Origin: Candidatus Poribacteria bacterium
GTDB taxonomy: Bacteria; Poribacteria; WGA-4E; PCPOR2b
Reading direction: 5' to 3'
DNA length: 64,000 nt
Assembly (NCBI GenBank): GCA_965215015.1
Contig: OZ244042.1
Location: 5,568,001 to 5,632,000 of the forward strand
A program made the translations under genes and the position numbers. Position 1 is the stretch's first letter. Each line of letters starts with the position of its first letter. Under the pieces are notes generated by a model. That model ran no database searches and was not told the DNA's origin. It saw only the letters and a list, made by a program, of their open reading frames with translations. Shown here piece after piece: positions 1-64,000 of the stretch.

Positions 1-1
1 C

Positions 2-1237
2 CGCCTGCGTGGCGTCTATAAATTCCCACATCTAAAGGTTGATGCGTATGGCGTCTACACAAACAAGTCTGGCACCGCCGCCTATCGCGCGCCGGGAACA
101 CCGCAAGTGGCGTTTGCTGGCGAATCTCAGCTTGACAAGATAGCCCGTAAACTCAACCTAGATCCGGTTGAATTTCGCCTCAAAAATATGCGGGCCGAGG
201 GTGATCCGGTGCCTGCGGGCCCGAAAGAGCCCAAAGTCGGTTACAAAGAAACCCTGCAAGCGGTCGCGGATGCGGTGGATTGGAAGAATCGCACGAAGGG
301 ACCGAACCAAGGTTGGGGCGTAGCAATCGGTGATTGGACAAATGGTTGTGGGCCGGGCGGGATGTTCGTCTCTATCCACGAAGATGGAAGCGCGCGAATC
401 TTCCACGGTTCGATAGACATCACCGGCACAGATACCGCCCTCGCCCAAATTGTCGCCGAGATTTTGACGCTTCCCTATGAGGAAGTTACAATCTCACGGG
501 GCGACACCGATTCAGCACCCTATGCCACCGGCTCCGGTGGCAGTGTTGTCACCTTCACAATGGGCAATACCGCCAAGCTCGCTGCAGAGGATACACGAAA
601 ACGCCTCCTTGAGCTCGCCGCCGAACGGTTAAACACCGAGGTTGAATCCCTTGAACTCAAAGATGGAAAGGTTTCAACTATCGTGGGCGATCCACCGAAG
701 TCAATTGGGTTCGGCGAATTGGCTGCATACAGTCTCTCAACAACGGGTGGTCCTATCGTCGGTAAAGGTTCCTTTGCACGAAAACCTTCAACACCCGCCC
801 TTGCAGCACAAATCGCTAAGGTCGAGATTGATCCAGAGACCGGCAGAATCAAGGTGCTAAAAATGGCGTCCTCACAGGATGTCGGCTTTGCCATTAACCC
901 GATGGCAGTCGAAGGTCAGATTGAGGGCGGCACGGTGCAAGGCTACGCTTGGGCGACTATGGAGGAGATGCAGTATGATGAGAAGGGCAACGTGAATCCG
1001 GGCTTCGTCGATTATCGTGTGCCGACCTCCGCGGATCTTCCCACCGTTGAGTCCGTTATTGTTGAAGTGGAGGCACCCGATGGGCCATTCGGCGCGAAGG
1101 GGGTCGGTGAACCGCCAATCACCCCAACGTTGGCAACCATGGCAAATGCTGTCACCGACGCGGTTGGTATCCGGATTACTGAACTTCCAATGAAACCGGA
1201 GAAGGTTGTCGCTGCGTTGCATGACAACGGGCAGTAG
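2..1237 (+). CDS. Xanthine dehydrogenase/CoxL-family molybdopterin-binding subunit (5' truncated by window edge)
   Basis: Frame is open from base 2 (…AYRAPGTPQVAF…); motifs VEGQIEGG and GAKGVGEPP typical of molybdenum hydroxylase large subunits. Confidence 0.9.
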   Translation, partial: RLRGVYKFPHLKVDAYGVYTNKSGTAAYRAPGTPQVAFAGESQLDKIARKLNLDPVEFRLKNMRAEGDPVPAGPKEPKVGYKETLQAVADAVDWKNRTKGPNQGWGVAIGDWTNGCGPGGMFVSIHEDGSARIFHGSIDITGTDTALAQIVAEILTLPYEEVTISRGDTDSAPYATGSGGSVVTFTMGNTAKLAAEDTRKRLLELAAERLNTEVESLELKDGKVSTIVGDPPKSIGFGELAAYSLSTTGGPIVGKGSFARKPSTPALAAQIAKVEIDPETGRIKVLKMASSQDVGFAINPMAVEGQIEGGTVQGYAWATMEEMQYDEKGNVNPGFVDYRVPTSADLPTVESVIVEVEAPDGPFGAKGVGEPPITPTLATMANAVTDAVGIRITELPMKPEKVVAALHDNGQ

Positions 1238-1252
1238 AAACAGAAACGATTC

Positions 1253-1296
1253 ACCGGTAGGGGCTCGGCATGGCCAGTCTCTACCGGTTTTTTTTT
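1253..1296 (+). terminator. Rho-independent terminator
   Basis: ACCGGTAGGGGCT…AGTCTCTACCGGT stem followed by a T run, 15 nt after the stop codon. Confidence 0.8.
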
Positions 1297-1320
1297 GGGC
1301 ATTCATTTCCTTTGGGGAAT

Positions 1321-1652
1321 GCAGATTTGCGTCCTCTACCCGCCGAAACTACCTTGCTCGCAACCTACCCCAATCCATTTAACCCGGAAACTTGAATTCC
1401 CTATCACCTTGCCCATGCTGCCAATGTAATGCTTACAATTTACAATACAAAAAGCGTGGTGGCCAGTTAGAGCTTGGGCATCAGATGGCAGGCTATTATA
1501 CAGATTGGATCAAGGCGGCGTATTGGAATGGACCCAGCAACTTAGGAGTGGGAAGGGGTGTCTATTTCTATCAGTTGCTGATTGAAAACTGTCAGTCGGA
1601 AACTGGAGCGGAGAGTTCCTCTGCCACACAAAAAATGGTCATCCTAAAGTAG
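1321..1652 (+). pseudogene. Remnant of a FlgD-Ig/T9SS-like C-terminal domain
   Basis: Reads PAETTLLATYPNPFNPET*IPYHL (TGG to TGA at 1393-1395), then frameshifts into QLELGHQMAG…AAYWNG…GVYFYQL…ATQKMVILK; matches the intact C-terminus of the 59820 ORF. Confidence 0.85.
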
Positions 1653-1675
1653 GGAGATAGTTGGGCATTTATCCT

Positions 1676-3703
1676 TTAGTAGGATTGTTCGTCACGTAAC
1701 ACACGGCGCATAATTTTGTTGGAAGCGGTTCGGGGCAGGGCCTCGACAACGATAACATCGTGAATCCGAAAGAGCGGATTGAGATGATTTCGGATCGCTG
1801 ACTGTAGGGAAGCGGTCAGCGAACCGGTATCGGCTCCCGGCAAAAGTACGGCATAAATGACCAGCTGGCTGGGACCGCTGTCAGGCGGAGATACGGCAAT
1901 CGCTGCGACTTCTCGAATGCCGCTCACGGAATTGAGGACTCCCTCAATCTCCGTCGAACTGACTTTGATGCCGCCGAGATTCATTGTGTCATCCACGCGC
2001 CCGTGGATACGGTAGTAACCGTCAGCCAACCGTTCCACCCCATCCCCATGACGACGGAGAAGTACCCCCTTCGGGGTTTGGGGAGTTCCCTCAAAATATA
2101 CTTCGTGGTGGTCTTTATTTAATAACTCGGTAGAAAGTCCAATGGAAGGCGGTATCACAAAAACCTCTCCGTTGTTGCTCGATTGACCCTCCTCATCGCA
2201 GATGGCTATATCCAGTCCCAAGGCGGGTGTTGTAAACGTCGCCGGGGCGGCAGGTTGAACAGTTGTGCCGGTGAGATAACCACCGCCTATCTCGGTGCCG
2301 CCGCAATACTCGATAATCGGACGATATCCCGCCAAGGACATCAGAAACAGCATATCTTCCGAGTTAGAACACTCACCTGTGGAGCTGAAGGCTTTGATCG
2401 CGTGCCAATCAAGCCCTTTCATACAGGCCGTGTTTTTCCAACCTCTCACCAGACTTGGCACGACGCCGAGCATTGTAACGCGAGCGTTCTGCACAAACTC
2501 GCCAAATTCCCTTTCCGTCGGGGCACCATCGTATAACGCAATCGTCGCCTGATTGATTAAACTAGCGTAGATGAGCCAGGGCCCCATCATCCATCCAAGG
2601 TTTGTGGGCCAAGCCAGCACGTCTCCCTGCTGAATATCGTGATGCAGGCACGCATCCGCGGCACATTTAATGGGCGTAGTTTGCGTCCACGGAATCGCTT
2701 TGGGTTCTCCCGTTGTGCCCGAAGAAAACAGAATATTCGTGTGGTCATGTGGATCACAGCCAATTGCATCAAACCGATCGCTATCGCTGAGAAACTCTTC
2801 CCAAGTCAAATCGCCGTTTCGCAATTTAATCGGAGAGTCCTCTCCACGGCAGAGCACAATCGCTTTTGGTGCTTTCGCATCAACGACCTTCGCATATAAC
2901 GGCAACTGTCTCCCAGCGCGGCGGATATAGTCCTGAGTGAAAATCCCTTTCGCATTCGTGATGTGCAGACGCGTCTGAATCTCATCCGGCGCGAAACTAT
3001 CGGCGATCGAAATCACGGCACCACCTGCTTTGATGATGCCCAGATAGATGGGGACCGATTCAGCGTGCATCGGCATATTAATAGCGATAGCATCGCCCTG
3101 CTGGAAACCGGCATCCGCCAATCCATTGGCAACCCGATCAGTAAGTGCCTTGAGCTCACCGTAAGTCATTGTTGAAAGCGTCAAACCTTCTGACTGAAAC
3201 ACAATCGCGGTGGCATCACTTGGCGCATTAAAACAGCTCTCGACGATGTTAAGCTGTGCTTCCACGAGCCACTTAGGAAACTCAATTCCCTTAGACAGAT
3301 CAACTACCTCGCTGAATTCCTGACGGAATTGAATCCCAAGCCGCTCAATCATCAACTTCCAAAAATCGGATCGATGGTGTGTCGACCATGAATGGAGAGC
3401 CTCGTAAGAATCGAGATTGAGTTCTCTCATCACCGCCGCAATGTTTGTTTTTTGAACCTCAGCTTCAGCCGGAAACCAGGCGGGGGCAGCCACGCCCCCC
3501 CAGTTGGCAAAAACGGTATCGTAGAGGAGCTGATGAAGCGCGAATGGATGGTCAGGGGTTAAAATGGTTTGCGAGATTTCTACCCAACAGGCTGCGGCTG
3601 GGAGTGATGCAAGTAATGGATTGATACGCTTTAGCAGGTGCTCCGATGTCAGTTGGTCCAATCCACATTCGGTGAGGTTTTCACGCGTCAATTGCTTTGC
3701 CAT
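1676..3703 (-). CDS. Acyl/acetyl-CoA synthetase (AMP-binding enzyme, AAE17/18-like)
   Basis: ILFSSGTTGEPK, YCGGTEIGG, GRVDD and LPRTASNK motifs; GGAGG RBS upstream of the ATG at 3703. Confidence 0.9.
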   Translation of the reverse strand: MAKQLTRENLTECGLDQLTSEHLLKRINPLLASLPAAACWVEISQTILTPDHPFALHQLLYDTVFANWGGVAAPAWFPAEAEVQKTNIAAVMRELNLDSYEALHSWSTHHRSDFWKLMIERLGIQFRQEFSEVVDLSKGIEFPKWLVEAQLNIVESCFNAPSDATAIVFQSEGLTLSTMTYGELKALTDRVANGLADAGFQQGDAIAINMPMHAESVPIYLGIIKAGGAVISIADSFAPDEIQTRLHITNAKGIFTQDYIRRAGRQLPLYAKVVDAKAPKAIVLCRGEDSPIKLRNGDLTWEEFLSDSDRFDAIGCDPHDHTNILFSSGTTGEPKAIPWTQTTPIKCAADACLHHDIQQGDVLAWPTNLGWMMGPWLIYASLINQATIALYDGAPTEREFGEFVQNARVTMLGVVPSLVRGWKNTACMKGLDWHAIKAFSSTGECSNSEDMLFLMSLAGYRPIIEYCGGTEIGGGYLTGTTVQPAAPATFTTPALGLDIAICDEEGQSSNNGEVFVIPPSIGLSTELLNKDHHEVYFEGTPQTPKGVLLRRHGDGVERLADGYYRIHGRVDDTMNLGGIKVSSTEIEGVLNSVSGIREVAAIAVSPPDSGPSQLVIYAVLLPGADTGSLTASLQSAIRNHLNPLFRIHDVIVVEALPRTASNKIMRRVLRDEQSY

Positions 3704-3811
3704 TAAAGGTGACCTCCTGTAAATCGCTAACGCCAACATTTTAGCAGAAAGTCGAGGTGAAAGCAACAAAATGCCGAAAACTAAATGCCCTACCCTGCCT
3801 TTTGAATCGTC

Positions 3812-3840
3812 TTGACAGCATTTCTACAACCAAGTAAAAT
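3812..3840 (+). promoter_or_regulatory. Sigma70-type promoter of the PglZ-domain gene
   Basis: TTGACA-17 nt-TAAAAT. Confidence 0.6.
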
Positions 3841-3893
3841 ATGCAAAGTGTATCTTGGCTTTTGCACAATTCCCACCGAGGCGTATCGGAATC

Positions 3894-6305
3894 ATGCTCA
3901 CTGACAGATCAGAAGATTGGGTTGACAGTTCTTGGATTGGAAACTATTTGACAGATTCAGTCCCTACCGCGGGTCCCTGGCTCTTCATCCATGATACGTC
4001 GTGTATCTTCCCAACGCTTCATGTTTTAAAATTCTCCAACCGCGAATACGAAGTCATCTTTTTCGAGGGCGACCTGCGGATACGGCAGAGTTTGGAGCGT
4101 TACAAAGATAACCCGGAGGCGTTTGCTGCGTGTATTGTCTCTTGCCAACGGCATGAGATAAATCTGCAAATTCTTGACTACATTGTGCGGAGTCAATCTG
4201 TTGAGGTAACGCCGCAATCAATTCTAGAATTTGCCCAGCCGGGGTACAGTTGGCCCCATTCAGTCAACCAATTGTGCGGCGATGATTTTTGGACGCTTTT
4301 TGAACGGCTTCAAGCATACCGCCTAAACTATCCCCGCTCTATGACGCCCGCTGAAGCAACGAACCTTCTGCTTTCGACTCAACTGGATATCGATTTGCGA
4401 GCCAACCTATCGGTCCGGGAAGCCATAGAGATATGGCAGCAGATGGAAAGAGATACAGATTTAATTGGGTGGGGAGAGAAATATCCTCGATTGTTTCAAT
4501 CGTTAAATCTCAAGGTTCGTGCCGCACTGCCTCTGATGGACAAGCTGGAGGGTGATGCAGATTTTGTTCATTTTCTCTGGACTTCGTACTCATTGGCGCA
4601 GCATAATAAGGATTACGACCTCTTCCTTCCTGAAATCTTCGGAAATACGATTTGGAAGAAGTATGGGAATACCCCACCGGAGGAGATATGGAACGCTTGT
4701 CCTCAACTGATCCGAAGTGATCCGGAACGGGTCATGGACCAGATTAGGCAGACAGAAATCTGGTTGACCCAAGACCAACAGCGGCTTGAACTCTTCCAGC
4801 GGTGGGTAGGGGTTGATGCTTCCAATCTAAGCAAAACGGTGGAATATCTAAAAAAAGAGATTCTTTTTTGCGTTCCGGTGCATGAAGCCTTGCGCCTGCT
4901 TGCTGCACGGTTCTGTCGTTTTCCTGAATCGTTGGATGCGGTTGACATACACGAAATTATTGAAAACATTCAGCGACGCCATCTGTTTAAGGGGAATACC
5001 GCAAACTATCTGCGTATTAAAGATACGTTCCGGACATTTGCCGATCTGGTTGCGTTGAATCAGTTAATCGCAAAGGTAGAACGCAAGAGTTGGTTAGTTG
5101 AGGAAGATCGGAAGGGAACACAAAATCAGGTTGCTTTAAATCCCGATGAAATCAGGGATGTAGAGGACTGGGGGGAAAATGTGTATCCGGCACACCTCTC
5201 AAAGCTGGAGTTGATGGCGGCCGAGCTGGAACAACTGAACCTCCAGTGTGATTTTTTGCCTAATCCTGTGATTGATCAGATTTTAGGGCGCGTCAAGGGA
5301 TTGATAGATGAATATAACATAAAATTCGCCCAACGGATTGCAACCGCCTTCCCTGTGTGGACAGCCTCAAATAGAGATCAGCCGCTGCTGACTGTCGACT
5401 TCTTGGAGCTGCTTTTTTTGCCCCGTTATCAGCAATACCTCAGCGACAGGTCCCAGTCCGCTTACATCTTCATGTTCGATGGGATGAGGTGGGATACTTG
5501 GGAGACAATCAAACCGAAGGTATTGGGTACGTTTCAAGGACGACTTGCCCTCGACGGTGTTTTTCCGTTGGTTTCGCTTTTGCCTTCGACGACGGGACAT
5601 AACAAATACGCCATTTTTACGGGAGAGCTTCCGAGCGAGGAGGCGGACAACGATTGGCAGAGTGGGCTGGTATCTGCTTTTCAAAAACATGGTATCTATG
5701 GCGCACGATGGATAAGCGCCAGCGGAAACAATCAGGCGGAGATCCTTGCTCTCATTGAGGCAGATGATGTTCCTGTCAAGGTTTTCAATTTTACGTTCAT
5801 TGATCAGAAACTTCAGCAGGGGACGCAAAACCTGTCCACGGTTTATGAGGAGATTAAGGTCAACTTTGACCTCTTGGTCCAGCCGTATCTTGATCGAATT
5901 CCGAGTGATTCACTTATATTCCTGGTTTCCGATCGCGGTTTTATTGAATCTACAGAGTATCAGGAGCTTTCGGCGGACGCCTTTCAAATGCCCTCTGGCA
6001 CCTTGCACCATCAACGCTACCTTGGCTTATCAAGTCCCCCTCCCCGGACAAATTTAGCGGATTTTGTCTTTTTCAGTGCGAACCAAATCGGCTTACAACC
6101 TACCGAGGATACATCGCATTATGGGTTTGCGACGGGACGTACGCAGATCCTGCCTTCTACCGATATGCAACCCCAAAACCGCTTTGTGCCGCTTGAACGG
6201 TCCCGTTATGTGCACGGTGGCATCTCCATACAGGAGATGATTATACCGTGTGTGGTTTTTGTACCGACAGCAAAAGGGCAGTTGGAAATCTTCCTACCAC
6301 AATGA
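3894..6305 (+). CDS. PglZ-domain protein (alkaline phosphatase superfamily), no other BREX genes adjacent
   Basis: C-terminal FMFDGMRWD, LLPSTT, FLVSDRGF and YVHGGISIQEMIIP motifs resemble PglZ/BrxZ. Confidence 0.75.
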   Translation: MLTDRSEDWVDSSWIGNYLTDSVPTAGPWLFIHDTSCIFPTLHVLKFSNREYEVIFFEGDLRIRQSLERYKDNPEAFAACIVSCQRHEINLQILDYIVRSQSVEVTPQSILEFAQPGYSWPHSVNQLCGDDFWTLFERLQAYRLNYPRSMTPAEATNLLLSTQLDIDLRANLSVREAIEIWQQMERDTDLIGWGEKYPRLFQSLNLKVRAALPLMDKLEGDADFVHFLWTSYSLAQHNKDYDLFLPEIFGNTIWKKYGNTPPEEIWNACPQLIRSDPERVMDQIRQTEIWLTQDQQRLELFQRWVGVDASNLSKTVEYLKKEILFCVPVHEALRLLAARFCRFPESLDAVDIHEIIENIQRRHLFKGNTANYLRIKDTFRTFADLVALNQLIAKVERKSWLVEEDRKGTQNQVALNPDEIRDVEDWGENVYPAHLSKLELMAAELEQLNLQCDFLPNPVIDQILGRVKGLIDEYNIKFAQRIATAFPVWTASNRDQPLLTVDFLELLFLPRYQQYLSDRSQSAYIFMFDGMRWDTWETIKPKVLGTFQGRLALDGVFPLVSLLPSTTGHNKYAIFTGELPSEEADNDWQSGLVSAFQKHGIYGARWISASGNNQAEILALIEADDVPVKVFNFTFIDQKLQQGTQNLSTVYEEIKVNFDLLVQPYLDRIPSDSLIFLVSDRGFIESTEYQELSADAFQMPSGTLHHQRYLGLSSPPPRTNLADFVFFSANQIGLQPTEDTSHYGFATGRTQILPSTDMQPQNRFVPLERSRYVHGGISIQEMIIPCVVFVPTAKGQLEIFLPQ

Positions 6306-6333
6306 ACACGATGCGCTCATGGAGGATATGAAT

Positions 6334-7500
6334 ATGGACATCTTAAGTATTTGGGCATACATTTGGGATGTTATTGATGAAGACATTGATTCTCTCATTT
6401 CGACCCTCAAGAACGAAATTGGCTTGAACACACTGGGTGTTGCGACATGTTATCATAGCGTCGATCACTTGCGCCTTCATCGTTTGGAGAACAACTTTTA
6501 TAGTTCGCAGGCGGCGATCTATTTTCAACCGGATCGATCTCTGTATAGAAACACCCGAATTGAACCGCCTGTGTCGCCACTGGCGGAAAAAATCAACCCG
6601 CTGCGGAGCATCTCCGACGGGTGTGAGCGGCACAGCATGAAACTCTCATCATGGACGGTGTGCCTTCACAATTCAACGATTGGACGAAATCATCCAGAGG
6701 TGGCGCAGCGTGATATCTTTGGCAATCCGTGCTGGCATGCCCTCTGTCCTGCAAATGAAGATGTACGCGAGTATATGCGGGCACTTGTGACGGACTTGAC
6801 GACAAACTACAATTTCGCCACCGTCGAGTTGGAGTCATGTGATTATCAAGGGGGGCGTCATCACCACGGGCATGAGAAGATTGGCATCCCCCTCGGAGAA
6901 ACAGATCGCCTCCTGCTTGGGCTATGCTTCTGCGGAAGTTGTCGCAAGCGTGGAAGGGCGGAAGGGATTGATGTTACCGCTCTTGCAAACGGCGTGAGAT
7001 CGGAGTTGGCAGCCAGTTTTGAGTCCGGGAATCCGATCCAGATTGGGTTTGATGAATTTTGTGATAAAGTCCCTGAAACACCTGCATATCTCAAAATGCG
7101 CGAATCCACTGTCAGTTCGCTCATTGCAGAGATTAAATCCGTTTCCAAAGCCTCAATTTCATCAATGGCGATGGGAGATCGGCGATATTCGGGTCTCAAC
7201 ACGGACCGGGTCCGGGACATTGCCGATTGGTTCGAGATTCTGTGCTACACACCGTCAAGGGAGAGCGTTGAAACGTCTGTAGAAAACGCCACAGCGTTGA
7301 TGAACGGAGAGGTGGATCGGGTCTGGGTTGGCGTCTGTGCATATCCGCCAGCAAGCCCAAACGCCGAGACACTTGCCGCAAATGTCAAAGCGGTAGCAGG
7401 ACTCGGCGTCCGTGCGGTATCTTTCTACAACTACGGGATTATGCCCAAACGTAACCTGCAATGGGTCAAGGCTGCAATTGAAAGCATTGAGCGATTATAG
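6334..7500 (+). CDS. Putative TIM-barrel glycoside-hydrolase-like protein
   Basis: Long ORF with GGAGG RBS; HALCPAN, VELES, CFCGSC and FYNYG motifs resemble uncharacterised GH-like barrels. Confidence 0.55.
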   Translation: MDILSIWAYIWDVIDEDIDSLISTLKNEIGLNTLGVATCYHSVDHLRLHRLENNFYSSQAAIYFQPDRSLYRNTRIEPPVSPLAEKINPLRSISDGCERHSMKLSSWTVCLHNSTIGRNHPEVAQRDIFGNPCWHALCPANEDVREYMRALVTDLTTNYNFATVELESCDYQGGRHHHGHEKIGIPLGETDRLLLGLCFCGSCRKRGRAEGIDVTALANGVRSELAASFESGNPIQIGFDEFCDKVPETPAYLKMRESTVSSLIAEIKSVSKASISSMAMGDRRYSGLNTDRVRDIADWFEILCYTPSRESVETSVENATALMNGEVDRVWVGVCAYPPASPNAETLAANVKAVAGLGVRAVSFYNYGIMPKRNLQWVKAAIESIERL

Positions 7501-7527
7501 TTGTCACATTTTACAGGAGGTTACCGT

Positions 7528-8277
7528 ATGAGATTTGAGGGAAGAGTTGCGCTAGTGACGGGTGCCAGTCGTGGCATTGGCAGGGCAACGGCGATAAAGC
7601 TAGCCAGCGAGGGTGCCGATGTTGCGGTGCATTATGTGAGATCGGCGAAGCCGGCAGAAGTGGTTTGCGAGGAGGTCCATGCGCTTGGACGACGTGCAAT
7701 TGCCCTTCAGGCTGACATTGCAGACCGTGCCGCGGTCAACGAAATGGTCGCACAGTCTACAGCGGCACTCGGTTCCATCGAGCTACTTGTGAATAACGCC
7801 GGCGATGTCGGCAATATGGATTTTGATCAACTTACGCCCGAACACTGGGATCAGATTATTGGAATTAATTTGACGGGCCCCTTCAACGTCATCTGGGCGG
7901 TTAAGGACGGGATGGTGCAGCAGCAGTTTGGGCGGATTGTCAATGTCTCATCAATCGCGGCGTTGGCTCCGCGCCCCAATCAGTTCGCCTATGCAGCGGC
8001 AAAAGCAGGTGTAATCTCCTTCACAAAGTCTGCCTGCGACCCATTAGCCTCGCATAACATCCGGATAAACTCACTTGCCCCCGGTGCCATAGATACGGAT
8101 ATGATTCACGAGATCTCGCCGGAGATGCTTGAACATCTGCGTTCAACCACGCCGCTGCAACGTTTGGGTACGCCCGAAGAGATGGCAAATGTCATCGCGT
8201 TCCTGCTCAGCGAAGACGCCAGTTATATGACCGGCGCGACCATCATCGCTAGCGGGGGACGGGTGCTGTTCCCGTAA
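7528..8277 (+). CDS. SDR family oxidoreductase (FabG-like)
   Basis: TGASRGIG, NNAG and YAAAK motifs; AGGAGG RBS. Confidence 0.92.
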   Translation: MRFEGRVALVTGASRGIGRATAIKLASEGADVAVHYVRSAKPAEVVCEEVHALGRRAIALQADIADRAAVNEMVAQSTAALGSIELLVNNAGDVGNMDFDQLTPEHWDQIIGINLTGPFNVIWAVKDGMVQQQFGRIVNVSSIAALAPRPNQFAYAAAKAGVISFTKSACDPLASHNIRINSLAPGAIDTDMIHEISPEMLEHLRSTTPLQRLGTPEEMANVIAFLLSEDASYMTGATIIASGGRVLFP

Positions 8278-8357
8278 AGTATGGATCAATTCCGCATAGT
8301 TAGGTTCTGTTGACAATTGGCTTATAGATAGATGGAGTGAAACCCAACGCCACCCCC

Positions 8358-8424
8358 GTAGGTCGGGCATCTTGCCCGGTCCAATACCGGCGGGTAGCCT
8401 GTAGGTCGAGATTCATATCTCGAC
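8358..8424. repeat. Pair of GTAG-type REP palindromes between convergent genes
   Basis: GTAGGTCGGGCATCTTGCCCGGTCC and GTAGGTCGAGATTCATATCTCGAC; related copies at ~49070, ~49250 and ~59700. Confidence 0.65.
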
Positions 8425-8447
8425 ACCCAAATGTTAACATGCTCTAG

Positions 8448-9638
8448 TTACCAGCTAGCGATGAAACCTTCAACATCAAAATTGCCGGGTTCCTCTTCAA
8501 AAAAGTATCGCATCGGTCCAGACTGGAAGCCGGGAACGAAAAGCTCTTCTTCCGCTTGGAGCTTGGAATCGAGGACCTCGAACCGTTGCCAGAGGAGGTC
8601 TGCCTCCTCCTTTGAAAAACGGTCAGCGAATTGTGGGCCCCAGTTGATGCTTATCGAGTGCGGACTGGAGGCGCGTCTACGAACCTCCGGCGGCAGCTTG
8701 TCTAAGTCAGGACTTTTCAATATATGAATGTGATAGGCTGCCTTGGAGAGGTATATAGCTAGCACCATTTTACCCTTCTCGCCTGCACCGGGCTGGAGTG
8801 CTTTGACCGCTTCGCTGTATGCTTTGGCGTCCTTTTTCAGGATCGCCCCCAATGCTGCTTCCGTGAGGTCTTGCATCCGGTTGCTTGCCCGCGTCCAATC
8901 CTCAAAAGTCTGTCGTGCCATCGGGGAAAGAAACTGTGTAAAGTTTAAGTCTGGATAATACGGGAAAATCGTGTGGCCTCCGTGGATTGTTCGGCGCAGC
9001 TTGGTACTGTAGTTGCTGCCCCAATGCAGAATGTAGTTAGAATACACTACGCCATCACCACCTTTCAATTCGACAGGGATGCCGCCCGGCAAAGGAACAC
9101 GGGGATTCTTGAGTAGCTGGCGGTTTTCCTCTTCGGTGTTGAGGCGGCGGTGGCTACCGGGTACCACCCAAAGCACGTCATCGTCGTAGAGCGGAATGTT
9201 CCATTGGACATACTTGGGTCCGTTTTCTAAAAAATCCGCTTGCAGACTCGCCATAGGTGCCATATCGATGGGATGGACATCGCGATGCCAGTGGGCCGGG
9301 CCGTGATCGCGTTGTGGGCTGCACATCAACATCATCCCGGCAATTCCCGTTTGTTCGGGCACGCTCGACAGTTGACAAGCAACCCCCAAGGTATTGTCGT
9401 GCATCCATGTCTCAACAGCGTTGGCGGTTTCTTCGTCAATGAGGTTCTCGAAGTGTACCAGCCGTGGTTGTGCGCCGGTCTCCCACACACTCGGACTGCT
9501 TTCCTGTGCCCATATCTCCTTTTGACGTTCAACGAGCACTTCAAAGCTGGCACGTACATCGTCCAGTTGTTCTGAGGGAATAACCTCCCGTAGGATGATA
9601 TAACCGTCGTCTCGCAATTGTTGTGGATTGACCTTCAT
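8448..9638 (-). CDS. Phytanoyl-CoA dioxygenase (PhyH) family Fe(II)/2OG enzyme
   Basis: DDGYIIL start, WHRD, VVPGSH and distal His motifs. Confidence 0.85.
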   Translation of the reverse strand: MKVNPQQLRDDGYIILREVIPSEQLDDVRASFEVLVERQKEIWAQESSPSVWETGAQPRLVHFENLIDEETANAVETWMHDNTLGVACQLSSVPEQTGIAGMMLMCSPQRDHGPAHWHRDVHPIDMAPMASLQADFLENGPKYVQWNIPLYDDDVLWVVPGSHRRLNTEEENRQLLKNPRVPLPGGIPVELKGGDGVVYSNYILHWGSNYSTKLRRTIHGGHTIFPYYPDLNFTQFLSPMARQTFEDWTRASNRMQDLTEAALGAILKKDAKAYSEAVKALQPGAGEKGKMVLAIYLSKAAYHIHILKSPDLDKLPPEVRRRASSPHSISINWGPQFADRFSKEEADLLWQRFEVLDSKLQAEEELFVPGFQSGPMRYFFEEEPGNFDVEGFIASW

Positions 9639-9812
9639 CGCTTCTCTCCTGTTAAATAGGTCTTAACGGATAATAGAGTGGTGCTGCTAAGTCCCGATAC
9701 TTCATCGGCGGCAACCAGTCCTTAGTACTGTCGAGAATTGTTTATCGGCACCCGAAGAAAAAGAACCGATTATCCGCGGGTGCTCCTATTCCGTGCACAG
9801 GGGCAGGTCTCA

Positions 9813-10715
9813 TTAAGAAACGGTGGCGTTGGTCAACCCAAGTTCAGCGATACATTTCCTCAATGCTGTTTGTTGTTCGACAGTCAGAGGAGATCCGGGG
9901 GGTCTGGGATGACCACAGTCGATCCCCAGCCGTTCACTGAGAGTTGCCTTGAGAAGGGCGTGAAACCCACCGCCACACGCAAATACTCTGTCTGCTGCCT
10001 CACAAGCCCTGTCTTGGGCAGCTTCCGCCCGCTCCAAATCTCTAGCTCGGTAGGCGTTCCAAATCTCCACCCAAAGTTCGGGAGCCATGTTTGGGGGGCC
10101 GTCTACGCAGCCTGTGGCACCGATCGTCAGAGCCGGCAGCATTAATCGACTGTTTCCGATTAAGCAGAAGAGTCCCATCTTAGCAAAAGCGCGAACATTA
10201 CCAAATGTCGCCGCAGAATGCTTCAGGCCAGCCAACTGCGGCACTCCGTCCTGAATTTTCCGCATCAAAGCAGGGGTAATTTCAACGCCAGTGGCACCGG
10301 GCAAATTGTAGACAAACAGAGGCAGATCAGCCGCAGCCCCCACGATTCGGTAGTGCTCGACAATTTCCGCGTCGTCGCGCCCATAGAAAAAGGGTGGCAC
10401 ACAGCAGATTGCCTCAACACCAGCCTTGGCAGCATGTTCTGCCATCTTGGCAGCCCGTACGGTCGTTGGTGCACCGACGTGCATGATGTTCTTTATTCTG
10501 CCGTTGGACTGGTCTGCCACAATCTCCGCGATCCGGTTGTTCTCTTCGTCGTCCAACAGAACGCTTTCTCCAGTACCTCCAGCTACCCAGAAGCCGTGGA
10601 CACCCGCTTGGATGTTAAATTCGATCACTTTGCGAAAAGCCACTTCATTTAACTTTCCTTCAGGTGTCATTGGGGTAATGATCGCAGGAAATATACCGTG
10701 AAATTCAGTTTTCAT
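9813..10715 (-). CDS. Dihydrodipicolinate synthase/NanA family aldolase
   Basis: GGTGE, VYNLP and GLKHS (Schiff-base Lys) motifs. Confidence 0.9.
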   Translation of the reverse strand: MKTEFHGIFPAIITPMTPEGKLNEVAFRKVIEFNIQAGVHGFWVAGGTGESVLLDDEENNRIAEIVADQSNGRIKNIMHVGAPTTVRAAKMAEHAAKAGVEAICCVPPFFYGRDDAEIVEHYRIVGAAADLPLFVYNLPGATGVEITPALMRKIQDGVPQLAGLKHSAATFGNVRAFAKMGLFCLIGNSRLMLPALTIGATGCVDGPPNMAPELWVEIWNAYRARDLERAEAAQDRACEAADRVFACGGGFHALLKATLSERLGIDCGHPRPPGSPLTVEQQTALRKCIAELGLTNATVS

Positions 10716-10979
10716 AGCTACTCCTCCTAAGTCATAAGTGATGATAAAATAGACTAGATTTTGCCCTGAATGGGCGTATCTCTAATTCTTTCAGACAAGT
10801 CTCATTATATTTTGTAACACGGATTTCTACGAGTCCTTTTCCGCTGACCGCCAGCGAGGTCAGGAATGGGGTATGCTGAATGCGCCATTGGTCTCGGATG
10901 GTCACCTCTCTCCACCAGATGCACCGGGTGGGGACGAGTGGGATGACGCGCTTTTCAAATCTTTAGTATCAGCGGAGTA

Positions 10980-12170
10980 TCATTGACGTGGGAAGAAGGT
11001 ATCGATTCCAGCTTCGACATCATCGATTGGATGACCGTGCTGTTGTTCATAACTAGCGTGTATGTCGCGCTCAGTTTTGGTAAGATCGGTCAACGGGAAG
11101 GTCAAGGTGGCTCGACTCTGTTTGGCAGATTCGCTCATGGCGATGTTCATTTCCTGATCTTGCCGTCCAAGCTGTGCGCCGTACTCCGGTTCGGTGTTGT
11201 GGAGGACCGCATTCGCGAGACTCAACAGTTCATCGGCGACCGGGACCTGCCCTTCGGTGAGCGCGTAGTTCCTTAGCGGGTTCTCCCATGTAATCAGTTG
11301 GTCAGGAAGTTCCAATTCGATCTTCTCAACTACCTCCGTCCCATCCACATCAACTGTCGTGCGTTTCGGTTGATAACCGATGCTTTTCGCGCCGTTCTCC
11401 AAATCTTCGGGCGGTACAACGTGGATTTTTTCGCCTACAATTGTGCCCTTGCTGCCATCAATCTGCGAGATACCGCCCTGCCCGCGTCCCAATGAGCGGG
11501 CATGAATAACATTGGAATAAACCATCAGGGCGGTTGCATTGTTGTCAAACTCTAGGAAGCCAAATGTCCAGTTATCGCTTGTGTGGTGACGTTTCATGCG
11601 ATCGATGATTGGGATGATCGGCGTGGATTGGGTAATGCCGAGTATCGATTTCGGTTCTCCATTCGCACGCAGCCGAAGCATACTCATGCCGTGATAACCG
11701 CCTTCGTAGAAGATTCGGTAAATTCGCCCCACTTCGCCTATCACACCTGAATCGATCACAGCGGATAGAAAACGTTCTCGCGGCGCACGGTAGTAATTTT
11801 CTGCCACCTCCAGCTTGACGTTGTTTTTTGTTGCCGCCGCAATCATGAGATCCGTCATCGGCAACGTCACGGCGATTGGCGTTTCGACGATGATATGTAC
11901 ACCGGCATCTGCCATAAAACAAGCGATGGCGTGGTGAGCGATTCCGGGCACAGTGATAGCCACGGCATCCAGTTTTTCATGTGTCACCAAATCTCGGACG
12001 TTGGTGTAGGGGTTCGCACCGTACTGCTTGGCGTACTGTTGAGCGGTCGCTTGATCTATGTCACAGATTGCGACGAGATTGTAAACATCTTTCAGCTTGG
12101 CAATCACAGGAAGATGTGCTTGCCCCCCGCGTCTACCTGCGCCAATCAACGCGATATTGAGTTTTAACAT
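10980..12170 (-). CDS. Gfo/Idh/MocA family oxidoreductase
   Basis: IALIGAG Rossmann start, IVETP and AENYY motifs. Confidence 0.85.
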   Translation of the reverse strand: MLKLNIALIGAGRRGGQAHLPVIAKLKDVYNLVAICDIDQATAQQYAKQYGANPYTNVRDLVTHEKLDAVAITVPGIAHHAIACFMADAGVHIIVETPIAVTLPMTDLMIAAATKNNVKLEVAENYYRAPRERFLSAVIDSGVIGEVGRIYRIFYEGGYHGMSMLRLRANGEPKSILGITQSTPIIPIIDRMKRHHTSDNWTFGFLEFDNNATALMVYSNVIHARSLGRGQGGISQIDGSKGTIVGEKIHVVPPEDLENGAKSIGYQPKRTTVDVDGTEVVEKIELELPDQLITWENPLRNYALTEGQVPVADELLSLANAVLHNTEPEYGAQLGRQDQEMNIAMSESAKQSRATLTFPLTDLTKTERDIHASYEQQHGHPIDDVEAGIDTFFPRQ

Positions 12171-12248
12171 TTGTGGGTTCCTTGTCGTTCCTTTGTTATC
12201 ATTGTTAATCACAACGGGAGTTAGAACCTTAAAGCAAATTGGATTCTT

Positions 12249-13064
12249 TTAATCATCAAATAGTGTTAACTGATTTGAGCCAATGACTCGCGGGATAATC
12301 CCACCTTCGTCTACTCCGCCCAGTTGGTTGATGTTTTCCTTAATGGTCGGTAAACAGTACTCTTGCATTTGCTCTCGAATTTGTACACCATTGAAGCGTA
12401 AGACCCTCCAGCCGGCTGTCTTTATGTTGTTATCACGCACATTGTCTTCAGCAGCACGCTCCGGGCTAGCGTGCCAACTATCACCATCGGTTTCTATGTC
12501 AATATTTCCCCTGGCACAATAGATTGCGAAGTCTAAGAAATAATCATGTTCCTTAGCTTTAATCAACTCTTGGCGTTCAGCTAAGAGTTGTAATCGCTTA
12601 AATTCTGCCCATAGCCGATCTTCCAAGGGACTTTCATCGTACAGGTCATTGATTTCGACAGCATTGATAAACTTATGCCAAGTGGTAGGAATGAAGATAA
12701 TTCTCCGAAAGTGCCGACTCAAGATCGGTTTGGGAAGTCGCTGCAACGGTTGCAGAAAAAGCTGGTAATAACGGTGATTACGTTTCTTATCAGGGAAGTT
12801 GTCCGGAAACAGTTCCCAACGGTAGACTTTACGGATGTCAAGCACCCGTGCGTAGTAGTTGACAGCATGGGATTCATGACCAAAAACCCGAGTCAGGTAG
12901 AATGCTAGCCACTGTGGTGGCCAACGTTTCTCTAACCGTTTATGAGCAATGCTAATGGGAATCCGATACCAGTGCTGGTCCCGAGCTATGGCAAAATCAG
13001 AGGAGTTATTAATAATTGCGACCAGTACCTCTCCACGGTTATCTGTTGATTCCCTTGAACGCAT
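12249..13064 (-). CDS. DUF559/Vsr-like endonuclease with an extra N-terminal domain
   Basis: ESPLE…LDFA…IETDGDSWH…DNVRDN…GWRVLRF; N-terminal WYRIP domain. Confidence 0.8.
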   Translation of the reverse strand: MRSRESTDNRGEVLVAIINNSSDFAIARDQHWYRIPISIAHKRLEKRWPPQWLAFYLTRVFGHESHAVNYYARVLDIRKVYRWELFPDNFPDKKRNHRYYQLFLQPLQRLPKPILSRHFRRIIFIPTTWHKFINAVEINDLYDESPLEDRLWAEFKRLQLLAERQELIKAKEHDYFLDFAIYCARGNIDIETDGDSWHASPERAAEDNVRDNNIKTAGWRVLRFNGVQIREQMQEYCLPTIKENINQLGGVDEGGIIPRVIGSNQLTLFDD

Positions 13065-13085
13065 GTAATCTCTCGTTTGTCATGT

Positions 13086-13487
13086 TCAGAAATAGCCTCC
13101 GTTCAGTACGCTTCCTTCATCTGGATCCGTATCGGCTAGAACGCCCTCTATGTGAGACACCAGGCGAGCAAATACCTCTGGTGAAAATGGATTCTCACTG
13201 AGATATCTCGCATATCCCTCACGGATTCGTTGTCTGCCTTGATATGTTGCATAGTGACGCCTTACCTGTGAACCAACTCTTTTAGCTTTTCGCAGCAGGA
13301 GCACTTCGTCAATATCGGTTGGTACGGTACTGATAGGAGTCATGTCAAGCCATTCACAAAGAAGATAATATTTCGCCCCAGGTACTGCTGTTTTTACATC
13401 GTGTGCGGTTGCTGATGCCTCTTGAAACATTGTCTTATCGAGATTCGTTTTACACTTTTACACTAAGGGCGGTGTTGGTAATGCCAT
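13086..13487 (-). pseudogene. Bpu10I-family restriction endonuclease with internal deletion and stop
   Basis: ATG at 13487 gives MALPTPPLV*, joined in frame to KCKTNLDKTMFQEASATAHDVK…YYLLCEWLDM, the conserved C-terminal half. Confidence 0.75.
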
Positions 13488-14725
13488 GATTCTTTTGCCT
13501 CTGACGGTACAAATTGCGGCGAAGGTGCGATATCCTGTACGCGCGAGAGTGCATCTTCGAGATACTTACGCCTATCTGCTGGTACCGTTTGCCGCGCCAT
13601 CGAGAGCACCTCCTCCCCAATTTTCCGGGCACGACTAATGATAAGAGTGGGAACGAGGGGTGTTATGCCTCTAGGAATGAAGTGTAGTATGTCTTCTTTG
13701 ATAGTATTGCCGAATTTGTTCTGGAATTTGCGCTCTTGTTGTAGAATCGTTCGGATACCAACAACATCTTCGGCAAGTCGGCGTAAAATAGTACCGTTGA
13801 AAAAGGCGGTTCTATGAACATTTGACTCTCTACCTACAACAAAAACCACTCTTGCAGTATCGCGACAAACCCGTACCAACTCAGATAGTCATAAGCTCAT
13901 ATCAATGCAGTACTGTACAACCGTTAGAAATCGATTCTGTCGGAACTTACGGTTTGCGCCAATTTCAGACTTTGCTGATACGAGCGGCTTCCAGCCTAGC
14001 ATCTCAACCGCAGCGCGGTAATTGTGATGGTAATTAAATACGTTAATGTAAGGTGGGGAAGTAAGGACGAAATCAATAACACTATCATCTAGCGGTAGAT
14101 ATCTTGCATCTCCCAATGATACGGAAATCGTTTTTGTGGCTTGTGGCAAAGTTTCAATGAGGAAACGGAGTTCGTTCCATTTTGACCAAAAGAATTCTGT
14201 TGAAATGCTACAATCTCTCAAATCTAATTTTACGATTAAGGCTTCAACCAAAGCTTTAACATCGGGTGTTTTTAGTTGAATCAAATTAGAAATAAGCGGT
14301 GTGATAAATATGCCATTGTTAGAATTTACACCGTTTGGTTCAAAGAGCGGAAGTCCCAGAGGAATGAACTTTGATAAGTAACTATCCGTCCTTGAAATCA
14401 AAGAATTCCGTTCTCTTCTGCTGTAACTAGCAAATGTGTAAACCTTGGACAATAATTCAGCAGCAGGATTCACTTCATAACCAAATGCCTCGTGACCTAG
14501 GTGAGCAGCCTCCACTAGCACTGTGCCGCTACCAACAAAGGGGTCAAGAACTACATCATCCTTATCGGCATAGTTTTCAAGGATAGCTTGGACGAACTGG
14601 GGCGAGAACTGTCCACGCCAAGCGAGGAGATTTGATCGCTTCTTGTCATCGATATCCAGATGGGCTCGATCCAAGGGCTGATCAAACGGCACAGAACTCT
14701 TTAACTCTGATGCAAGTATAGTCAA
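13463..14725 (-). pseudogene. N4-cytosine-type DNA methyltransferase with in-frame stop
   Basis: DPFVGSGT and TSPPY motifs; ORFs 13889-14725 and 13463-13879 share one frame, separated by a single TGA at 13889-13891 (IDMSL*LSELVRVC). Confidence 0.8.
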
Positions 14726-14816
14726 TCGTCATCTCCAATTTCTGCGTTTTCTATTCTCATTCTGCCTCAGCTAACCCATCTGAGCTATGATTTTTATCAG
14801 ATCCTAGGCTTCACAT

Positions 14817-14972
14817 TCATAACAAGCAGAAAGGCACAGTAGTTATTACCTTGTCATCTGCTGAGTTCATGGGAATATAACCTTTCACACAGAAAACTTC
14901 ATACCCTGCATCGTGAAGAGCACCAACAACAGTGTTCGAGCCACATTGGTCAGCGAAGAATCTCAATCCCAT
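14817..14972 (-). pseudogene. Truncated DUF5615 PIN-like toxin
   Basis: MGLRFFADQC…ALHDAGYEV…SADDKVI, then an early stop; TAATG coupling to the upstream DUF433 gene. Confidence 0.65.
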
Positions 14973-15196
14973 TAAGCTGCTACCTTAAATTCTGCTAACT
15001 CCCGTGCATAATCGAGACATGCTAGAATTTGTGTTTTCTGTAGCTCTAGAAACTCGGCAATAATCTGCTCTGTGGTCTGATCTGCCGCCAGCTATCCAAG
15101 GATAAGACTTACGGGGATTCTTGTGTTCTTAATACGCGGCTTGCCCCGTAGTATATCAGGCGTACTAACGATACAATCTCACCAGTTGGTTTTCGT
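14972..15196 (-). pseudogene. DUF433 antitoxin pseudogene
   Basis: IVSTPDILRGKPRIKNTRIPVSLILG*LAA…ILACLDYA; start codon mutated to ACG and two internal stops. Confidence 0.8.
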
Positions 15197-15585
15197 ATTT
15201 CCTTTAATACCTCTCCCTTTTTATCAATCTAACAAAAAAAGTTCAGTTGTCTCCTTCTCAGACGAGCACGGCGCGAGAGGACGATAAAACGTCTGCCCCA
15301 AAACCTACCGGCAAGAGGACTGACGGATTATTGTTAACGTTTTTAGGGCATCTCGTGTAACTAGCCTATACCAAGGAAAAACACTATAACCATAATAACC
15401 ACAAGCCGTTTCATCACAATTCCTCTGCAAATGTAGTCAGCAGTCCCCTATCACACCAACTAAAGAAGAAGCAGATTGGTTTTCCTATAATGCTAAAGGT
15501 TAGAAAATGGAAGAGGACTAGGAAGAAGCCAAGGAAGGACCATCCAGACGATATTTTACAGTGAGAATGGCTATACTCATGTCCG

Positions 15586-16017
15586 CTATTCAGGCATGTT
15601 AATGACCACATACTGCTGATCGACGGATACGGAGTAGGTCTCGGCGGTGTACGGTCCCTTTTGCAGCCCTGAGGTCACCGTAGCCCCGTCCTCTACCTCT
15701 ACCGGGTACTTTCTAACACGTTTCTGCGCTGGGTTCCACCACGACTGTCCTGTTTTGATATCAAACTCCCAACCGTGCCAAACACAGCGTAGGATCTCGC
15801 CTTTGCGGGTATATTTATATTCACCCGGCACATTGGACTCAAGAAGCCCTGTCAGACGTCCCTCGCATAGGGGAGCTCCCTGATGGGGACAGATGTTCCG
15901 CACAGCATAAAACTCGCCATTAATATTAAAAATGCCGAGTGACCGTCCTTCAAGTTCAATGATTTTGCGTTCACCCGGCGGGATTTCGTCTACGGTTGCA
16001 ACTACATGTTTTGCCAT
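15586..16017 (-). CDS. Rieske [2Fe-2S] ferredoxin
   Basis: CPHQG…CVWHGWEF. Confidence 0.92.
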   Translation of the reverse strand: MAKHVVATVDEIPPGERKIIELEGRSLGIFNINGEFYAVRNICPHQGAPLCEGRLTGLLESNVPGEYKYTRKGEILRCVWHGWEFDIKTGQSWWNPAQKRVRKYPVEVEDGATVTSGLQKGPYTAETYSVSVDQQYVVINMPE

Positions 16018-16132
16018 AGGATTCTATTGTATTGCATGGAATGTAGTAGGAGGGTTCAGGGGTTCGGGGCTCACGAAACCCCTTTGTTTTTTTCTTCATG
16101 AACCCCTGAACGGTTTGTTGATTTGCAAACTT

Positions 16133-17194
16133 CTACAATTTATACAGTTCACGCGCATTATCTGCCATAATCCGCCGCCTTGCGTCCGGTGCCAGACTCG
16201 TCGGGAAAGCGCGGTCGGGAGCATCGAAATCCCAATGCGGATAATCGGTTGCGAACATCAGTCTCTCTCGTGCGTTGAGCTGCTCTAGTAACAGGTCAAA
16301 ATACTCGCGCTTAGGAGGTTCTTCCACCGGCTGCGAACTAAGCCAAAAATGCTCCTTCATATACTCTGATGGGAGCCGTTTCAGATCCGGGACCTCCTCT
16401 TTCAATTTTTTCCAACTCTGATCGAGCCGCCACATCAACGGTGGGAACCAAGCAAAGCCCCCCTCAATCAAGACAAACTTGAGTGTGGGGAAGCGTTCAA
16501 AAACACCTTCACAAACGAGGCTAATCACCTGCGTCTGGAATGCTTGTGGCATACCGCCGTGGTCCTCGATATAGTATGAGGGCGAACCTGCGCCGGTAAT
16601 CGGACCGGCACCGACACCACCGAAGTGGATGCCGATCGGGAGATTGTAGCGCGTCGCGGCTTCGTACATTTTCCAATACTTCCGCCGTCCCAAGGGTTCG
16701 TCCGTGCGTACAATCAATAGTACCTGCACAAAGTTCGGATCTTCACCACGCCGATGGATCTCCTCCGCTGCCAATTCCCCATCTTCATAAGGAACGACAA
16801 TTGATGCCTTCAGGCGTGGTTCAGGTGTCGTCCATTCTTCGACCTGCCAATCGTTGATTGCCCGTGCGATCGCCGCAACGTACTCCAAATTGAGTCCGCT
16901 GCCGCCCATCAATGGATTCAGAATCCCGTATTCCATGTCCCAAGCGTCGAGCAATTGCTCCTGCATAAAAGCAAGGTCTGCACCCGGCGCAAGCCCGGAT
17001 GGGGGCCAGGCGTCGTGCCGAGCTGCATGGGGCATCCCCCGCGGATAGCTAGATCCGGCGTGGCCGCGCCCACCTATCATCGCCTGATGTTTGCGCCAGC
17101 GTTCAGAAAGGTAGGGGTGCAGGGATTCTGACGATGGGAGATTGTTGTGAATATCGGTGTCAATGACAGGAACTTTTTCCCGTGTACTTTTCAT
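16133..17194 (-). CDS. Amidohydrolase-2 family protein (AibH/PtmU3-like dinuclear oxygenase subunit)
   Basis: IDTDIH, GIHFG, IEGG and FATDYPHWDFD motifs. Confidence 0.85.
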   Translation of the reverse strand: MKSTREKVPVIDTDIHNNLPSSESLHPYLSERWRKHQAMIGGRGHAGSSYPRGMPHAARHDAWPPSGLAPGADLAFMQEQLLDAWDMEYGILNPLMGGSGLNLEYVAAIARAINDWQVEEWTTPEPRLKASIVVPYEDGELAAEEIHRRGEDPNFVQVLLIVRTDEPLGRRKYWKMYEAATRYNLPIGIHFGGVGAGPITGAGSPSYYIEDHGGMPQAFQTQVISLVCEGVFERFPTLKFVLIEGGFAWFPPLMWRLDQSWKKLKEEVPDLKRLPSEYMKEHFWLSSQPVEEPPKREYFDLLLEQLNARERLMFATDYPHWDFDAPDRAFPTSLAPDARRRIMADNARELYKL

Positions 17195-17287
17195 CTGGGT
17201 TTCCTCCTTATTTAAAGGTGAGTTTCTGGATTTTCAGACTTAAGTTGATGGATTGGAACAGGATTTACAAGGTAATCCTGATACATT

Positions 17288-18370
17288 TCACAGTTGATAA
17301 AACTCCCGCGCATTTTCCGCTAGGATTTTCTTCATTAGTGACTCTGGTAGTCCCATCGGCAAAGCCTCCTCTGGGGAATCAAATTGCCAATGTGGGTAGT
17401 CGGTTGAAAACATCAGCATGTCGTCCGAATCAAGTTGACCAATCATCCGAAGGAGCTGCTTCGGATCTGGTGGTGTGTCCATTGGCTGAAGCGTAAAACG
17501 GAGGTGTTCGCGCATATAGTCCGACGGTAGCCGTTTAATCCACGGTGTAATGTGGCGCAGGCCTCTCCATTCCTTATCGATTCGCCACATGACCGACGGT
17601 AGCCATGTAAAACCACCTTCGATTAAGGCAACTCGCAGATCTGGAAAACGATCGAATGCGCCCTCTGTAACCAAGCTGATGACTTGGGCTTGGAAAATCT
17701 GTCCGGCACCGGCGTATTCCTCTAAATAGGTCGAAAACCAACCGCTTGGACTTGGAGGGATGCCCGCAGCCCCACCGTAATGGATGCCAACGACAAGATT
17801 ATGGCGGACTGCAGCCTCGAAAATTGGGTCATAGTGTCGCTTGCCGTAGGGCATCAGGGAGCGTACTGGCAACAGAACCTGTACAAATCCGGGATGGTCG
17901 CCCATGCGTTCAATTTCTTGCGCTGCTGATAATGGGTTCTGGCTCGAAACAACTAGTGAGGCACGTAAACGCGGCTCTGGATCAAGCCAATGTTCGACCT
18001 GCCAGTCATTGGTCGCGGTAGCGAGTGCTGCTGCCAAATATTCATTATGGACGGTTTGCACCCAATACGCACAGTTCAGGATGCCGTAATCCGCCTCCCA
18101 GAAATCGAGGGTCTGCTTTCGCAGCAGCTCCAAATCTGATCCCGGCGGTCCGTCTGAAGGTTTCGTGTCTGGAAGTGCTGACGTCGGTGCGCCCCCTGGG
18201 TAGTCCCCCATTTCAGGTCCCCCGAACCCGGAGGTGCTGCAATACTCAACCCAAAAGTCCGGCAGGTATGGGTAAAGGGTTCCCAGCGACGGTACGCGAT
18301 TATGGATATCACAGTCAATCAATGGAAGGTCTGACCGAATAAAGCTCGGTTTTGTATCCCATGTCTCCAC
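17288..18370 (-). CDS. Amidohydrolase-2 family protein, paralogue of the downstream gene
   Basis: IDCDIH, GIHYG and FSTDYPHWQFD motifs; AAGGAG RBS before the GTG at 18370. Confidence 0.85.
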   Translation of the reverse strand: METWDTKPSFIRSDLPLIDCDIHNRVPSLGTLYPYLPDFWVEYCSTSGFGGPEMGDYPGGAPTSALPDTKPSDGPPGSDLELLRKQTLDFWEADYGILNCAYWVQTVHNEYLAAALATATNDWQVEHWLDPEPRLRASLVVSSQNPLSAAQEIERMGDHPGFVQVLLPVRSLMPYGKRHYDPIFEAAVRHNLVVGIHYGGAAGIPPSPSGWFSTYLEEYAGAGQIFQAQVISLVTEGAFDRFPDLRVALIEGGFTWLPSVMWRIDKEWRGLRHITPWIKRLPSDYMREHLRFTLQPMDTPPDPKQLLRMIGQLDSDDMLMFSTDYPHWQFDSPEEALPMGLPESLMKKILAENAREFYQL

Positions 18371-18590
18371 GGTTTTCTCCTTAAACAATTATAGCGTCTT
18401 TTATTAGGATACACGCCTAGCATCTTTTTGTCAATAGGAAGTTTCGCTGCATGGGTGGTTTGAATTATTTTCTAATGGAAGCAGCCAGACTAACAACTCC
18501 CCTACACAACCACATCCGGGTATAGAAATTGACAACTTTTAATCCTCTGTGTTATCATTCGTCCTACATTTATTTAGAGGAGGGATGGAA

Positions 18591-19223
18591 ATGACCGAAG
18601 TTTTTGAGAAAATGGAAGCACTCAAAGCCCAAGCGGTCGTCTGCACCGACTGCGGATTAGCGGAAACCCGGTTGAACGTTGTTTTTGGTAACGGCGATCC
18701 TACCTCCAAACTCGTTATTGTCGCTGAGGGGCCATCAGCAACGGATGAACATACGCTCATCCCATTTTCGGGTCCGTCGGGGGTTCTGCTAGACGAGATG
18801 CTTCATACGAACGACTTAGACCGTGACGACATCTGGATAACAAATGTAATCAGATGTCGTGCCGCTGTCCGAGAGGGACACGTAATAAAAAACCGCCCGC
18901 CGAAAGCCGCAGAGATTAGGGCGTGCTCAAAATGGCTCGACGGAGAGCTCACTTTGATTAGTCCCTCGGTCATCGTATGTATGGGAAGCCCTGCTGCGAA
19001 TACGCTCATCCACAAAGGCTTTCGCATGACCGAGGAGCGAGGTCAATGGTTCACAGATACACTTTACGCCCCATTTGTTTTAGCAACCTATAATCCTGCA
19101 TTTGTATTGAGACAGGACGGTGAAGCGTATACGCGTGCCCGGCAGGCTCTGATTGATGATATTGCCGCAGCGAAGCATAAAGTATCAGAAACCCCTGACT
19201 CCCCGAAGTTGACGCTGTTCTAG
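18591..19223 (+). CDS. Family-4 uracil-DNA glycosylase-like protein (4Fe-4S) with altered motifs
   Basis: CTDCGL, AEGPS, ITNVIRCR, NRPP…C and ATYNPA motifs; GAGGAGG RBS. Confidence 0.85.
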   Translation: MTEVFEKMEALKAQAVVCTDCGLAETRLNVVFGNGDPTSKLVIVAEGPSATDEHTLIPFSGPSGVLLDEMLHTNDLDRDDIWITNVIRCRAAVREGHVIKNRPPKAAEIRACSKWLDGELTLISPSVIVCMGSPAANTLIHKGFRMTEERGQWFTDTLYAPFVLATYNPAFVLRQDGEAYTRARQALIDDIAAAKHKVSETPDSPKLTLF

Positions 19224-19407
19224 ATTCGACTAATACTGAACAATCCCATTTCGGTCATGTAAAGAATGAGTGCAACAGAAGCCCTAGGGCCTTGCCTCGC
19301 CCCTGCTTGCGGGGGGACTGAGGGGGGTACGAAATGGAGAACCGTTTCCACAACCCAATCCGACCTGTACAGATCCGGAGGCAGATTTAGAAGAACCGAT
19401 CTACTCC

Positions 19408-20343
19408 TCAGACCAGTGGATTCAGGGTTAAACCGATATCCCGCAAAATGCTCTTTTTCACCTTGCAGACCATCGTGTATGCTGGATCATAGACATTGCC
19501 CATATCGTACTCCACACACTGACCGAGCAGGATATGGGGTGAGTTTCCTTCCAGACCGAGTTCATTCAGCCAACGGACCATTTCTGTCGTCGCGTGTTGC
19601 ACAGCCTGGTCCAAGGGGCGTGCATTTCCAGCCGTTAGGATATAGTCGTCATTTTCCGCTCGGGGCCAACCGACCTCTTTGCCTTTGATTACGTTGACCG
19701 TAAACTGCACATCAAACGAGATCTCAATCCCGGTACCAACAATCTCGCCATCACCTTGTACAGCGTGTCCGTCCCCGATGTGAAACAGAGCACCATCCAC
19801 AAAGACGGGCAGGTAAACGGTAACGCCTTCACAAAAACCGCGGTAGTCCATGTTCCCGCCGTGCGTTGAGGAGGTCGCCGTGGAGATTGCTTGTCTACGC
19901 GGCGGGGCGACCCCAAAACACCCCGTCATTGGCTCTAGAGGTAACGTGAGCCTACCGAGGCTCGTTTCCGGCGAAACGAGGGTCGCTGTCCATTTGTCTA
20001 GATCGATTTCCCAGTCTCCCCTGCCGTTCTCTGGCAGATCAGACGCGACATACTGTGCATCTAAAACGTGTGGGGCGATTACTGTCGAGGTTCGCCCCAT
20101 CTTGCGATTGGGCACTAGGCGATCAAAGTGAACGACAAGTGTATCCCCCGGTGCCGCGCCATTGATATAAAAAGGGCCCGTCTGCGGATTCCCTCCTTCA
20201 GTGACCTGTTCCCCGGCAGCATCAACACCACCGGCATCAACGGTTGTTGTTACGACGGTATCACCGCTGTCGATATGGAGCACCGGTTCGTGTGCCCCGA
20301 TTGCGATGTGGTAAATAGTTGGTTTAAAGTGATGTGTTGCCAT
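19408..20343 (-). CDS. Acetamidase/formamidase family protein
   Basis: NPQTGPF, HGGNMD and GDGHAVQGDGE motifs. Confidence 0.9.
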   Translation of the reverse strand: MATHHFKPTIYHIAIGAHEPVLHIDSGDTVVTTTVDAGGVDAAGEQVTEGGNPQTGPFYINGAAPGDTLVVHFDRLVPNRKMGRTSTVIAPHVLDAQYVASDLPENGRGDWEIDLDKWTATLVSPETSLGRLTLPLEPMTGCFGVAPPRRQAISTATSSTHGGNMDYRGFCEGVTVYLPVFVDGALFHIGDGHAVQGDGEIVGTGIEISFDVQFTVNVIKGKEVGWPRAENDDYILTAGNARPLDQAVQHATTEMVRWLNELGLEGNSPHILLGQCVEYDMGNVYDPAYTMVCKVKKSILRDIGLTLNPLV

Positions 20344-20391
20344 AAATCTCTCCTCTATTATCCATATTTTAGCCAATTATCGAAAAGCGGA

Positions 20392-21282
20392 CTATCCTAG
20401 GTCTGGTAGTTGTGGAGATAACAAGGCTGCCGCGAAGAAACAACAAAGTGCCCGTCCCATTCTTGTTCTTTCATCCACCCTTGAGTGATGAGCACTCAGA
20501 TTACCTTGTGTCCTTATGACATGAGCGAGTAATTTATCCTGTCCCTTAAAATTGTTATATTGATTAATAGCTTGGTCCAGGTTTCCATGGGAATATGCGC
20601 TTGGCATCAAAAGTTCTTCAAGCCATTTGCGTAGCTCAACAGGGAGATTTGTATCAATATTAAAGATTCTGCTGAAGCGCTCTCTAAACACTGGATCGTC
20701 CCCCGTTGCTTTTAAAGCAATATTTCTAATTTCCGGGTGGGTGTTAATGTCTCGAAGTTGAGAAATCTGCGTTTTCAACGTGCGATTTTCTCCAATTTTG
20801 TTACGGATTACGTCGTTGAGCGATAGAATTTCACTATCTTTATTCGAGAGTCTCTCATCCCATGCGCTTATGCTTTCAGCTATTGGACGAAGACGGTCAA
20901 TCTCTTCCTGAAGTTTTGAATTTACTTCATCTTTTTGTCTACCTCCGGCCTGGAGTGATTCAATCTCGTCCTCTTTGGTCGAGATTATGTCCTTCATTTT
21001 TGATACGGTGTCCTTAAGATAATCAATTTTTTCCTGCCATTGCCGTTTTTGCTCATCTTCTTGTGGATTAGCGAATGATGACGATGAAGTCAGATCGCCA
21101 GCAAACTCTTTTATGAGGGCGTAGTACGTGCTAATGTCCCGAGGATAAAACCAACATCGACGAGCCGGGTCCCATCTTGCCCGTCTAATCCTTCCTGGCC
21201 GAAGTTTCTGCTCGGGCGGAATGAACAACAGATATTCTGTTTCTGTCTCAGTTATTTTTATTTCCTTCGAGTTTCCTTGCAT
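20392..21282 (-). CDS. Hypothetical protein: N-terminal 'ARWD..W' (DUF5710/HARP-like) module, coiled coil, C-terminal HEPN/DUF4145-like motif
   Basis: RARWDPARRCW; heptad-rich middle; IRTQGNLSAH; AAGGAG RBS; visibly more AT-rich than its neighbours. Confidence 0.6.
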   Translation of the reverse strand: MQGNSKEIKITETETEYLLFIPPEQKLRPGRIRRARWDPARRCWFYPRDISTYYALIKEFAGDLTSSSSFANPQEDEQKRQWQEKIDYLKDTVSKMKDIISTKEDEIESLQAGGRQKDEVNSKLQEEIDRLRPIAESISAWDERLSNKDSEILSLNDVIRNKIGENRTLKTQISQLRDINTHPEIRNIALKATGDDPVFRERFSRIFNIDTNLPVELRKWLEELLMPSAYSHGNLDQAINQYNNFKGQDKLLAHVIRTQGNLSAHHSRVDERTRMGRALCCFFAAALLSPQLPDLG

Positions 21283-21380
21283 TTTCTTATTCTCCTTTTA
21301 TAGATAAGTTTGAAGTGATGTGTTGTTGTAAGTTCTTCCTCATGAGAGATGAAACATACTCTCAGCCACAATTTCCCTTC

Positions 21381-22172
21381 TTATCCATATTTTAACCAGT
21401 TATCGAAAAGCGGTTTGATTCGTGGGGTGAGACTTTCGAGGAACGCTGGATCATTTAGCCACTCCTGACTCGTAGGGCTATCTGGGTTCGGTGGCTCCCC
21501 TTCGGGCGGTGCAACTACAAGCGCGTAATGCAGTGTTTGGCGAATCGCGCCGGACCTATTATACCCTTTGTGGAGAAGGCTGGAGTTGTAGAAAACAATA
21601 TCGCCCGCCTTCAATTGAACAGCCCTCTGATTGGGCATGTCGGCTTTGGGCGAATTTTGTAGGATATATCGCTCGGTGTCAGTGATTTCCCGTCGGTGGC
21701 TGCCGGGGACAATCGTGAGGGTTTCATCGTCGTATAACGCGCCATTCAGTTGGACGCCGTTCCTGAGTTTTACAATCAACTGTTCGCGTGGCACTTCGCC
21801 ATCTCTTGCGGAATCTCGATGCCAGTTGATGTGATACGGCTTCCGTTCCGGACTGACCAACAGTGTGCACAGATGATAGCGTAACCGCGTCCCGATTAGG
21901 CTTTCGATGACATCCAAAATCTGGGGATGTCCAAGCGATTCGACGAGGGCTGCTTCTCTGATGCTTGGATGGAAGATGTGATTTACGCCCCAGATGTCAT
22001 CTTGTTCGCTGTCAACGTAGCGCAAGTATTCATGCACCTTTTCGACGCGGCATTTGTGTAGGATGGAGTCTACAGCAGCTCGATATGTTTCGACAACCGT
22101 TTGAGATAATACGCCTCTGCGGATAACGTAACCCTCTTGAAGGAATGATTCTATTTCAGAACGACTGAGCAT
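21381..22172 (-). CDS. Phytanoyl-CoA dioxygenase family protein
   Basis: EGYVI, WHRD, VPGSH and LLHKG motifs. Confidence 0.88.
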   Translation of the reverse strand: MLSRSEIESFLQEGYVIRRGVLSQTVVETYRAAVDSILHKCRVEKVHEYLRYVDSEQDDIWGVNHIFHPSIREAALVESLGHPQILDVIESLIGTRLRYHLCTLLVSPERKPYHINWHRDSARDGEVPREQLIVKLRNGVQLNGALYDDETLTIVPGSHRREITDTERYILQNSPKADMPNQRAVQLKAGDIVFYNSSLLHKGYNRSGAIRQTLHYALVVAPPEGEPPNPDSPTSQEWLNDPAFLESLTPRIKPLFDNWLKYG

Positions 22173-22386
22173 ATTGCCCTCTTTTGTATATTAAACCTTT
22201 GGTGCCAGTTGGCGAGGATATGATTTCCACATCGTTCAAGCGTTCATTGATTCATTAGTTCATTGCGCCATGATGAGAAAACGGGAGAACGAGACGGCTT
22301 CATATCCCGTTTTCCGGTCTTCACGTTTCACTCTCGGTCGTTGACCGGAGAGCGTCCCAACAGTTGCAAACTAGCATCATTGGTTA

Positions 22387-23127
22387 TTAATTTCCCCGAA
22401 CAATGTGCCGATCTTCGTAGCCGCCACGTGGGAATCGTTCTAGGGACAGATCGCCGGGGATATAGTGCCAAGCGGTGCTGTAGCGTGGGCGGTTACTGCG
22501 ATTCTCGTAAGTTCCGTGGAGAAGGTTCGCTGAGAAAAAGACCACCGTGCCCCCGGGCACCTCTAAATCGACAGCTTTCGATTCATCCACTTCTGTCCAA
22601 CTTCCGTGTGTCCCTAGATTCCGATGATGTTCTACAATCGCTTGGGACAGATGACTTTTCGGAACGATTCTCAAGCAGCCGTTCTCACGATCTGCGTCTT
22701 GAAGGTAAATGCCACAACTGACAATTCGGTTTGTGGTGGTGCCGAAGTAGAAATTGTCCTGATGCCAGTGTACCGAGGTGCCGCCATTCGGCAGCTTGGG
22801 AAAGAACTTGGTGCCGAATACATCAATATCGGTACCGACGAGCGTTTGGACTCGGTCAAGGATTTCCGTCTCTTGAGCGAGATCCAGTACCTTCGGCTCA
22901 ACAACGCACACGCCCTGAATTTTGTGTAAAAATCCCGGAATCGGTTTGTGGTCCTCACTGAATTCAAAGGTCCAGTGTGGGCTATCAACTGGGAGGGTGT
23001 GGCTCCGCTCAACTAGTTCATCAAAGAGCTCCTGATAGGCTTTAAGTTTTTCGCCGTGGATTAAATTTTCAAAAACCAAGTATCCTTCTTCGTGAAATTG
23101 CTGCACCTGTTTGTCTGTTAATTGCAT
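22387..23127 (-). CDS. Phytanoyl-CoA dioxygenase family protein
   Basis: WHQD, NGCLRIVPKSH and LLHG motifs. Confidence 0.9.
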   Translation of the reverse strand: MQLTDKQVQQFHEEGYLVFENLIHGEKLKAYQELFDELVERSHTLPVDSPHWTFEFSEDHKPIPGFLHKIQGVCVVEPKVLDLAQETEILDRVQTLVGTDIDVFGTKFFPKLPNGGTSVHWHQDNFYFGTTTNRIVSCGIYLQDADRENGCLRIVPKSHLSQAIVEHHRNLGTHGSWTEVDESKAVDLEVPGGTVVFFSANLLHGTYENRSNRPRYSTAWHYIPGDLSLERFPRGGYEDRHIVRGN

Positions 23128-23173
23128 TGATAGATTCCCCTATTCCTGTGTTTGAGATAAAAATCTTTATCCT

Positions 23174-24553
23174 CTACTGACTTCCCCAAAAAGTCAGATA
23201 CGGTTGATTTTCCAACTCCCGTAGCAAGAGCAGTCCAAGCTCTCGTGCGTGGTAATCTCCCCACATTGACGATTCACCACACGGAATAACCTTACCTTCC
23301 GGGATATAGTCCCAACCGTTTGGACGATGATAGATTGAATGCAGGATTAAGCCCTGATGTTCGTCAGACTCCGAAAGATACGGTTCAGAAAAAAGTGTGG
23401 CGGCGACCGTTAATCCCGCCTGATAGTAACGTTTCCCGGCTGCCTGCTCCCCCTGTTTTTTGAGATAATTCCCTAATCGGATTAATCCCTGCGCGGTGAT
23501 GGCGGCTGCGGAGCTATCGACAGGTTCAACATCGTTGAATGGATCTGCGGGCTGTTGGAGGTAAGAACCTAACTGGGGTAGTCCCGGTGCCCCGGTGTCC
23601 CAATACGGGATGCCGTCTGCGGCTGTGTTCTCAATATAAAAATCGGAGGTTGCTTTGGCGGCTTTCAGTATATGAGCAGTTGCCCCTATCTTCTCACCGT
23701 ACGGGGTGAGGTCATCGTCTGTTAATGTCCCGAAAAATTCAAGCTGCTCAGCGTAGCCGGTGATGATCCACGCGAGTCCCCGCGTCCATGTTGTAAATGG
23801 TGAGTATCCCTGTTGCGTGCTCGGACAGCGGTAGTTACCATCGTTCATGTTAAAGATTGATTCGTGCGCGACGCGGCCACGTACGTCAAACGCATCGCGT
23901 CCTTCACCGTAGTAGACGTTGTAGGTTGCGGTCGTCTCGGAGTGGTACAACAGTCGCTCCAGTAAAGCGATTGGCTGGTCATTTTCGCCCATCAGCACAT
24001 GCCCTAAGCTATGTCCCAACGCCAATGTTCGCAACGAGCGGAGGGTGTCCGCAAAGAGTGAATGGGGCCCATTGAAAGAGGGAATGTAACCTTTCCCATC
24101 TCTTACCTTTGACCAGCGACTCGCCTGCACCGCCGCCGACACCTTCAGCGCAAGTTCATAGAAATGGAGTTCCCAATCGTTGTATGGAATGCGCCCTTCA
24201 AGGATCATGCGCCGCAAATTGCCGTAGGTTGAGACGTTGTTGAATCCGTGGTCGTGTACGCCAATATGTGTCAGATGGGGTGCCATCTTTTCGACCGTGT
24301 TTTTCCTCCCAATTTCGAGGAACTGCTCATCATCTGTTGCGTCGAATTGCAGCAGGGCGGAACCAAATTGAAATCCCTGCGTCCACTCTGTCCACCCTCG
24401 TGTGGTATATTGACCGGCGACAGTGAACACCGGCGTACCTTTTGCGGGGAGCCATGTGTCTTCGATTACCAGAATCTTCTTTCCCGAAAGCTCAAACAGA
24501 TGCTCAAGTTTCGGTTTGAGTTGTTCGAGGGTAATTGAATCGTTAATCTGCAT
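23174..24553 (-). CDS. GH88-like unsaturated glucuronyl hydrolase
   Basis: WTQGF, HDHGF, WTRGLAW, DSSAAAI and WGDY motifs. Confidence 0.8.
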   Translation of the reverse strand: MQINDSITLEQLKPKLEHLFELSGKKILVIEDTWLPAKGTPVFTVAGQYTTRGWTEWTQGFQFGSALLQFDATDDEQFLEIGRKNTVEKMAPHLTHIGVHDHGFNNVSTYGNLRRMILEGRIPYNDWELHFYELALKVSAAVQASRWSKVRDGKGYIPSFNGPHSLFADTLRSLRTLALGHSLGHVLMGENDQPIALLERLLYHSETTATYNVYYGEGRDAFDVRGRVAHESIFNMNDGNYRCPSTQQGYSPFTTWTRGLAWIITGYAEQLEFFGTLTDDDLTPYGEKIGATAHILKAAKATSDFYIENTAADGIPYWDTGAPGLPQLGSYLQQPADPFNDVEPVDSSAAAITAQGLIRLGNYLKKQGEQAAGKRYYQAGLTVAATLFSEPYLSESDEHQGLILHSIYHRPNGWDYIPEGKVIPCGESSMWGDYHARELGLLLLRELENQPYLTFWGSQ

Positions 24554-24599
24554 AGTGATTGTGTGTCCTATAGGAACGTGCGAGCAATCTGATAAAAAT

Positions 24600-25370
24600 T
24601 TAACCCGTTTTCACACCCTCCGATGCTGAATCAGCACTCTCCCTCTGACGGAGGACCTCGTACAGCAGGACGCCTGCGGCGACCGAAACGTTGAGCGATG
24701 GAACATGCCCGAACATCGGGAGGTGGATTAGTAAATCGCATTTCTCCTTAACGAGACGACGGAGCCCCTCTGCCTCATTACCGAGGACAAGGCAAATCTG
24801 GCCGGTCAAATCTGCCTCTGTATAGGGCGTAGATGCTGTCTGATCCGCGCCGATGACCCAGACGCCAGCCTCCTTGAGGGTATCAATTGTTCGGGCAAGG
24901 TTGGTCACTTGAGCAATCGGTACATACTCAGAGCTGCCCGCCGAGGTTTTGTGTGCAGCGGTTGTAATACCAGCAGCTCTATCTTTCGGAAGGATTAGCC
25001 CGTCGGCATTGACGGCATCTGCTGTGCGGATAATTGCACCGAGATTCCGGGGATCCTGAACCTGATCGAGCATGATGAATAGAGGGAAGTGATTCGAGTT
25101 TTGTGTGTCCGTGAGGAGGCTTGGAAGGTCGATATAACTGACAGGACTGACAAGGGCGATAACTCCTTGATGCGGGACTTCGGTTTCTATCGGATCTAAT
25201 TCCCGACGGGGTGTGAAATCACAACGGATACCGTTTTTCTCAGCGATGGCGCGGATTTGCCGTAGGCGCGGGTGGTTATTTCCTTGTGCGATCAGAATCC
25301 GTTCGATTTCACGGTTGCCGCGGCGTAGGAGTTCCAGCACTGAATTTCGACCAACAATTTTATCTTGCAT
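24600..25370 (-). CDS. rlmB: 23S rRNA (G2251-2'-O)-methyltransferase
   Basis: HQGVIA, DPRNLGAIIRTA, GNEAEG and SLNVSVA (SPOUT) motifs. Confidence 0.93.
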   Translation of the reverse strand: MQDKIVGRNSVLELLRRGNREIERILIAQGNNHPRLRQIRAIAEKNGIRCDFTPRRELDPIETEVPHQGVIALVSPVSYIDLPSLLTDTQNSNHFPLFIMLDQVQDPRNLGAIIRTADAVNADGLILPKDRAAGITTAAHKTSAGSSEYVPIAQVTNLARTIDTLKEAGVWVIGADQTASTPYTEADLTGQICLVLGNEAEGLRRLVKEKCDLLIHLPMFGHVPSLNVSVAAGVLLYEVLRQRESADSASEGVKTG

Positions 25371-25391
25371 ATCTTTTTATGGGGGAATACC

Positions 25392-25638
25392 CTATCCAAA
25401 CTTGGCTACTGGCACCAAACGTTCAACAGCAAAGCTCTTGTGGTGGGGTTTGATACGCTCAATTTCATGAAGTGTATCCGCTGAACAGGTGTTACCTCTA
25501 TATTAAAACTCGATAAACTCCATCGGATAATGACTCATATCCAACTGTTCTTCCTCCATATTGACTCTGATTCTCCATTCCTGCACGTCAATGCATCGAA
25601 TTAAATAAAGTCCAACAATGACGCTCTTCTATGTCCAT
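25392..25638 (-). pseudogene. Degraded toxin-antitoxin remnant (YgiT-type zinc-finger C-terminus)
   Basis: Residual frame SADTLHEIERIKPHHKSFAVERLVPVAKFG* resembles YgiT-type proteins; segment flanked by an 11-bp direct repeat. Confidence 0.45.
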
Positions 25639-25667
25639 ATCTTTTTTAATTCTGTCTATGCTAATCC

Positions 25668-27347
25668 CTATCCAGTGACAGCCCCTTCAGACGCTGAAGA
25701 TACGAGACGTGCATATTTCGCCATCACGCCGCGGGTGTAGCGTGGTGCTGGAGGCGTCCATTCGTCGAGTCGCGCTCGGATCTCTGCGTCCGAAAGCTCA
25801 ACGTCGATCCGGAGTGCCTCGGCATCAATCACGACAGTGTCGCCGTCACGTAATATCGCAATTGGTCCACCGTGCGCCGCTTCCGGTGCAACATGGCAAA
25901 TCATAAAGCCGTGCGTGGCACCAGAGAACCTGCCATCGGTTAAGAGAGCGACATCTTCACCTAACCCAGCTCCGACGATTGCGGCGGTGACACCGAGCAT
26001 TTCTCGCATCCCTGGACCACCGGCGGGGCCTTCATAGCGGATGACAACCACATCACCCGGTTGGATGGTTCCGTTCTTAATCGCTGCGAAGGTGTCCTCC
26101 TCGCGTTCAAAGATGCGGGCTGGCCCTCTATGCAGTGTCCTGTCATGCCCGGCTAGCTTAATGACACAGCCGTCGGGGGCGAGGTTACCTTTAAGGATTG
26201 CAAACCCACCCGTCGGTTTGATCGGCTTTGACACGGGGCGGACGACCTCCTGTCCTTCTGTTTCAACAGCATTGGCGGCTGCTTCGCCGATGGTTTGTCC
26301 CGTTACGGTAAGTTCGTCGGCGTGGAGGCGTCGGGCTTCCAGGAGCCGTTTGGCGACGAGTTGAATGCCGCCCGCTTGATGCAGGTCTGCGGCGACAAAA
26401 CGACCGCCGGGCCTGAGGTCTACAAAGATTGGTGTCTTTGACCGAATCTCTTCAAAGTCGTCGATTGTCAATGGAATATTGGCTTCGTGTGCAATTGCGA
26501 GCAGGTGGAGGACGCCATTCGTCGAACCGCCGGTTGTCGCCACCGAGGATATTGCATTTTCGAGCGACCGTTGGGTAATAATCTGGCTGGGGCGTCGGTC
26601 AGCAGCCAGCATTTCCATAACCAATTGGCCCGCCTGGAATGCGACCTCATCTTTATTTTTATTTACTGCCGGAACGCTGCCGCTCCCCATCGGTGCCATC
26701 CCAAGAATCTCAACGGCAGTTGCCATTGTATTGGCGGTATATTGGCCGCCGCAAGCCCCCGGACCGGGACAACCCTTGCTAATGAGGTCATCGAGTTCTT
26801 CGATAGTGATTTTGCCTGCAGCGTGCACTCCTACCGCCTCGAAAACTTCCATGATTGTTACATCTTCGTCCCGAAAACGGCCAGGCATGATCGATCCGCC
26901 GTAAAGCGTCAATGAGGGTATATCTAAACGGGCAAGTGCCATCACCGTTCCGGGAACGGTTTTGTCGCAGCCACAAAGCGTAACAACCGCATCGAACATA
27001 TTGCCGCGACAAACGAGTTCAATGGAATCCGCAATTACCTCCCGACTAATGAGTGAGGCCTTCATTCCTTCGGTGCCCATTGTAATTCCATCTGAAATAC
27101 TGACGGTATTAAATTCGAGCGGTGTGCCCCCGGCCGCCCGGATGCCTTCCTTTACTTTTGCAGCAAGACGGCGGAGGTGGTAGTTGCAAGGTCCAATTTC
27201 AATCCATGTGTTGGCGACCCCCACGATTGGCTTATCCAGATCTTCAGGTTTTAGTCCATCGTCGCCGAACATCAACATGGCGCGAGCTGCTGCTCGATCC
27301 GGACCATCAGTAATTGCGTAACTTTGACGTTTGAGTGCGTTTCTCAT
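25668..27347 (-). CDS. ilvD: Dihydroxy-acid dehydratase
   Basis: PCNYH, SDGITMG, CDKT, TANTM, GPGMREM and TDGRFSG motifs. Confidence 0.96.
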
Positions 27348-27424
27348 ACTTCTTGCGTCTCCCATTCTTTGCTGTTCTAATCAATCATATTCAACAAAAT
27401 TCCCACAATTTGTCTACATCACAA

Positions 27425-28645
27425 CTAATTGCTCGATTTTTGAAATTCACAGTAGCTCTGATACCGAAACTTCGAGAGGTCTCCTTTTTTTAGGGACGCT
27501 TTCACCGCACAACCTTCCTCACGAATATGTGTACAAGGATTTTTCATACAACATTCTCGGAGTGAATTTATCTCTGAAAAATAGCGGTCCATCAAGCGAG
27601 ACTCAATGTCCCAAAAGTGTAACTCGCGAAGCCCCGGCGTATCAGCGATAAAACCGCCGAAATCTAAGCTGTAAAGTTGGGTTGCAACAGTCGTGTGCCT
27701 TCCGCCCTTTCGCGGATTCACTTTGTTCGTTTTCAATTTCAAACCGGGTTGAACCACATTCAGGAGCGAAGATTTCCCAACGCCCGACAATCCAGAGAGC
27801 GCGGAAATCTTCCCTTTCATCCACGCTTTTAAATCCTCGATTCCCTCACCGGTCGTTGTACTCGTGATGATTGCCCGGTAACCGATTTTCTCGTAAAGTG
27901 CTGCCATCGAATTGACTTCTGAGCGGTCTTTGAGTATGTCAATTTTATTGAAACAGACAAGTGGCTCAATCCCTGACGCCTCGGCGATAACGAGGAATCT
28001 ATCCAGCATTCGCTGCCAGATCGGTGGCTCTTTTACGGAAGAAACGATGACGAGTCCATCGAGATTCGGAATGAGAACAACCCTTTTAGACTGTGTTCCC
28101 CTTCGTTTGTACTGACCCGTGCGCCGCATAACAGCTGCGATGACACCATACCTTTCATCAATCATCTGAACTTTGACTCGATCGCCCACATAGACCTGCT
28201 GATTTTTGCTAAACGCATCTCGTTTTCCCCGCAGCGAGCATTGATATCGATTTAGATCGCACTGCACAATGTAAATGCCGTTGCTTGCACGCATCACGAT
28301 GCCTTCGGGAAGTCCGACCAATTTTTCGTTATTGAAGAGGTAGCCCGTCTGTCTTAGAAGTTCTTCGTCCGATATAATTCGTGCGGCTTTGATGGCACTA
28401 AGACGTCTGACACGGTCTTTGACAAGCATTTTCTCTGATTTGAGCAGCAATGCGACAACGACCGGTTTGTCATCGTCGTTGTCAAGGGCATTCTCCGCAT
28501 CCCGAATCGCTGGATTCATACTAAGATAAACCTTGCGATAGGTGACGCGCTCCCGCCAATCAAAAGCCGAGTAATCGCCTTCGACAATTTTTTGCGCTTC
28601 GATTAAAATTGTGCCTACGTAAACGGACATTGCCATAGTTTTCAT
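27425..28645 (-). CDS. rsgA: Ribosome small subunit-dependent GTPase A with N-terminal extension
   Basis: VGDRV, NKID, GLSGVGKSS, GRHTT, DTPG and C-terminal Zn motif CTHIREEGC. Confidence 0.9.
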   Translation of the reverse strand: MKTMAMSVYVGTILIEAQKIVEGDYSAFDWRERVTYRKVYLSMNPAIRDAENALDNDDDKPVVVALLLKSEKMLVKDRVRRLSAIKAARIISDEELLRQTGYLFNNEKLVGLPEGIVMRASNGIYIVQCDLNRYQCSLRGKRDAFSKNQQVYVGDRVKVQMIDERYGVIAAVMRRTGQYKRRGTQSKRVVLIPNLDGLVIVSSVKEPPIWQRMLDRFLVIAEASGIEPLVCFNKIDILKDRSEVNSMAALYEKIGYRAIITSTTTGEGIEDLKAWMKGKISALSGLSGVGKSSLLNVVQPGLKLKTNKVNPRKGGRHTTVATQLYSLDFGGFIADTPGLRELHFWDIESRLMDRYFSEINSLRECCMKNPCTHIREEGCAVKASLKKGDLSKFRYQSYCEFQKSSN

Positions 28646-28666
28646 CGTCGCAGGACACCGTTCTCA

Positions 28667-28690
28667 ACGCCCGATGAATCGGGCAATTAC
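28667..28690 (-). repeat. REP palindrome GTA(A/G)TTGCCCGATTCATCGGGCG
   Basis: Other copies at 48839-48862 and 57749-57772. Confidence 0.7.
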
Positions 28691-28925
28691 AATCTGAGGA
28701 GCGTATCCTGTATCTGTTCAATGATATTGAGTCGTTCTCTTAGATCTGGACAACTCCCAAAAAAAGAGATTACGACATCAACCAAGGGGCCTCAACTGCG
28801 AGTTTGAGTGGGTCAGTGGTGAAGTGTTGGGTTTCAGGGGGAGATTGAGGGAGCTGTTTCACACCCATTTTTTCAGGCGTTCCCGTTCAACCTAACCTAC
28901 ACGCTAAATCCCCTTTATATCCGCT

Positions 28926-29393
28926 TCATAGCCGCCTCACGCGAAACAGGGGTTGATCAAACTCAACAGTTGTTGTATCTTCAACGAGAATTTCAAGAAT
29001 CTCGCAAGGGAAATCCGGTTTGACTTCGTTAAAAATTTTCATCGCTTCAATCAAGCACAAAGTATCATCTTCGGATACAACGCTTCCAACTTCCACATAA
29101 GGTGCAGCTTCCGGCGATTGTGACAGATAAAACAGTCCTACCATTGGTGACCGTATGAGGTCTCCCACCTCCGATGACGGTTGTACCTCAGACGACTCCC
29201 CTTGTTCCGCGCCTGGTAGGGGCACCGTGTCGCTTGGCTGCGCAAACGCGACAGGCACAGGCTCACTGCCTCGCCGAACCTTCAAGGTAATACCAGCCTC
29301 ACGCAGAAGAACCTCCGTCAAATCCCGCTCTTCCATGACGTCGCAGACTTGTTGCAGGAGCTCTATAGCGGATGGCGATTTTTCTCTTGACAT
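28926..29393 (-). CDS. accB: Acetyl-CoA carboxylase biotin carboxyl carrier protein
   Basis: SPMVG and IEAMK biotinylation motif; aroQ-efp-accB synteny. Confidence 0.93.
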   Translation of the reverse strand: MSREKSPSAIELLQQVCDVMEERDLTEVLLREAGITLKVRRGSEPVPVAFAQPSDTVPLPGAEQGESSEVQPSSEVGDLIRSPMVGLFYLSQSPEAAPYVEVGSVVSEDDTLCLIEAMKIFNEVKPDFPCEILEILVEDTTTVEFDQPLFRVRRL

Positions 29394-29396
29394 TGA

Positions 29397-29954
29397 TTAG
29401 ACCCTCTCTACATATGTTCCTGTACGGGTATCCACCTTGATTGTCGTACCATTTTTGACAAATAAGGGTACTTGGACGACCCCACCTGTTTCCAGCGTTG
29501 CTGGCTTTGACCCGCCACTAGCAGTATCGCCGCGTAAGCCGGGGTCTGTGTCAACAATTTTAAGTTCGACAAATGTCGGTAATTCGATTGTCACTGGGGT
29601 ATTTTGGTCAACTTTGACCCGGATTGTTTCTCCTTCCTTGAGAAACTTCATTCCATCGTTCATGAGATTTTCCGGTAGCCCGTGTTGCTCAAAAGTTTCG
29701 TTGTCCATGAAGTACAATAGTGTTCCATCACTATACATATATTGCATATCACGTTCTTCAAGGCGAACGGTTTCAATCGTGTCTTTTGAACGAAAGGTCC
29801 GATCGATAACTGCTCCGTCGGCGACCCGCTTGAGTTTAGTACGAGCAAATGCACCCCCTTTGCCGGGCTTAACATGTTGACAAGCGGTGATAGTATACAT
29901 AACGTTATCGAGTCGGATAACTAAACCGTTTCGTAAGTCATTGAGTGCTGCCAT
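29397..29954 (-). CDS. efp: Elongation factor P
   Basis: HVKPGKG, PGLRGDT and VDTRTG motifs. Confidence 0.97.
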   Translation of the reverse strand: MAALNDLRNGLVIRLDNVMYTITACQHVKPGKGGAFARTKLKRVADGAVIDRTFRSKDTIETVRLEERDMQYMYSDGTLLYFMDNETFEQHGLPENLMNDGMKFLKEGETIRVKVDQNTPVTIELPTFVELKIVDTDPGLRGDTASGGSKPATLETGGVVQVPLFVKNGTTIKVDTRTGTYVERV

Positions 29955-30026
29955 AAAATTCTCCTTTTTCTACTTTTCAGAAATAGGTTTCCAAACTTTT
30001 CTCTTATTGGATTCTCCTTAAATCTA

Positions 30027-30467
30027 TCAAGCTGATTGTTGCAAAATCTGAATCATCGCGTCCAATGCCAACTCATAACCATGCGCCCCAAATCCACAAA
30101 TTACGCCGACAGCGATAGGGGAAATGTAAGAATGCTGGCGAAAAGATTCTCGGGTGTGCACATTGGAGAGATGGATCTCAACAACAGGAAGATTAATCGC
30201 AGACAGGGCATCCCGGATTGCAACGCTTGTATGCGTGTAAGCGGCAGGATTGATGATGACACCATCCGCCCAATCGATATTATCCCCAATGGATGAGACA
30301 ATTTCACCTTCGGAATTTGCCTGAAAGATTTTGAGATTAACACCCCGTCCCGAACAGATTTTGATCAGGTGTAAATTGATGTCTTCTAGCGTCTGGCTGC
30401 CGTAAATTTCTGGCTGTCGTCTTCCCAATAGTTGGAGGTTGGGGCCGTGAATCAATAAGATGTTCAT
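30027..30467 (-). CDS. aroQ: Type II 3-dehydroquinate dehydratase
   Basis: HGPNL..LG.R.PEIYG, NPAAYTHTS and EIHLSN motifs. Confidence 0.96.
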   Translation of the reverse strand: MNILLIHGPNLQLLGRRQPEIYGSQTLEDINLHLIKICSGRGVNLKIFQANSEGEIVSSIGDNIDWADGVIINPAAYTHTSVAIRDALSAINLPVVEIHLSNVHTRESFRQHSYISPIAVGVICGFGAHGYELALDAMIQILQQSA

Positions 30468-30471
30468 ATAG

Positions 30472-31011
30472 TCAATTCTTCTTTACATCCGCTCGTCTCG
30501 AGAGGAGGCTCTGTTGGAATATCTCTACAATTTTATCTGTGACTGCTCTGATTGATAGGCCTGTGGTTGGAATATCGTGATCGGCGCGAGCGTAAAAGGG
30601 GCGACGTTCTATAAGCATTTGCTCAATTTTGCCCAATGGATTGGGGTCTTGCAGCAACGGCCGGTGCGTTTCACTCCCAACGCGCCGCCAGATCTCCTCT
30701 GGCGTTGCTGTCAAACAGAAGACAATGCCGTTGCGCTTGAGCATCTCCAAATTTGATTCTCGAAGGACAACCCCGCCGCCCGTTGAGATTACATGATTCT
30801 CTAAATTTGCCGCCTTGCGAATAGCTGCGCCCTCTAAATCCCTGAAGTGTGCTTCTCCATACCGAGCGAAGATGTCAGGGATAGCCATCCCGCTATCCTC
30901 TCCTATTATATCGTCCGTATCGATTATCGACATCCCCAGACGCTGGGCGAGTTTCTGCCCGACTGAGGTTTTGCCAGTTCCCATGAAACCAACCAAGACG
31001 ATATTTGGCAC
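30472..31011 (-). CDS. aroK: Shikimate kinase
   Basis: GFMGTGKT, GEAHFRDLE, STGGG and RPLL motifs; GTG start with GGAG RBS. Confidence 0.95.
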   Translation of the reverse strand: MPNIVLVGFMGTGKTSVGQKLAQRLGMSIIDTDDIIGEDSGMAIPDIFARYGEAHFRDLEGAAIRKAANLENHVISTGGGVVLRESNLEMLKRNGIVFCLTATPEEIWRRVGSETHRPLLQDPNPLGKIEQMLIERRPFYARADHDIPTTGLSIRAVTDKIVEIFQQSLLSRRADVKKN

Positions 31012-31154
31012 GAATTCTCCCCACCCCGTAAGGGTATTAGTATACATATATTCTAACCAATTGTAAAGCAATTCTTTGCCCGGTATGGAAGGCTATATCG
31101 CCGTTAATCAGATTGGCGATTCGGCTTTAGGAATGCCATCTTTCACGCAGCAAA

Positions 31155-32150
31155 TTACATTGACTGAAAGAAGTCAGCCAAGTCCTTGCCGTGTGTCCTT
31201 GCATTGACCTGTTTATCGAGTTTGATAATCTGTCCGTTTTTGTCGATGACAACCGTTATACGACTGCTCAAACCGTCTGGTTTGTCCGTCGCGCCGAAAA
31301 GCAAACTAATGTGGCGTCCTGTATCCACAAGCAATGGAAAGTTAAGGTTATTCTGTTCAGCAAACTCCTTGTGAGATGCTGCATCTTGTACGCTAATTGC
31401 GAAGACTTGCGTATCATGTTCGGCAAATACACTCGACTCATCCCGGAGCGAGCAGACCTCTGCCGTTCAGCCGCCGGTGAAATCTTTGGGATAGAAGGCT
31501 AGCACAACGTTCTTTTTCCCTTTGAAGCTGCTGAGTTGATAGGTGTTACCGTCCTGATCAGAAGCGATGAAGTCTGGTGAAGGTTGCCCGACCTGAATTG
31601 GGCCCGGAATGTTTTCCTTGATTAGCTTGACGAGATCTTCGCCATGCGTTTCCGTGTTTACGGCTCGATCTATAACACGAATATATCCCGCCTTGTCAAT
31701 AACAAAGGTTGATCGATTGGAAGCCTGAAACTTTTCCATAATGCCGCTATAGATTTTGCTGACCACAAATTCCGTGTCGGCGAGTAGAGGGAACCCAAAC
31801 TTCTCCTCCTCTTGGAATTTTTTATGAGAGGCTTCATCATCAACGCTGACCCCCAAAAGGACCGTATCTGTCGCCTGAATTTGGCTCAACTCATCCCGGA
31901 GCGAGCGGAGTTCTGTCGTTCAGCCGCCAGTGAAGTCTTTGGGGTAAAATGCCAAAACGACATTCTTTTTTCCTAGATAATCGCGTAGGCTATGAGCGAT
32001 CCCATCTCCATCGTTAAGTGTAAAATCTGGTGCCGTCATGCCAACTTTCAGGTCTTTAAATATTTCCATCTGTTTCTCCTTCGCGTTTATTACGTTGATA
32101 ACTATAAATGTAGCAACAATTGTAATGCAGAACATTGAAATACGTGACAT
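31155..32150 (-). CDS. Exported tandem two-domain BCP/PrxQ-type peroxiredoxin with two in-frame UGA codons (probable selenocysteines)
   Basis: One continuous frame: signal peptide, then [17 protein letters not shown] (31920-31922) and [17 protein letters not shown] (31467-31469), ending at TAA 31155-31157; each UGA sits at the peroxidatic Cys position of PxxxTxxC. Confidence 0.9.
31431..31453 (-). promoter_or_regulatory. Bacterial SECIS-like hairpin for the second UGA
   Basis: GCTCGCTC-CGGGAT-GAGTCGAGT, 13 nt after the UGA, with a bulged U and a G-containing loop. Confidence 0.8.
31884..31906 (-). promoter_or_regulatory. Bacterial SECIS-like hairpin for the first UGA
   Basis: GCTCGCTC-CGGGAT-GAGTTGAGC, 13 nt after the UGA. 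Confidence 0.8.
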
Positions 32151-32219
32151 TGTGTACCTCCTGTCGGCATTCAAGGATTTACAGGATAACAACCCTATAT
32201 GAATCTTGACCGACAAGAC

Positions 32220-32333
32220 TTCGAGGGTTCAACGGTGTAAATCCTGAATGTACGAATGAACTCTTCTTTAATGAACCGATGAGCTGTTGAATAATGTGGC
32301 AACGACAACCTCACCAACTCGCACCAAAGGTTA
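32220..32333 (-). repeat. Dispersed ~115-bp element, copy A
   Basis: Highly similar to 57944-58058; diverged inverted copy at ~22193-22263. Confidence 0.8.
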
Positions 32334-33605
32334 TCACTTCCGCAGCGTCTCCAAAACGTCGAAGAAAGTTGGGAAGGTTTTGCTCACACAACCGGGGTCT
32401 TTGATCCGAATACCCGGCACTTTTAAGCCGATTAATGAAAACCCCATCGCAACCCGGTGGTCTTTATATGTTTCGATTTCCGCGGGCATAATTTGAGCGG
32501 GTGAAATCTCAACGCCATCTTGACGTTCAACGACTGGGACACCCAGTTTTCGGAGCTCTGTGACCATGGCGTGGATGCGATCTGTTTCTTGATGGCGCGT
32601 ATGTTCGATATTCCGAATGGTCACCGGACTCTCTGCGAAAGGTGCAATTGCGGCGAGGGTCAGCGATGTGTCGGAGATTGCTTTCATATCCAGATTAATC
32701 CCCTTGAGTCGATCTGGTCCGATGACTTCAATAGCATCGGCGCAGCGTTTCACTTGACAACCCATCTGTTCTAGGACATTGACAAACTGGACATCTCCCT
32801 GTGCGGAATCAGGGCTCAGGTTGGTTACTCGAACGCGACCACCGGTGATCGCAGCGGCAGCAAAGAAATAGGACGCATTGGAAGCGTCTGGCTCAACGGC
32901 GTATTCGCGGGGTTGGTAGTGCTGCCCGCCCTCAATATAAAAGGATTTGTAGCTGTCGTGAGTTACGTCTACACCAAACGCTTTCATCACTGAGGTGGTG
33001 ATGTCAATGTAAGGGGTCTTCATTTCTCCCACGACCTCAATCGCTATCCCTTTTTCGGCATAGGGGGCAACGAGCATCAGCGAAGTCAAGAACTGACTGC
33101 TTTTGGTGGCATCGAGGCAGGTTTTTCCACCCTTGAGTCCGTTTGCCCGAACAATTAACGGCAGAAAGTCGTTATCGAATTTTGAACGGACGTCAACGTC
33201 GAGCTGTTTAAGCGCATCAAGTAACTCCGAGATAGGACGACTCCGGCGCATCGGCGCGTCGCCATCAATGATAAATTCGCCGTTGCCGAGCGCAACGTAG
33301 CTGACGAGCGGGCGTGCTGCTGTGCCCGCATTGCCGATGTAAAGTTCAGCGTGATTGACGGGGATTTTCCCGCCATTTCCAACTATTTCAAATGTGCATC
33401 CTTCCTCATCTGCCTCAATCTCAACGCCGAGTTTTTGCAATGCCCCGCACATATAGTGAGTGTCATCGCTGAAAAGGGCACCTATTAATCGAGAACGTCC
33501 TTCAGCGAGTGCGGCAACGAGCAACGCCCGATTCGTGTAGCTCTTTGAACCGGGCACTGTGACTGTGGTGTTGATTGGTTTCTGGATGGGTTGGATTTCG
33601 ATCAT
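32334..33605 (-). CDS. aroA: 3-phosphoshikimate 1-carboxyvinyltransferase (EPSP synthase)
   Basis: PGSKS, GNAGTAAR, SSQF, ETDRI, DHRVAM and KTFPTF motifs. Confidence 0.96.
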   Translation of the reverse strand: MIEIQPIQKPINTTVTVPGSKSYTNRALLVAALAEGRSRLIGALFSDDTHYMCGALQKLGVEIEADEEGCTFEIVGNGGKIPVNHAELYIGNAGTAARPLVSYVALGNGEFIIDGDAPMRRSRPISELLDALKQLDVDVRSKFDNDFLPLIVRANGLKGGKTCLDATKSSQFLTSLMLVAPYAEKGIAIEVVGEMKTPYIDITTSVMKAFGVDVTHDSYKSFYIEGGQHYQPREYAVEPDASNASYFFAAAAITGGRVRVTNLSPDSAQGDVQFVNVLEQMGCQVKRCADAIEVIGPDRLKGINLDMKAISDTSLTLAAIAPFAESPVTIRNIEHTRHQETDRIHAMVTELRKLGVPVVERQDGVEISPAQIMPAEIETYKDHRVAMGFSLIGLKVPGIRIKDPGCVSKTFPTFFDVLETLRK

Positions 33606-33618
33606 TGACGGATTTTCT

Positions 33619-34527
33619 CTATTTTTCGACTTCAATCAGTCCATGTTCGGTCAGCAGTTCCTGTAATGCACCCTTCGCCGCATCGTCCACCGGCAGGAGG
33701 GGACTAGTGGTGTAATGACCGCAGACACAGAGAAGTTCCATGCAGGCTTTTAGGCAACTGATTGCTGCGCCATAGCCGTAGAGTTTGCTCAAGTCAAGGA
33801 TTTGCTTCTGCAGGCGATGGACTTCATCAACCTGTCGAGCCTTCGCTGCATTATACAACTGAACGGAGGTTCTCGGATCGACGTTGGAGATTGAGATGAC
33901 GGCACCTGCTGCCCCGAACAGGATTGCTGCGCCCGCCAACGTATACGAGCCGAGCATAATCGAGAAATCCTCATTGTCACCGAGGTATGCAAGCATTTTG
34001 AGAAAGTTCGTCCAATCCCCGGAGCTATCCTTGATTCCGACGATGTTTTCCACACCCTCTGCTAAATCGCGGACAACTTCCGGTGGAATTGCGGTTTTCA
34101 CCATCACCGGGATATTGTAGATAACTACCGGCAAATCGGTACTTTGAGCGATAGTCTTGTAGAAATCGACAATGTCGGCATCGCCGATTGATGGGTAGTA
34201 GTAGGGTGGGGTTGCCGCAACAGCATTAATCTTAAATTCCTGTGCGATTTCAATATTCTGGACGACCCGCTGGGTGCTTGAATCCATGACGCCGCAGATA
34301 ATCGGGACACGCCCCCCGACCGTGTGGGCGGCAATTTCGATTGCGCGTTGACGTTCTGCATTTGTCAGCGTCGTGAACTCTCCTGAGGTGCCGAGTAGGT
34401 AAATGCCGTGCACACCGTTATCGATTAGACGGTTGAGATGCTTCACAAACCCCAACTCATCAATCCGTTCCTTTTCGTCCAAAGGCGTTATCGTCGGTGT
34501 CAGAATGCCTTCAAATCGTCCCTTCAT
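33619..34527 (-). CDS. Dihydrodipicolinate synthase family aldolase
   Basis: LGTSGE, IYNIP and GIKDSSGD motifs. Confidence 0.9.
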   Translation of the reverse strand: MKGRFEGILTPTITPLDEKERIDELGFVKHLNRLIDNGVHGIYLLGTSGEFTTLTNAERQRAIEIAAHTVGGRVPIICGVMDSSTQRVVQNIEIAQEFKINAVAATPPYYYPSIGDADIVDFYKTIAQSTDLPVVIYNIPVMVKTAIPPEVVRDLAEGVENIVGIKDSSGDWTNFLKMLAYLGDNEDFSIMLGSYTLAGAAILFGAAGAVISISNVDPRTSVQLYNAAKARQVDEVHRLQKQILDLSKLYGYGAAISCLKACMELLCVCGHYTTSPLLPVDDAAKGALQELLTEHGLIEVEK

Positions 34528-34556
34528 GGTGCTTTTCTCCTTGATGACCTGCCATA

Positions 34557-35496
34557 TCAATGGTACTTCTTAAGCGATTGAATCGCTTCCTGTACCTGTG
34601 CTGAAATTTCTGATGGAACACGCGGGTTAAATGGCCCCCCCTGTGCCGCCTACAATATCGCTAAAACCGCTGAGGTTCATCGCTTCTATCACAGCGGAAT
34701 AGTTATAGAGGCGTTCATTCATGAAGCGAATTTCTTCAAGAGCGAAGATGTCGGCCTCAATTTGGCCAGATGTTTCATAATCACCACGACGTTGGGCGTT
34801 GTTGATCTCATCGGAAGCGCGGGCGCATAAGACGGCGATCCCTGACGTATGCCCTTTCGTACCGAGTTCCGCCGGGCGTGTGCATCGATCTCCGATACCC
34901 CAAACGACGAGTCCACTGTCCCCTACACCATCAATGACTGGCTCTACATCTTCTACACCTGTACCAATCTTCACACCGATAAAGTGTGGTGAATTATTGA
35001 CCAGACGAATCATCGCCTCAAGTTCACGTTTCTGGCGGAAATAGTAAAGGAATCGCGCACCGCAGGATTCGCCGTACTTTTCGCCAAACCTCATGTACTG
35101 TTGATATATGCCTTCGGGGTTTGATATTCCTGTTAAAGGCATTATCAGGTACACATCGGGTGGACGCTGTAAGTTGGACTGCGCTTCGATGAGTTTCCCC
35201 GCGTCCCCGATCGGGTTCGGCACAATACCTGACATCAGAATGCCATCACCCGCCATCTCGATACCCGTGGCGTCCATGACACGAGTTTGCTCCTCCAAGC
35301 TGACGTGATGGATGAGGCTTGTCCCGGCGATTGCGATTACCCGTTTTCGATTGCCTTCGAGATAGTTGTTCTGCATTAAGTAGTTGATATTTTTCGTATG
35401 CCCTGCGTAGTCGATTTCGCTATCTTTGAAGGGGATGATTGGAATGGCTGTCACAGAATCTAAAGCGTCTAAAAGGGTTGGTGTATCAATAGACAT
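34557..35496 (-). CDS. DapA/KdgD-like family protein with a one-base frameshift in a G7 run near the 3' end
   Basis: IGVKIG and GHTSGIA motifs; ORF stops at 34627 as given, but G6 instead of G7 at 34635-34641 restores GGPFNPRV…KKYH* ending at 34557. Confidence 0.7.
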
Positions 35497-35640
35497 AGAT
35501 ATTCTCCCGTTAATCTAAATTTGAACTAATACTTTCTGATTGATTAACAATTTTATTAATGGGTTAAGTTTAGCAGAATTTTCCCACGATGTCAATGCTC
35601 AACATTTCCCTTGCCAGGGCAATTGTATGTAAATATTGTG

Positions 35641-35770
35641 TAGGACTTACGCACTTCAATTGCGAAAATCATCTCCTGTTTCCGCCACGGATTGTCCCCC
35701 TGCTTGCGGGGGGATAGGGGGGATTCTTAGGGGGGTGCCGGGGGAAAATCCTTACCCCCGGCCCCGTAAA
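35641..35770. repeat. MITE-like end TAGGACTTACGCA plus CCCC..GGGG palindromic repeat
   Basis: Same terminus at 57582/57970; CCCCTGCTTGCGGGGGGA also at ~19300. Confidence 0.55.
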
Positions 35771-35953
35771 CGGGGAGAAGAAGGCGTATGCCTATGATTT
35801 TGGCAGAGGGCAATGGAAATCTAATCGTGGACACAGGTTTCCAACCTGTGATCGCCCGCAAATTAGAAAATCCGCGCTACAACAGAGATTAACCCAAGGT
35901 TCTGATTGCCCAATTGCCTAATTGCTATAATAGATGCAATTCCCCTATTTCCC

Positions 35954-35982
35954 TTGCAAAAATAGATTAATTGTGCTATAAT
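35954..35982 (+). promoter_or_regulatory. Sigma70 promoter of the pyr operon
   Basis: TTGCAA-17 nt-TATAAT with extended TG. Confidence 0.7.
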
Positions 35983-36021
35983 TAGATGAGTTTCAGGGCA
36001 GCAGTGTACGCGGAAAATTTT

Positions 36022-36145
36022 CCCTTTTAATCTGATCCCGTGAGGTTAGGAAAGGGTGTCAAACATGATTTACGGCTATACCTATCTCTCAAAATCTATT
36101 GGATTGTCGGTGCCTCCCTCTTTTTGTTGTAGGGGAGGCTTTTTT
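36022..36145 (+). promoter_or_regulatory. PyrR-binding attenuator leader with intrinsic terminator
   Basis: CCCTTTTAATCTGATCCCGTGAGGTTAGGAAAGGG matches the PyrR binding-loop pattern; terminator GCCTCCCT…AGGGGAGGC-TTTTTT at 36112-36145; pyrR lies downstream. Confidence 0.85.
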
Positions 36146-36165
36146 ATGCCCGGATTTAATGCCCG

Positions 36166-36744
36166 ATGAATGCACAAGCTGTATTGGATTTCATTGAAGA
36201 GATTGGCGTTCTCAAAAATCTATCACGTACCGGTTGGCGTTTTCGCGGTATCAAGGATGCTGAGAGTGTCGCGGATCACTGCTATCGGGTATCACTTTTG
36301 GCGATGATTCTGTCAGATGTGTTGACGGAGCAGGACGTTCCGTTGGACGTGGAAAAGGTGATGCGCATCGCATTGTTGCACGAAGTCGCTGAGGCACGGA
36401 TTGGGGATTTGCCGTTTCCAGCCCTCAAATATATTCCCGAGGACCTCAAGGTGGCGGGGGAACGCGCTGCTGTCGAGTCGATGTTTGAAAGCTTTGGCCC
36501 ACTCCAACAAAAGTATATCCGACTTTGGGAGGAGTTTGAGCAAGGGACATCTATTGAGGGAAAGTTAGTGCGGGCTGCTGATAAACTTGAGTTGATGATT
36601 CAAGTCTTGGAATACGAAAAAATTGGCTATCGATCGTTGGATGAATTTTGGGTGAACCCTTGGAATTATCGGAATTTTGAGGATTCTCCACTGATACAGG
36701 AGATTATGGACCTCCTGTATCAAAGGCGGGAAGATTTAGCTTAA
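36166..36744 (+). CDS. HD-domain 5'-deoxynucleotidase-like hydrolase (YfbR/HDDC2-like)
   Basis: RTGW…ESVADH, LLHE and ADKLE motifs. Confidence 0.88.
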   Translation: MNAQAVLDFIEEIGVLKNLSRTGWRFRGIKDAESVADHCYRVSLLAMILSDVLTEQDVPLDVEKVMRIALLHEVAEARIGDLPFPALKYIPEDLKVAGERAAVESMFESFGPLQQKYIRLWEEFEQGTSIEGKLVRAADKLELMIQVLEYEKIGYRSLDEFWVNPWNYRNFEDSPLIQEIMDLLYQRREDLA

Positions 36745-36774
36745 AGATTGTTGATGCAAGGGGGTGTGATGCAA

Positions 36775-37323
36775 ATGCGTGAGAAGACACAAGTGATGAC
36801 AGCGGAAGACATTCGGCGATCGGTGGTCCGCATATCACATGAGATTTTGGAGCGAAATCATCAAGAAATTGCCGATCTGGCGGTCATTGGCGTTAAAAGT
36901 CGCGGAGATCATCTTGCACATCGAATCGCTGAAAACCTGGAGCGAACTGAGGGGATTAAAGTGCCGGTCGGCGTCGTTGATGTGCGGCTCTATCGAGATG
37001 ATGTGAACCTGTATGATGAAACGATTAAAGTGAATCGCACAGAGATCCCGTTTGATCCCACAGCAAAGCGTGTTATCTTGGTTGATGAAGTTCTTTACAC
37101 TGGACGCACGGTCCGCGCTGCGATGGACGCGGTCATGGATTTTGGACGTCCCGCAGCGATTCAGTTAGCGGTTCTGATTGACCGGGGCCATCGTGAACTC
37201 CCGATTGCGGCGGACTACATCGGCAAGAACATCCCGACCTCGCGCAAGGAGATTGTTCGCGTTCAATTGGTTGAAGAGGATGGGGTTGACCGGGCAGTGA
37301 TCTACGAGGAGGACGGTTCATGA
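36775..37323 (+). CDS. pyrR: Bifunctional pyr regulator/uracil phosphoribosyltransferase
   Basis: RISHEILE, LYRDD, VDEVLYTGRT and DRGHRELPI motifs. Confidence 0.96.
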   Translation: MREKTQVMTAEDIRRSVVRISHEILERNHQEIADLAVIGVKSRGDHLAHRIAENLERTEGIKVPVGVVDVRLYRDDVNLYDETIKVNRTEIPFDPTAKRVILVDEVLYTGRTVRAAMDAVMDFGRPAAIQLAVLIDRGHRELPIAADYIGKNIPTSRKEIVRVQLVEEDGVDRAVIYEEDGS

Positions 37324-38588
37324 GTCGGATACTCATCCGTAACGGCCGCATTCTTGACCCTGCCAACCAGATTGACGCTACCGGAGATCTCCTGATTTGT
37401 GATGGGAAAATCGATCGAATCGGCGACCGAATTGACATTGAGGCTTCTCAAACCGTTGATGCAACGGGCTTGATTGTTACGCCGGGCTTGATTGATATGC
37501 ACGTTCATCTCCGAGAACCCGGATTTGAGCATAAGGAGACAATTGCATCAGGCACCCGTGCGGCGGCGGCTGGCGGGTTTACGTCCGTTGCGTGCATGGC
37601 GAATACCAATCCGGTGGCAGATTCACCGGAGGTCATCGAATTGATACGGTCGCAAGCGCGGAAAGAAGGTGTGACGAATGTGTTTCCAATCGGCAGTATC
37701 ACGAAAAATCTCGATGGCGAGGTATTGACGGATGCACCAGTGTTGTTAGCGGCTGGTGCTGTTGGGCTATCGGATGATGGTAAAACGGTCATGGATGCCG
37801 GGTTGATGCGCGATGTGTTGGCGTTAAGCGCGAAATACACTTTCCCCGTCATGGTCCACTGCCAAGAACATGACCTTGACATGGGAGCAGTCATGAACCT
37901 CGGCGAAACGTCGCGTCGATTGAATCTACCCGGAAGCCCCAACGCTGCGGAAGATATTATCGTTGCCCGCGACATTATGTTAGCCGAGTTGACCGGTGGC
38001 CACCTCCATATTCTCCACGTTAGCACGGCGGGATCCGTCGGGCTTGTCCGTTGGGGTAAACGCAGAGGGGTCAACGTAACCGCTGAAGCGATGCCGCATC
38101 ACTTTACGCTCACTGACGCAGCGATCGAAGAACATGGTGTGAACGCTAAGATGCACCCGCCCTTGCGTACACAGACTGACGTTGATGCCGTCATCGAAGG
38201 GATCAAGGACGGCACACTCGATGCGATTGCCACAGATCACGCGCCACATGCCCCATTTGAAAAGGCACAGGGTATGCTTGACGCGCCGCCGGGTATCATC
38301 GGATTGGAGACCTGCGTGCCGCTTGTGTTTGACCGACTGATCCACCCGGGGCAGATCACGTTAGCGGAGGCGATAGCGAAAATGACCTGCGTTCCGGCCA
38401 AGATTCTACAAATCGATCGTGGGACGCTATCAATCGGCGCGGTCGCTGATGTGACGCTGATAGATCCGGAGAAGGTAGCGACGGTGGATGTGACGCAGTC
38501 TCCCTCCAAAAGCCGCAATACACCTTTCAACGATTGGGAATTGAAAGGGTGGCCCGTGATGACTATTCGGGACGGTATTGTTAGGTAA
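37320..38588 (+). CDS. pyrC: Dihydroorotase
   Basis: DMHVHLREPG, KMHPPLR and ATDHAPH motifs; ATGA overlap with pyrR. Confidence 0.95.
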   Translation: MSRILIRNGRILDPANQIDATGDLLICDGKIDRIGDRIDIEASQTVDATGLIVTPGLIDMHVHLREPGFEHKETIASGTRAAAAGGFTSVACMANTNPVADSPEVIELIRSQARKEGVTNVFPIGSITKNLDGEVLTDAPVLLAAGAVGLSDDGKTVMDAGLMRDVLALSAKYTFPVMVHCQEHDLDMGAVMNLGETSRRLNLPGSPNAAEDIIVARDIMLAELTGGHLHILHVSTAGSVGLVRWGKRRGVNVTAEAMPHHFTLTDAAIEEHGVNAKMHPPLRTQTDVDAVIEGIKDGTLDAIATDHAPHAPFEKAQGMLDAPPGIIGLETCVPLVFDRLIHPGQITLAEAIAKMTCVPAKILQIDRGTLSIGAVADVTLIDPEKVATVDVTQSPSKSRNTPFNDWELKGWPVMTIRDGIVR

Positions 38589-38636
38589 AACGTGAAATAC
38601 AATCACAGCCTACTAACTTCCCAAGTGGGGTGAGAT

Positions 38637-39185
38637 GTGGCTAAGGACAAGCACTTCAGGAATTTACCTGCGATAGAGACCGAAAGGTTGCTTTTGAGAA
38701 CGCTGGAGATGGAGGATGCCGAGGGTATATTTGAATGGGTTTCAGACCCACAGGTGACAACGTACCTCTTCTGGCGGGCCCACCAATCGATAGAAGACAG
38801 TAGAGACTTTATTTCATGGGTAACGACCGATAATTTCGCGTGTTGGGGTGTTGTCCTGGCCGAAGACAATAAGATCATCGGAAACTGCTTCTTGCATAAC
38901 GTGAACTTTGAACACAAAAGGGCAGAGATCGCCTTCAATATTGGTCGAAAGTATTGGGGGAAGGGTTATGCTACTGAGACTGCTCAGGCGATTATCCAAT
39001 TCGGTTTTGGATATTGGCAGCTCAATCGAATTGAAGGGACCTGCATGGTCAAGAACCATGCTTCCGCTCGCGTGATGGAGAAAGCTGGTATGACCCTTGA
39101 GGGGGTCTTGCGAAAGTATGTCTACGTTAAGGGACAGTTTCACGATATGAAGTTGTACTCAATTCTGAGATCCGACTCGCAATAG
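38637..39185 (+). CDS. GNAT N-acetyltransferase (RimJ/RimL family)
   Basis: IETERLLLR, YWGKGYATE and NHASARVMEKAG motifs. Confidence 0.9.
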   Translation: MAKDKHFRNLPAIETERLLLRTLEMEDAEGIFEWVSDPQVTTYLFWRAHQSIEDSRDFISWVTTDNFACWGVVLAEDNKIIGNCFLHNVNFEHKRAEIAFNIGRKYWGKGYATETAQAIIQFGFGYWQLNRIEGTCMVKNHASARVMEKAGMTLEGVLRKYVYVKGQFHDMKLYSILRSDSQ

Positions 39186-39200
39186 ATAAAGAGCTAGCCA

Positions 39201-40685
39201 ATGAATCTAAATCAACTCTACTATGGCGACAATCTAGACATTTTACGAACCCACATCCCCGACGAAAGCGTCGATCTCATCTACATTGATCCGCCGTTCA
39301 ACTCGAATCAAGCGTACAACGTGATTTTCAGCGAAGCGGATGGATCGTCATCACAGGCGCAGATTCAAGCTTTTGAGGATACATGGCGTTGGGGTGAAAC
39401 CACAGAGCAGGCATATCATGAGTTGGTCGGGACCGCGCCACCCCTTCTGGTTGAGACAATCAAGAGTTTTCGGGGCTTCCTTACAGAGACCAACCTGATG
39501 GCGTACCTCGTGATGATGGCGTTGCGATTGGTGGAGCTCCACCGCGTCCTGAAGCCGACGGGGAGTTTTTATCTCCATTGCGACCCGACAGCATCGCATT
39601 ATCTGAAGATTATCTTGGATCAGATTTTTGGCGTTGAGAATTTTCGGAATGAAATTGTGTGGTGCTACAAGAGGTGGCCTTCAAAACAGACCAACTTTCA
39701 GAAAATGCACGACGTTATTCTGAGATATGGGAAATCCGAAGATATTATCTGGAATCAACTTTACGATGACTTTACGGAACAAACAAAAAAGCGAATAAAA
39801 GGTGCAAAAAAGATTGAGCATTATGTAGGTAAGTCTGGCAAAGTACTGATACGCCCTACTAACGAAGTCTCTCCCGGTGTTGCAATGTGTGACTATTGGA
39901 ATATCCCTATGATAGCAGGGCAGGCAAAAGAACGTCTCGGCTATCCCACCCAAAAGCCGGAAGCTCTGCTCAAACGGATTATCAAAGCGTCCTCGAATGA
40001 GGGAGATGTCGTCCTTGATGCGTTTTGTGGATGTGGAACAGCTATCGCTGTTGCTCAACGGCTTAACCGTCGGTGGATTGGAGTTGACATCACCCACCTT
40101 GCTGTTGCTTTATTGAAATATCGCCTTGCCGATACCTTTGGTGATGATGTGAAATACGAAATCATCGGTGAACCAAAAGACACAGCAAGCGCGAAGGCTC
40201 TAGCGGTTCAAGATCGGTATCAATTCCAGTGGTGGGCGTTGAGTCTGATTCGAGCGAGACCTTATCAAGGAAAAAAGAAGGGCGCAGACGAGGGGGTGGA
40301 TGGGGTAATCTATTATGAAGATGTTGACCCGGACAACCCGAAAAAGACACTCACCCGGAAGATTGTCGTTCAGGTCAAAAGCGGAAAGGTCTCTGTCAGG
40401 GATATACGGGAACTGAAATCGGTTGTCGAGACCCAAGACGCTGTCATCGGGGTCTTTATCACGCTGAACCCGCCGACCCAACCGATGGTCAAGGCAGCGG
40501 CGGCAGCGGGTCGTTTTCAATGGCTTCATGTCAATCATACGACATATCCAAAGATTCAGATTCGGACGATTGAGGAGCTGCTTTCGGGACACGGTATCGA
40601 ATATCCGCAGACACCTGTTGATGTCACATTCCGCAGGGCAGAGCGAGCAGCCCTCCAAAGTCAGCAACTTGAAATAGAGACATGA
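39201..40685 (+). CDS. Beta-class amino-DNA methyltransferase fused to a C-terminal Mrr-like endonuclease domain, copy 1
   Basis: DPPF, YPTQKP and DAFCGCGT motifs; C-terminal GADEGVDG…VQVKSG. Confidence 0.9.
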   Translation: MNLNQLYYGDNLDILRTHIPDESVDLIYIDPPFNSNQAYNVIFSEADGSSSQAQIQAFEDTWRWGETTEQAYHELVGTAPPLLVETIKSFRGFLTETNLMAYLVMMALRLVELHRVLKPTGSFYLHCDPTASHYLKIILDQIFGVENFRNEIVWCYKRWPSKQTNFQKMHDVILRYGKSEDIIWNQLYDDFTEQTKKRIKGAKKIEHYVGKSGKVLIRPTNEVSPGVAMCDYWNIPMIAGQAKERLGYPTQKPEALLKRIIKASSNEGDVVLDAFCGCGTAIAVAQRLNRRWIGVDITHLAVALLKYRLADTFGDDVKYEIIGEPKDTASAKALAVQDRYQFQWWALSLIRARPYQGKKKGADEGVDGVIYYEDVDPDNPKKTLTRKIVVQVKSGKVSVRDIRELKSVVETQDAVIGVFITLNPPTQPMVKAAAAAGRFQWLHVNHTTYPKIQIRTIEELLSGHGIEYPQTPVDVTFRRAERAALQSQQLEIET

Positions 40686-40863
40686 TAACCTCGTGGCTAT
40701 CTATTTGGAGAAGCCGGGTTTTGTCAGGTTCTCCTACTGCTAATGAACAACAGAAGTCACAATGAGGTAAAGATTTGTTTAGACGTTGTGCCTTTGCAAC
40801 CTGGCGTTAAATTCTGCTTCGTTCTCCCGTTTTTCCGAATTGCAACAGATAAAGAGCTAGCCG

Positions 40864-42501
40864 ATGAATCTGAATCAACTCTACTATGGCGACAATCTAG
40901 ACATTTTACGAACCCACATCCCCGACGAAAGCGTCGATCTCATCTACATTGATCCGCCGTTCAACTCAAATCAAGCGTACAACGTGATTTTCAGCGAAGC
41001 GGATGGCTCGTCGTCGCAGGCGCAGATTCAAGCTTTTGAGGATACATGGCGTTGGGGTGAAACCACCGAGCAGGCATATCATGAATTGGTCGTGACCGCG
41101 CCACCCCTTCTGGTTGAGACAATCAAGAGTTTTCGGGGCTTCCTTACAGAGACCAACCTGATGGCGTACCTCGTGATGATGGCGTTGCGATTGGTGGAGC
41201 TCCACCGCGTCCTGAAGCCGACGGGGAGTTTTTATCTCCATTGCGACCCGACAGCATCGCATTATCTGAAGATTATCTTGGATCAGATTTTTGGCGTTGA
41301 GAATTTTCGGAATGAGATTGTGTGGGAAAGAACTAATGCTCATAACATGAAAGCAAGGTACTACTCTAAAATCCATGACTTACTTCTGTTTTACTCTAAA
41401 CGCGATGACTATACTTGGAATAAACAGTACACCGAATATTCAGACGCACAATTATCCCGTTATAAAACAGATGAGGCTGGACGCCTTTACACAGGTCGAG
41501 ACTTAACAATGTCGACAGTAATGGAGAGTCGAAACTTTGAATGGAGAGGTGCCCGACCCCCTTCTCATCGAAGTTGGGGGGCATCATTAGAACAGTTGGA
41601 GAAATGGTATGCGGAGGAACGAATACTACTGAAGAAAGATGGAATCCCGCGACTTGACGGGTTAAAAGTGTATCTTGATGAACTTCCGGGAAAACAGATA
41701 CCTTCAATTTGGAATGATATTCCACGAATTGGAAACACTAGCAAAGAACGCCTTGGTTACCCCACGCAGAAACCACTTGCATTGCTAGAACGTATCATCA
41801 AGACATCATCTAACGAAGGTGATGTGGTGCTCGATGCCTTTGCTGGTTGTGGCACAACGATTGAAGCGGCTGCGACATTAAATCGCCAATGGATTGGGGT
41901 TGACATTACCCATCTTGCTGTTGCTTTATTGAAATACCGCCTTGCTGACACCTTTGGTGACGATGTGAAATATGAAATCATCGGTGAACCAAAAGACACA
42001 GCAAGCGCGAAGGCTCTAGCGGTTCAAGATCGGTATCAATTCCAGTGGTGGGCGTTGAGTCTGATTCGAGCCAGACCTTATCAAGGAAAAAAGAAGGGCG
42101 CAGACGAGGGGGTGGATGGGGTAATCTATTATGAAGATGTTGACCCGGACAACCCGAAAAAGACACTCACCCAGAAGATTGTCGTTCAGGTCAAAAGCGG
42201 GAAGGTCTCTGTCAGGGATATACGGGAACTGAAATCGGTTGTCGAAACCCAAGACGCTGTCATCGGGGTCTTTATCACGCTGAACCCCCCGACTCAACCG
42301 ATGGTCAAGGCAGCGGCGGCAGCGGGTCGTTTTCAATGGCTTCATGTCAATCACACGACATATCCAAAGATTCAGATTCGGACGATTGAGGAGCTGCTTT
42401 CGGGACACGGTATCGAATATCCGCAGACACCTGTTGATGTCACATTCCGCAGGGCAGAGCGAGCAGCCCTCCAAAGTCAGCAACTTGAAATAGAGACATG
42501 A
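40864..42501 (+). CDS. Beta-class amino-DNA methyltransferase/Mrr-like fusion, copy 2 (different central segment)
   Basis: Near-identical to copy 1 at both ends, 51 aa longer centre; DPPF and DAFAGCGT motifs. Confidence 0.9.
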   Translation: MNLNQLYYGDNLDILRTHIPDESVDLIYIDPPFNSNQAYNVIFSEADGSSSQAQIQAFEDTWRWGETTEQAYHELVVTAPPLLVETIKSFRGFLTETNLMAYLVMMALRLVELHRVLKPTGSFYLHCDPTASHYLKIILDQIFGVENFRNEIVWERTNAHNMKARYYSKIHDLLLFYSKRDDYTWNKQYTEYSDAQLSRYKTDEAGRLYTGRDLTMSTVMESRNFEWRGARPPSHRSWGASLEQLEKWYAEERILLKKDGIPRLDGLKVYLDELPGKQIPSIWNDIPRIGNTSKERLGYPTQKPLALLERIIKTSSNEGDVVLDAFAGCGTTIEAAATLNRQWIGVDITHLAVALLKYRLADTFGDDVKYEIIGEPKDTASAKALAVQDRYQFQWWALSLIRARPYQGKKKGADEGVDGVIYYEDVDPDNPKKTLTQKIVVQVKSGKVSVRDIRELKSVVETQDAVIGVFITLNPPTQPMVKAAAAAGRFQWLHVNHTTYPKIQIRTIEELLSGHGIEYPQTPVDVTFRRAERAALQSQQLEIET

Positions 42502-42636
42502 TAACCTCGTGGCTATCTATTTGGAGAAGCCGGGTTTTGTCAGGTTCTCCTACTGGTAATGAACAACAAATGTAGGGGTAGGTCTTATGCCTGCCCTACG
42601 ATAGGATAGCAACACCGTTCATTTCCCGAAAGGGTA

Positions 42637-43282
42637 ATGAGCCACATGAAAAAACGGCGAACACAACAATGGCTCCAAGAGATTTATAAGCATCCAAAGC
42701 GGTATGAAGCCAAGGTGGTTATCATTTTGAACGATGCCCAGATTGTGGGTATTGCTGAGGATTTTACAGAGGCAAAGCGCAAACGAGAGCAGTTAGCTGC
42801 TTCCTCTCCACCGATCTATGACAGGAAGATGACGCTTTTTCTTGTTCATCGGCAGGTCAAGCAGGTACGGATTCGTACATTATGCCTCCGCAGTCTCAGA
42901 GAAGATTTGTGGGAACCTGTATATCCTGTGAGTTAGCAAACAAATAACGGAGAGATTCAGGACTGCGAAATGTTAATTGACTCCGGAGCAGGCATCAGCC
43001 TGATTCCATTCCATACGGGTAGGTTGCTTGGCTTATCTCGTAGTAATAAAGAAATACTATCATTTGCACAAGGTATTAGGTGGGGAAGTTAGCTATTTGC
43101 TGCGGAGAATTTGTCTGGCGATTGATGGGCATCCCGTCAACGCAATGGTTGCTTGGTGTCAAGATGAAGCCATTGAGGACATGATTGTGGGCAGACAAGA
43201 TGTTTTTAATGCTTTTCACATTGAGTTTAGGCAGAACGAGAGACGAATAATATTCAAACCTGTTGAGGATAAGGAAGATTAA
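42637..43282 (+). pseudogene. Retropepsin-like (clan AA) aspartic protease with N-terminal DUF5678-like domain, disrupted
   Basis: Reading through TAG 42934-42936 gives MLIDSGAGISLIP…FAQGI; after a frameshift near 43077 it continues GGEV…IVGRQDVF. Confidence 0.7.
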
Positions 43283-43286
43283 TCCA

Positions 43287-44465
43287 ATGAAGGCAATTCT
43301 CGCATTAGCAGATGGAACAATCTTTGAAGGCGAACATTTCGGCGCGACGGGGGAAACCGTCGGTGAGGTAGTCTTTAACACCAGTATGACCGGCTACCAA
43401 GAAATCCTCACTGATCCATCCTACAAGGGGCAGATCGTCACGATGACCTATCCGCTAATCGGAAACTACGGCTGCAACGAGATCGATGTCGAATCAATTC
43501 GACCGCAAGCGGAAGGGTTCGTTGTGCGTGAATATAGTGCGTACCAAAGCAATTGGCGTTCACAGTCCAACCTTGGTAGCTACCTCGAAGCCAATGGGAT
43601 TATCGGCATCCACGATATTGACACGCGCGCGTTGACCAAGCGGCTCAGAGTACATGGCGTTATGGATGGTGTACTTTCGACGGAAGCCCTTGACCCTCAA
43701 AGCTTAGTTGCCAAAGCGCAGGCGTGGCACGGGTTGGTTGGTGCGGATATGGTTCAGCACGTGACGTGCCCCAATCCGTACTTATGGGAGACACGCGCCC
43801 CCGAATCGAGCACTCTGACGGACTTAACCTCCGCCGCCGATGATAAGAACTCCCAACTCACCATTGACTTTGGCACCGCGGAGATTGAGGCACCGTCAAC
43901 GCCGCAATTCCGTGTTATTGCGATGGATTTCGGGATCAAATATAACATCTTACGCCAATTTGCCGAACACGGTTGTCAGGTGCAAGTTGTTCCGGCGCAC
44001 ACTTCCGCAGCAGATATTCTCGCCGCAGATCCAGATGGTATTTTCTTATCCAACGGCCCCGGCGATCCGGAGCCGATTGAATATGGCATCAAGACGATTC
44101 AGCAGTTGGTTGGAGTGAAGCCGACCTTTGGTATCTGTTTGGGGCATCAATTGTTGGGACTTGCATTCGGCGGAAAGACCTTCAAACTCAAGTTTGGACA
44201 TCGCGGCGCGAATCAACCTGTTAAACGATTTGACACAGATCAGGTCGAAATCACCTCACAAAATCACGGTTTCTGCGTGGACATTGACTCATTGCCAAGC
44301 ACTGTAGAGGTGACGCATATCAACCTGAATGATCAGACCCTTGAAGGGATGGAACACAGAGAATATCCAATCTTCTCTGTGCAATACCATCCGGAAGCGT
44401 CTCCCGGGCCTCATGACGCGAGTTATCTTTTTAAGAAGTTTACAGATATGATGCGTAAGACGTGA
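43287..44465 (+). CDS. carA: Carbamoyl-phosphate synthase small subunit
   Basis: GEVVFNT, SNGPGDP, GICLGHQ and QYHPEA motifs. Confidence 0.97.
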   Translation: MKAILALADGTIFEGEHFGATGETVGEVVFNTSMTGYQEILTDPSYKGQIVTMTYPLIGNYGCNEIDVESIRPQAEGFVVREYSAYQSNWRSQSNLGSYLEANGIIGIHDIDTRALTKRLRVHGVMDGVLSTEALDPQSLVAKAQAWHGLVGADMVQHVTCPNPYLWETRAPESSTLTDLTSAADDKNSQLTIDFGTAEIEAPSTPQFRVIAMDFGIKYNILRQFAEHGCQVQVVPAHTSAADILAADPDGIFLSNGPGDPEPIEYGIKTIQQLVGVKPTFGICLGHQLLGLAFGGKTFKLKFGHRGANQPVKRFDTDQVEITSQNHGFCVDIDSLPSTVEVTHINLNDQTLEGMEHREYPIFSVQYHPEASPGPHDASYLFKKFTDMMRKT

Positions 44466-44587
44466 TGTGTGAAACGTGAGAAATAAAACAACGCAATACT
44501 GCAATGAGGTAAAGGGAAAGAAGAAAAAAATCCTTGCGCCTTTACGTTAAATTCTGTTTTGATAACAATACGATAAGGTTATTTACC

Positions 44588-47500
44588 ATGCCAAAGCGAA
44601 CTGACATCGAAAAGATTTTAATCATCGGCTCCGGTCCGATTATTATCGGTCAAGCCTGCGAGTTTGACTATTCGGGCACCCAGGCGTGTAAATCCTTGAA
44701 GGAGGAGGGGTATGAAGTTGTCCTTGTCAACAGCAATCCGGCAACGATTATGACGGACACGGAGCTTGCAGACCGAACCTATGTTGAACCAATCGGGGCG
44801 GATATCGCCGAAAAAATTATTGCTAAAGAACGCCCCCAAGCCCTACTCCCAACTTTGGGCGGACAGACCGGGTTGAATGTCTCTGTTGAGCTGGCGGAAT
44901 CGGGGGCACTGGATAAATACGGGGTTGAGTTAATTGGGGCGAAACTTCACGCCATCCAGAAGGCGGAAGATCGAGAGTTGTTCAAAAAGGCGATGGTGCA
45001 CATTGGTTTGGCAGTGCCAAAAAGCGGGATTGCCCATTCGTTTGATGATACCATTGCTATTATTGATGAGATCGGTTACCCAGCGATTATCCGGCCAGCA
45101 TTTACACTCGGTGGCACCGGCGGCGGAATTGCTTACAATATCGAAGAGTTTCGGGAGATGGTCGAGTACGGATTGGGGTTGAGCCCGGTCAACGAGGTGT
45201 TAATCGAAGAATCGGTGATTGGTTGGAAAGAGTTTGAGCTTGAGGTGATGCGGGATGGAACGGATAACGTCGTGATTATCTGCTCCATTGAGAATTTTGA
45301 TCCGATGGGAGTTCACACCGGGGATAGCATTACGGTTGCACCCGCTCAGACCTTGACGGACAAAGAATATCAACAGATGCGGGATGCGGCGATTAAGATT
45401 ATTCGTGAAATTGGTGTGGACACCGGTGGTTCAAATATCCAGTTTGCGGTCGATCCAGCAACAGGGAAACAGGTTGTGATTGAAATGAACCCGCGGGTCT
45501 CTCGAAGTTCTGCGCTTGCCTCGAAAGCGACCGGATTTCCAATAGCAAAGATTGCAGCAAAGCTGGCCGTCGGATACACGCTCGACGAGCTCCCCAACGA
45601 TATTACGCGCAAAACCCCCGCATCGTTTGAACCGACCATTGATTACGTTGTGACAAAGATTCCGCGTTGGGCGTTTGAGAAATTCGCCGGTACTGACGAA
45701 ACGCTGACTACGATGATGAAGTCCGTGGGTGAGGCGATGGCAATCGGACGGACATTCAAGGAATCCTTGCAGAAAGGGCTGAGATCTTTAGAAAACGGTT
45801 GGGCAGGACTCGACAGCACCCCCATTGAGAAATTGCCGATCTCGGAGCTACCACAGAAGTTGGCCATCCCCAATATGAAGCGCATCCTTTACATAAAACA
45901 GGCTTTCCAAAGCGGAATGAATATCGATCAGATTCACGGATATACGCAAATCGATCCATTTTTCCTGTATAATATAAAGGAGATTCTTGATCTTGAGGAG
46001 AAAATTCGGAAAGTCGGAAGCGAAAGCAGGCTGGACGCTCTGGATATCTCTCAGCTGCCTGATTGGTCCCTTTCCCTGCTCCGCAAGGCAAAGCAGTACG
46101 GCTTTTCGGATCGCCAGATAGGAGAGCTTTGGGACGCTTCTGAAACAAGTATCCGAGGCCTGCGGAAGGAACATGGGATTGAAGCGACGTTTAAGACAGT
46201 GGATACATGTGCTGCGGAATTTGAGGCGGAGACGCCTTACTACTACTCTACCTACAGCATGGAGGATGAGGTACGACCTAGCCAGAAGAAGAAGATTCTA
46301 ATTTTGGGTAGCGGTCCGAATCGGATTGGTCAGGGAATTGAGTTTGATTACTGTTGTGTTCACGCTGCACTCGCGCTTAAAGAGGATAACTATGAGACCA
46401 TTATGGTTAACAGCAATCCCGAGACCGTGAGCACGGATTATGATACCTCGGATCGGCTCTATTTTGAACCGCTCACACACGAAAATGTGTTGAACATCGT
46501 TGATCGGGAAAAGCCGGACGGGGTTATTGTGCAGCTCGGTGGTCAAACGCCCCTGAATCTGGCACTCGGACTCCAGAAAGCGGGTGTTCCGATTATAGGA
46601 ACAAGCCCAGAGGACATTGCGAGATCGGAGGATCGGAAGCAGTTTACAGAGTTGCTTGATGGACTTGGCTTGAAGCAGCCTCCAAATGGTACGGCAACTT
46701 CAGCCAAAGCAGCGAAGCCGATTGCCGCGGCACTTGGATACCCGGTTATGGTGCGTCCTTCGTACGTTTTGGGGGGACGGGCAATGCAGATTGTGTATGA
46801 TCAGGAGGCTTTGGAGGCATATATGGATTCGGCGGTCGCAGCCTCGCCGGAGCATCCTGTGCTGATTGACAAGTATGTGGAGGACGCGATTGAGGTTGAC
46901 GTTGATGCGATTTCTGACGGGAATCTTACCGTCGTCGGCGGCATTATGGAACATATCGAAGAGGCAGGAATCCACTCTGGCGACAGCGACTGTGTATTGC
47001 CGCCTTACACCCTTGTTGAAGAACAGATTGATGCGCTCAAGGAGTATACTGACGCGCTTGCGAAGGCACTCAACGTGCGTGGACTGATGAATATACAGTA
47101 TGCGATAAAAAACGATGAGATTTATGTGCTGGAGGTCAACCCGCGGGCGTCGCGAACTGTGCCGTTTGTGAGCAAAACCATTGGGGTCCCGTTGGCAAAG
47201 CTCGCCGCTCGCATCATGACGGGACACACCCTTGAAGAGCTTGGATTTACTCAGGAGATTGAGCCGGATTATTTTTCAGTGAAAGCACCCGTGTTTCCGT
47301 TCAATCGCTTTCCGGGGGCAAGTTCTCAACTCGGTCCTGAGATGAAATCAACGGGTGAAGTGATGGGGATTGATACAGATCTGAGCATCGCCTTTGCCAA
47401 AGCACAACAGGCGGTAGGCTATGGCTTACCTCTCGGTGGTCATGCATTTATCAGCGTCAAAAATAAGGATAAACGTGCCATTATCTTCATCGCCAAAAAA

Positions 47501-47842
47501 CTGGTTGATATGGGCTTTCAACTGATCGCTACGCACGGCACAGCGAAGGTGCTTCGTCGGAACGGCATGGAGGTGACGCTGGTTCATAGTATCGGCAAAG
47601 GGCGTCCGACCATTCACGATTATGTCAAAAACCACGCCGTTGACCTGATTATCAATACACCGACTGGATATGCTCATCGTCCAAATGAGGAATTAATTCG
47701 GCAGATGGCAATTGATTATGGGATTACCCTATTTTCTACAATCGCCGGGGCGTCAGCGGCAATCAGTGGCATCGATGCGCTCCGCCGTGGCGAGATTACT
47801 GTAACTCCATTACAAGATTATTACGTGAAACATGGAGCGTGA
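44588..47842 (+). CDS. carB: Carbamoyl-phosphate synthase large subunit
   Basis: MPKRTDI…[10 protein letters not shown] start, duplicated ATP-grasp halves and MGS domain. Confidence 0.98.
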
Positions 47843-47957
47843 AGTGTGAAACGTGAAGAGGTAGAAGGAAATCCGGAGATAATTCTTGGGAAATTTTATA
47901 GCACGTTCTTAACTCTAGCAATATAGCATATTACATATTTGTAGGAAGGAGACAAAT

Positions 47958-48761
47958 ATGGCAACTAATCAGGTCGAGAGAAATCAGGTGGAAAGAAATA
48001 CACGTCTGGTTCGTGCGCTTGATGAGATTTTGGATAGTTTAGCGTTTGATGTGGCTCACCCAATAAAGGTTCTAAAGTTGGCGGATGGGAAAGAAGTTGT
48101 TGTTGTGCAATCAAATGCGTTCACAATTTCACGCATCTACACGTCGGGACGCCCCGATGGCAAGAGACCCCATGGGCGAGAATCCTACTATGCGTATTTC
48201 TGCGAACAACTTGAAGATTATAAGCAGCAGCATGGTAGCGATGAGGGGTTTGGTTTAACACCGGATGATTGGCATGTTTTATTCCGAGAATCCTATGATA
48301 GGTATACCCGTTATCTGTTGTTCGCGGGGATTAAACGCTGGGCAGATGTCAAACGCGACACCGACACGAACCTTGCCGTTACAAATATGGGAAAGAAATA
48401 TGCCCCTTCTGAGATTGCGTGGGAAAGCTATCAATATAAGGGCTATATGCTCATGATGAACAGCATGGCGAACGCTGAACTTTGCCTGATGGCGGACGAC
48501 GGACAAAGTGCATTGGAGCAGGTTGATTTAGGAATTCAACGCATTGGGAAATTCTGTGGTGAGTGTTTGCGTGAGAACTATGGAGATGCGGAAAACATTA
48601 CCCGTGAACGTTATTTGAGTAACCTAATTGAGTTTCGGTCAGATCTTGAAGAGGTGGAAGAGGTGCTAGAGGGAGAACGGGAGGCCCTCGAAAATGAGAA
48701 CGATGATGTGGATTTTCTAGAGGAGTTGGAAGAACTTTTGAATGAGGAGAACACCAATTAA
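47958..48761 (+). CDS. Conserved hypothetical protein with GRPDG.RPHG motif and acidic tail
   Basis: AGGAG RBS; motif recalls PVC-phylum 'UvrB/UvrC motif' proteins, but no UVR coil is evident. Confidence 0.6.
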   Translation: MATNQVERNQVERNTRLVRALDEILDSLAFDVAHPIKVLKLADGKEVVVVQSNAFTISRIYTSGRPDGKRPHGRESYYAYFCEQLEDYKQQHGSDEGFGLTPDDWHVLFRESYDRYTRYLLFAGIKRWADVKRDTDTNLAVTNMGKKYAPSEIAWESYQYKGYMLMMNSMANAELCLMADDGQSALEQVDLGIQRIGKFCGECLRENYGDAENITRERYLSNLIEFRSDLEEVEEVLEGEREALENENDDVDFLEELEELLNEENTN

Positions 48762-48898
48762 GTTCCAGCACGGAGTTACGCACTTCAGTAGGGAACACCG
48801 ATCGTTGTTCCCTATGGATACTTAATAGTACACCTATTGTAGTTGCCCGATTCATCGGGCGTCGTATGGTCCGGTGATTCATCACCGAGGATACCATT

Positions 48899-49637
48899 TA
48901 CATAGTTCGTAAAGTTGATTGAACTGGTAAACCTTTGTCTGAATCAGGAGACTCAGGATTGAAGGATTGACAGGATAAAAACCGTGAAGTTGACTATGAC
49001 ACTGATAGAGGGGCATGGGGGTTGCTATACCTACATAGCCCTGCCCCGATACGGGATTCAAACCAACTGGATGGACAAGAGGCCCGACCTAAAAGTTGAT
49101 TGAACTGATAAACCTTTGTCTGAATCAGGAGACTCAGGATTGAAGGATTGACAGGATAAAAACCGTGAAGTTGACTATGACACTGATAGAGGGGCATGGG
49201 GGTTGCTATACCTACATCGCCCTGCCCCGATACGGGATTCAAACCAACTGGACGGGCAAGAGGCCCGACCTAAAAGTTGATTGAACTGGTAAACCTTTGT
49301 CTGAATCAGGAGACTCAGGATTGAAGGATTGACAGGATAAAAACCGTGAAGTTGACTATGACACTGATAGAGGGGCATGGGGGTTGCTATGCCTACATCG
49401 CCCTGCCCCGATACGGGATTCAAACCAACTGGAGCAATGGGTCGCTACGGGTATGATACCCAATGATAGCACTTCCGGCGTTTCAAGTCCATCGGGACCT
49501 AGAAACGCCGATCCCGTTCCGATGAATCAGAGGAATCCTTGACGAGTCGGGAGATTTAGAGCAATATGCCTACTACATAGTTCGTAAAGTTGATTGAACT
49601 GGTAAACCTTTGTCTGAATCAGGAGACTCAGGATTAT
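48899..49637. repeat. 181-bp tandem repeat array (2 full units, one ~160-bp unit, one detached ~60-bp unit)
   Basis: Units start at 48911, 49092 and 49273; 49574-49637 repeats 48899-48960; few substitutions between units. Confidence 0.95.
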
Positions 49638-49755
49638 GGGACTCAAGTTGACACCCAAAGGACAAGAAAGGTCCGAGAAGCGTACATCATTTACTTTCAA
49701 GACTGACAACTTCTCAGAAATGTAACGCATCTGATTAATATTTAGATCATTGGAC

Positions 49756-49793
49756 TTATGAGCACCCCTCACGTAAATGAGGGGTGCTCATAA
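49756..49793. repeat. Perfect inverted repeat formed by MITE-like termini
   Basis: TTATGAGCACCCCTCA-CGTAAA-TGAGGGGTGCTCATAA; same termini at 57414 and 57560. Confidence 0.7.
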
Positions 49794-50021
49794 TTATTGT
49801 CTGAATCGCAGATTAAACTGATGACGCAGATTGCACGGATGCAGATAAGGGGCTCAGGTACTAGATGCCCACCGACGGGGTGAGGGATATTTTATTCCCC
49901 ATTCGGGTTGGGAGTTTAATGGAAGTTGCGTGTTAGCCAAGCAACATGCCGTAACGGTCTACCTGTGTGAAACGTGAGAAGCAGAACGAGGTCCCCCTAC
50001 GATTACTCAGGGCACCCCCGC

Positions 50022-51014
50022 CTACGGTACTTCGACCCCTTCAAAAACCTGTTTGATAATCTGTTCAGAAGAGATCTCCTCCGCCTCCGCTTCGTAGCTA
50101 ACGATCACGCGGTGTCTGAGGATATCCATGCCGACCGCGTAGACATCTTCTGGCGTCACATACCCGCGATGACGGAGGAAAGCGTGGGCTTTGGCCGCCA
50201 TCGCGAGGAAGATTGTCGCCCGCGGCGATGCACCGTATTCGATAAGGTCTGTGAGTTGATCCAATTGGTATTTTGCTGGCTCACGGGTGGCACAGACGAG
50301 ATCCACAATATAGTTTTCAATCTTCTCGTCCATGTAGATTTCACGGACTGTTGTGCGGAGTTGGAGAATTTCTTGCGGAGATATGACTTGTTGCATCGGT
50401 TGAAGTTCTTCCCGTGTGATTTGCCGTAAAATCGAAAGTTCTTCGGTCCGCGAGGGATAGGTCACCTGTAATTTGAGCATGAACCGGTCTACCTGTGCTT
50501 CTGGAAGGGGATAAGTTCCCTCTTGCTCAATTGGGTTTTGGGTTGCTAGGACGAGGAAGGGTGGGTCAAGGGGATAGGTTTCATCGCCGATTGTTACCTG
50601 CCGCTCTTGCATCGCTTCGAGGAGTGCGCTTTGGACCTTGGCGGGCGCACGGTTAATTTCGTCGGCGAGAACAAGGTTAGCGAAAATGGGACCCTTTTTG
50701 ACATAAAAATCGCCCGAACGTTGGTTATAGATTTGGGTGCCGATTAGGTCAGCAGGCAAAAGGTCAGGGGTAAATTGGAGGCGTTTGAAAGAGACAGCAA
50801 TTGTGTTGGAAAGGGCTTGGACAGCGGTTGTCTTAGCGAGACCGGGAACGCCCTCTAACAGGATATGACCGTTGCAGAGCAACCCGATAATCATCCGCTC
50901 GATCATATACTTCTGTCCAACGATAACTTTCCGAATCTCTTCAAAGATTGTTTCAACAAAGGCACTTGCCTCCTGAATCCTTGCGTTCAACGCCGTCAGT
51001 TCAGATTCTCTCAT
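50022..51014 (-). CDS. moxR: MoxR family AAA+ ATPase
   Basis: EGVPGLAKT, QFTPDLLPAD, ADEINRA and TQNPIEQEGTYPLPEAQVDRF motifs. Confidence 0.93.
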   Translation of the reverse strand: MRESELTALNARIQEASAFVETIFEEIRKVIVGQKYMIERMIIGLLCNGHILLEGVPGLAKTTAVQALSNTIAVSFKRLQFTPDLLPADLIGTQIYNQRSGDFYVKKGPIFANLVLADEINRAPAKVQSALLEAMQERQVTIGDETYPLDPPFLVLATQNPIEQEGTYPLPEAQVDRFMLKLQVTYPSRTEELSILRQITREELQPMQQVISPQEILQLRTTVREIYMDEKIENYIVDLVCATREPAKYQLDQLTDLIEYGASPRATIFLAMAAKAHAFLRHRGYVTPEDVYAVGMDILRHRVIVSYEAEAEEISSEQIIKQVFEGVEVP

Positions 51015-51111
51015 GTCTCAATTCCATCGTGGATTCACGATTGTGTAAGTCCCGATCTGATCGAACCAACACAATCGGAACCGACTCCTCAATTAGGTTG
51101 AACACCGAGGT

Positions 51112-51903
51112 TCAACCTTGAAGCCCCCTCCTGTAATTTTTATAGATCTCGCTAGTTTCATCTCCCTCTATATCCGCTTCAAATTCATCGGTTTCAACGG
51201 GTGACACAACAATTTGGCTTTCAAGAAACTCCCGCGCTGTCTGATAGATTCGCTCTTGGTCTGAATGGGAGGGGCGATGCTTAGAAAATTGAATCATGTC
51301 GCATGATCGGAGAATCTCGCCAACATGATCTGTAATACTATCGGTTAAGCCGTTGGGGAGCGCGGATAGGATTTGTCCGGTGGTGGCATCTAGGCCCTTG
51401 ATTTGGTATTTTTCTCCCACATACCGTTTGATAATTACCGCGATCGCTTCGTAGTATTCTTGGATGCGGCTTGATTCGCACAAAGCTCGCACCCGCTCTA
51501 AGTCCGTGAGTGCGATAGACTCAAGGGTATATTTATCGCGCGCTAAGGGGCTATCCTGCTCAGTCAACGGGGCGGGTCTATTAGAGCGCGTGGTGCCACG
51601 GGGGGGCACCGGAGAGGGCGAAGGGGGGATATATGTCGGCGGCGATATATCCCAATTTTTGGGTGTCCGTCGCCGTGGAAATAAGCCGGTCAATGAGGGG
51701 TTGTTTCGGCGCAGCCAGACATAGATACCACCTCCGAGGGCAATGATAAGCAATGCGGGGACCACAACGCCAAGAATTGCGCCAAAGATGCCCGGAGTTC
51801 CATTATTGCCGTTGAAATCGTTACTCGCTGCAAAGAGGGGGGCGGTGCCCAGAGCAAATTGGACACAAATTAAAACAGAAGTTGAATTGATTACTCGTTG
51901 CAC
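51112..51903 (-). CDS. Single-pass membrane hypothetical protein (Bat-operon accessory-like)
   Basis: Signal-like N-terminus, one TM helix, C-terminal YY…I.RY…TT.QI…CD…F motif; adjacent to moxR. Confidence 0.55.
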   Translation of the reverse strand: MQRVINSTSVLICVQFALGTAPLFAASNDFNGNNGTPGIFGAILGVVVPALLIIALGGGIYVWLRRNNPSLTGLFPRRRTPKNWDISPPTYIPPSPSPVPPRGTTRSNRPAPLTEQDSPLARDKYTLESIALTDLERVRALCESSRIQEYYEAIAVIIKRYVGEKYQIKGLDATTGQILSALPNGLTDSITDHVGEILRSCDMIQFSKHRPSHSDQERIYQTAREFLESQIVVSPVETDEFEADIEGDETSEIYKNYRRGLQG

Positions 51904-53318
51904 AAACTGTATTCCTTGATTTTTCTGAAGATTGTTCGTTTTGAAACTCCTAAAATTTTTGCGGCTTTTGCTCTGTTATTGCCAACATATTGGAGTGTCG
52001 ATCGAATAACTTCCTTCTCAATTTCTGCCATTGACATCCCCACTTCAACCAGCAACCCCGATGAAGGTAAGGTTGCCACGCCTGTGTCTGGAGCGGTAGG
52101 GGCGGAGAGAATAATGGGAGAACTGACACCGGCGGATTTGAGAATATGTTCCGGAATGTCATCAAGGTCGAGCTCTAGTTGATTCGACATGATAACCATA
52201 CCTTCAATGCAGTTTCTCAACTCTCGCACATTTCCCTGCCAGTTGTACTTCATCAACACTCGCATTGCCCGAGAGGTCATGCTTTGGGTCATCATCCGGT
52301 TTTCCCGGCAAAATTCTTCCGTGAAAGTTTTAACTAGGAGCGGAATATCCTCTCTTCGCTCACGGAGCAGTGGCAGAGAAATTCGGATGACGTTTAAGCG
52401 ATCGTAGAGATCTGGCAGAAACTTTTCCTGCTCCACCGCCTTCTCAAGATTACGGTTCGTTGCACAAATTACGCGAACATCAATCTCTATTGATTCATTC
52501 CCACCGACGCGCTGAAACTCCCTCTCGGCGAGTACTCGCAGGAGTCTTGCTTGGTTTGACAAACTTAATTGTCCCACTTCATCGAGAAATAACGTTCCCC
52601 CATGAGCCGCCTCAAACCGTCCCTTCCGCCTCTGATAGGCGCCTGTGAACGCGCCCCGTTCATGTCCGAAAAGTTCGGATTCTGCGAGCCCTTCGTTCAG
52701 GGCTGCACAATTAAATATAACTAGCGGCCCTCGCCTCAAACTTCGGTGGTGCATAGCGCGCGCGACTAGCTCCTTTCCGGTGCCTCGCTCCCCGCGAATC
52801 ATGACGGTAGCTTTGGTGGGGGCAATCTGTGCAATGAGATCTCGAATCTCTTGGATTTTCGGTGAGTGTCCCGTTAATTGGAGGAGTCCGACTCGCTCAT
52901 CAATCTGGGACTGTAATTGCCGATTTTCTTGGGTGAGCCGTTGGTTTTCGAGTACCTTGTGGAGGAGGGCTTTCAGTTGAGCATGGTTGAGGGGTTTAGG
53001 CAAAAAATAACTTGCCCCCATGTGAACCGTGGCTTTGATGCCAACATCGGTTTCTAAAACGTTTGGTGCTGTGATGAAGATCACCCCGACATCGGGGTTC
53101 TGATCATAGGCCGCTTCAAGGAGTTTGAGTCCATCAACTCGCTCCCCTATGAGTGGAGCGATCAACACATCAATATTCAAGCGTTCAATACGGTCTAACG
53201 CTTCATACATCGTGCGAGTCGCAAGCACATGCAACCTTTCGCGCTCAAGTGTGAGACAAATTGTTTCGCGCTGCCGGTAGTCTGGATCAACAACGAGGAT
53301 AGTGGTTTGGCTGTTCAT
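51891..53318 (-). CDS. Sigma54-dependent NtrC-family activator with atypical receiver domain
   Basis: GERGTGKE, GAFTGA, LFLDEV, WQGNVREL and Fis HTH. Confidence 0.92.
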   Translation of the reverse strand: MNSQTTILVVDPDYRQRETICLTLERERLHVLATRTMYEALDRIERLNIDVLIAPLIGERVDGLKLLEAAYDQNPDVGVIFITAPNVLETDVGIKATVHMGASYFLPKPLNHAQLKALLHKVLENQRLTQENRQLQSQIDERVGLLQLTGHSPKIQEIRDLIAQIAPTKATVMIRGERGTGKELVARAMHHRSLRRGPLVIFNCAALNEGLAESELFGHERGAFTGAYQRRKGRFEAAHGGTLFLDEVGQLSLSNQARLLRVLAEREFQRVGGNESIEIDVRVICATNRNLEKAVEQEKFLPDLYDRLNVIRISLPLLRERREDIPLLVKTFTEEFCRENRMMTQSMTSRAMRVLMKYNWQGNVRELRNCIEGMVIMSNQLELDLDDIPEHILKSAGVSSPIILSAPTAPDTGVATLPSSGLLVEVGMSMAEIEKEVIRSTLQYVGNNRAKAAKILGVSKRTIFRKIKEYSLCNE

Positions 53319-53322
53319 TGTG

Positions 53323-53766
53323 CTAGCCTAGTTTCTGTCTGACAATTTGGCTAACAACCGAATTGTCTGCTTTACCTCTCAACTGTGGGACGAGTCTACC
53401 CATGACCTTGCCCATATCTCGCATTGATGTGGCCCCTAACTCCTCAATCGCGTCTGTGACAACGGCTGCGATTTCTTCCTCCGAAAGTTGAGCAGGAAGA
53501 AATTCTTGCAATATATTAATCTGTTCCATTTCGGCTTCGACGAGATTACCACGATTAGATTGGCGCAGCTGTTCCAGCGCATCCTTCCGTTTCTTAATCT
53601 GGCTGGCGATTACCTCTAAAACGCCATCATCATCCAACTCAACCTGACTATTGATTTCCTTATCTCGGACAGCACCACGCACCATGCGAATCGCAGACAG
53701 ACGGTTTTTGTCTCTTGCTCTCATCGCCTGCTTCATATCTTCGTTTAATTGTTCTTTGAGTTCCAT
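53323..53766 (-). CDS. yqeY: GatB/YqeY domain protein
   Basis: DMKQAMRA…LPAQLS…DMGKVM…GKAD. Confidence 0.9.
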   Translation of the reverse strand: MELKEQLNEDMKQAMRARDKNRLSAIRMVRGAVRDKEINSQVELDDDGVLEVIASQIKKRKDALEQLRQSNRGNLVEAEMEQINILQEFLPAQLSEEEIAAVVTDAIEELGATSMRDMGKVMGRLVPQLRGKADNSVVSQIVRQKLG

Positions 53767-54144
53767 AAAAAAATCCTTCGTCTCTCTACATAATTTGCTA
53801 TAGAGTCCGTTTGAAAAGTCATTTTGGGCAAAGTGATTTGCCCTGAAACTGAGTTTTTTCTTCAAAATTTGGTTTCTGCCGCAATCCAGAAGGGCGTGCA
53901 CTATCCAACGGCATATCATTATATTCAGGAACAGTGGTAGGGACTTGGTTTTCCAACCCGACGGTTTGGGAGAATCGACTCCTACCCGCCCAATGCGGCT
54001 CGCTGTAGATTGGCAAATCCACAGCACTTGGGGACAATCTCTTGCTTTTTAAAACAGGTTCTATAAGCAGATTAAAATGATACCCCATCTCCCAACAGTC
54101 GTCAAGCCAAAAAGTAGGACAATAAACCTTGATAAGATCAGGAT

Positions 54145-54822
54145 TCAAAGCAACTGGCTATACGTTCGAGGCGCGGGGATGCTTTCCCCCGCGAGGGCCA
54201 TGCCAAACAGGTGATCTTGCAACAGTTGCAACCCTGCCGGGGTATCCACATCATACCACGGCGGGAGCAAGCCCAATCGTGCGTTAATCATCCGAATTTT
54301 TTCAAGCGTTTGTCGGAAGACGACATCGGTGCTCCATGTGACTTCCTCAAAAATAGTGGGAATTAACAACGATGCCCCGTGCTTTGAAAAGCCGATCAGG
54401 TAGTATCCGCCGTCCACACTGGGACCGATGACAACATCACGCGATTCTAGTAAATCGAGCGCGTGTTCAACATACTGAATTGGGAGTGTTGGACTATCTG
54501 AACCCACGAATAGAAATTTTGCATAATCCCGATCATACGCCCAGTATGCGGCAGCAATCAAGCGTTCCCCAAGCGTTGCACCTTGTTGGGGAATGTAAAC
54601 CAGATCTTCACCGATCAGGGTTTGCAAAGCATTTAAGCCTTCGGGCGGTGTATAGGCAATCACGCGGTGAACTGTAGAGATTGTGGAAAGGACGTTGCAC
54701 CAATCGACGAGGAACGCCTGATATAGTGCCGCAGCCTGCCCTGCCGAAAGATGCGGTATGAGGCGGGTTTTAACTTGACCGGGAACAGGGCTTTTGACAA
54801 AAACTATGACGCAAACAGCCAT
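54145..54822 (-). CDS. DUF2064/TIGR04282 glycosyltransferase-like protein
   Basis: PGQVKTRL, GSDSP, GPSVDGGYYLIG and DVDT motifs. Confidence 0.88.
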   Translation of the reverse strand: MAVCVIVFVKSPVPGQVKTRLIPHLSAGQAAALYQAFLVDWCNVLSTISTVHRVIAYTPPEGLNALQTLIGEDLVYIPQQGATLGERLIAAAYWAYDRDYAKFLFVGSDSPTLPIQYVEHALDLLESRDVVIGPSVDGGYYLIGFSKHGASLLIPTIFEEVTWSTDVVFRQTLEKIRMINARLGLLPPWYDVDTPAGLQLLQDHLFGMALAGESIPAPRTYSQLL

Positions 54823-55820
54823 ATTTTGCCCCCTCGTTGTGCGTTGTGACGGGCATCTACCTGGTAGGGAAAGAAGGCGGACTGCAAATCCGATGGTTCT
54901 GATGGGCTTGGCTGGCGTTGTCTCCAAGCCATAGCGATTACAATGCAAGCGATAATGATTGCTAGAAAAGCGATTAGATTTCCTTTGAGCGTTCCACCGC
55001 TGCGATCAATCTGAAATTTTGCAACACAGCCGGTAACCGCAGCGAGTAGAGCGAGCATCAGACTGGCGTACCACGGCAGATGGACAATCACGCCGAGGAG
55101 GGAAACCAACGATACCCACAGACCGAACTTGGCAAGGCGACTGATTGGCGCGTCCGCAGCACTAGCATTGCCAGGAGCGGGTTCCGTTTGTTGCTGATTG
55201 TGCGGTCGGGATGGCGGCACGTCCCGATAGGTGGATTCGACTAAATGGATAAACTCCGGCAACAAATTCTCCCGCCTAAGCCATTGGGAAAGGTTCGGAT
55301 ATTCGTGCCTGATGAGGATTGAAAACTCTTGGCGTTGAGCACTAAAATCGATAAACTCTTCCCAGCGGGCCTCTTCGACCATATAATAAGGTGTTACCCC
55401 AACTTGCAGTTCATAGCCTCGTCCGACGTGATGGGCAATTTTACCAATCCCCTCACGCTCCGCAATGACGATTGCTTTTCCCGCTGTCGGTGTCTCTTGT
55501 GGTAGGGCACTTTCCGAAGGATTCGCGGCGCGCGCCAGATCGAGATTGCTTTCATTAGCCGTATGCTGATTTTCATATTCCTCATTCGTTATTGCCAGCC
55601 CGGTCTTACTAACGATTTCTAAGGCATCAACTAAGTTTTCAGGGTCAACGAAAAGGATAATATGGCGTTGCCTATCGGCGTTACGCATGTATTCAGGACG
55701 GCAACGAATCTGTTTATTACTGAGCATCGTCTGAATCAGGTTTGATTCCCACTCGTCTGTCGTGCGATAGATTTCAACCCAATCGTCGGTACTAAAAAGT
55801 ATGTCGTTGTTTTTAGCCAC
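54804..55820 (-). CDS. Membrane hypothetical protein (DUF2007-like N-terminus, DUF4190-like TM C-terminus)
   Basis: WVEIY…E.NLI..ML at the N-terminus; C-terminal TM helices with GTLKG. Confidence 0.55.
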   Translation of the reverse strand: MAKNNDILFSTDDWVEIYRTTDEWESNLIQTMLSNKQIRCRPEYMRNADRQRHIILFVDPENLVDALEIVSKTGLAITNEEYENQHTANESNLDLARAANPSESALPQETPTAGKAIVIAEREGIGKIAHHVGRGYELQVGVTPYYMVEEARWEEFIDFSAQRQEFSILIRHEYPNLSQWLRRENLLPEFIHLVESTYRDVPPSRPHNQQQTEPAPGNASAADAPISRLAKFGLWVSLVSLLGVIVHLPWYASLMLALLAAVTGCVAKFQIDRSGGTLKGNLIAFLAIIIACIVIAMAWRQRQPSPSEPSDLQSAFFPYQVDARHNAQRGGKIWLFAS

Positions 55821-55856
55821 GGTTTTCCTCTGCGGTGCGACTTATGTCACAGTGAG

Positions 55857-56321
55857 CTACATCTCTGGACTGTAAAGAATCGCTTCATCAATTCGGCGAT
55901 AGTCAACGAGCTCGCTGGAATCGAACAGAATGTTCAACTCACGTTCTGCGTTCTCAGGGGAATCTGAGGCGTGGACAACATTGTGAGTGATGTCAATTGA
56001 AAAATCTCCACGAATGCTGCCGGGGTAAGATTCATTCGGTCTTGTTGCCCCATTTACTAGACGCACCAGCTCGATAGCATTTCGTCCCTCAAGGGCAATC
56101 GCCACAATCGGCGTCGAGGTCATAAATTGGATGAGGTAGTCGTAAAAAAACTTTCCCTGATGTGGCGCGTAGAGTTGATCCGCTCGGTCTTTTGGAAGTT
56201 TAACTAACTTCAGTCCGACCAGTTTGAGGCCCTTGCGTTCAAAGCGGGCGATAATTTCACCAATCAGGCCACGTTGAACGCCATCCGGTTTAATCAAAAC
56301 TAAGGTTTTCTCTGGGTCCAT
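55857..56321 (-). CDS. ndk: Nucleoside diphosphate kinase
   Basis: IKPDGVQR, PGSIRGD and NVVHASDS motifs. Confidence 0.96.
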   Translation of the reverse strand: MDPEKTLVLIKPDGVQRGLIGEIIARFERKGLKLVGLKLVKLPKDRADQLYAPHQGKFFYDYLIQFMTSTPIVAIALEGRNAIELVRLVNGATRPNESYPGSIRGDFSIDITHNVVHASDSPENAERELNILFDSSELVDYRRIDEAILYSPEM

Positions 56322-56404
56322 TTAACCGCCTATTTGTTGTAATATGTAATGGGTGAGCGGCACAGACACACCTTGCGCGGTCCAACCACTCACCATTTAC
56401 TGGG

Positions 56405-57271
56405 TTACAGGGTTTTCTCCAACTCCTTCAGTAATTCCTTCTGTTTTCTTGTCAAGGAACGGGGAATTTCGATCTTGATCTGGACGCGTAGATCCCCCTT
56501 ACGCTTCGACGAATCGACAACGCCACCCCCACGGACTCTCAACTGTTGCTCCGGCTGCGTCCCCGGCGGGATTTTCAGATCGATGTGTCCCTTTAGGGTC
56601 GGAACACGAATTTTCCCGCCCAAGGCTGCGAGCGTAAAAGGCACTGTGGCTTGGGTCACGAGATCTAAATCCTCTCGCTTAAAATTTGGATGTGGTTGAA
56701 CAGCGATTTTCACAATCAGTGAGCCGCGCTGTCCCCTCGCAGTTAGATTTCCTTGACCGGCAAGACGCAAGGATTGTCCATCCTTAATGCCCGGTGGAAT
56801 CTTAATGGTAAGGGTCCTGGCGTTCACCTGAACCCGCTTTTCGGCACCCAATATGGATTCCTCAAACGAGATTGTCAGTCTTGTTTGCACGTGGCCAGGG
56901 CGTTGTGATTCAAAGCCGGTAGGATTGTCCCTACTAAATACATCTCCGAAGACATCACCGAAGTTCCCAAAGGCCTCACGTCCAAAGATATCTCCAAAAT
57001 TGGCGAAAATGTCCTCAAAGTTTGTGTATCCTTGAAATCCGGCGTTATGGACTCCCGCGTGTCCGCGTATATCGTAGATCTTCCGCTTCTCGGTATCCGA
57101 TAACACGTCGTATGCATTTGAGGCTTCCTTGAATTTTTCTTCCGCAGTCTTATCTCCCGGGTTTTTGTCGGGATGATATTTCAGCGCGACCTTGCGGTAA
57201 GCCCGCTTAATCTCCTCTGGAGAAGCGTTCCGTTTCACCCCAAGGACTTCATAGTAATCTCGTTCTGCCAT
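56405..57271 (-). CDS. DnaJ/CbpA-type co-chaperone lacking the zinc-finger region
   Basis: J domain with HPD, G/F region and C-terminal domain; no CxxCxGxG repeats. Confidence 0.9.
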
Positions 57272-57413
57272 CTAATTTTCCCTTGTATCTCAAATGGTAT
57301 TAACCAATGGTGCTAGTTTGCAACTGTTGATACACTTTCCGATCAAAAACCTTAAGTGAAACGTGAAAGCCATTTTGCTCATGGGTTCATTTTGTTGATT
57401 GATTTATTAATCA

Positions 57414-57573
57414 AGGGGTGTGCATAATTCGAGACACATTATAGCGAAATTCAAGCGAGGGGTCCTCGGTCAATCGTAGGGGTTTGGATACCAAGCCCGA
57501 CGGGTTGGGAGACCCGTCCCTTACACATTGAGAGATGTTGAGAAGTATCCGCAACCTATTTATGAGCACCCCT
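57414..57573. mobile_element. MITE-like element with an internal REP doublet
   Basis: Terminal inverted repeats AGGGGTGTGCATAA / TTATGAGCACCCCT; GTAG palindromes at 57476-57525 also seen at 53937-53986. Confidence 0.6.
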
Positions 57574-57581
57574 TCATTAAT

Positions 57582-57970
57582 TAGGATTACGCACGTGAGT
57601 TTGTCGTAACGCCATTCAACCCGCGGCACCATAGAACATAAATCGCCCAACAGTAGTAAGGATAAGCCGTATGCTGTCCCCCCTTTCCCCCGCTTAAGGG
57701 GGAAGGGGGGACAGCACGGCGGACATGACGCCTACTTTGGCATTCACTGTCGCCGCCCGATTCATCGGGTGGTGGGAGGCACCTTCACCGGCGGTGAATC
57801 GCCGAGGATACCCGGACTCTAGCGCAAGAGAATACCAGATACTCTAGCGCGATAATCCTGGCTCAATCCGCCCGGAACATTACGCTATAGTCCGGGGGTT
57901 TTCAACCGTCCATGAACATTGCGCGACCTTTTCGGGTATTGGCTTCGAGGGGGCAACGGCGTAAGTCCTA
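57582..57970. mobile_element. MITE-like element
   Basis: Termini TAGGATTACGC / GCGTAAGTCCTA enclosing several palindromes; no ORF. Confidence 0.6.
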
Positions 57971-58058
57971 AATGTACGAATGAACTTTTCTTTATTGAAC
58001 CGAGCGAACTGTTGAACGACGTGGAAACGACAACCTCACCAACTCGCACCAAAGGTTA
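57944..58058 (-). repeat. Dispersed ~115-bp element, copy B
   Basis: Similar to 32220-32333. Confidence 0.8.
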
Positions 58059-58490
58059 TTATGCGTCGCCGCCGTGATCCGGATTTAGTTTTTCATCAAG
58101 GCTGTACCTACCCGGTCCAATCAGAATCAAGCTCAGAAAAACGATGCCGGCTTCAATCGCGTGCGAGGCACCCCCCAACCCATCCCCGCGACTTAGATGA
58201 CTCGCAGTAGCGACCAACATCGTTATTGTCAGAAGGATACAGGCGGGTCTAAGGAAAAAACCGAGAATGAGACAGATACCCCCCAAAGCCTCTGAAATCG
58301 CAGCCATGAATCCCCAAAACGCCGGTATGAATGTAATACCAAAACTCCCCATTGCCATCCCGATCTTTTCCCATTTCTCGGGACCGCCAAACAGTTTTGG
58401 GAACCCATGGAAGAGGAACATACACCCAAGTCCGATCCGAAGAATTAATAAACCGATGTGTCGATGTTTATCCAAAAATGTCAAGATCAT
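58059..58490 (-). CDS. DoxX family membrane protein
   Basis: LILRIGLG…HGFPK, E..GG..L..G…R and GPGRYSLD motifs. Confidence 0.92.
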   Translation of the reverse strand: MILTFLDKHRHIGLLILRIGLGCMFLFHGFPKLFGGPEKWEKIGMAMGSFGITFIPAFWGFMAAISEALGGICLILGFFLRPACILLTITMLVATASHLSRGDGLGGASHAIEAGIVFLSLILIGPGRYSLDEKLNPDHGGDA

Positions 58491-58794
58491 CTCTTGTGTC
58501 TCCTTTCGTGTTTGGTTGTTGGAAGATATCTAGCATGTTGCATAACATTCCTGGATCAATTAACCAGATCCTATAGTGCAACCATTCTAGATATGTGCTG
58601 CCCAAGCTTGCCCTCGTGAAAACAAGGAAATGATAGGCGATCCTAAGAAAATAATCAAGAAAAAAAATACAGGTCTTGACCGAGGACATTGCCGAAGGCT
58701 TCGGTGTTCTGAAACTGAATCCTTACGATTTTCGTGTGAGATCAATCGGGTTGAAAAGCATCCTCAATTCGATCCTGTCAACATAAGGCAATTC

Positions 58795-59655
58795 TCATTT
58801 ACCCCCATTTTTTTTTGGTATAGATTTGAGTTATTTTTATGAGTTAGGATAGTAAGAATAATTGTGATTAAGGGGGTTGGGGGGTATCTCCGCGGCACAG
58901 TGGCAGTGTAAAGTAAGGATTGAGCCACCACCCGCCCCACGCCTCAGCCACTACCCGCTTTATCACCGTAATCAGTGAGTCGATTTTTGTCCGTGTGTTG
59001 AAGGCTTTTGCCCATCGGTCTCCTGACTTTTGATAGGTGATAAACAGTAAGCCATAACTGAGACAAGCTAACAACCATAACAGGTTGATGCGGGATTTTG
59101 ACGGGTTTTTGAGTCTCAAGCTGCCAAAGCCAAAGCCGGTCTTGATGTCGCGAAAGCCGTGTTCAATCTGCATTCTTCGCTTATAATAGTGGTATATTTG
59201 ACACCCCGTCAGATGACTTGAAATCAGATACATCGGTTCAGCAAACCACCGCGGATGACAAACGGAATCTGTTGTGCCTTGAGAAACTTTATCACATATT
59301 TAGCACGGGCGAAGCCTCTATCGAATATCAACGTGGCTTCACACCGGTCCGGTAAAATCGCTTGCGTCTTTTGATACAGTGTGAGACAAAAGCGTTGGAT
59401 AATCGCATTATGGCGGGTATAGGTCAACTACGGGGTTGAAAATCTCGGTGAGAGTAGTTATCATAGAACTGAGATTCACCGGCTTATGGCGGTGGGTGCC
59501 TTTCATAATACCTCCTTGTTTAAAACAATCGATATTTTAGACTTTTAGACAGGTTAGACAGGGAGGTATTTTACCATATCTGACAACCCCTGCTCACATC
59601 TATGCCTCTCTAAAACAAACAACATTACACCTCTCAAAAAAATGGGGGTAAGTGA
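58795..59655 (-). mobile_element. Internally deleted IS4-family insertion sequence
   Basis: 20-bp inverted repeats TCA(T/C)TTACCCCCATTTTTTT; transposase fragments DRGF and YKRRMQIEHGFRDIK (YREK signature). Confidence 0.8.
58868..59506 (-). pseudogene. IS4-family transposase fragments
   Basis: AAGGAGG RBS and ATG at 59506, followed by three short out-of-frame pieces. Confidence 0.75.
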
Positions 59656-59736
59656 CCAATAAAGTGAGTTGATTTTCCAAAATCGATAGCCTGCATCGAG
59701 ATCTGAATCTCGACTAACGGGGTTTATCATTCGTAC

Positions 59737-59780
59737 AAAAAAAACTGCTAAATGCCTCGTTGCGAGGAGGCATTTAGCAG
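59737..59780 (-). terminator. Rho-independent terminator
   Basis: CTGCTAAATGCCTC / GAGGCATTTAGCAG stem with T8 on the minus strand, downstream of the large gene. Confidence 0.85.
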
Positions 59781-59819
59781 CTATGTTAAGTGAATGTATA
59801 GTAATGTATAGTGTGGACG

Positions 59820-62800
59820 CTACTTCAGAATCAGCATCTTACGGGTTGCAGAGAAGTCTCCTGCACTCAGGCTGTAGAAGTAGATGCCACTGGCTACCTG
59901 TTCACCGAAACGGTTTCGGCCGTCCCAGTAGATGGCTTTGGCTCTCGACTCATACACCGCCGCTGTCTGATGCCCCATATCGAGGGTTCGCACCGCCAGA
60001 CCGGTGCTATCGTAGATGGTCAAGACGACATCCGCATCTGATGCCAACCGATACGGTATCCACGTCTCTGGGTTGAATGGATTCGGATAGTTTCGCAGCA
60101 GCTCCGTCTCTGACGGAATCTCATAGGCGATGAGGTCTGCCAACTCAATCCGAGTGGCTTTCACATCGTCAACCGTAACGATATGACGCACCGGCTGGAC
60201 ACCGATTAACGGACTGGGTGAATCTGCCGAAATCTCCAGGACATCCCCCACCTGTGCCGCATGACCCACCTTCAGGTCAACAAAGGTCATGTTGTAGCCT
60301 GTTGTTTTCTCTGTGGAGGTCACCCGGTTGAGTGCGGCTTTGGTGGACAGATTCTTCACCTTGACCCGGAATCCGTCCTGCGCCACTCCGGTGGTCTCAT
60401 CAACGACCGAACCGTTGACATCCAGGACAGGGGTTTGACCGGCAACCTGATGACTAACCAACGTGATAGGGGCAGCCGCCGCCGTGTCCTGACTCCAACC
60501 GGTTCCGATAAGAGCAGCCGTTGCATCGGTGGTTGCTGTGACCAGATAGGCTGCATCGCCCATGACCGGTCCATCATTTACATCGCCTGCCGCTGCAACG
60601 GACTTGTATCCCTCCGCCGTTGAAACAACAACACTCGCCACAACGCCGGTAGCAAACAGCGCGGCAATGTCGCTGACATTGGTCAGTCTCGCATCGTTAA
60701 CGGGTAGACCGATGAGGTTAGAACCGGCTGTTAGATTGATGGTTGATGCGCCGTCGTCCCAGGCATACCCGGTGAAAGTCACCGTCGCTTCAGCACTCAT
60801 CGAAACGAGGATACCTAGGTCTGCGGTAATTGGGACATCGTCGCTCCGGCTATTCCATAAATCGGTGGCCCTATCATAGACAATCAGCAGATTGGCGTTG
60901 CTGCCGAGCATCTCTCGGAGGTCGCCTACCGTGTCGAGCCCCTCAACTGCCAACGGGACGTGGAACAGGCTCGTCCCCGCCGGTATCACAGAGGTATAGG
61001 ACAGCATGTTGTCCAACGTAACCATCGCCGTGCCGATGCCGCTGTTGCCTGCGGCGTCGATCGCGGTTACGGTGATGGTTTTGGAGCCATTGATGGCTGT
61101 GTTATCTTCACTGACAACGAGTGAGGCACTATACGACCCATCGGCGCCCATCGTCAGAGCAACCCCATCGGTTTGGGTGGTGTCTAACGTAGAGACATCC
61201 GCCATCACGGAGGTGATGCTGCTCGCGTCGGAGACGGTCGCAGAGATTTCCACCGGCTCACCGTCGGCCACGGTCTCAGGAGACGCCATCGCCATCACGG
61301 TCGGCATTGTGCTGTCAAGCGTCAACGCATTGGACACCATCACACTTTGACCATTCAGACTGACAGACACATCATACATACCATCGGCGTGCTGATCTGC
61401 GACGACGGTAAACGCCCCGCTGTAGGTGCCGCTCGATACTTCTGCCATCGAGTGGTCGGTGACAATCGAACCGACGGAGAACATGACGGTTCGACCCGCC
61501 GTGCCCATGGCACTGACCGTGACGGTATCACCCGCCATAGCCAGTGCAGGTTCAATGGTGACGCTGCCTTCGGTAATGGCTATCACAGAGGTTGTGACCG
61601 TGACCGGCTGGCTCGCCATCGTCAGACCGGGTGCTGTCGCGGTAATCGTTGCCATCCCGGGAGTCGAATCTTGATAGTAGACCATCGCTGAGACCTCGCC
61701 GCCTGCAACGGTTACGGTGATGCTCTCGGTTCCCGTCCCTTCAGCGAGCTCAGAGAACATGCCTGCGGAGCTGGAGGTCAGGGTGACCGACACATCGGAC
61801 GCCATCGCTACCTCATGCCCATCGGCATCTCTCAATCCGACGGTGATACCTAACGGCATCGCCCCCTCGTCGGCTGAAACGGTGCCGGCACTGCTCAGTG
61901 TGAGTTGGGTCGGCGTCGAGTCTTGGACGCGCACCGACACGTTGGAGGCTACCTGTCGACCATCAAACAGCATGACGAATCTAGAGACCTCACGGTTGGC
62001 GGGGGCGTCGGCATTGTGGTAGGTGAAGATAATTTCATCTCCCGCTTCGACCTCAAGCCCGCCCAATTTCACACGCGCCACCATGTCTCGGTCGACCGGT
62101 GCCAGTTTCTCGACACTCACCGTCGTCGCAACCCCCATCTGCCGGTGCACCACGGTGTAGGTTCCCTTATTTTCAGGGTCCATCGCCGCACTGCTCGGTG
62201 TTGTCCAACCGGGGGGCACATGCACCCGGAACTCCCGCGGCGCGTTGACGAAGCCGGCAGCAGTGTAGGTAAAGGTCAGGTTCACACCTGTCGCCCCGGC
62301 GTCTACAATCCTCGGGGCGACCTCACCGGAACCGGCACCCTGTCTCGCCTCGTCGACGTCGACGGTCAGCATGGTATCATCGCCGGAGACATCCTCAAAC
62401 TCATCGGCTGCATCGCCCCCGTGCACTCCAACCGCAAAGGCGACACCGGTGTCCGCGGTGGGCTTGGGCTGGACATCACCGGTATAGACAAAGGTCACCG
62501 TCCCGTTGGCACTCAAGTTGACGCCTTCGACGATAGCCATTTGACCACTAAAGGTGGGGGCGATTGCGGGTGTAATTTCCACCGTATCCGCCGTCGGTGC
62601 AGACCAATCGGCGGGAACCTCGAGCCGCACCTTGCCACCTATCATTTGACCGGCTGCCGTGTAGGTGACGGTCAGCTCCCTGCCGGTATCACCGGTATGA
62701 AGCGTACCCTCCCCATCGGTCACAGCAATGACGGCTTTGCCTTTACCACTGGCTTGGGGGTTGACCGTGACGGTCGGCTGCGTTCGAATCGGTGCGAGGT

Positions 62801-64000
62801 TACCGCCTTCACCGCCCTGAACCGCGAACCGAAACGCATCAACACCTGTCGTGGCAGAAGCCACTGCACGCCCTGCATCGGTCGCACCGTAGGTAATCCT
62901 TATCTCATTGGCTTTGTCAAGTGAGAAGATAGGCACGGTCACAGAGAATTTATCATCGTCCGTGACGCTGCCAAGCCCCACGCCCTCCACCTCAGTATAC
63001 CCCGGTAGGCTGACCTCTTCGACCTGCGGTTGACTCCAGCTCGACGGGACGGTGAATTTCAGCACCCCATCTTCAATTGTCTGACTCGGGGTGTAGGTAA
63101 ACACCAATACCACATCGTCGGACGCCGCACGGACGGAGGGGGTATCCAATGTAACCGTTCCCGTCCCGTCCAACGCGCTCGTCACTTTGACTTGTAAGAT
63201 ACCGGGGGCATCTTCATAAATCTTCTGGGTCTTGTCCGGGTTTCTTATCTTCTCCCGGTCGGTGTGTTCCAAGGTACTGGTAATAGCCTCGAAAACGCCG
63301 TCGCCGTCCCCATCGGATCTAATCACGAACTGGGCGGTGCCAACATTGTCCTGAACCACCGCACCGACGTCAGAACCGGTGCCACCTCCATAGATAAATC
63401 GGAAACTCCCCCCTTTGGCAAGGGTATCGATGGTCGCTATCGCGTAGCGATCGTTTATATTATCAGGAAGCAAGGAGACCCCTGCCCCTCTGACCGTCAC
63501 ATAATTCCGCTTGGTCGGATCCTCCTGCATCGACCCCCAACCGTCTGGAATTCCAAGACTCACGGCACCACCGTCCATCGTGCCGGCTGCGGTGAACTCG
63601 ACCGCAATCGCCTGATTGCTACTACCTGCCTCAATCGTCCCCGGCGATAGCACGGCTGCCCCCTTACCGTCTTCGACGTTGCTCAGCGTGACGGTGGCGG
63701 TCCCAGCGGTCCGGGTGCTGGCACCCGATGACGTTCTAAAGGTGCCGGACACTTCGACTGCACCGGCGACATGATGTAAGACAGCTCGACTATCATCGGC
63801 AGCACCATACGTAATCGTGACGGATTCACCGACATCGAGCTGACCGATTGCAACGGTGATGGTGTGCCCGGAGACGGTTATCTGATCCGCACCAATCGCC
63901 CCGGCATTCCTGCTCTTTTGTGCCTCGCCGGAGACGGATACCTCACCGGCAGTTGCGTCTGCCTTGGTTGGTTTACTGCCCAAAGTAGGCGGGATGGTCA
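59820..64000 (-). CDS. Large acidic beta-rich repeat surface/secreted protein with C-terminal FlgD-Ig/T9SS-like domain (5' end outside the window)
   Basis: Frame open to the edge; recurring 'TYTAAG…VP.GW' Ig-like units; C-terminal LLRNYPNPFNPETWIPY…ATRKMLILK. Confidence 0.85.
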   Translation of the reverse strand, partial: TIPPTLGSKPTKADATAGEVSVSGEAQKSRNAGAIGADQITVSGHTITVAIGQLDVGESVTITYGAADDSRAVLHHVAGAVEVSGTFRTSSGASTRTAGTATVTLSNVEDGKGAAVLSPGTIEAGSSNQAIAVEFTAAGTMDGGAVSLGIPDGWGSMQEDPTKRNYVTVRGAGVSLLPDNINDRYAIATIDTLAKGGSFRFIYGGGTGSDVGAVVQDNVGTAQFVIRSDGDGDGVFEAITSTLEHTDREKIRNPDKTQKIYEDAPGILQVKVTSALDGTGTVTLDTPSVRAASDDVVLVFTYTPSQTIEDGVLKFTVPSSWSQPQVEEVSLPGYTEVEGVGLGSVTDDDKFSVTVPIFSLDKANEIRITYGATDAGRAVASATTGVDAFRFAVQGGEGGNLAPIRTQPTVTVNPQASGKGKAVIAVTDGEGTLHTGDTGRELTVTYTAAGQMIGGKVRLEVPADWSAPTADTVEITPAIAPTFSGQMAIVEGVNLSANGTVTFVYTGDVQPKPTADTGVAFAVGVHGGDAADEFEDVSGDDTMLTVDVDEARQGAGSGEVAPRIVDAGATGVNLTFTYTAAGFVNAPREFRVHVPPGWTTPSSAAMDPENKGTYTVVHRQMGVATTVSVEKLAPVDRDMVARVKLGGLEVEAGDEIIFTYHNADAPANREVSRFVMLFDGRQVASNVSVRVQDSTPTQLTLSSAGTVSADEGAMPLGITVGLRDADGHEVAMASDVSVTLTSSSAGMFSELAEGTGTESITVTVAGGEVSAMVYYQDSTPGMATITATAPGLTMASQPVTVTTSVIAITEGSVTIEPALAMAGDTVTVSAMGTAGRTVMFSVGSIVTDHSMAEVSSGTYSGAFTVVADQHADGMYDVSVSLNGQSVMVSNALTLDSTMPTVMAMASPETVADGEPVEISATVSDASSITSVMADVSTLDTTQTDGVALTMGADGSYSASLVVSEDNTAINGSKTITVTAIDAAGNSGIGTAMVTLDNMLSYTSVIPAGTSLFHVPLAVEGLDTVGDLREMLGSNANLLIVYDRATDLWNSRSDDVPITADLGILVSMSAEATVTFTGYAWDDGASTINLTAGSNLIGLPVNDARLTNVSDIAALFATGVVASVVVSTAEGYKSVAAAGDVNDGPVMGDAAYLVTATTDATAALIGTGWSQDTAAAAPITLVSHQVAGQTPVLDVNGSVVDETTGVAQDGFRVKVKNLSTKAALNRVTSTEKTTGYNMTFVDLKVGHAAQVGDVLEISADSPSPLIGVQPVRHIVTVDDVKATRIELADLIAYEIPSETELLRNYPNPFNPETWIPYRLASDADVVLTIYDSTGLAVRTLDMGHQTAAVYESRAKAIYWDGRNRFGEQVASGIYFYSLSAGDFSATRKMLILK

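Follow-up and report, generated by a model that had tools for sequence, protein, structure and literature searches.

A probable double-selenocysteine tandem peroxiredoxin, with a SECIS-like hairpin after each UGA codon, in a sponge-associated Poribacteria bacterium

The genome of a sponge-associated bacterium, Candidatus Poribacteria, carries on its minus strand a gene that we read, with a probability of roughly 0.87, as coding for a double-selenocysteine tandem peroxiredoxin (Prx): a single polypeptide in which a leader-like segment precedes two thiol-peroxidase domains, each of which would use selenocysteine (Sec, U) as its peroxidatic residue. Positions below are those of the window, by which we mean the whole stretch of DNA analysed (64,000 nucleotides). 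The tandem gene is real, and gene callers cut it into pieces. Its product is a duplicated version of an enzyme type already known, the Sec-containing peroxiredoxins; a doubled peroxiredoxin whose single frame contains two Sec and two SECIS elements, present across a whole bacterial order, would be a new architecture. No description of a tandem two-Sec peroxiredoxin was found in the literature searched, although supplementary tables might list one.

One reading frame, two peroxiredoxin domains

The features of the gene, in the direction of reading, are:

32157..32162, minus strand: Shine-Dalgarno-like AGGAGG, 6 nt before the ATG, as read from the sequence
31155..32150, minus strand: coding sequence, 331 codons plus TAA, with two in-frame TGA
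32082..32150, minus strand: signal-peptide-like N-terminus, codons 1-23; basic start, hydrophobic core, ...INA before KEKQ
31611..32081, minus strand: domain 1, residues 24-180, AhpC/TSA (Pfam), with PKDFTGGU and U77xxxxR82
31920..31922, minus strand: UGA-1, codon 77 (U77), at the peroxidatic-Cys position of domain 1
31884..31906, minus strand: SECIS-1 hairpin, GCUCGCUC-CGGGAU-GAG(U)UGAGC; 8 bp, one bulged U, 6-nt loop
31158..31610, minus strand: domain 2, residues 181-331, AhpC/TSA (best stretch in Pfam), with PKDFTGGU and U228xxxxC233
31467..31469, minus strand: UGA-2, codon 228 (U228), at the peroxidatic-Cys position of domain 2
31452..31454, minus strand: codon 233, TGC, candidate resolving Cys, overlapping the first bases of SECIS-2
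31431..31453, minus strand: SECIS-2 hairpin, GCUCGCUC-CGGGAU-GAG(U)CGAGU; shape and offset as in SECIS-1

When TGA is read as U, one frame runs from the ATG at 32150 to the TAA at 31155-31157. Under translation table 11 the same DNA yields two ORFs, 31920..32216(-) and 31467..31889(-), both of which end in FYPKDFTGG followed by TGA; the remaining piece of the gene is an ORF of just 59 aa, 31155..31334(-), which is left out of an ORF listing with the default minimum of 60 aa. The original prediction had joined the two fragments with the same ending and a missed third into one frame of 331 codons, and re-reading the table-11 ORFs gives exactly this frame, on the minus strand, which the prediction had left unstated.

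Pfam AhpC-TSA (PF00578) matches the protein in two stretches, with a total of 237.9 bits against a cut-off of 26 (E 2.4e-71). The two domains share 48.6% protein identity. At both sites U stands in the motif PxxxTxxU, and in alignments with AhpE and with Cys-type peroxiredoxin homologues both UGAs fall on the peroxidatic Cys, which bears out the earlier claim that each UGA lies exactly at that position. The T51/C54, T/C205 and R123/R274 columns (motif and catalytic Arg) are 90-100% conserved among 86 sequences. Domain 1 continues as UTTELR and domain 2 as UTAEVC, so that in the source genome the sites are, as had been proposed, UxxxxR (R82) and UxxxxC (C233); C233 is the only Cys of the mature protein.

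At the N-terminus, a hydrophobic stretch of about 18 residues follows a basic start and is succeeded by INA/KE, the presumed cleavage site. A hydrophobic window (12 residues with a mean Kyte-Doolittle value of at least 2.0, a count of hydrophobicity only) is present in 79 of the 81 orthologues with an identifiable start. To judge from these sequences, the product is probably exported or acts outside the cytoplasm; an uncleaved membrane anchor is the alternative.

The assignment to a subfamily is less straightforward. Both domains have their best NCBIfam matches in BCP and PrxQ models, and each domain by itself falls short of the thresholds: 87.1 and 88.2 bits for the E. coli-type BCP model (NF006960; cut-off 140) and 90.8 and 87.7 bits for PrxQ (NF053650; cut-off 260). 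The equivalog for PrxU (NF040737; cut-off 270) is likewise missed, with 131.6 bits for the whole protein and ~66 per domain. The whole protein does pass NF006960 (168.6 bits), but only because the scores of two domains add up. Since single domains lie below the BCP, PrxQ and PrxU cut-offs, the subfamily and the reductant are both uncertain. Of the two complete BCP/PrxQ domains originally predicted, two AhpC/TSA domains stand, and the narrower assignment is not supported, at 87-88 bits each against the BCP cut-off.

Among solved structures, the top PDB match of both domains is AhpE (Rv2238c) of Mycobacterium tuberculosis, a 1-Cys enzyme (PDB 1xvw, 4x0x), with 90.8 bits for domain 1 (1xvw) and 78.3 bits for domain 2; its lead over archaeal Bcp is only 1-2 bits for both domains, Saccharolobus Bcp1 (3drn) reaching 77.0 bits with domain 2. 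AhpE and the tandem domains have in common the block F-x-P-x-x-F-T-G-x-C ... E-L-x-x-L-R-D. Like domain 1 here, AhpE is without a resolving Cys, whereas domain 2 has a Cys at +5; and AhpE is a single-domain, cytoplasmic Cys enzyme. The +5 Cys of domain 2 (UxxxxC) is shared with the BCP/PrxQ type (CxxxxC), from which our protein differs in the missing second Cys of domain 1, in Sec replacing the peroxidatic Cys and in the tandem architecture.

Conservation across the order

Of the 176 genomes of the phylum, 154 have a match to the family at E <= 1e-40, and all 154 belong to four families of a single order. Within this order 153 of 158 other genomes carry it, and it was not found in the 17 genomes of the phylum outside the order. 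A full-length orthologue with two in-frame TGA was present in 39 of 41 genomes of a sample of the order, at identities of 54-99%. From 100 loci, 99 of which could be parsed, we obtained a set of 82 distinct orthologous sequences. In this set UGA-1 is TGA in 81 and UGA-2 in all 82; the peroxidatic positions thus read U/U in 81 sequences and S/U in one. Neither is ever Cys, and TGC or TGT, looked for at the Sec sites as possible contrary evidence, does not occur in any of the 82. The spacing between the two U is constant at 150-151 residues. The residue five positions after the domain-2 site is Cys in 81/82 sequences, always encoded by TGC, while that in domain 1 is R (34), C (26), Q (10), N (10), S (1) or K (1).

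Selection acts on the whole frame. The dN/dS ratio is 0.073 in the segment preceding UGA-1, 0.079 in the one between the two UGAs and 0.099 in the one that follows UGA-2; relaxed selection downstream of the UGAs, which would have spoken against the original prediction, is absent, with values of 0.07-0.10 in all segments. An independent DNA contig (run X6, record 19) covers the whole stretch with 18 differing letters, and among 40 differences listed from sequencing-run contigs, with 240 more existing, none falls in either TGA. Contigs from RNA libraries also bridge both UGAs; they come from relatives ~86-90% alike, and such libraries may contain DNA. Two RNA-library runs cover small shares of the stretch (0.05-0.06), again from relatives. 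All sequencing runs were compared as contigs, a comparison uninformative on transcription level, strand or translation.

Hairpins and decoding of the UGA codons

In bacteria, Sec is inserted when SelB with Sec-tRNA(Sec) binds an in-frame hairpin 3' of the UGA. An identical 17-nt core, GCTCGCTCCGGGATGAG, lies exactly 13 nt after each TGA of the tandem gene. A query of the whole 5.94-Mb genome with this core, intended to reveal further selenoproteins, returned these two sites and no others. Both hairpin regions fold as ((((((((......))).))))), at -9.0 and -9.2 kcal/mol, and the apical loop of each begins 21 nt after the UGA. In the accessible part of PMC13188914, the bacterial SECIS model has a loop of 3-9 nt, a stem of 4-16 bp and an MFE <= -7.5 kcal/mol (Fig. 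2), with G in the first two loop positions followed by G/U, and a spacing of 16-37 nt from the UGA; both of our hairpins lie within these bounds. The two domains, divergent in protein, are 94% identical to each other in DNA at codons +5..+10 after the TGA, compared with 38-54% in the flanks. The same core, the same 13-nt distance and a bulged-U hairpin in otherwise divergent domains had all been predicted, and all are found.

The strength of the individual folds deserves some care. Both hairpins are more stable than most synonymous recodings of the same peptides: among 2000 recodings, folds as stable arose only 69 times for hairpin 1 and 28 times for hairpin 2. By contrast, fold energies of 51-nt pieces were unremarkable when compared with dinucleotide shuffles (z -0.22 and -0.34). 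In this 51-nt context SECIS-2 is again the minimum-energy fold, while for SECIS-1 the minimum-energy fold is another structure. Rfam, searched at gathering thresholds, gave no match in the 64-kb window.

Among 282 nine-codon windows compared across the orthologues, the lowest synonymous diversity is found 5 codons after UGA-2 (0.114), followed by the corresponding place after UGA-1 (0.186); the mean of the gene is 0.715, and the minimum outside the hairpin windows is 0.573. In the same windows dS falls from 1.40 to 0.52-0.73. For SECIS-2, a 6-nt CG[G/U]GAU loop is predicted in 80/82 orthologues, the helix is 97.4% paired over 58 distinct rows, and RNAalifold returns the same hairpin. It finds 0 compensatory pairs; five of the eight pairs are invariant, and a double change occurs in one pair only, in 2 rows, so support for the hairpin comes from conservation, not from covariation. 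A possible outer helix enclosing SECIS-2 (columns 6-11 with 43-48) was considered and dropped, as it was paired in only 74%. SECIS-1 behaves differently, its pairing register varying between families of the order and being shifted in the largest of them; the original description of two matched hairpins is thus accurate for the source genome and does not extend to that family. The gene can be viewed as an example of how a SECIS element, once copied, drifts.

Part of the nucleotide conservation could have another origin, namely the conserved peptide SLRDE or gene conversion between the repeats. A natural control is provided by a paralogue with Ser (TCA) at the site of the domain-1 TGA, in which the peptide SLRD is kept and the hairpin sequence is lost.

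The genome also has the means for decoding. The genes selA (609.8 bits) and selB (371 bits) and the tRNA-Sec (76.5 bits) adjoin one another, ARAGORN identifies the latter as tRNA-SeC with anticodon tca, and selD has one in-frame TGA of its own. All four components (selA, selB, selC, selD), whose presence had been named as a check, are above their cut-offs in the same genome. When the window was searched for further in-frame TGAs flanked on both sides by open frame, no convincing candidate emerged. We suggest that recoding at each UGA depends on the in-frame SECIS belonging to it, through the loop CG(G/U)GAU 21 nt downstream, where SelB with Sec-tRNA(Sec) would bind and deliver Sec to the ribosome. 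With two UGAs per message, the ribosome would have to be rescued from termination twice per protein, which would make the gene a natural system for studying ribosome efficiency at two SelB-dependent UGAs in one message.

Two readings would do away with Sec altogether. The UGAs might be read as Trp, Cys or Gly, by near-cognate suppression or by reassignment, and public full-length forms with W at both sites (P0003-P0019) seem to speak for this; these forms, however, are the result of gene callers choosing a TGA=Trp code on short contigs. Against it, TGA is the normal stop of 6/16 Pfam-supported genes nearby, which shows that the codon has not been reassigned throughout the genome; the Sec system is complete; each UGA is followed, at SECIS spacing, by a conserved hairpin; and Trp or Gly at the catalytic Cys position would kill a peroxiredoxin. 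We regard such decoding as very improbable. More improbable still, to the point of being negligible, is that we are dealing with a pseudogene, three small genes or an error of assembly or sequencing. Table-11 gene calling does give three fragments, and in a protein library clustered at 50% most entries of the family are fragments, among them P0123, a middle piece of 140 aa. However, both TGAs are present in 81/82 distinct orthologues from many independent assemblies, purifying selection acts on all three segments, and the independent DNA contig covers the whole stretch with its 18 differing letters. Double Sec incorporation remains our preferred reading. As public protein sets hold the family either split or with W at both sites, inventories of antioxidants and of selenium use in Poribacteria are wrong at this locus.

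Relatives, origin and possible modes of action

The closest known enzymes in kind are the Sec-containing peroxiredoxins (PF00578), with which the tandem protein shares the fold family, the motif PxxxTxxU with peroxidatic Sec and an in-frame SECIS after the UGA. Their prototype is PrxU of Eubacterium acidaminophilum (Sohling et al. 2001, as cited in PMC13188914), and the portion of PMC13188914 available to us tabulates the family with a single Sec; compared with the family as given there, our protein differs in having two fused domains, two Sec and two SECIS in one frame, and a leader. More than one UGA-encoded Sec per polypeptide is found in other prokaryotic proteins as well; those named in that portion are a UxxU Prx-like oxidoreductase, MbdU, MduS, fusion selenoproteins and the archaeal VhuD. 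In these the Sec residues lie in one motif or in unlike domains, and none of those described there is a duplicated peroxiredoxin with a SECIS that is duplicated too. Fusions listed in the accessible part of the GOS paper include a peroxiredoxin with a PP2C phosphatase, and others.

Two-domain Cys peroxiredoxins from other phyla, made up of a leader and two Prx-fold domains, are 31-38% identical to the tandem protein over most of its length. One of them, P0026 (375 aa), has CxxxxC in both domains, with no Sec and no SECIS; in the tree its two domains pair with each other and stand apart from those of Poribacteria, a sign that they were duplicated independently. In most of these proteins domain 1 lacks the peroxidatic residue: in P0130, P0132, P0133 and P0137 the first domain is degenerate and the second is active, again with no Sec and no SECIS.

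Closer to the tandem gene, copies of domain 1 alone, with a leader and with the UxxxxR site kept, occur in three genomes; they could be decaying remnants. A leaderless, domain-2-like single-domain Sec form is found in another genus, and in other relatives one of the two domains, either the first or the second, is dead. The single-domain form of genus g5 is 62% identical to residues 24-78 and 72% identical to residues 211-331, a pattern that hints at a chimera of domain 1 and domain 2. In the tree, the domain-1 sequences form one clade and the domain-2 sequences another (100/99), and the two clades are weakly joined (81/77). We believe that a gene already equipped with Sec and SECIS was probably duplicated internally, before the order radiated, to give the tandem form.

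As to the mode of action, it seems most likely that each domain would work as an independent peroxidase. In domain 2, U228 and C233 could form a selenenylsulfide, making UxxxxC the counterpart of CxxxxC in atypical 2-Cys BCP/PrxQ enzymes; domain 1, which in this genome has no resolving Cys, might behave in a 1-Cys-like manner, as AhpE does, and be reduced directly by an external thiol. One could instead imagine a cooperative pseudo-dimer with the A-type packing of AhpE and BCP, in which the selenenic acid of domain 1 is resolved by Cys233 or Sec228. AhpE, the best solved relative of both domains, is described as an A-type dimer; the mature protein has two Sec and C233 as its only Cys, and in this genus R occupies the resolving position of domain 1. 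The fusion, with its 150-151 residues between the two U, is moreover kept across the whole order. Nonetheless we consider this arrangement unlikely. The +5 residue of domain 1 is Cys in 26/82 orthologues and Q, N, S or K in 22/82, and because of this variation the asymmetry is not a family trait. The domain-1-only copies keep both leader and UxxxxR site, and domain-2-like single-domain and one-dead-domain forms exist as well. With UxxxxR being lineage-specific and such single or half-dead copies at hand, an obligatory relay is improbable, and the original suggestion of asymmetric Sec sites serving an internal relay found no support.

The original prediction had also tied product length to selenium supply. 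SelB competes with release factor 2 at UGA, and it follows that scarce selenium might lead to a stop at UGA-2, giving a 227-residue, domain-1-only enzyme, or at UGA-1, giving a 76-residue peptide, with the ratio of products itself as the regulated output. The separate domain-1-only genes in three genomes show that a product of this sort is feasible and can be retained. On the other hand, with a dN/dS of 0.099 the segment following UGA-2 is as constrained as those preceding it, which indicates that the full-length product is what selection sees, and termination at UGA-2 would leave ~47 residues of an unfinished domain 2 attached to the product. We find regulation of this kind, the ratio as an output included, quite doubtful. 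That both should hold at once, the domain-1 Sec of a pseudo-dimer being recycled through the Sec/Cys pair of domain 2 and the ratio of full-length to domain-1-only protein reporting selenium supply, appears to us a long shot; if true, it would place a built-in selenium gauge on an extracytoplasmic antioxidant in the sponge holobiont. We thus hold to two peroxidase domains acting independently as the preferred description.

The surroundings of the gene add little to these questions. A scan for promoters and terminators gave no more matches than in shuffled sequence, and the gene order aroA-prx-aroK-aroQ, seen in 18-20 of the 82 loci, all of this genus, is uninformative on function. On a wider scale, SelA and SelB are described as enriched in sponge symbiont bins in the accessible part of PMC5649159, and the tandem gene adds to such hints that the use of Sec is enriched in sponge symbionts.

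One reading frame and its predicted decoding

Table-11 ORF calling divides the gene into three pieces, which join into a single 331-codon frame, from ATG at 32150 to TAA at 31155-31157, when TGA is read as U:

31920..32216, minus strand: ORF piece, ending in TGA
31467..31889, minus strand: ORF piece, with the same C-terminal peptide as 31920..32216, then TGA
31155..31334, minus strand: tail ORF piece of 59 aa
31920-31922, minus strand: UGA-1, read as U77
31467-31469, minus strand: UGA-2, read as U228

An AGGAGG lies 6 nt 5' of the ATG, and the protein has two AhpC/TSA matches in Pfam (237.9 bits), with U77 and U228 held alike in the peroxidatic motif P-K-D-F-T-G-G-U; C233 is the sole Cys of the mature protein. 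Translation bears out the original prediction of one frame with UGA at both peroxidatic sites and, in this genome, of UxxxxR in domain 1 and UxxxxC in domain 2.

The host genome (G000, contig C1) is Sec-decoding:

G000:C1:4763111-4766642 (loci L001, L009, L018): selA (609.8 bits), selB (371 bits) and tRNA-Sec (76.5 bits), one adjacent cluster
G000:C1:3518779-3519699 (locus L015): selD (369 bits), with one in-frame TGA

ARAGORN identifies the tRNA gene as tRNA-SeC (anticodon tca). The stops of 16 neighbouring Pfam-supported genes are TGA in 6, TAG in 5 and TAA in 5, and since six of these neighbours stop at TGA, the codon is not reassigned.

Of the 41 genomes in the relatives sample, 39 have the orthologue at full length and with both TGA codons in frame (54-99% identity); the exceptions, G022 and G023, have shorter forms. 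Across the phylum, 154 of 176 genomes have matches at E <= 1e-40, all within one order and four families (28/28, 11/11, 6/7 and 108/112, counts that leave out the window's own genome); none of the 17 genomes in the other seven families matches at this threshold. From 100 fetched loci, 99 were parsed (L079 was left out), and 82 of the sequences are distinct; 81 of these have U/U at the peroxidatic positions and one has S/U, with Cys at neither site in any, and the spacing between the two U is 150 or 151 residues. Across 86 aligned sequences, conservation of the Thr, peroxidatic and Arg columns is 90-100% in each domain. Values of dN/dS (Nei-Gojobori; 600 random pairs, with synonymously saturated pairs dropped, leaving 191-289 usable per segment) are 0.073 before UGA-1, 0.079 between the UGAs and 0.099 after UGA-2; therefore the same purifying selection acts downstream of both "stops" as upstream. 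Missing Sec machinery, TGC or TGT at the Sec sites, and relaxed selection past the UGAs had each been named as grounds for abandoning the prediction, and none of the three was found. The tandem peroxiredoxin is a real gene; its predicted decoding mechanism is ordinary, its architecture of two peroxiredoxin domains, each with a predicted Sec, unusual.

In the public records, the full-length proteins P0003-P0019 have W at both Sec positions because gene callers picked the TGA=Trp code on short contigs, and a 50%-cluster protein library holds mostly fragments of the family, such as a 140-aa middle piece. Elsewhere the family is split into three fragments.

The TGA of selD, in the context ...TCGU, has its own GU-loop hairpin; selD is itself a selenoprotein candidate. 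Three thioredoxin-fold genes of this genome also contain an in-frame TGA, within the UxxC-type motifs WUPFC (G000:C1:2692466-2692969, L047), YUPHC (4567376-4567900, L048) and WUPNS (2801177-2801566, L049), and behind each lies a different hairpin, its loop GU or GGU. Many further candidates of thioredoxin-fold type with one in-frame TGA are present in related genomes; Poribacteria appear to be rich in unannotated selenoproteins.

The hairpins downstream of the two UGA codons

An identical 17-nt core, GCTCGCTCCGGGATGAG, begins exactly 13 nt 3' of each TGA, and a 13-nt version of it occurs at only two sites in the 5.94-Mb genome, both in the tandem gene. The two hairpins share the fold ((((((((......))).))))), of 8 bp with one bulged U, at -9.0 and -9.2 kcal/mol, and their loop CGGGAU starts 21 nt after the UGA. 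Both agree with the consensus model of bacterial SECIS elements on all four criteria that a 2026 review cites for it (PMC13188914, Fig. 2 legend); an Rfam search of the 64-kb window gave no match. As the peptide constrains the DNA, synonymous recodings of the same 11 residues were used as a control, codon choice following usage within the family; 69 of 2000 recodings folded as stably for hairpin 1, and 28 of 2000 for hairpin 2. Relative to dinucleotide shuffles of 51-nt pieces the energies are not notable (z only -0.22 and -0.34), and the minimum-energy fold of the 51-nt piece around hairpin 1 is another structure.

Among 282 nine-codon windows, synonymous diversity is lowest five codons after UGA-2 (0.114) and after UGA-1 (0.186), compared with a gene mean of 0.715 and 0.573 in the next lowest window; dS in the hairpin windows is 0.52-0.73 vs 1.40. 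The Leu codon of the SLRD peptide is CTC in 80/81 sequences in domain 1 and 82/82 in domain 2, and other Leu columns use four to six codons. A natural control is provided by the paralogue L081, with Ser (TCA) at the UGA-1 position and a degenerate active site (FCPTDFLIGS), in which the SLRD peptide is retained and the hairpin sequence is gone.

Over 58 distinct rows, the 8-bp helix of hairpin 2 is 97.4% paired, with 5 pairs invariant and a double change at one pair only (2 rows); a frequent G-to-A change is taken up by a bulge shift, and RNAalifold predicts this hairpin too, counting 0 compensatory pairs. Support for the hairpin structure is conservation, not covariation. An outer helix seen in this genome's fold of hairpin 2 was rejected, being only 74% paired. 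Hairpin 1 is less uniform across orthologues, so the matched hairpins of the original prediction are a feature of this genome and close relatives rather than of the family at large. Its fold here requires GAG at codon +6, found in 34/82 sequences; in a further 35 the GAG sits at codon +9, and these form a 7-bp stem (CUCGCUC/GAGCGAG) whose 11-nt loop still starts CGGGAU, while 13 have it at neither codon and none at both. Pairing reaches 78.3% in the first register, where 37-38 of 61 rows break the upper pairs, and 84.5% in the second; the register groups track phylogeny and therefore reflect few events, not many.

Affiliation, probable independence of the sites and probable origin of the tandem

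Against the BCP equivalog NF006960 (cut-off 140) the full chain reaches a passing 168.6 bits only because its two domains sum; singly they reach 87.1 and 88.2 bits, and they are far under the PrxQ (260) and PrxU (270) cut-offs. Among proteins of solved structure, both match the 1-Cys AhpE of M. tuberculosis best (90.8 and 78.3 bits), with Saccharolobus Bcp1 just 1-2 bits behind. From these scores the domains are therefore best filed as AhpC/TSA peroxidases of a BCP/AhpE-like kind with no named equivalog; the earlier label BCP/PrxQ is imprecise, as each domain alone stays below both cut-offs.

An internal relay had been proposed from the UxxxxR/UxxxxC asymmetry. Domain 2 is UxxxxC in 81/82 orthologues, and position +5 of domain 1 varies (R 34, C 26, Q 10, N 10, S 1, K 1), so the asymmetry is a trait of some lineages only. 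The domains also occur singly, or with one of the pair dead:

L130:816-1274, minus strand: single-domain Sec peroxiredoxin of G023 (genus g5), 153 aa, leaderless, UTAEVC, in place of the tandem
L081:3037-3996: the paralogue, a second copy alongside L082 in one MAG; domain 1 dead (Ser, Thr lost, hairpin 1 lost)

G022 (L131) has a domain-1 gene alone, and G011 (L132) and G005 (L133) have extra domain-1-only second copies beside the tandem, all with leader and UxxxxR; the three end at or just past the inter-domain linker and may be functional genes or remnants. The g5 form resembles domain 1 in its N-terminal part (62%) and domain 2 in its C-terminal part (72%), and may be ancestral or a collapse via recombination between the two Sec-site/SECIS repeat blocks. 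Domain 1 is also dead in P0021, and domain 2 in P0018, P0020 and P0124 (Gly and a scrambled motif). These forms lead us to favour two independently working sites over the relay, a preference drawn from sequence comparison; cooperation between the domains within the tandem is possible.

A tree was built from 30 domain sequences together with 26 from other Prx proteins; in it domain 1 and domain 2 each form a monophyletic group (100/99), and the two cluster together weakly (81/77; P0062 is unresolved). This grouping and the shared hairpin core would fit internal duplication, ahead of the order's radiation, of a gene that already carried Sec and SECIS. Inter-domain DNA identity is 94% in codons +5 to +10 and 38-54% in the flanks, and gene conversion between the two repeats is a possible alternative source of the likeness.

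Sec-peroxiredoxins are tabulated in PMC13188914 as a family with one Sec, and none of the several other "double selenoproteins" in the consulted part of that review is a duplicated Prx. Excerpts from the papers on the Olavius symbiont (PMC1976440) and on GOS (PMC2398784) cover Prx and Prx-like selenoproteins and Prx fused with other domains, fusions that, unlike the present tandem, are not Prx-Prx. A literature search of article full texts yielded no description of a tandem two-Sec peroxiredoxin. It is a variant on the known Sec-Prx whose doubled architecture was not found described.

Possible export, expression and neighbourhood

Of the 81 orthologues whose start could be identified, 79 have a hydrophobic N-terminal segment. 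From its sequence it looks like a Sec-pathway signal peptide, though an uncleaved anchor is possible. RNA contigs bridge both UGAs (record 9, 31188-31862, over UGA-2; record 10, 31850-32153, over UGA-1); they come from two sponge metatranscriptome libraries and relatives ~86-90% alike, RNA libraries can contain DNA, and such contigs cannot show translation. A DNA contig from an independent study covers the whole stretch with 18 differences.

The gene is part of a row of housekeeping genes on one strand (two DHDPS-family genes, aroA, the tandem peroxiredoxin, aroK, aroQ, efp, a biotin-carrier gene, rsgA and ilvD), a placement limited to the window's genus (18-20 of 82 loci). In the order's largest family, the tandem is followed after 8-20 nt on the same strand by a gene of ~205 aa for a PAP2-like membrane protein (for example L085:4003-4617, L082:3976-4587, L090:3916-4530, L123:4020-4622 and L113:4003-4623); it is not at this position in the window's genus. 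Its product is a multi-pass membrane protein with KxxxxxRP-like, SFH and RxxxxxH motifs, and its PAP2 score of 24.7 bits is under the cut-off of 27.2.

Between aroA and the peroxiredoxin, window positions 32197-32249 draw matches from a large number of distinct DNA-run contigs, with many loose ends, and reach a summed depth of 199 vs 21.8 in the flanks (sequencing run X6); this is a multi-copy repeat of ~50 nt. At 39201-40685 on the plus strand, a 494-aa ORF with N6/N4 DNA methylase and Mrr-type restriction-endonuclease domains suggests a fused restriction-modification enzyme.
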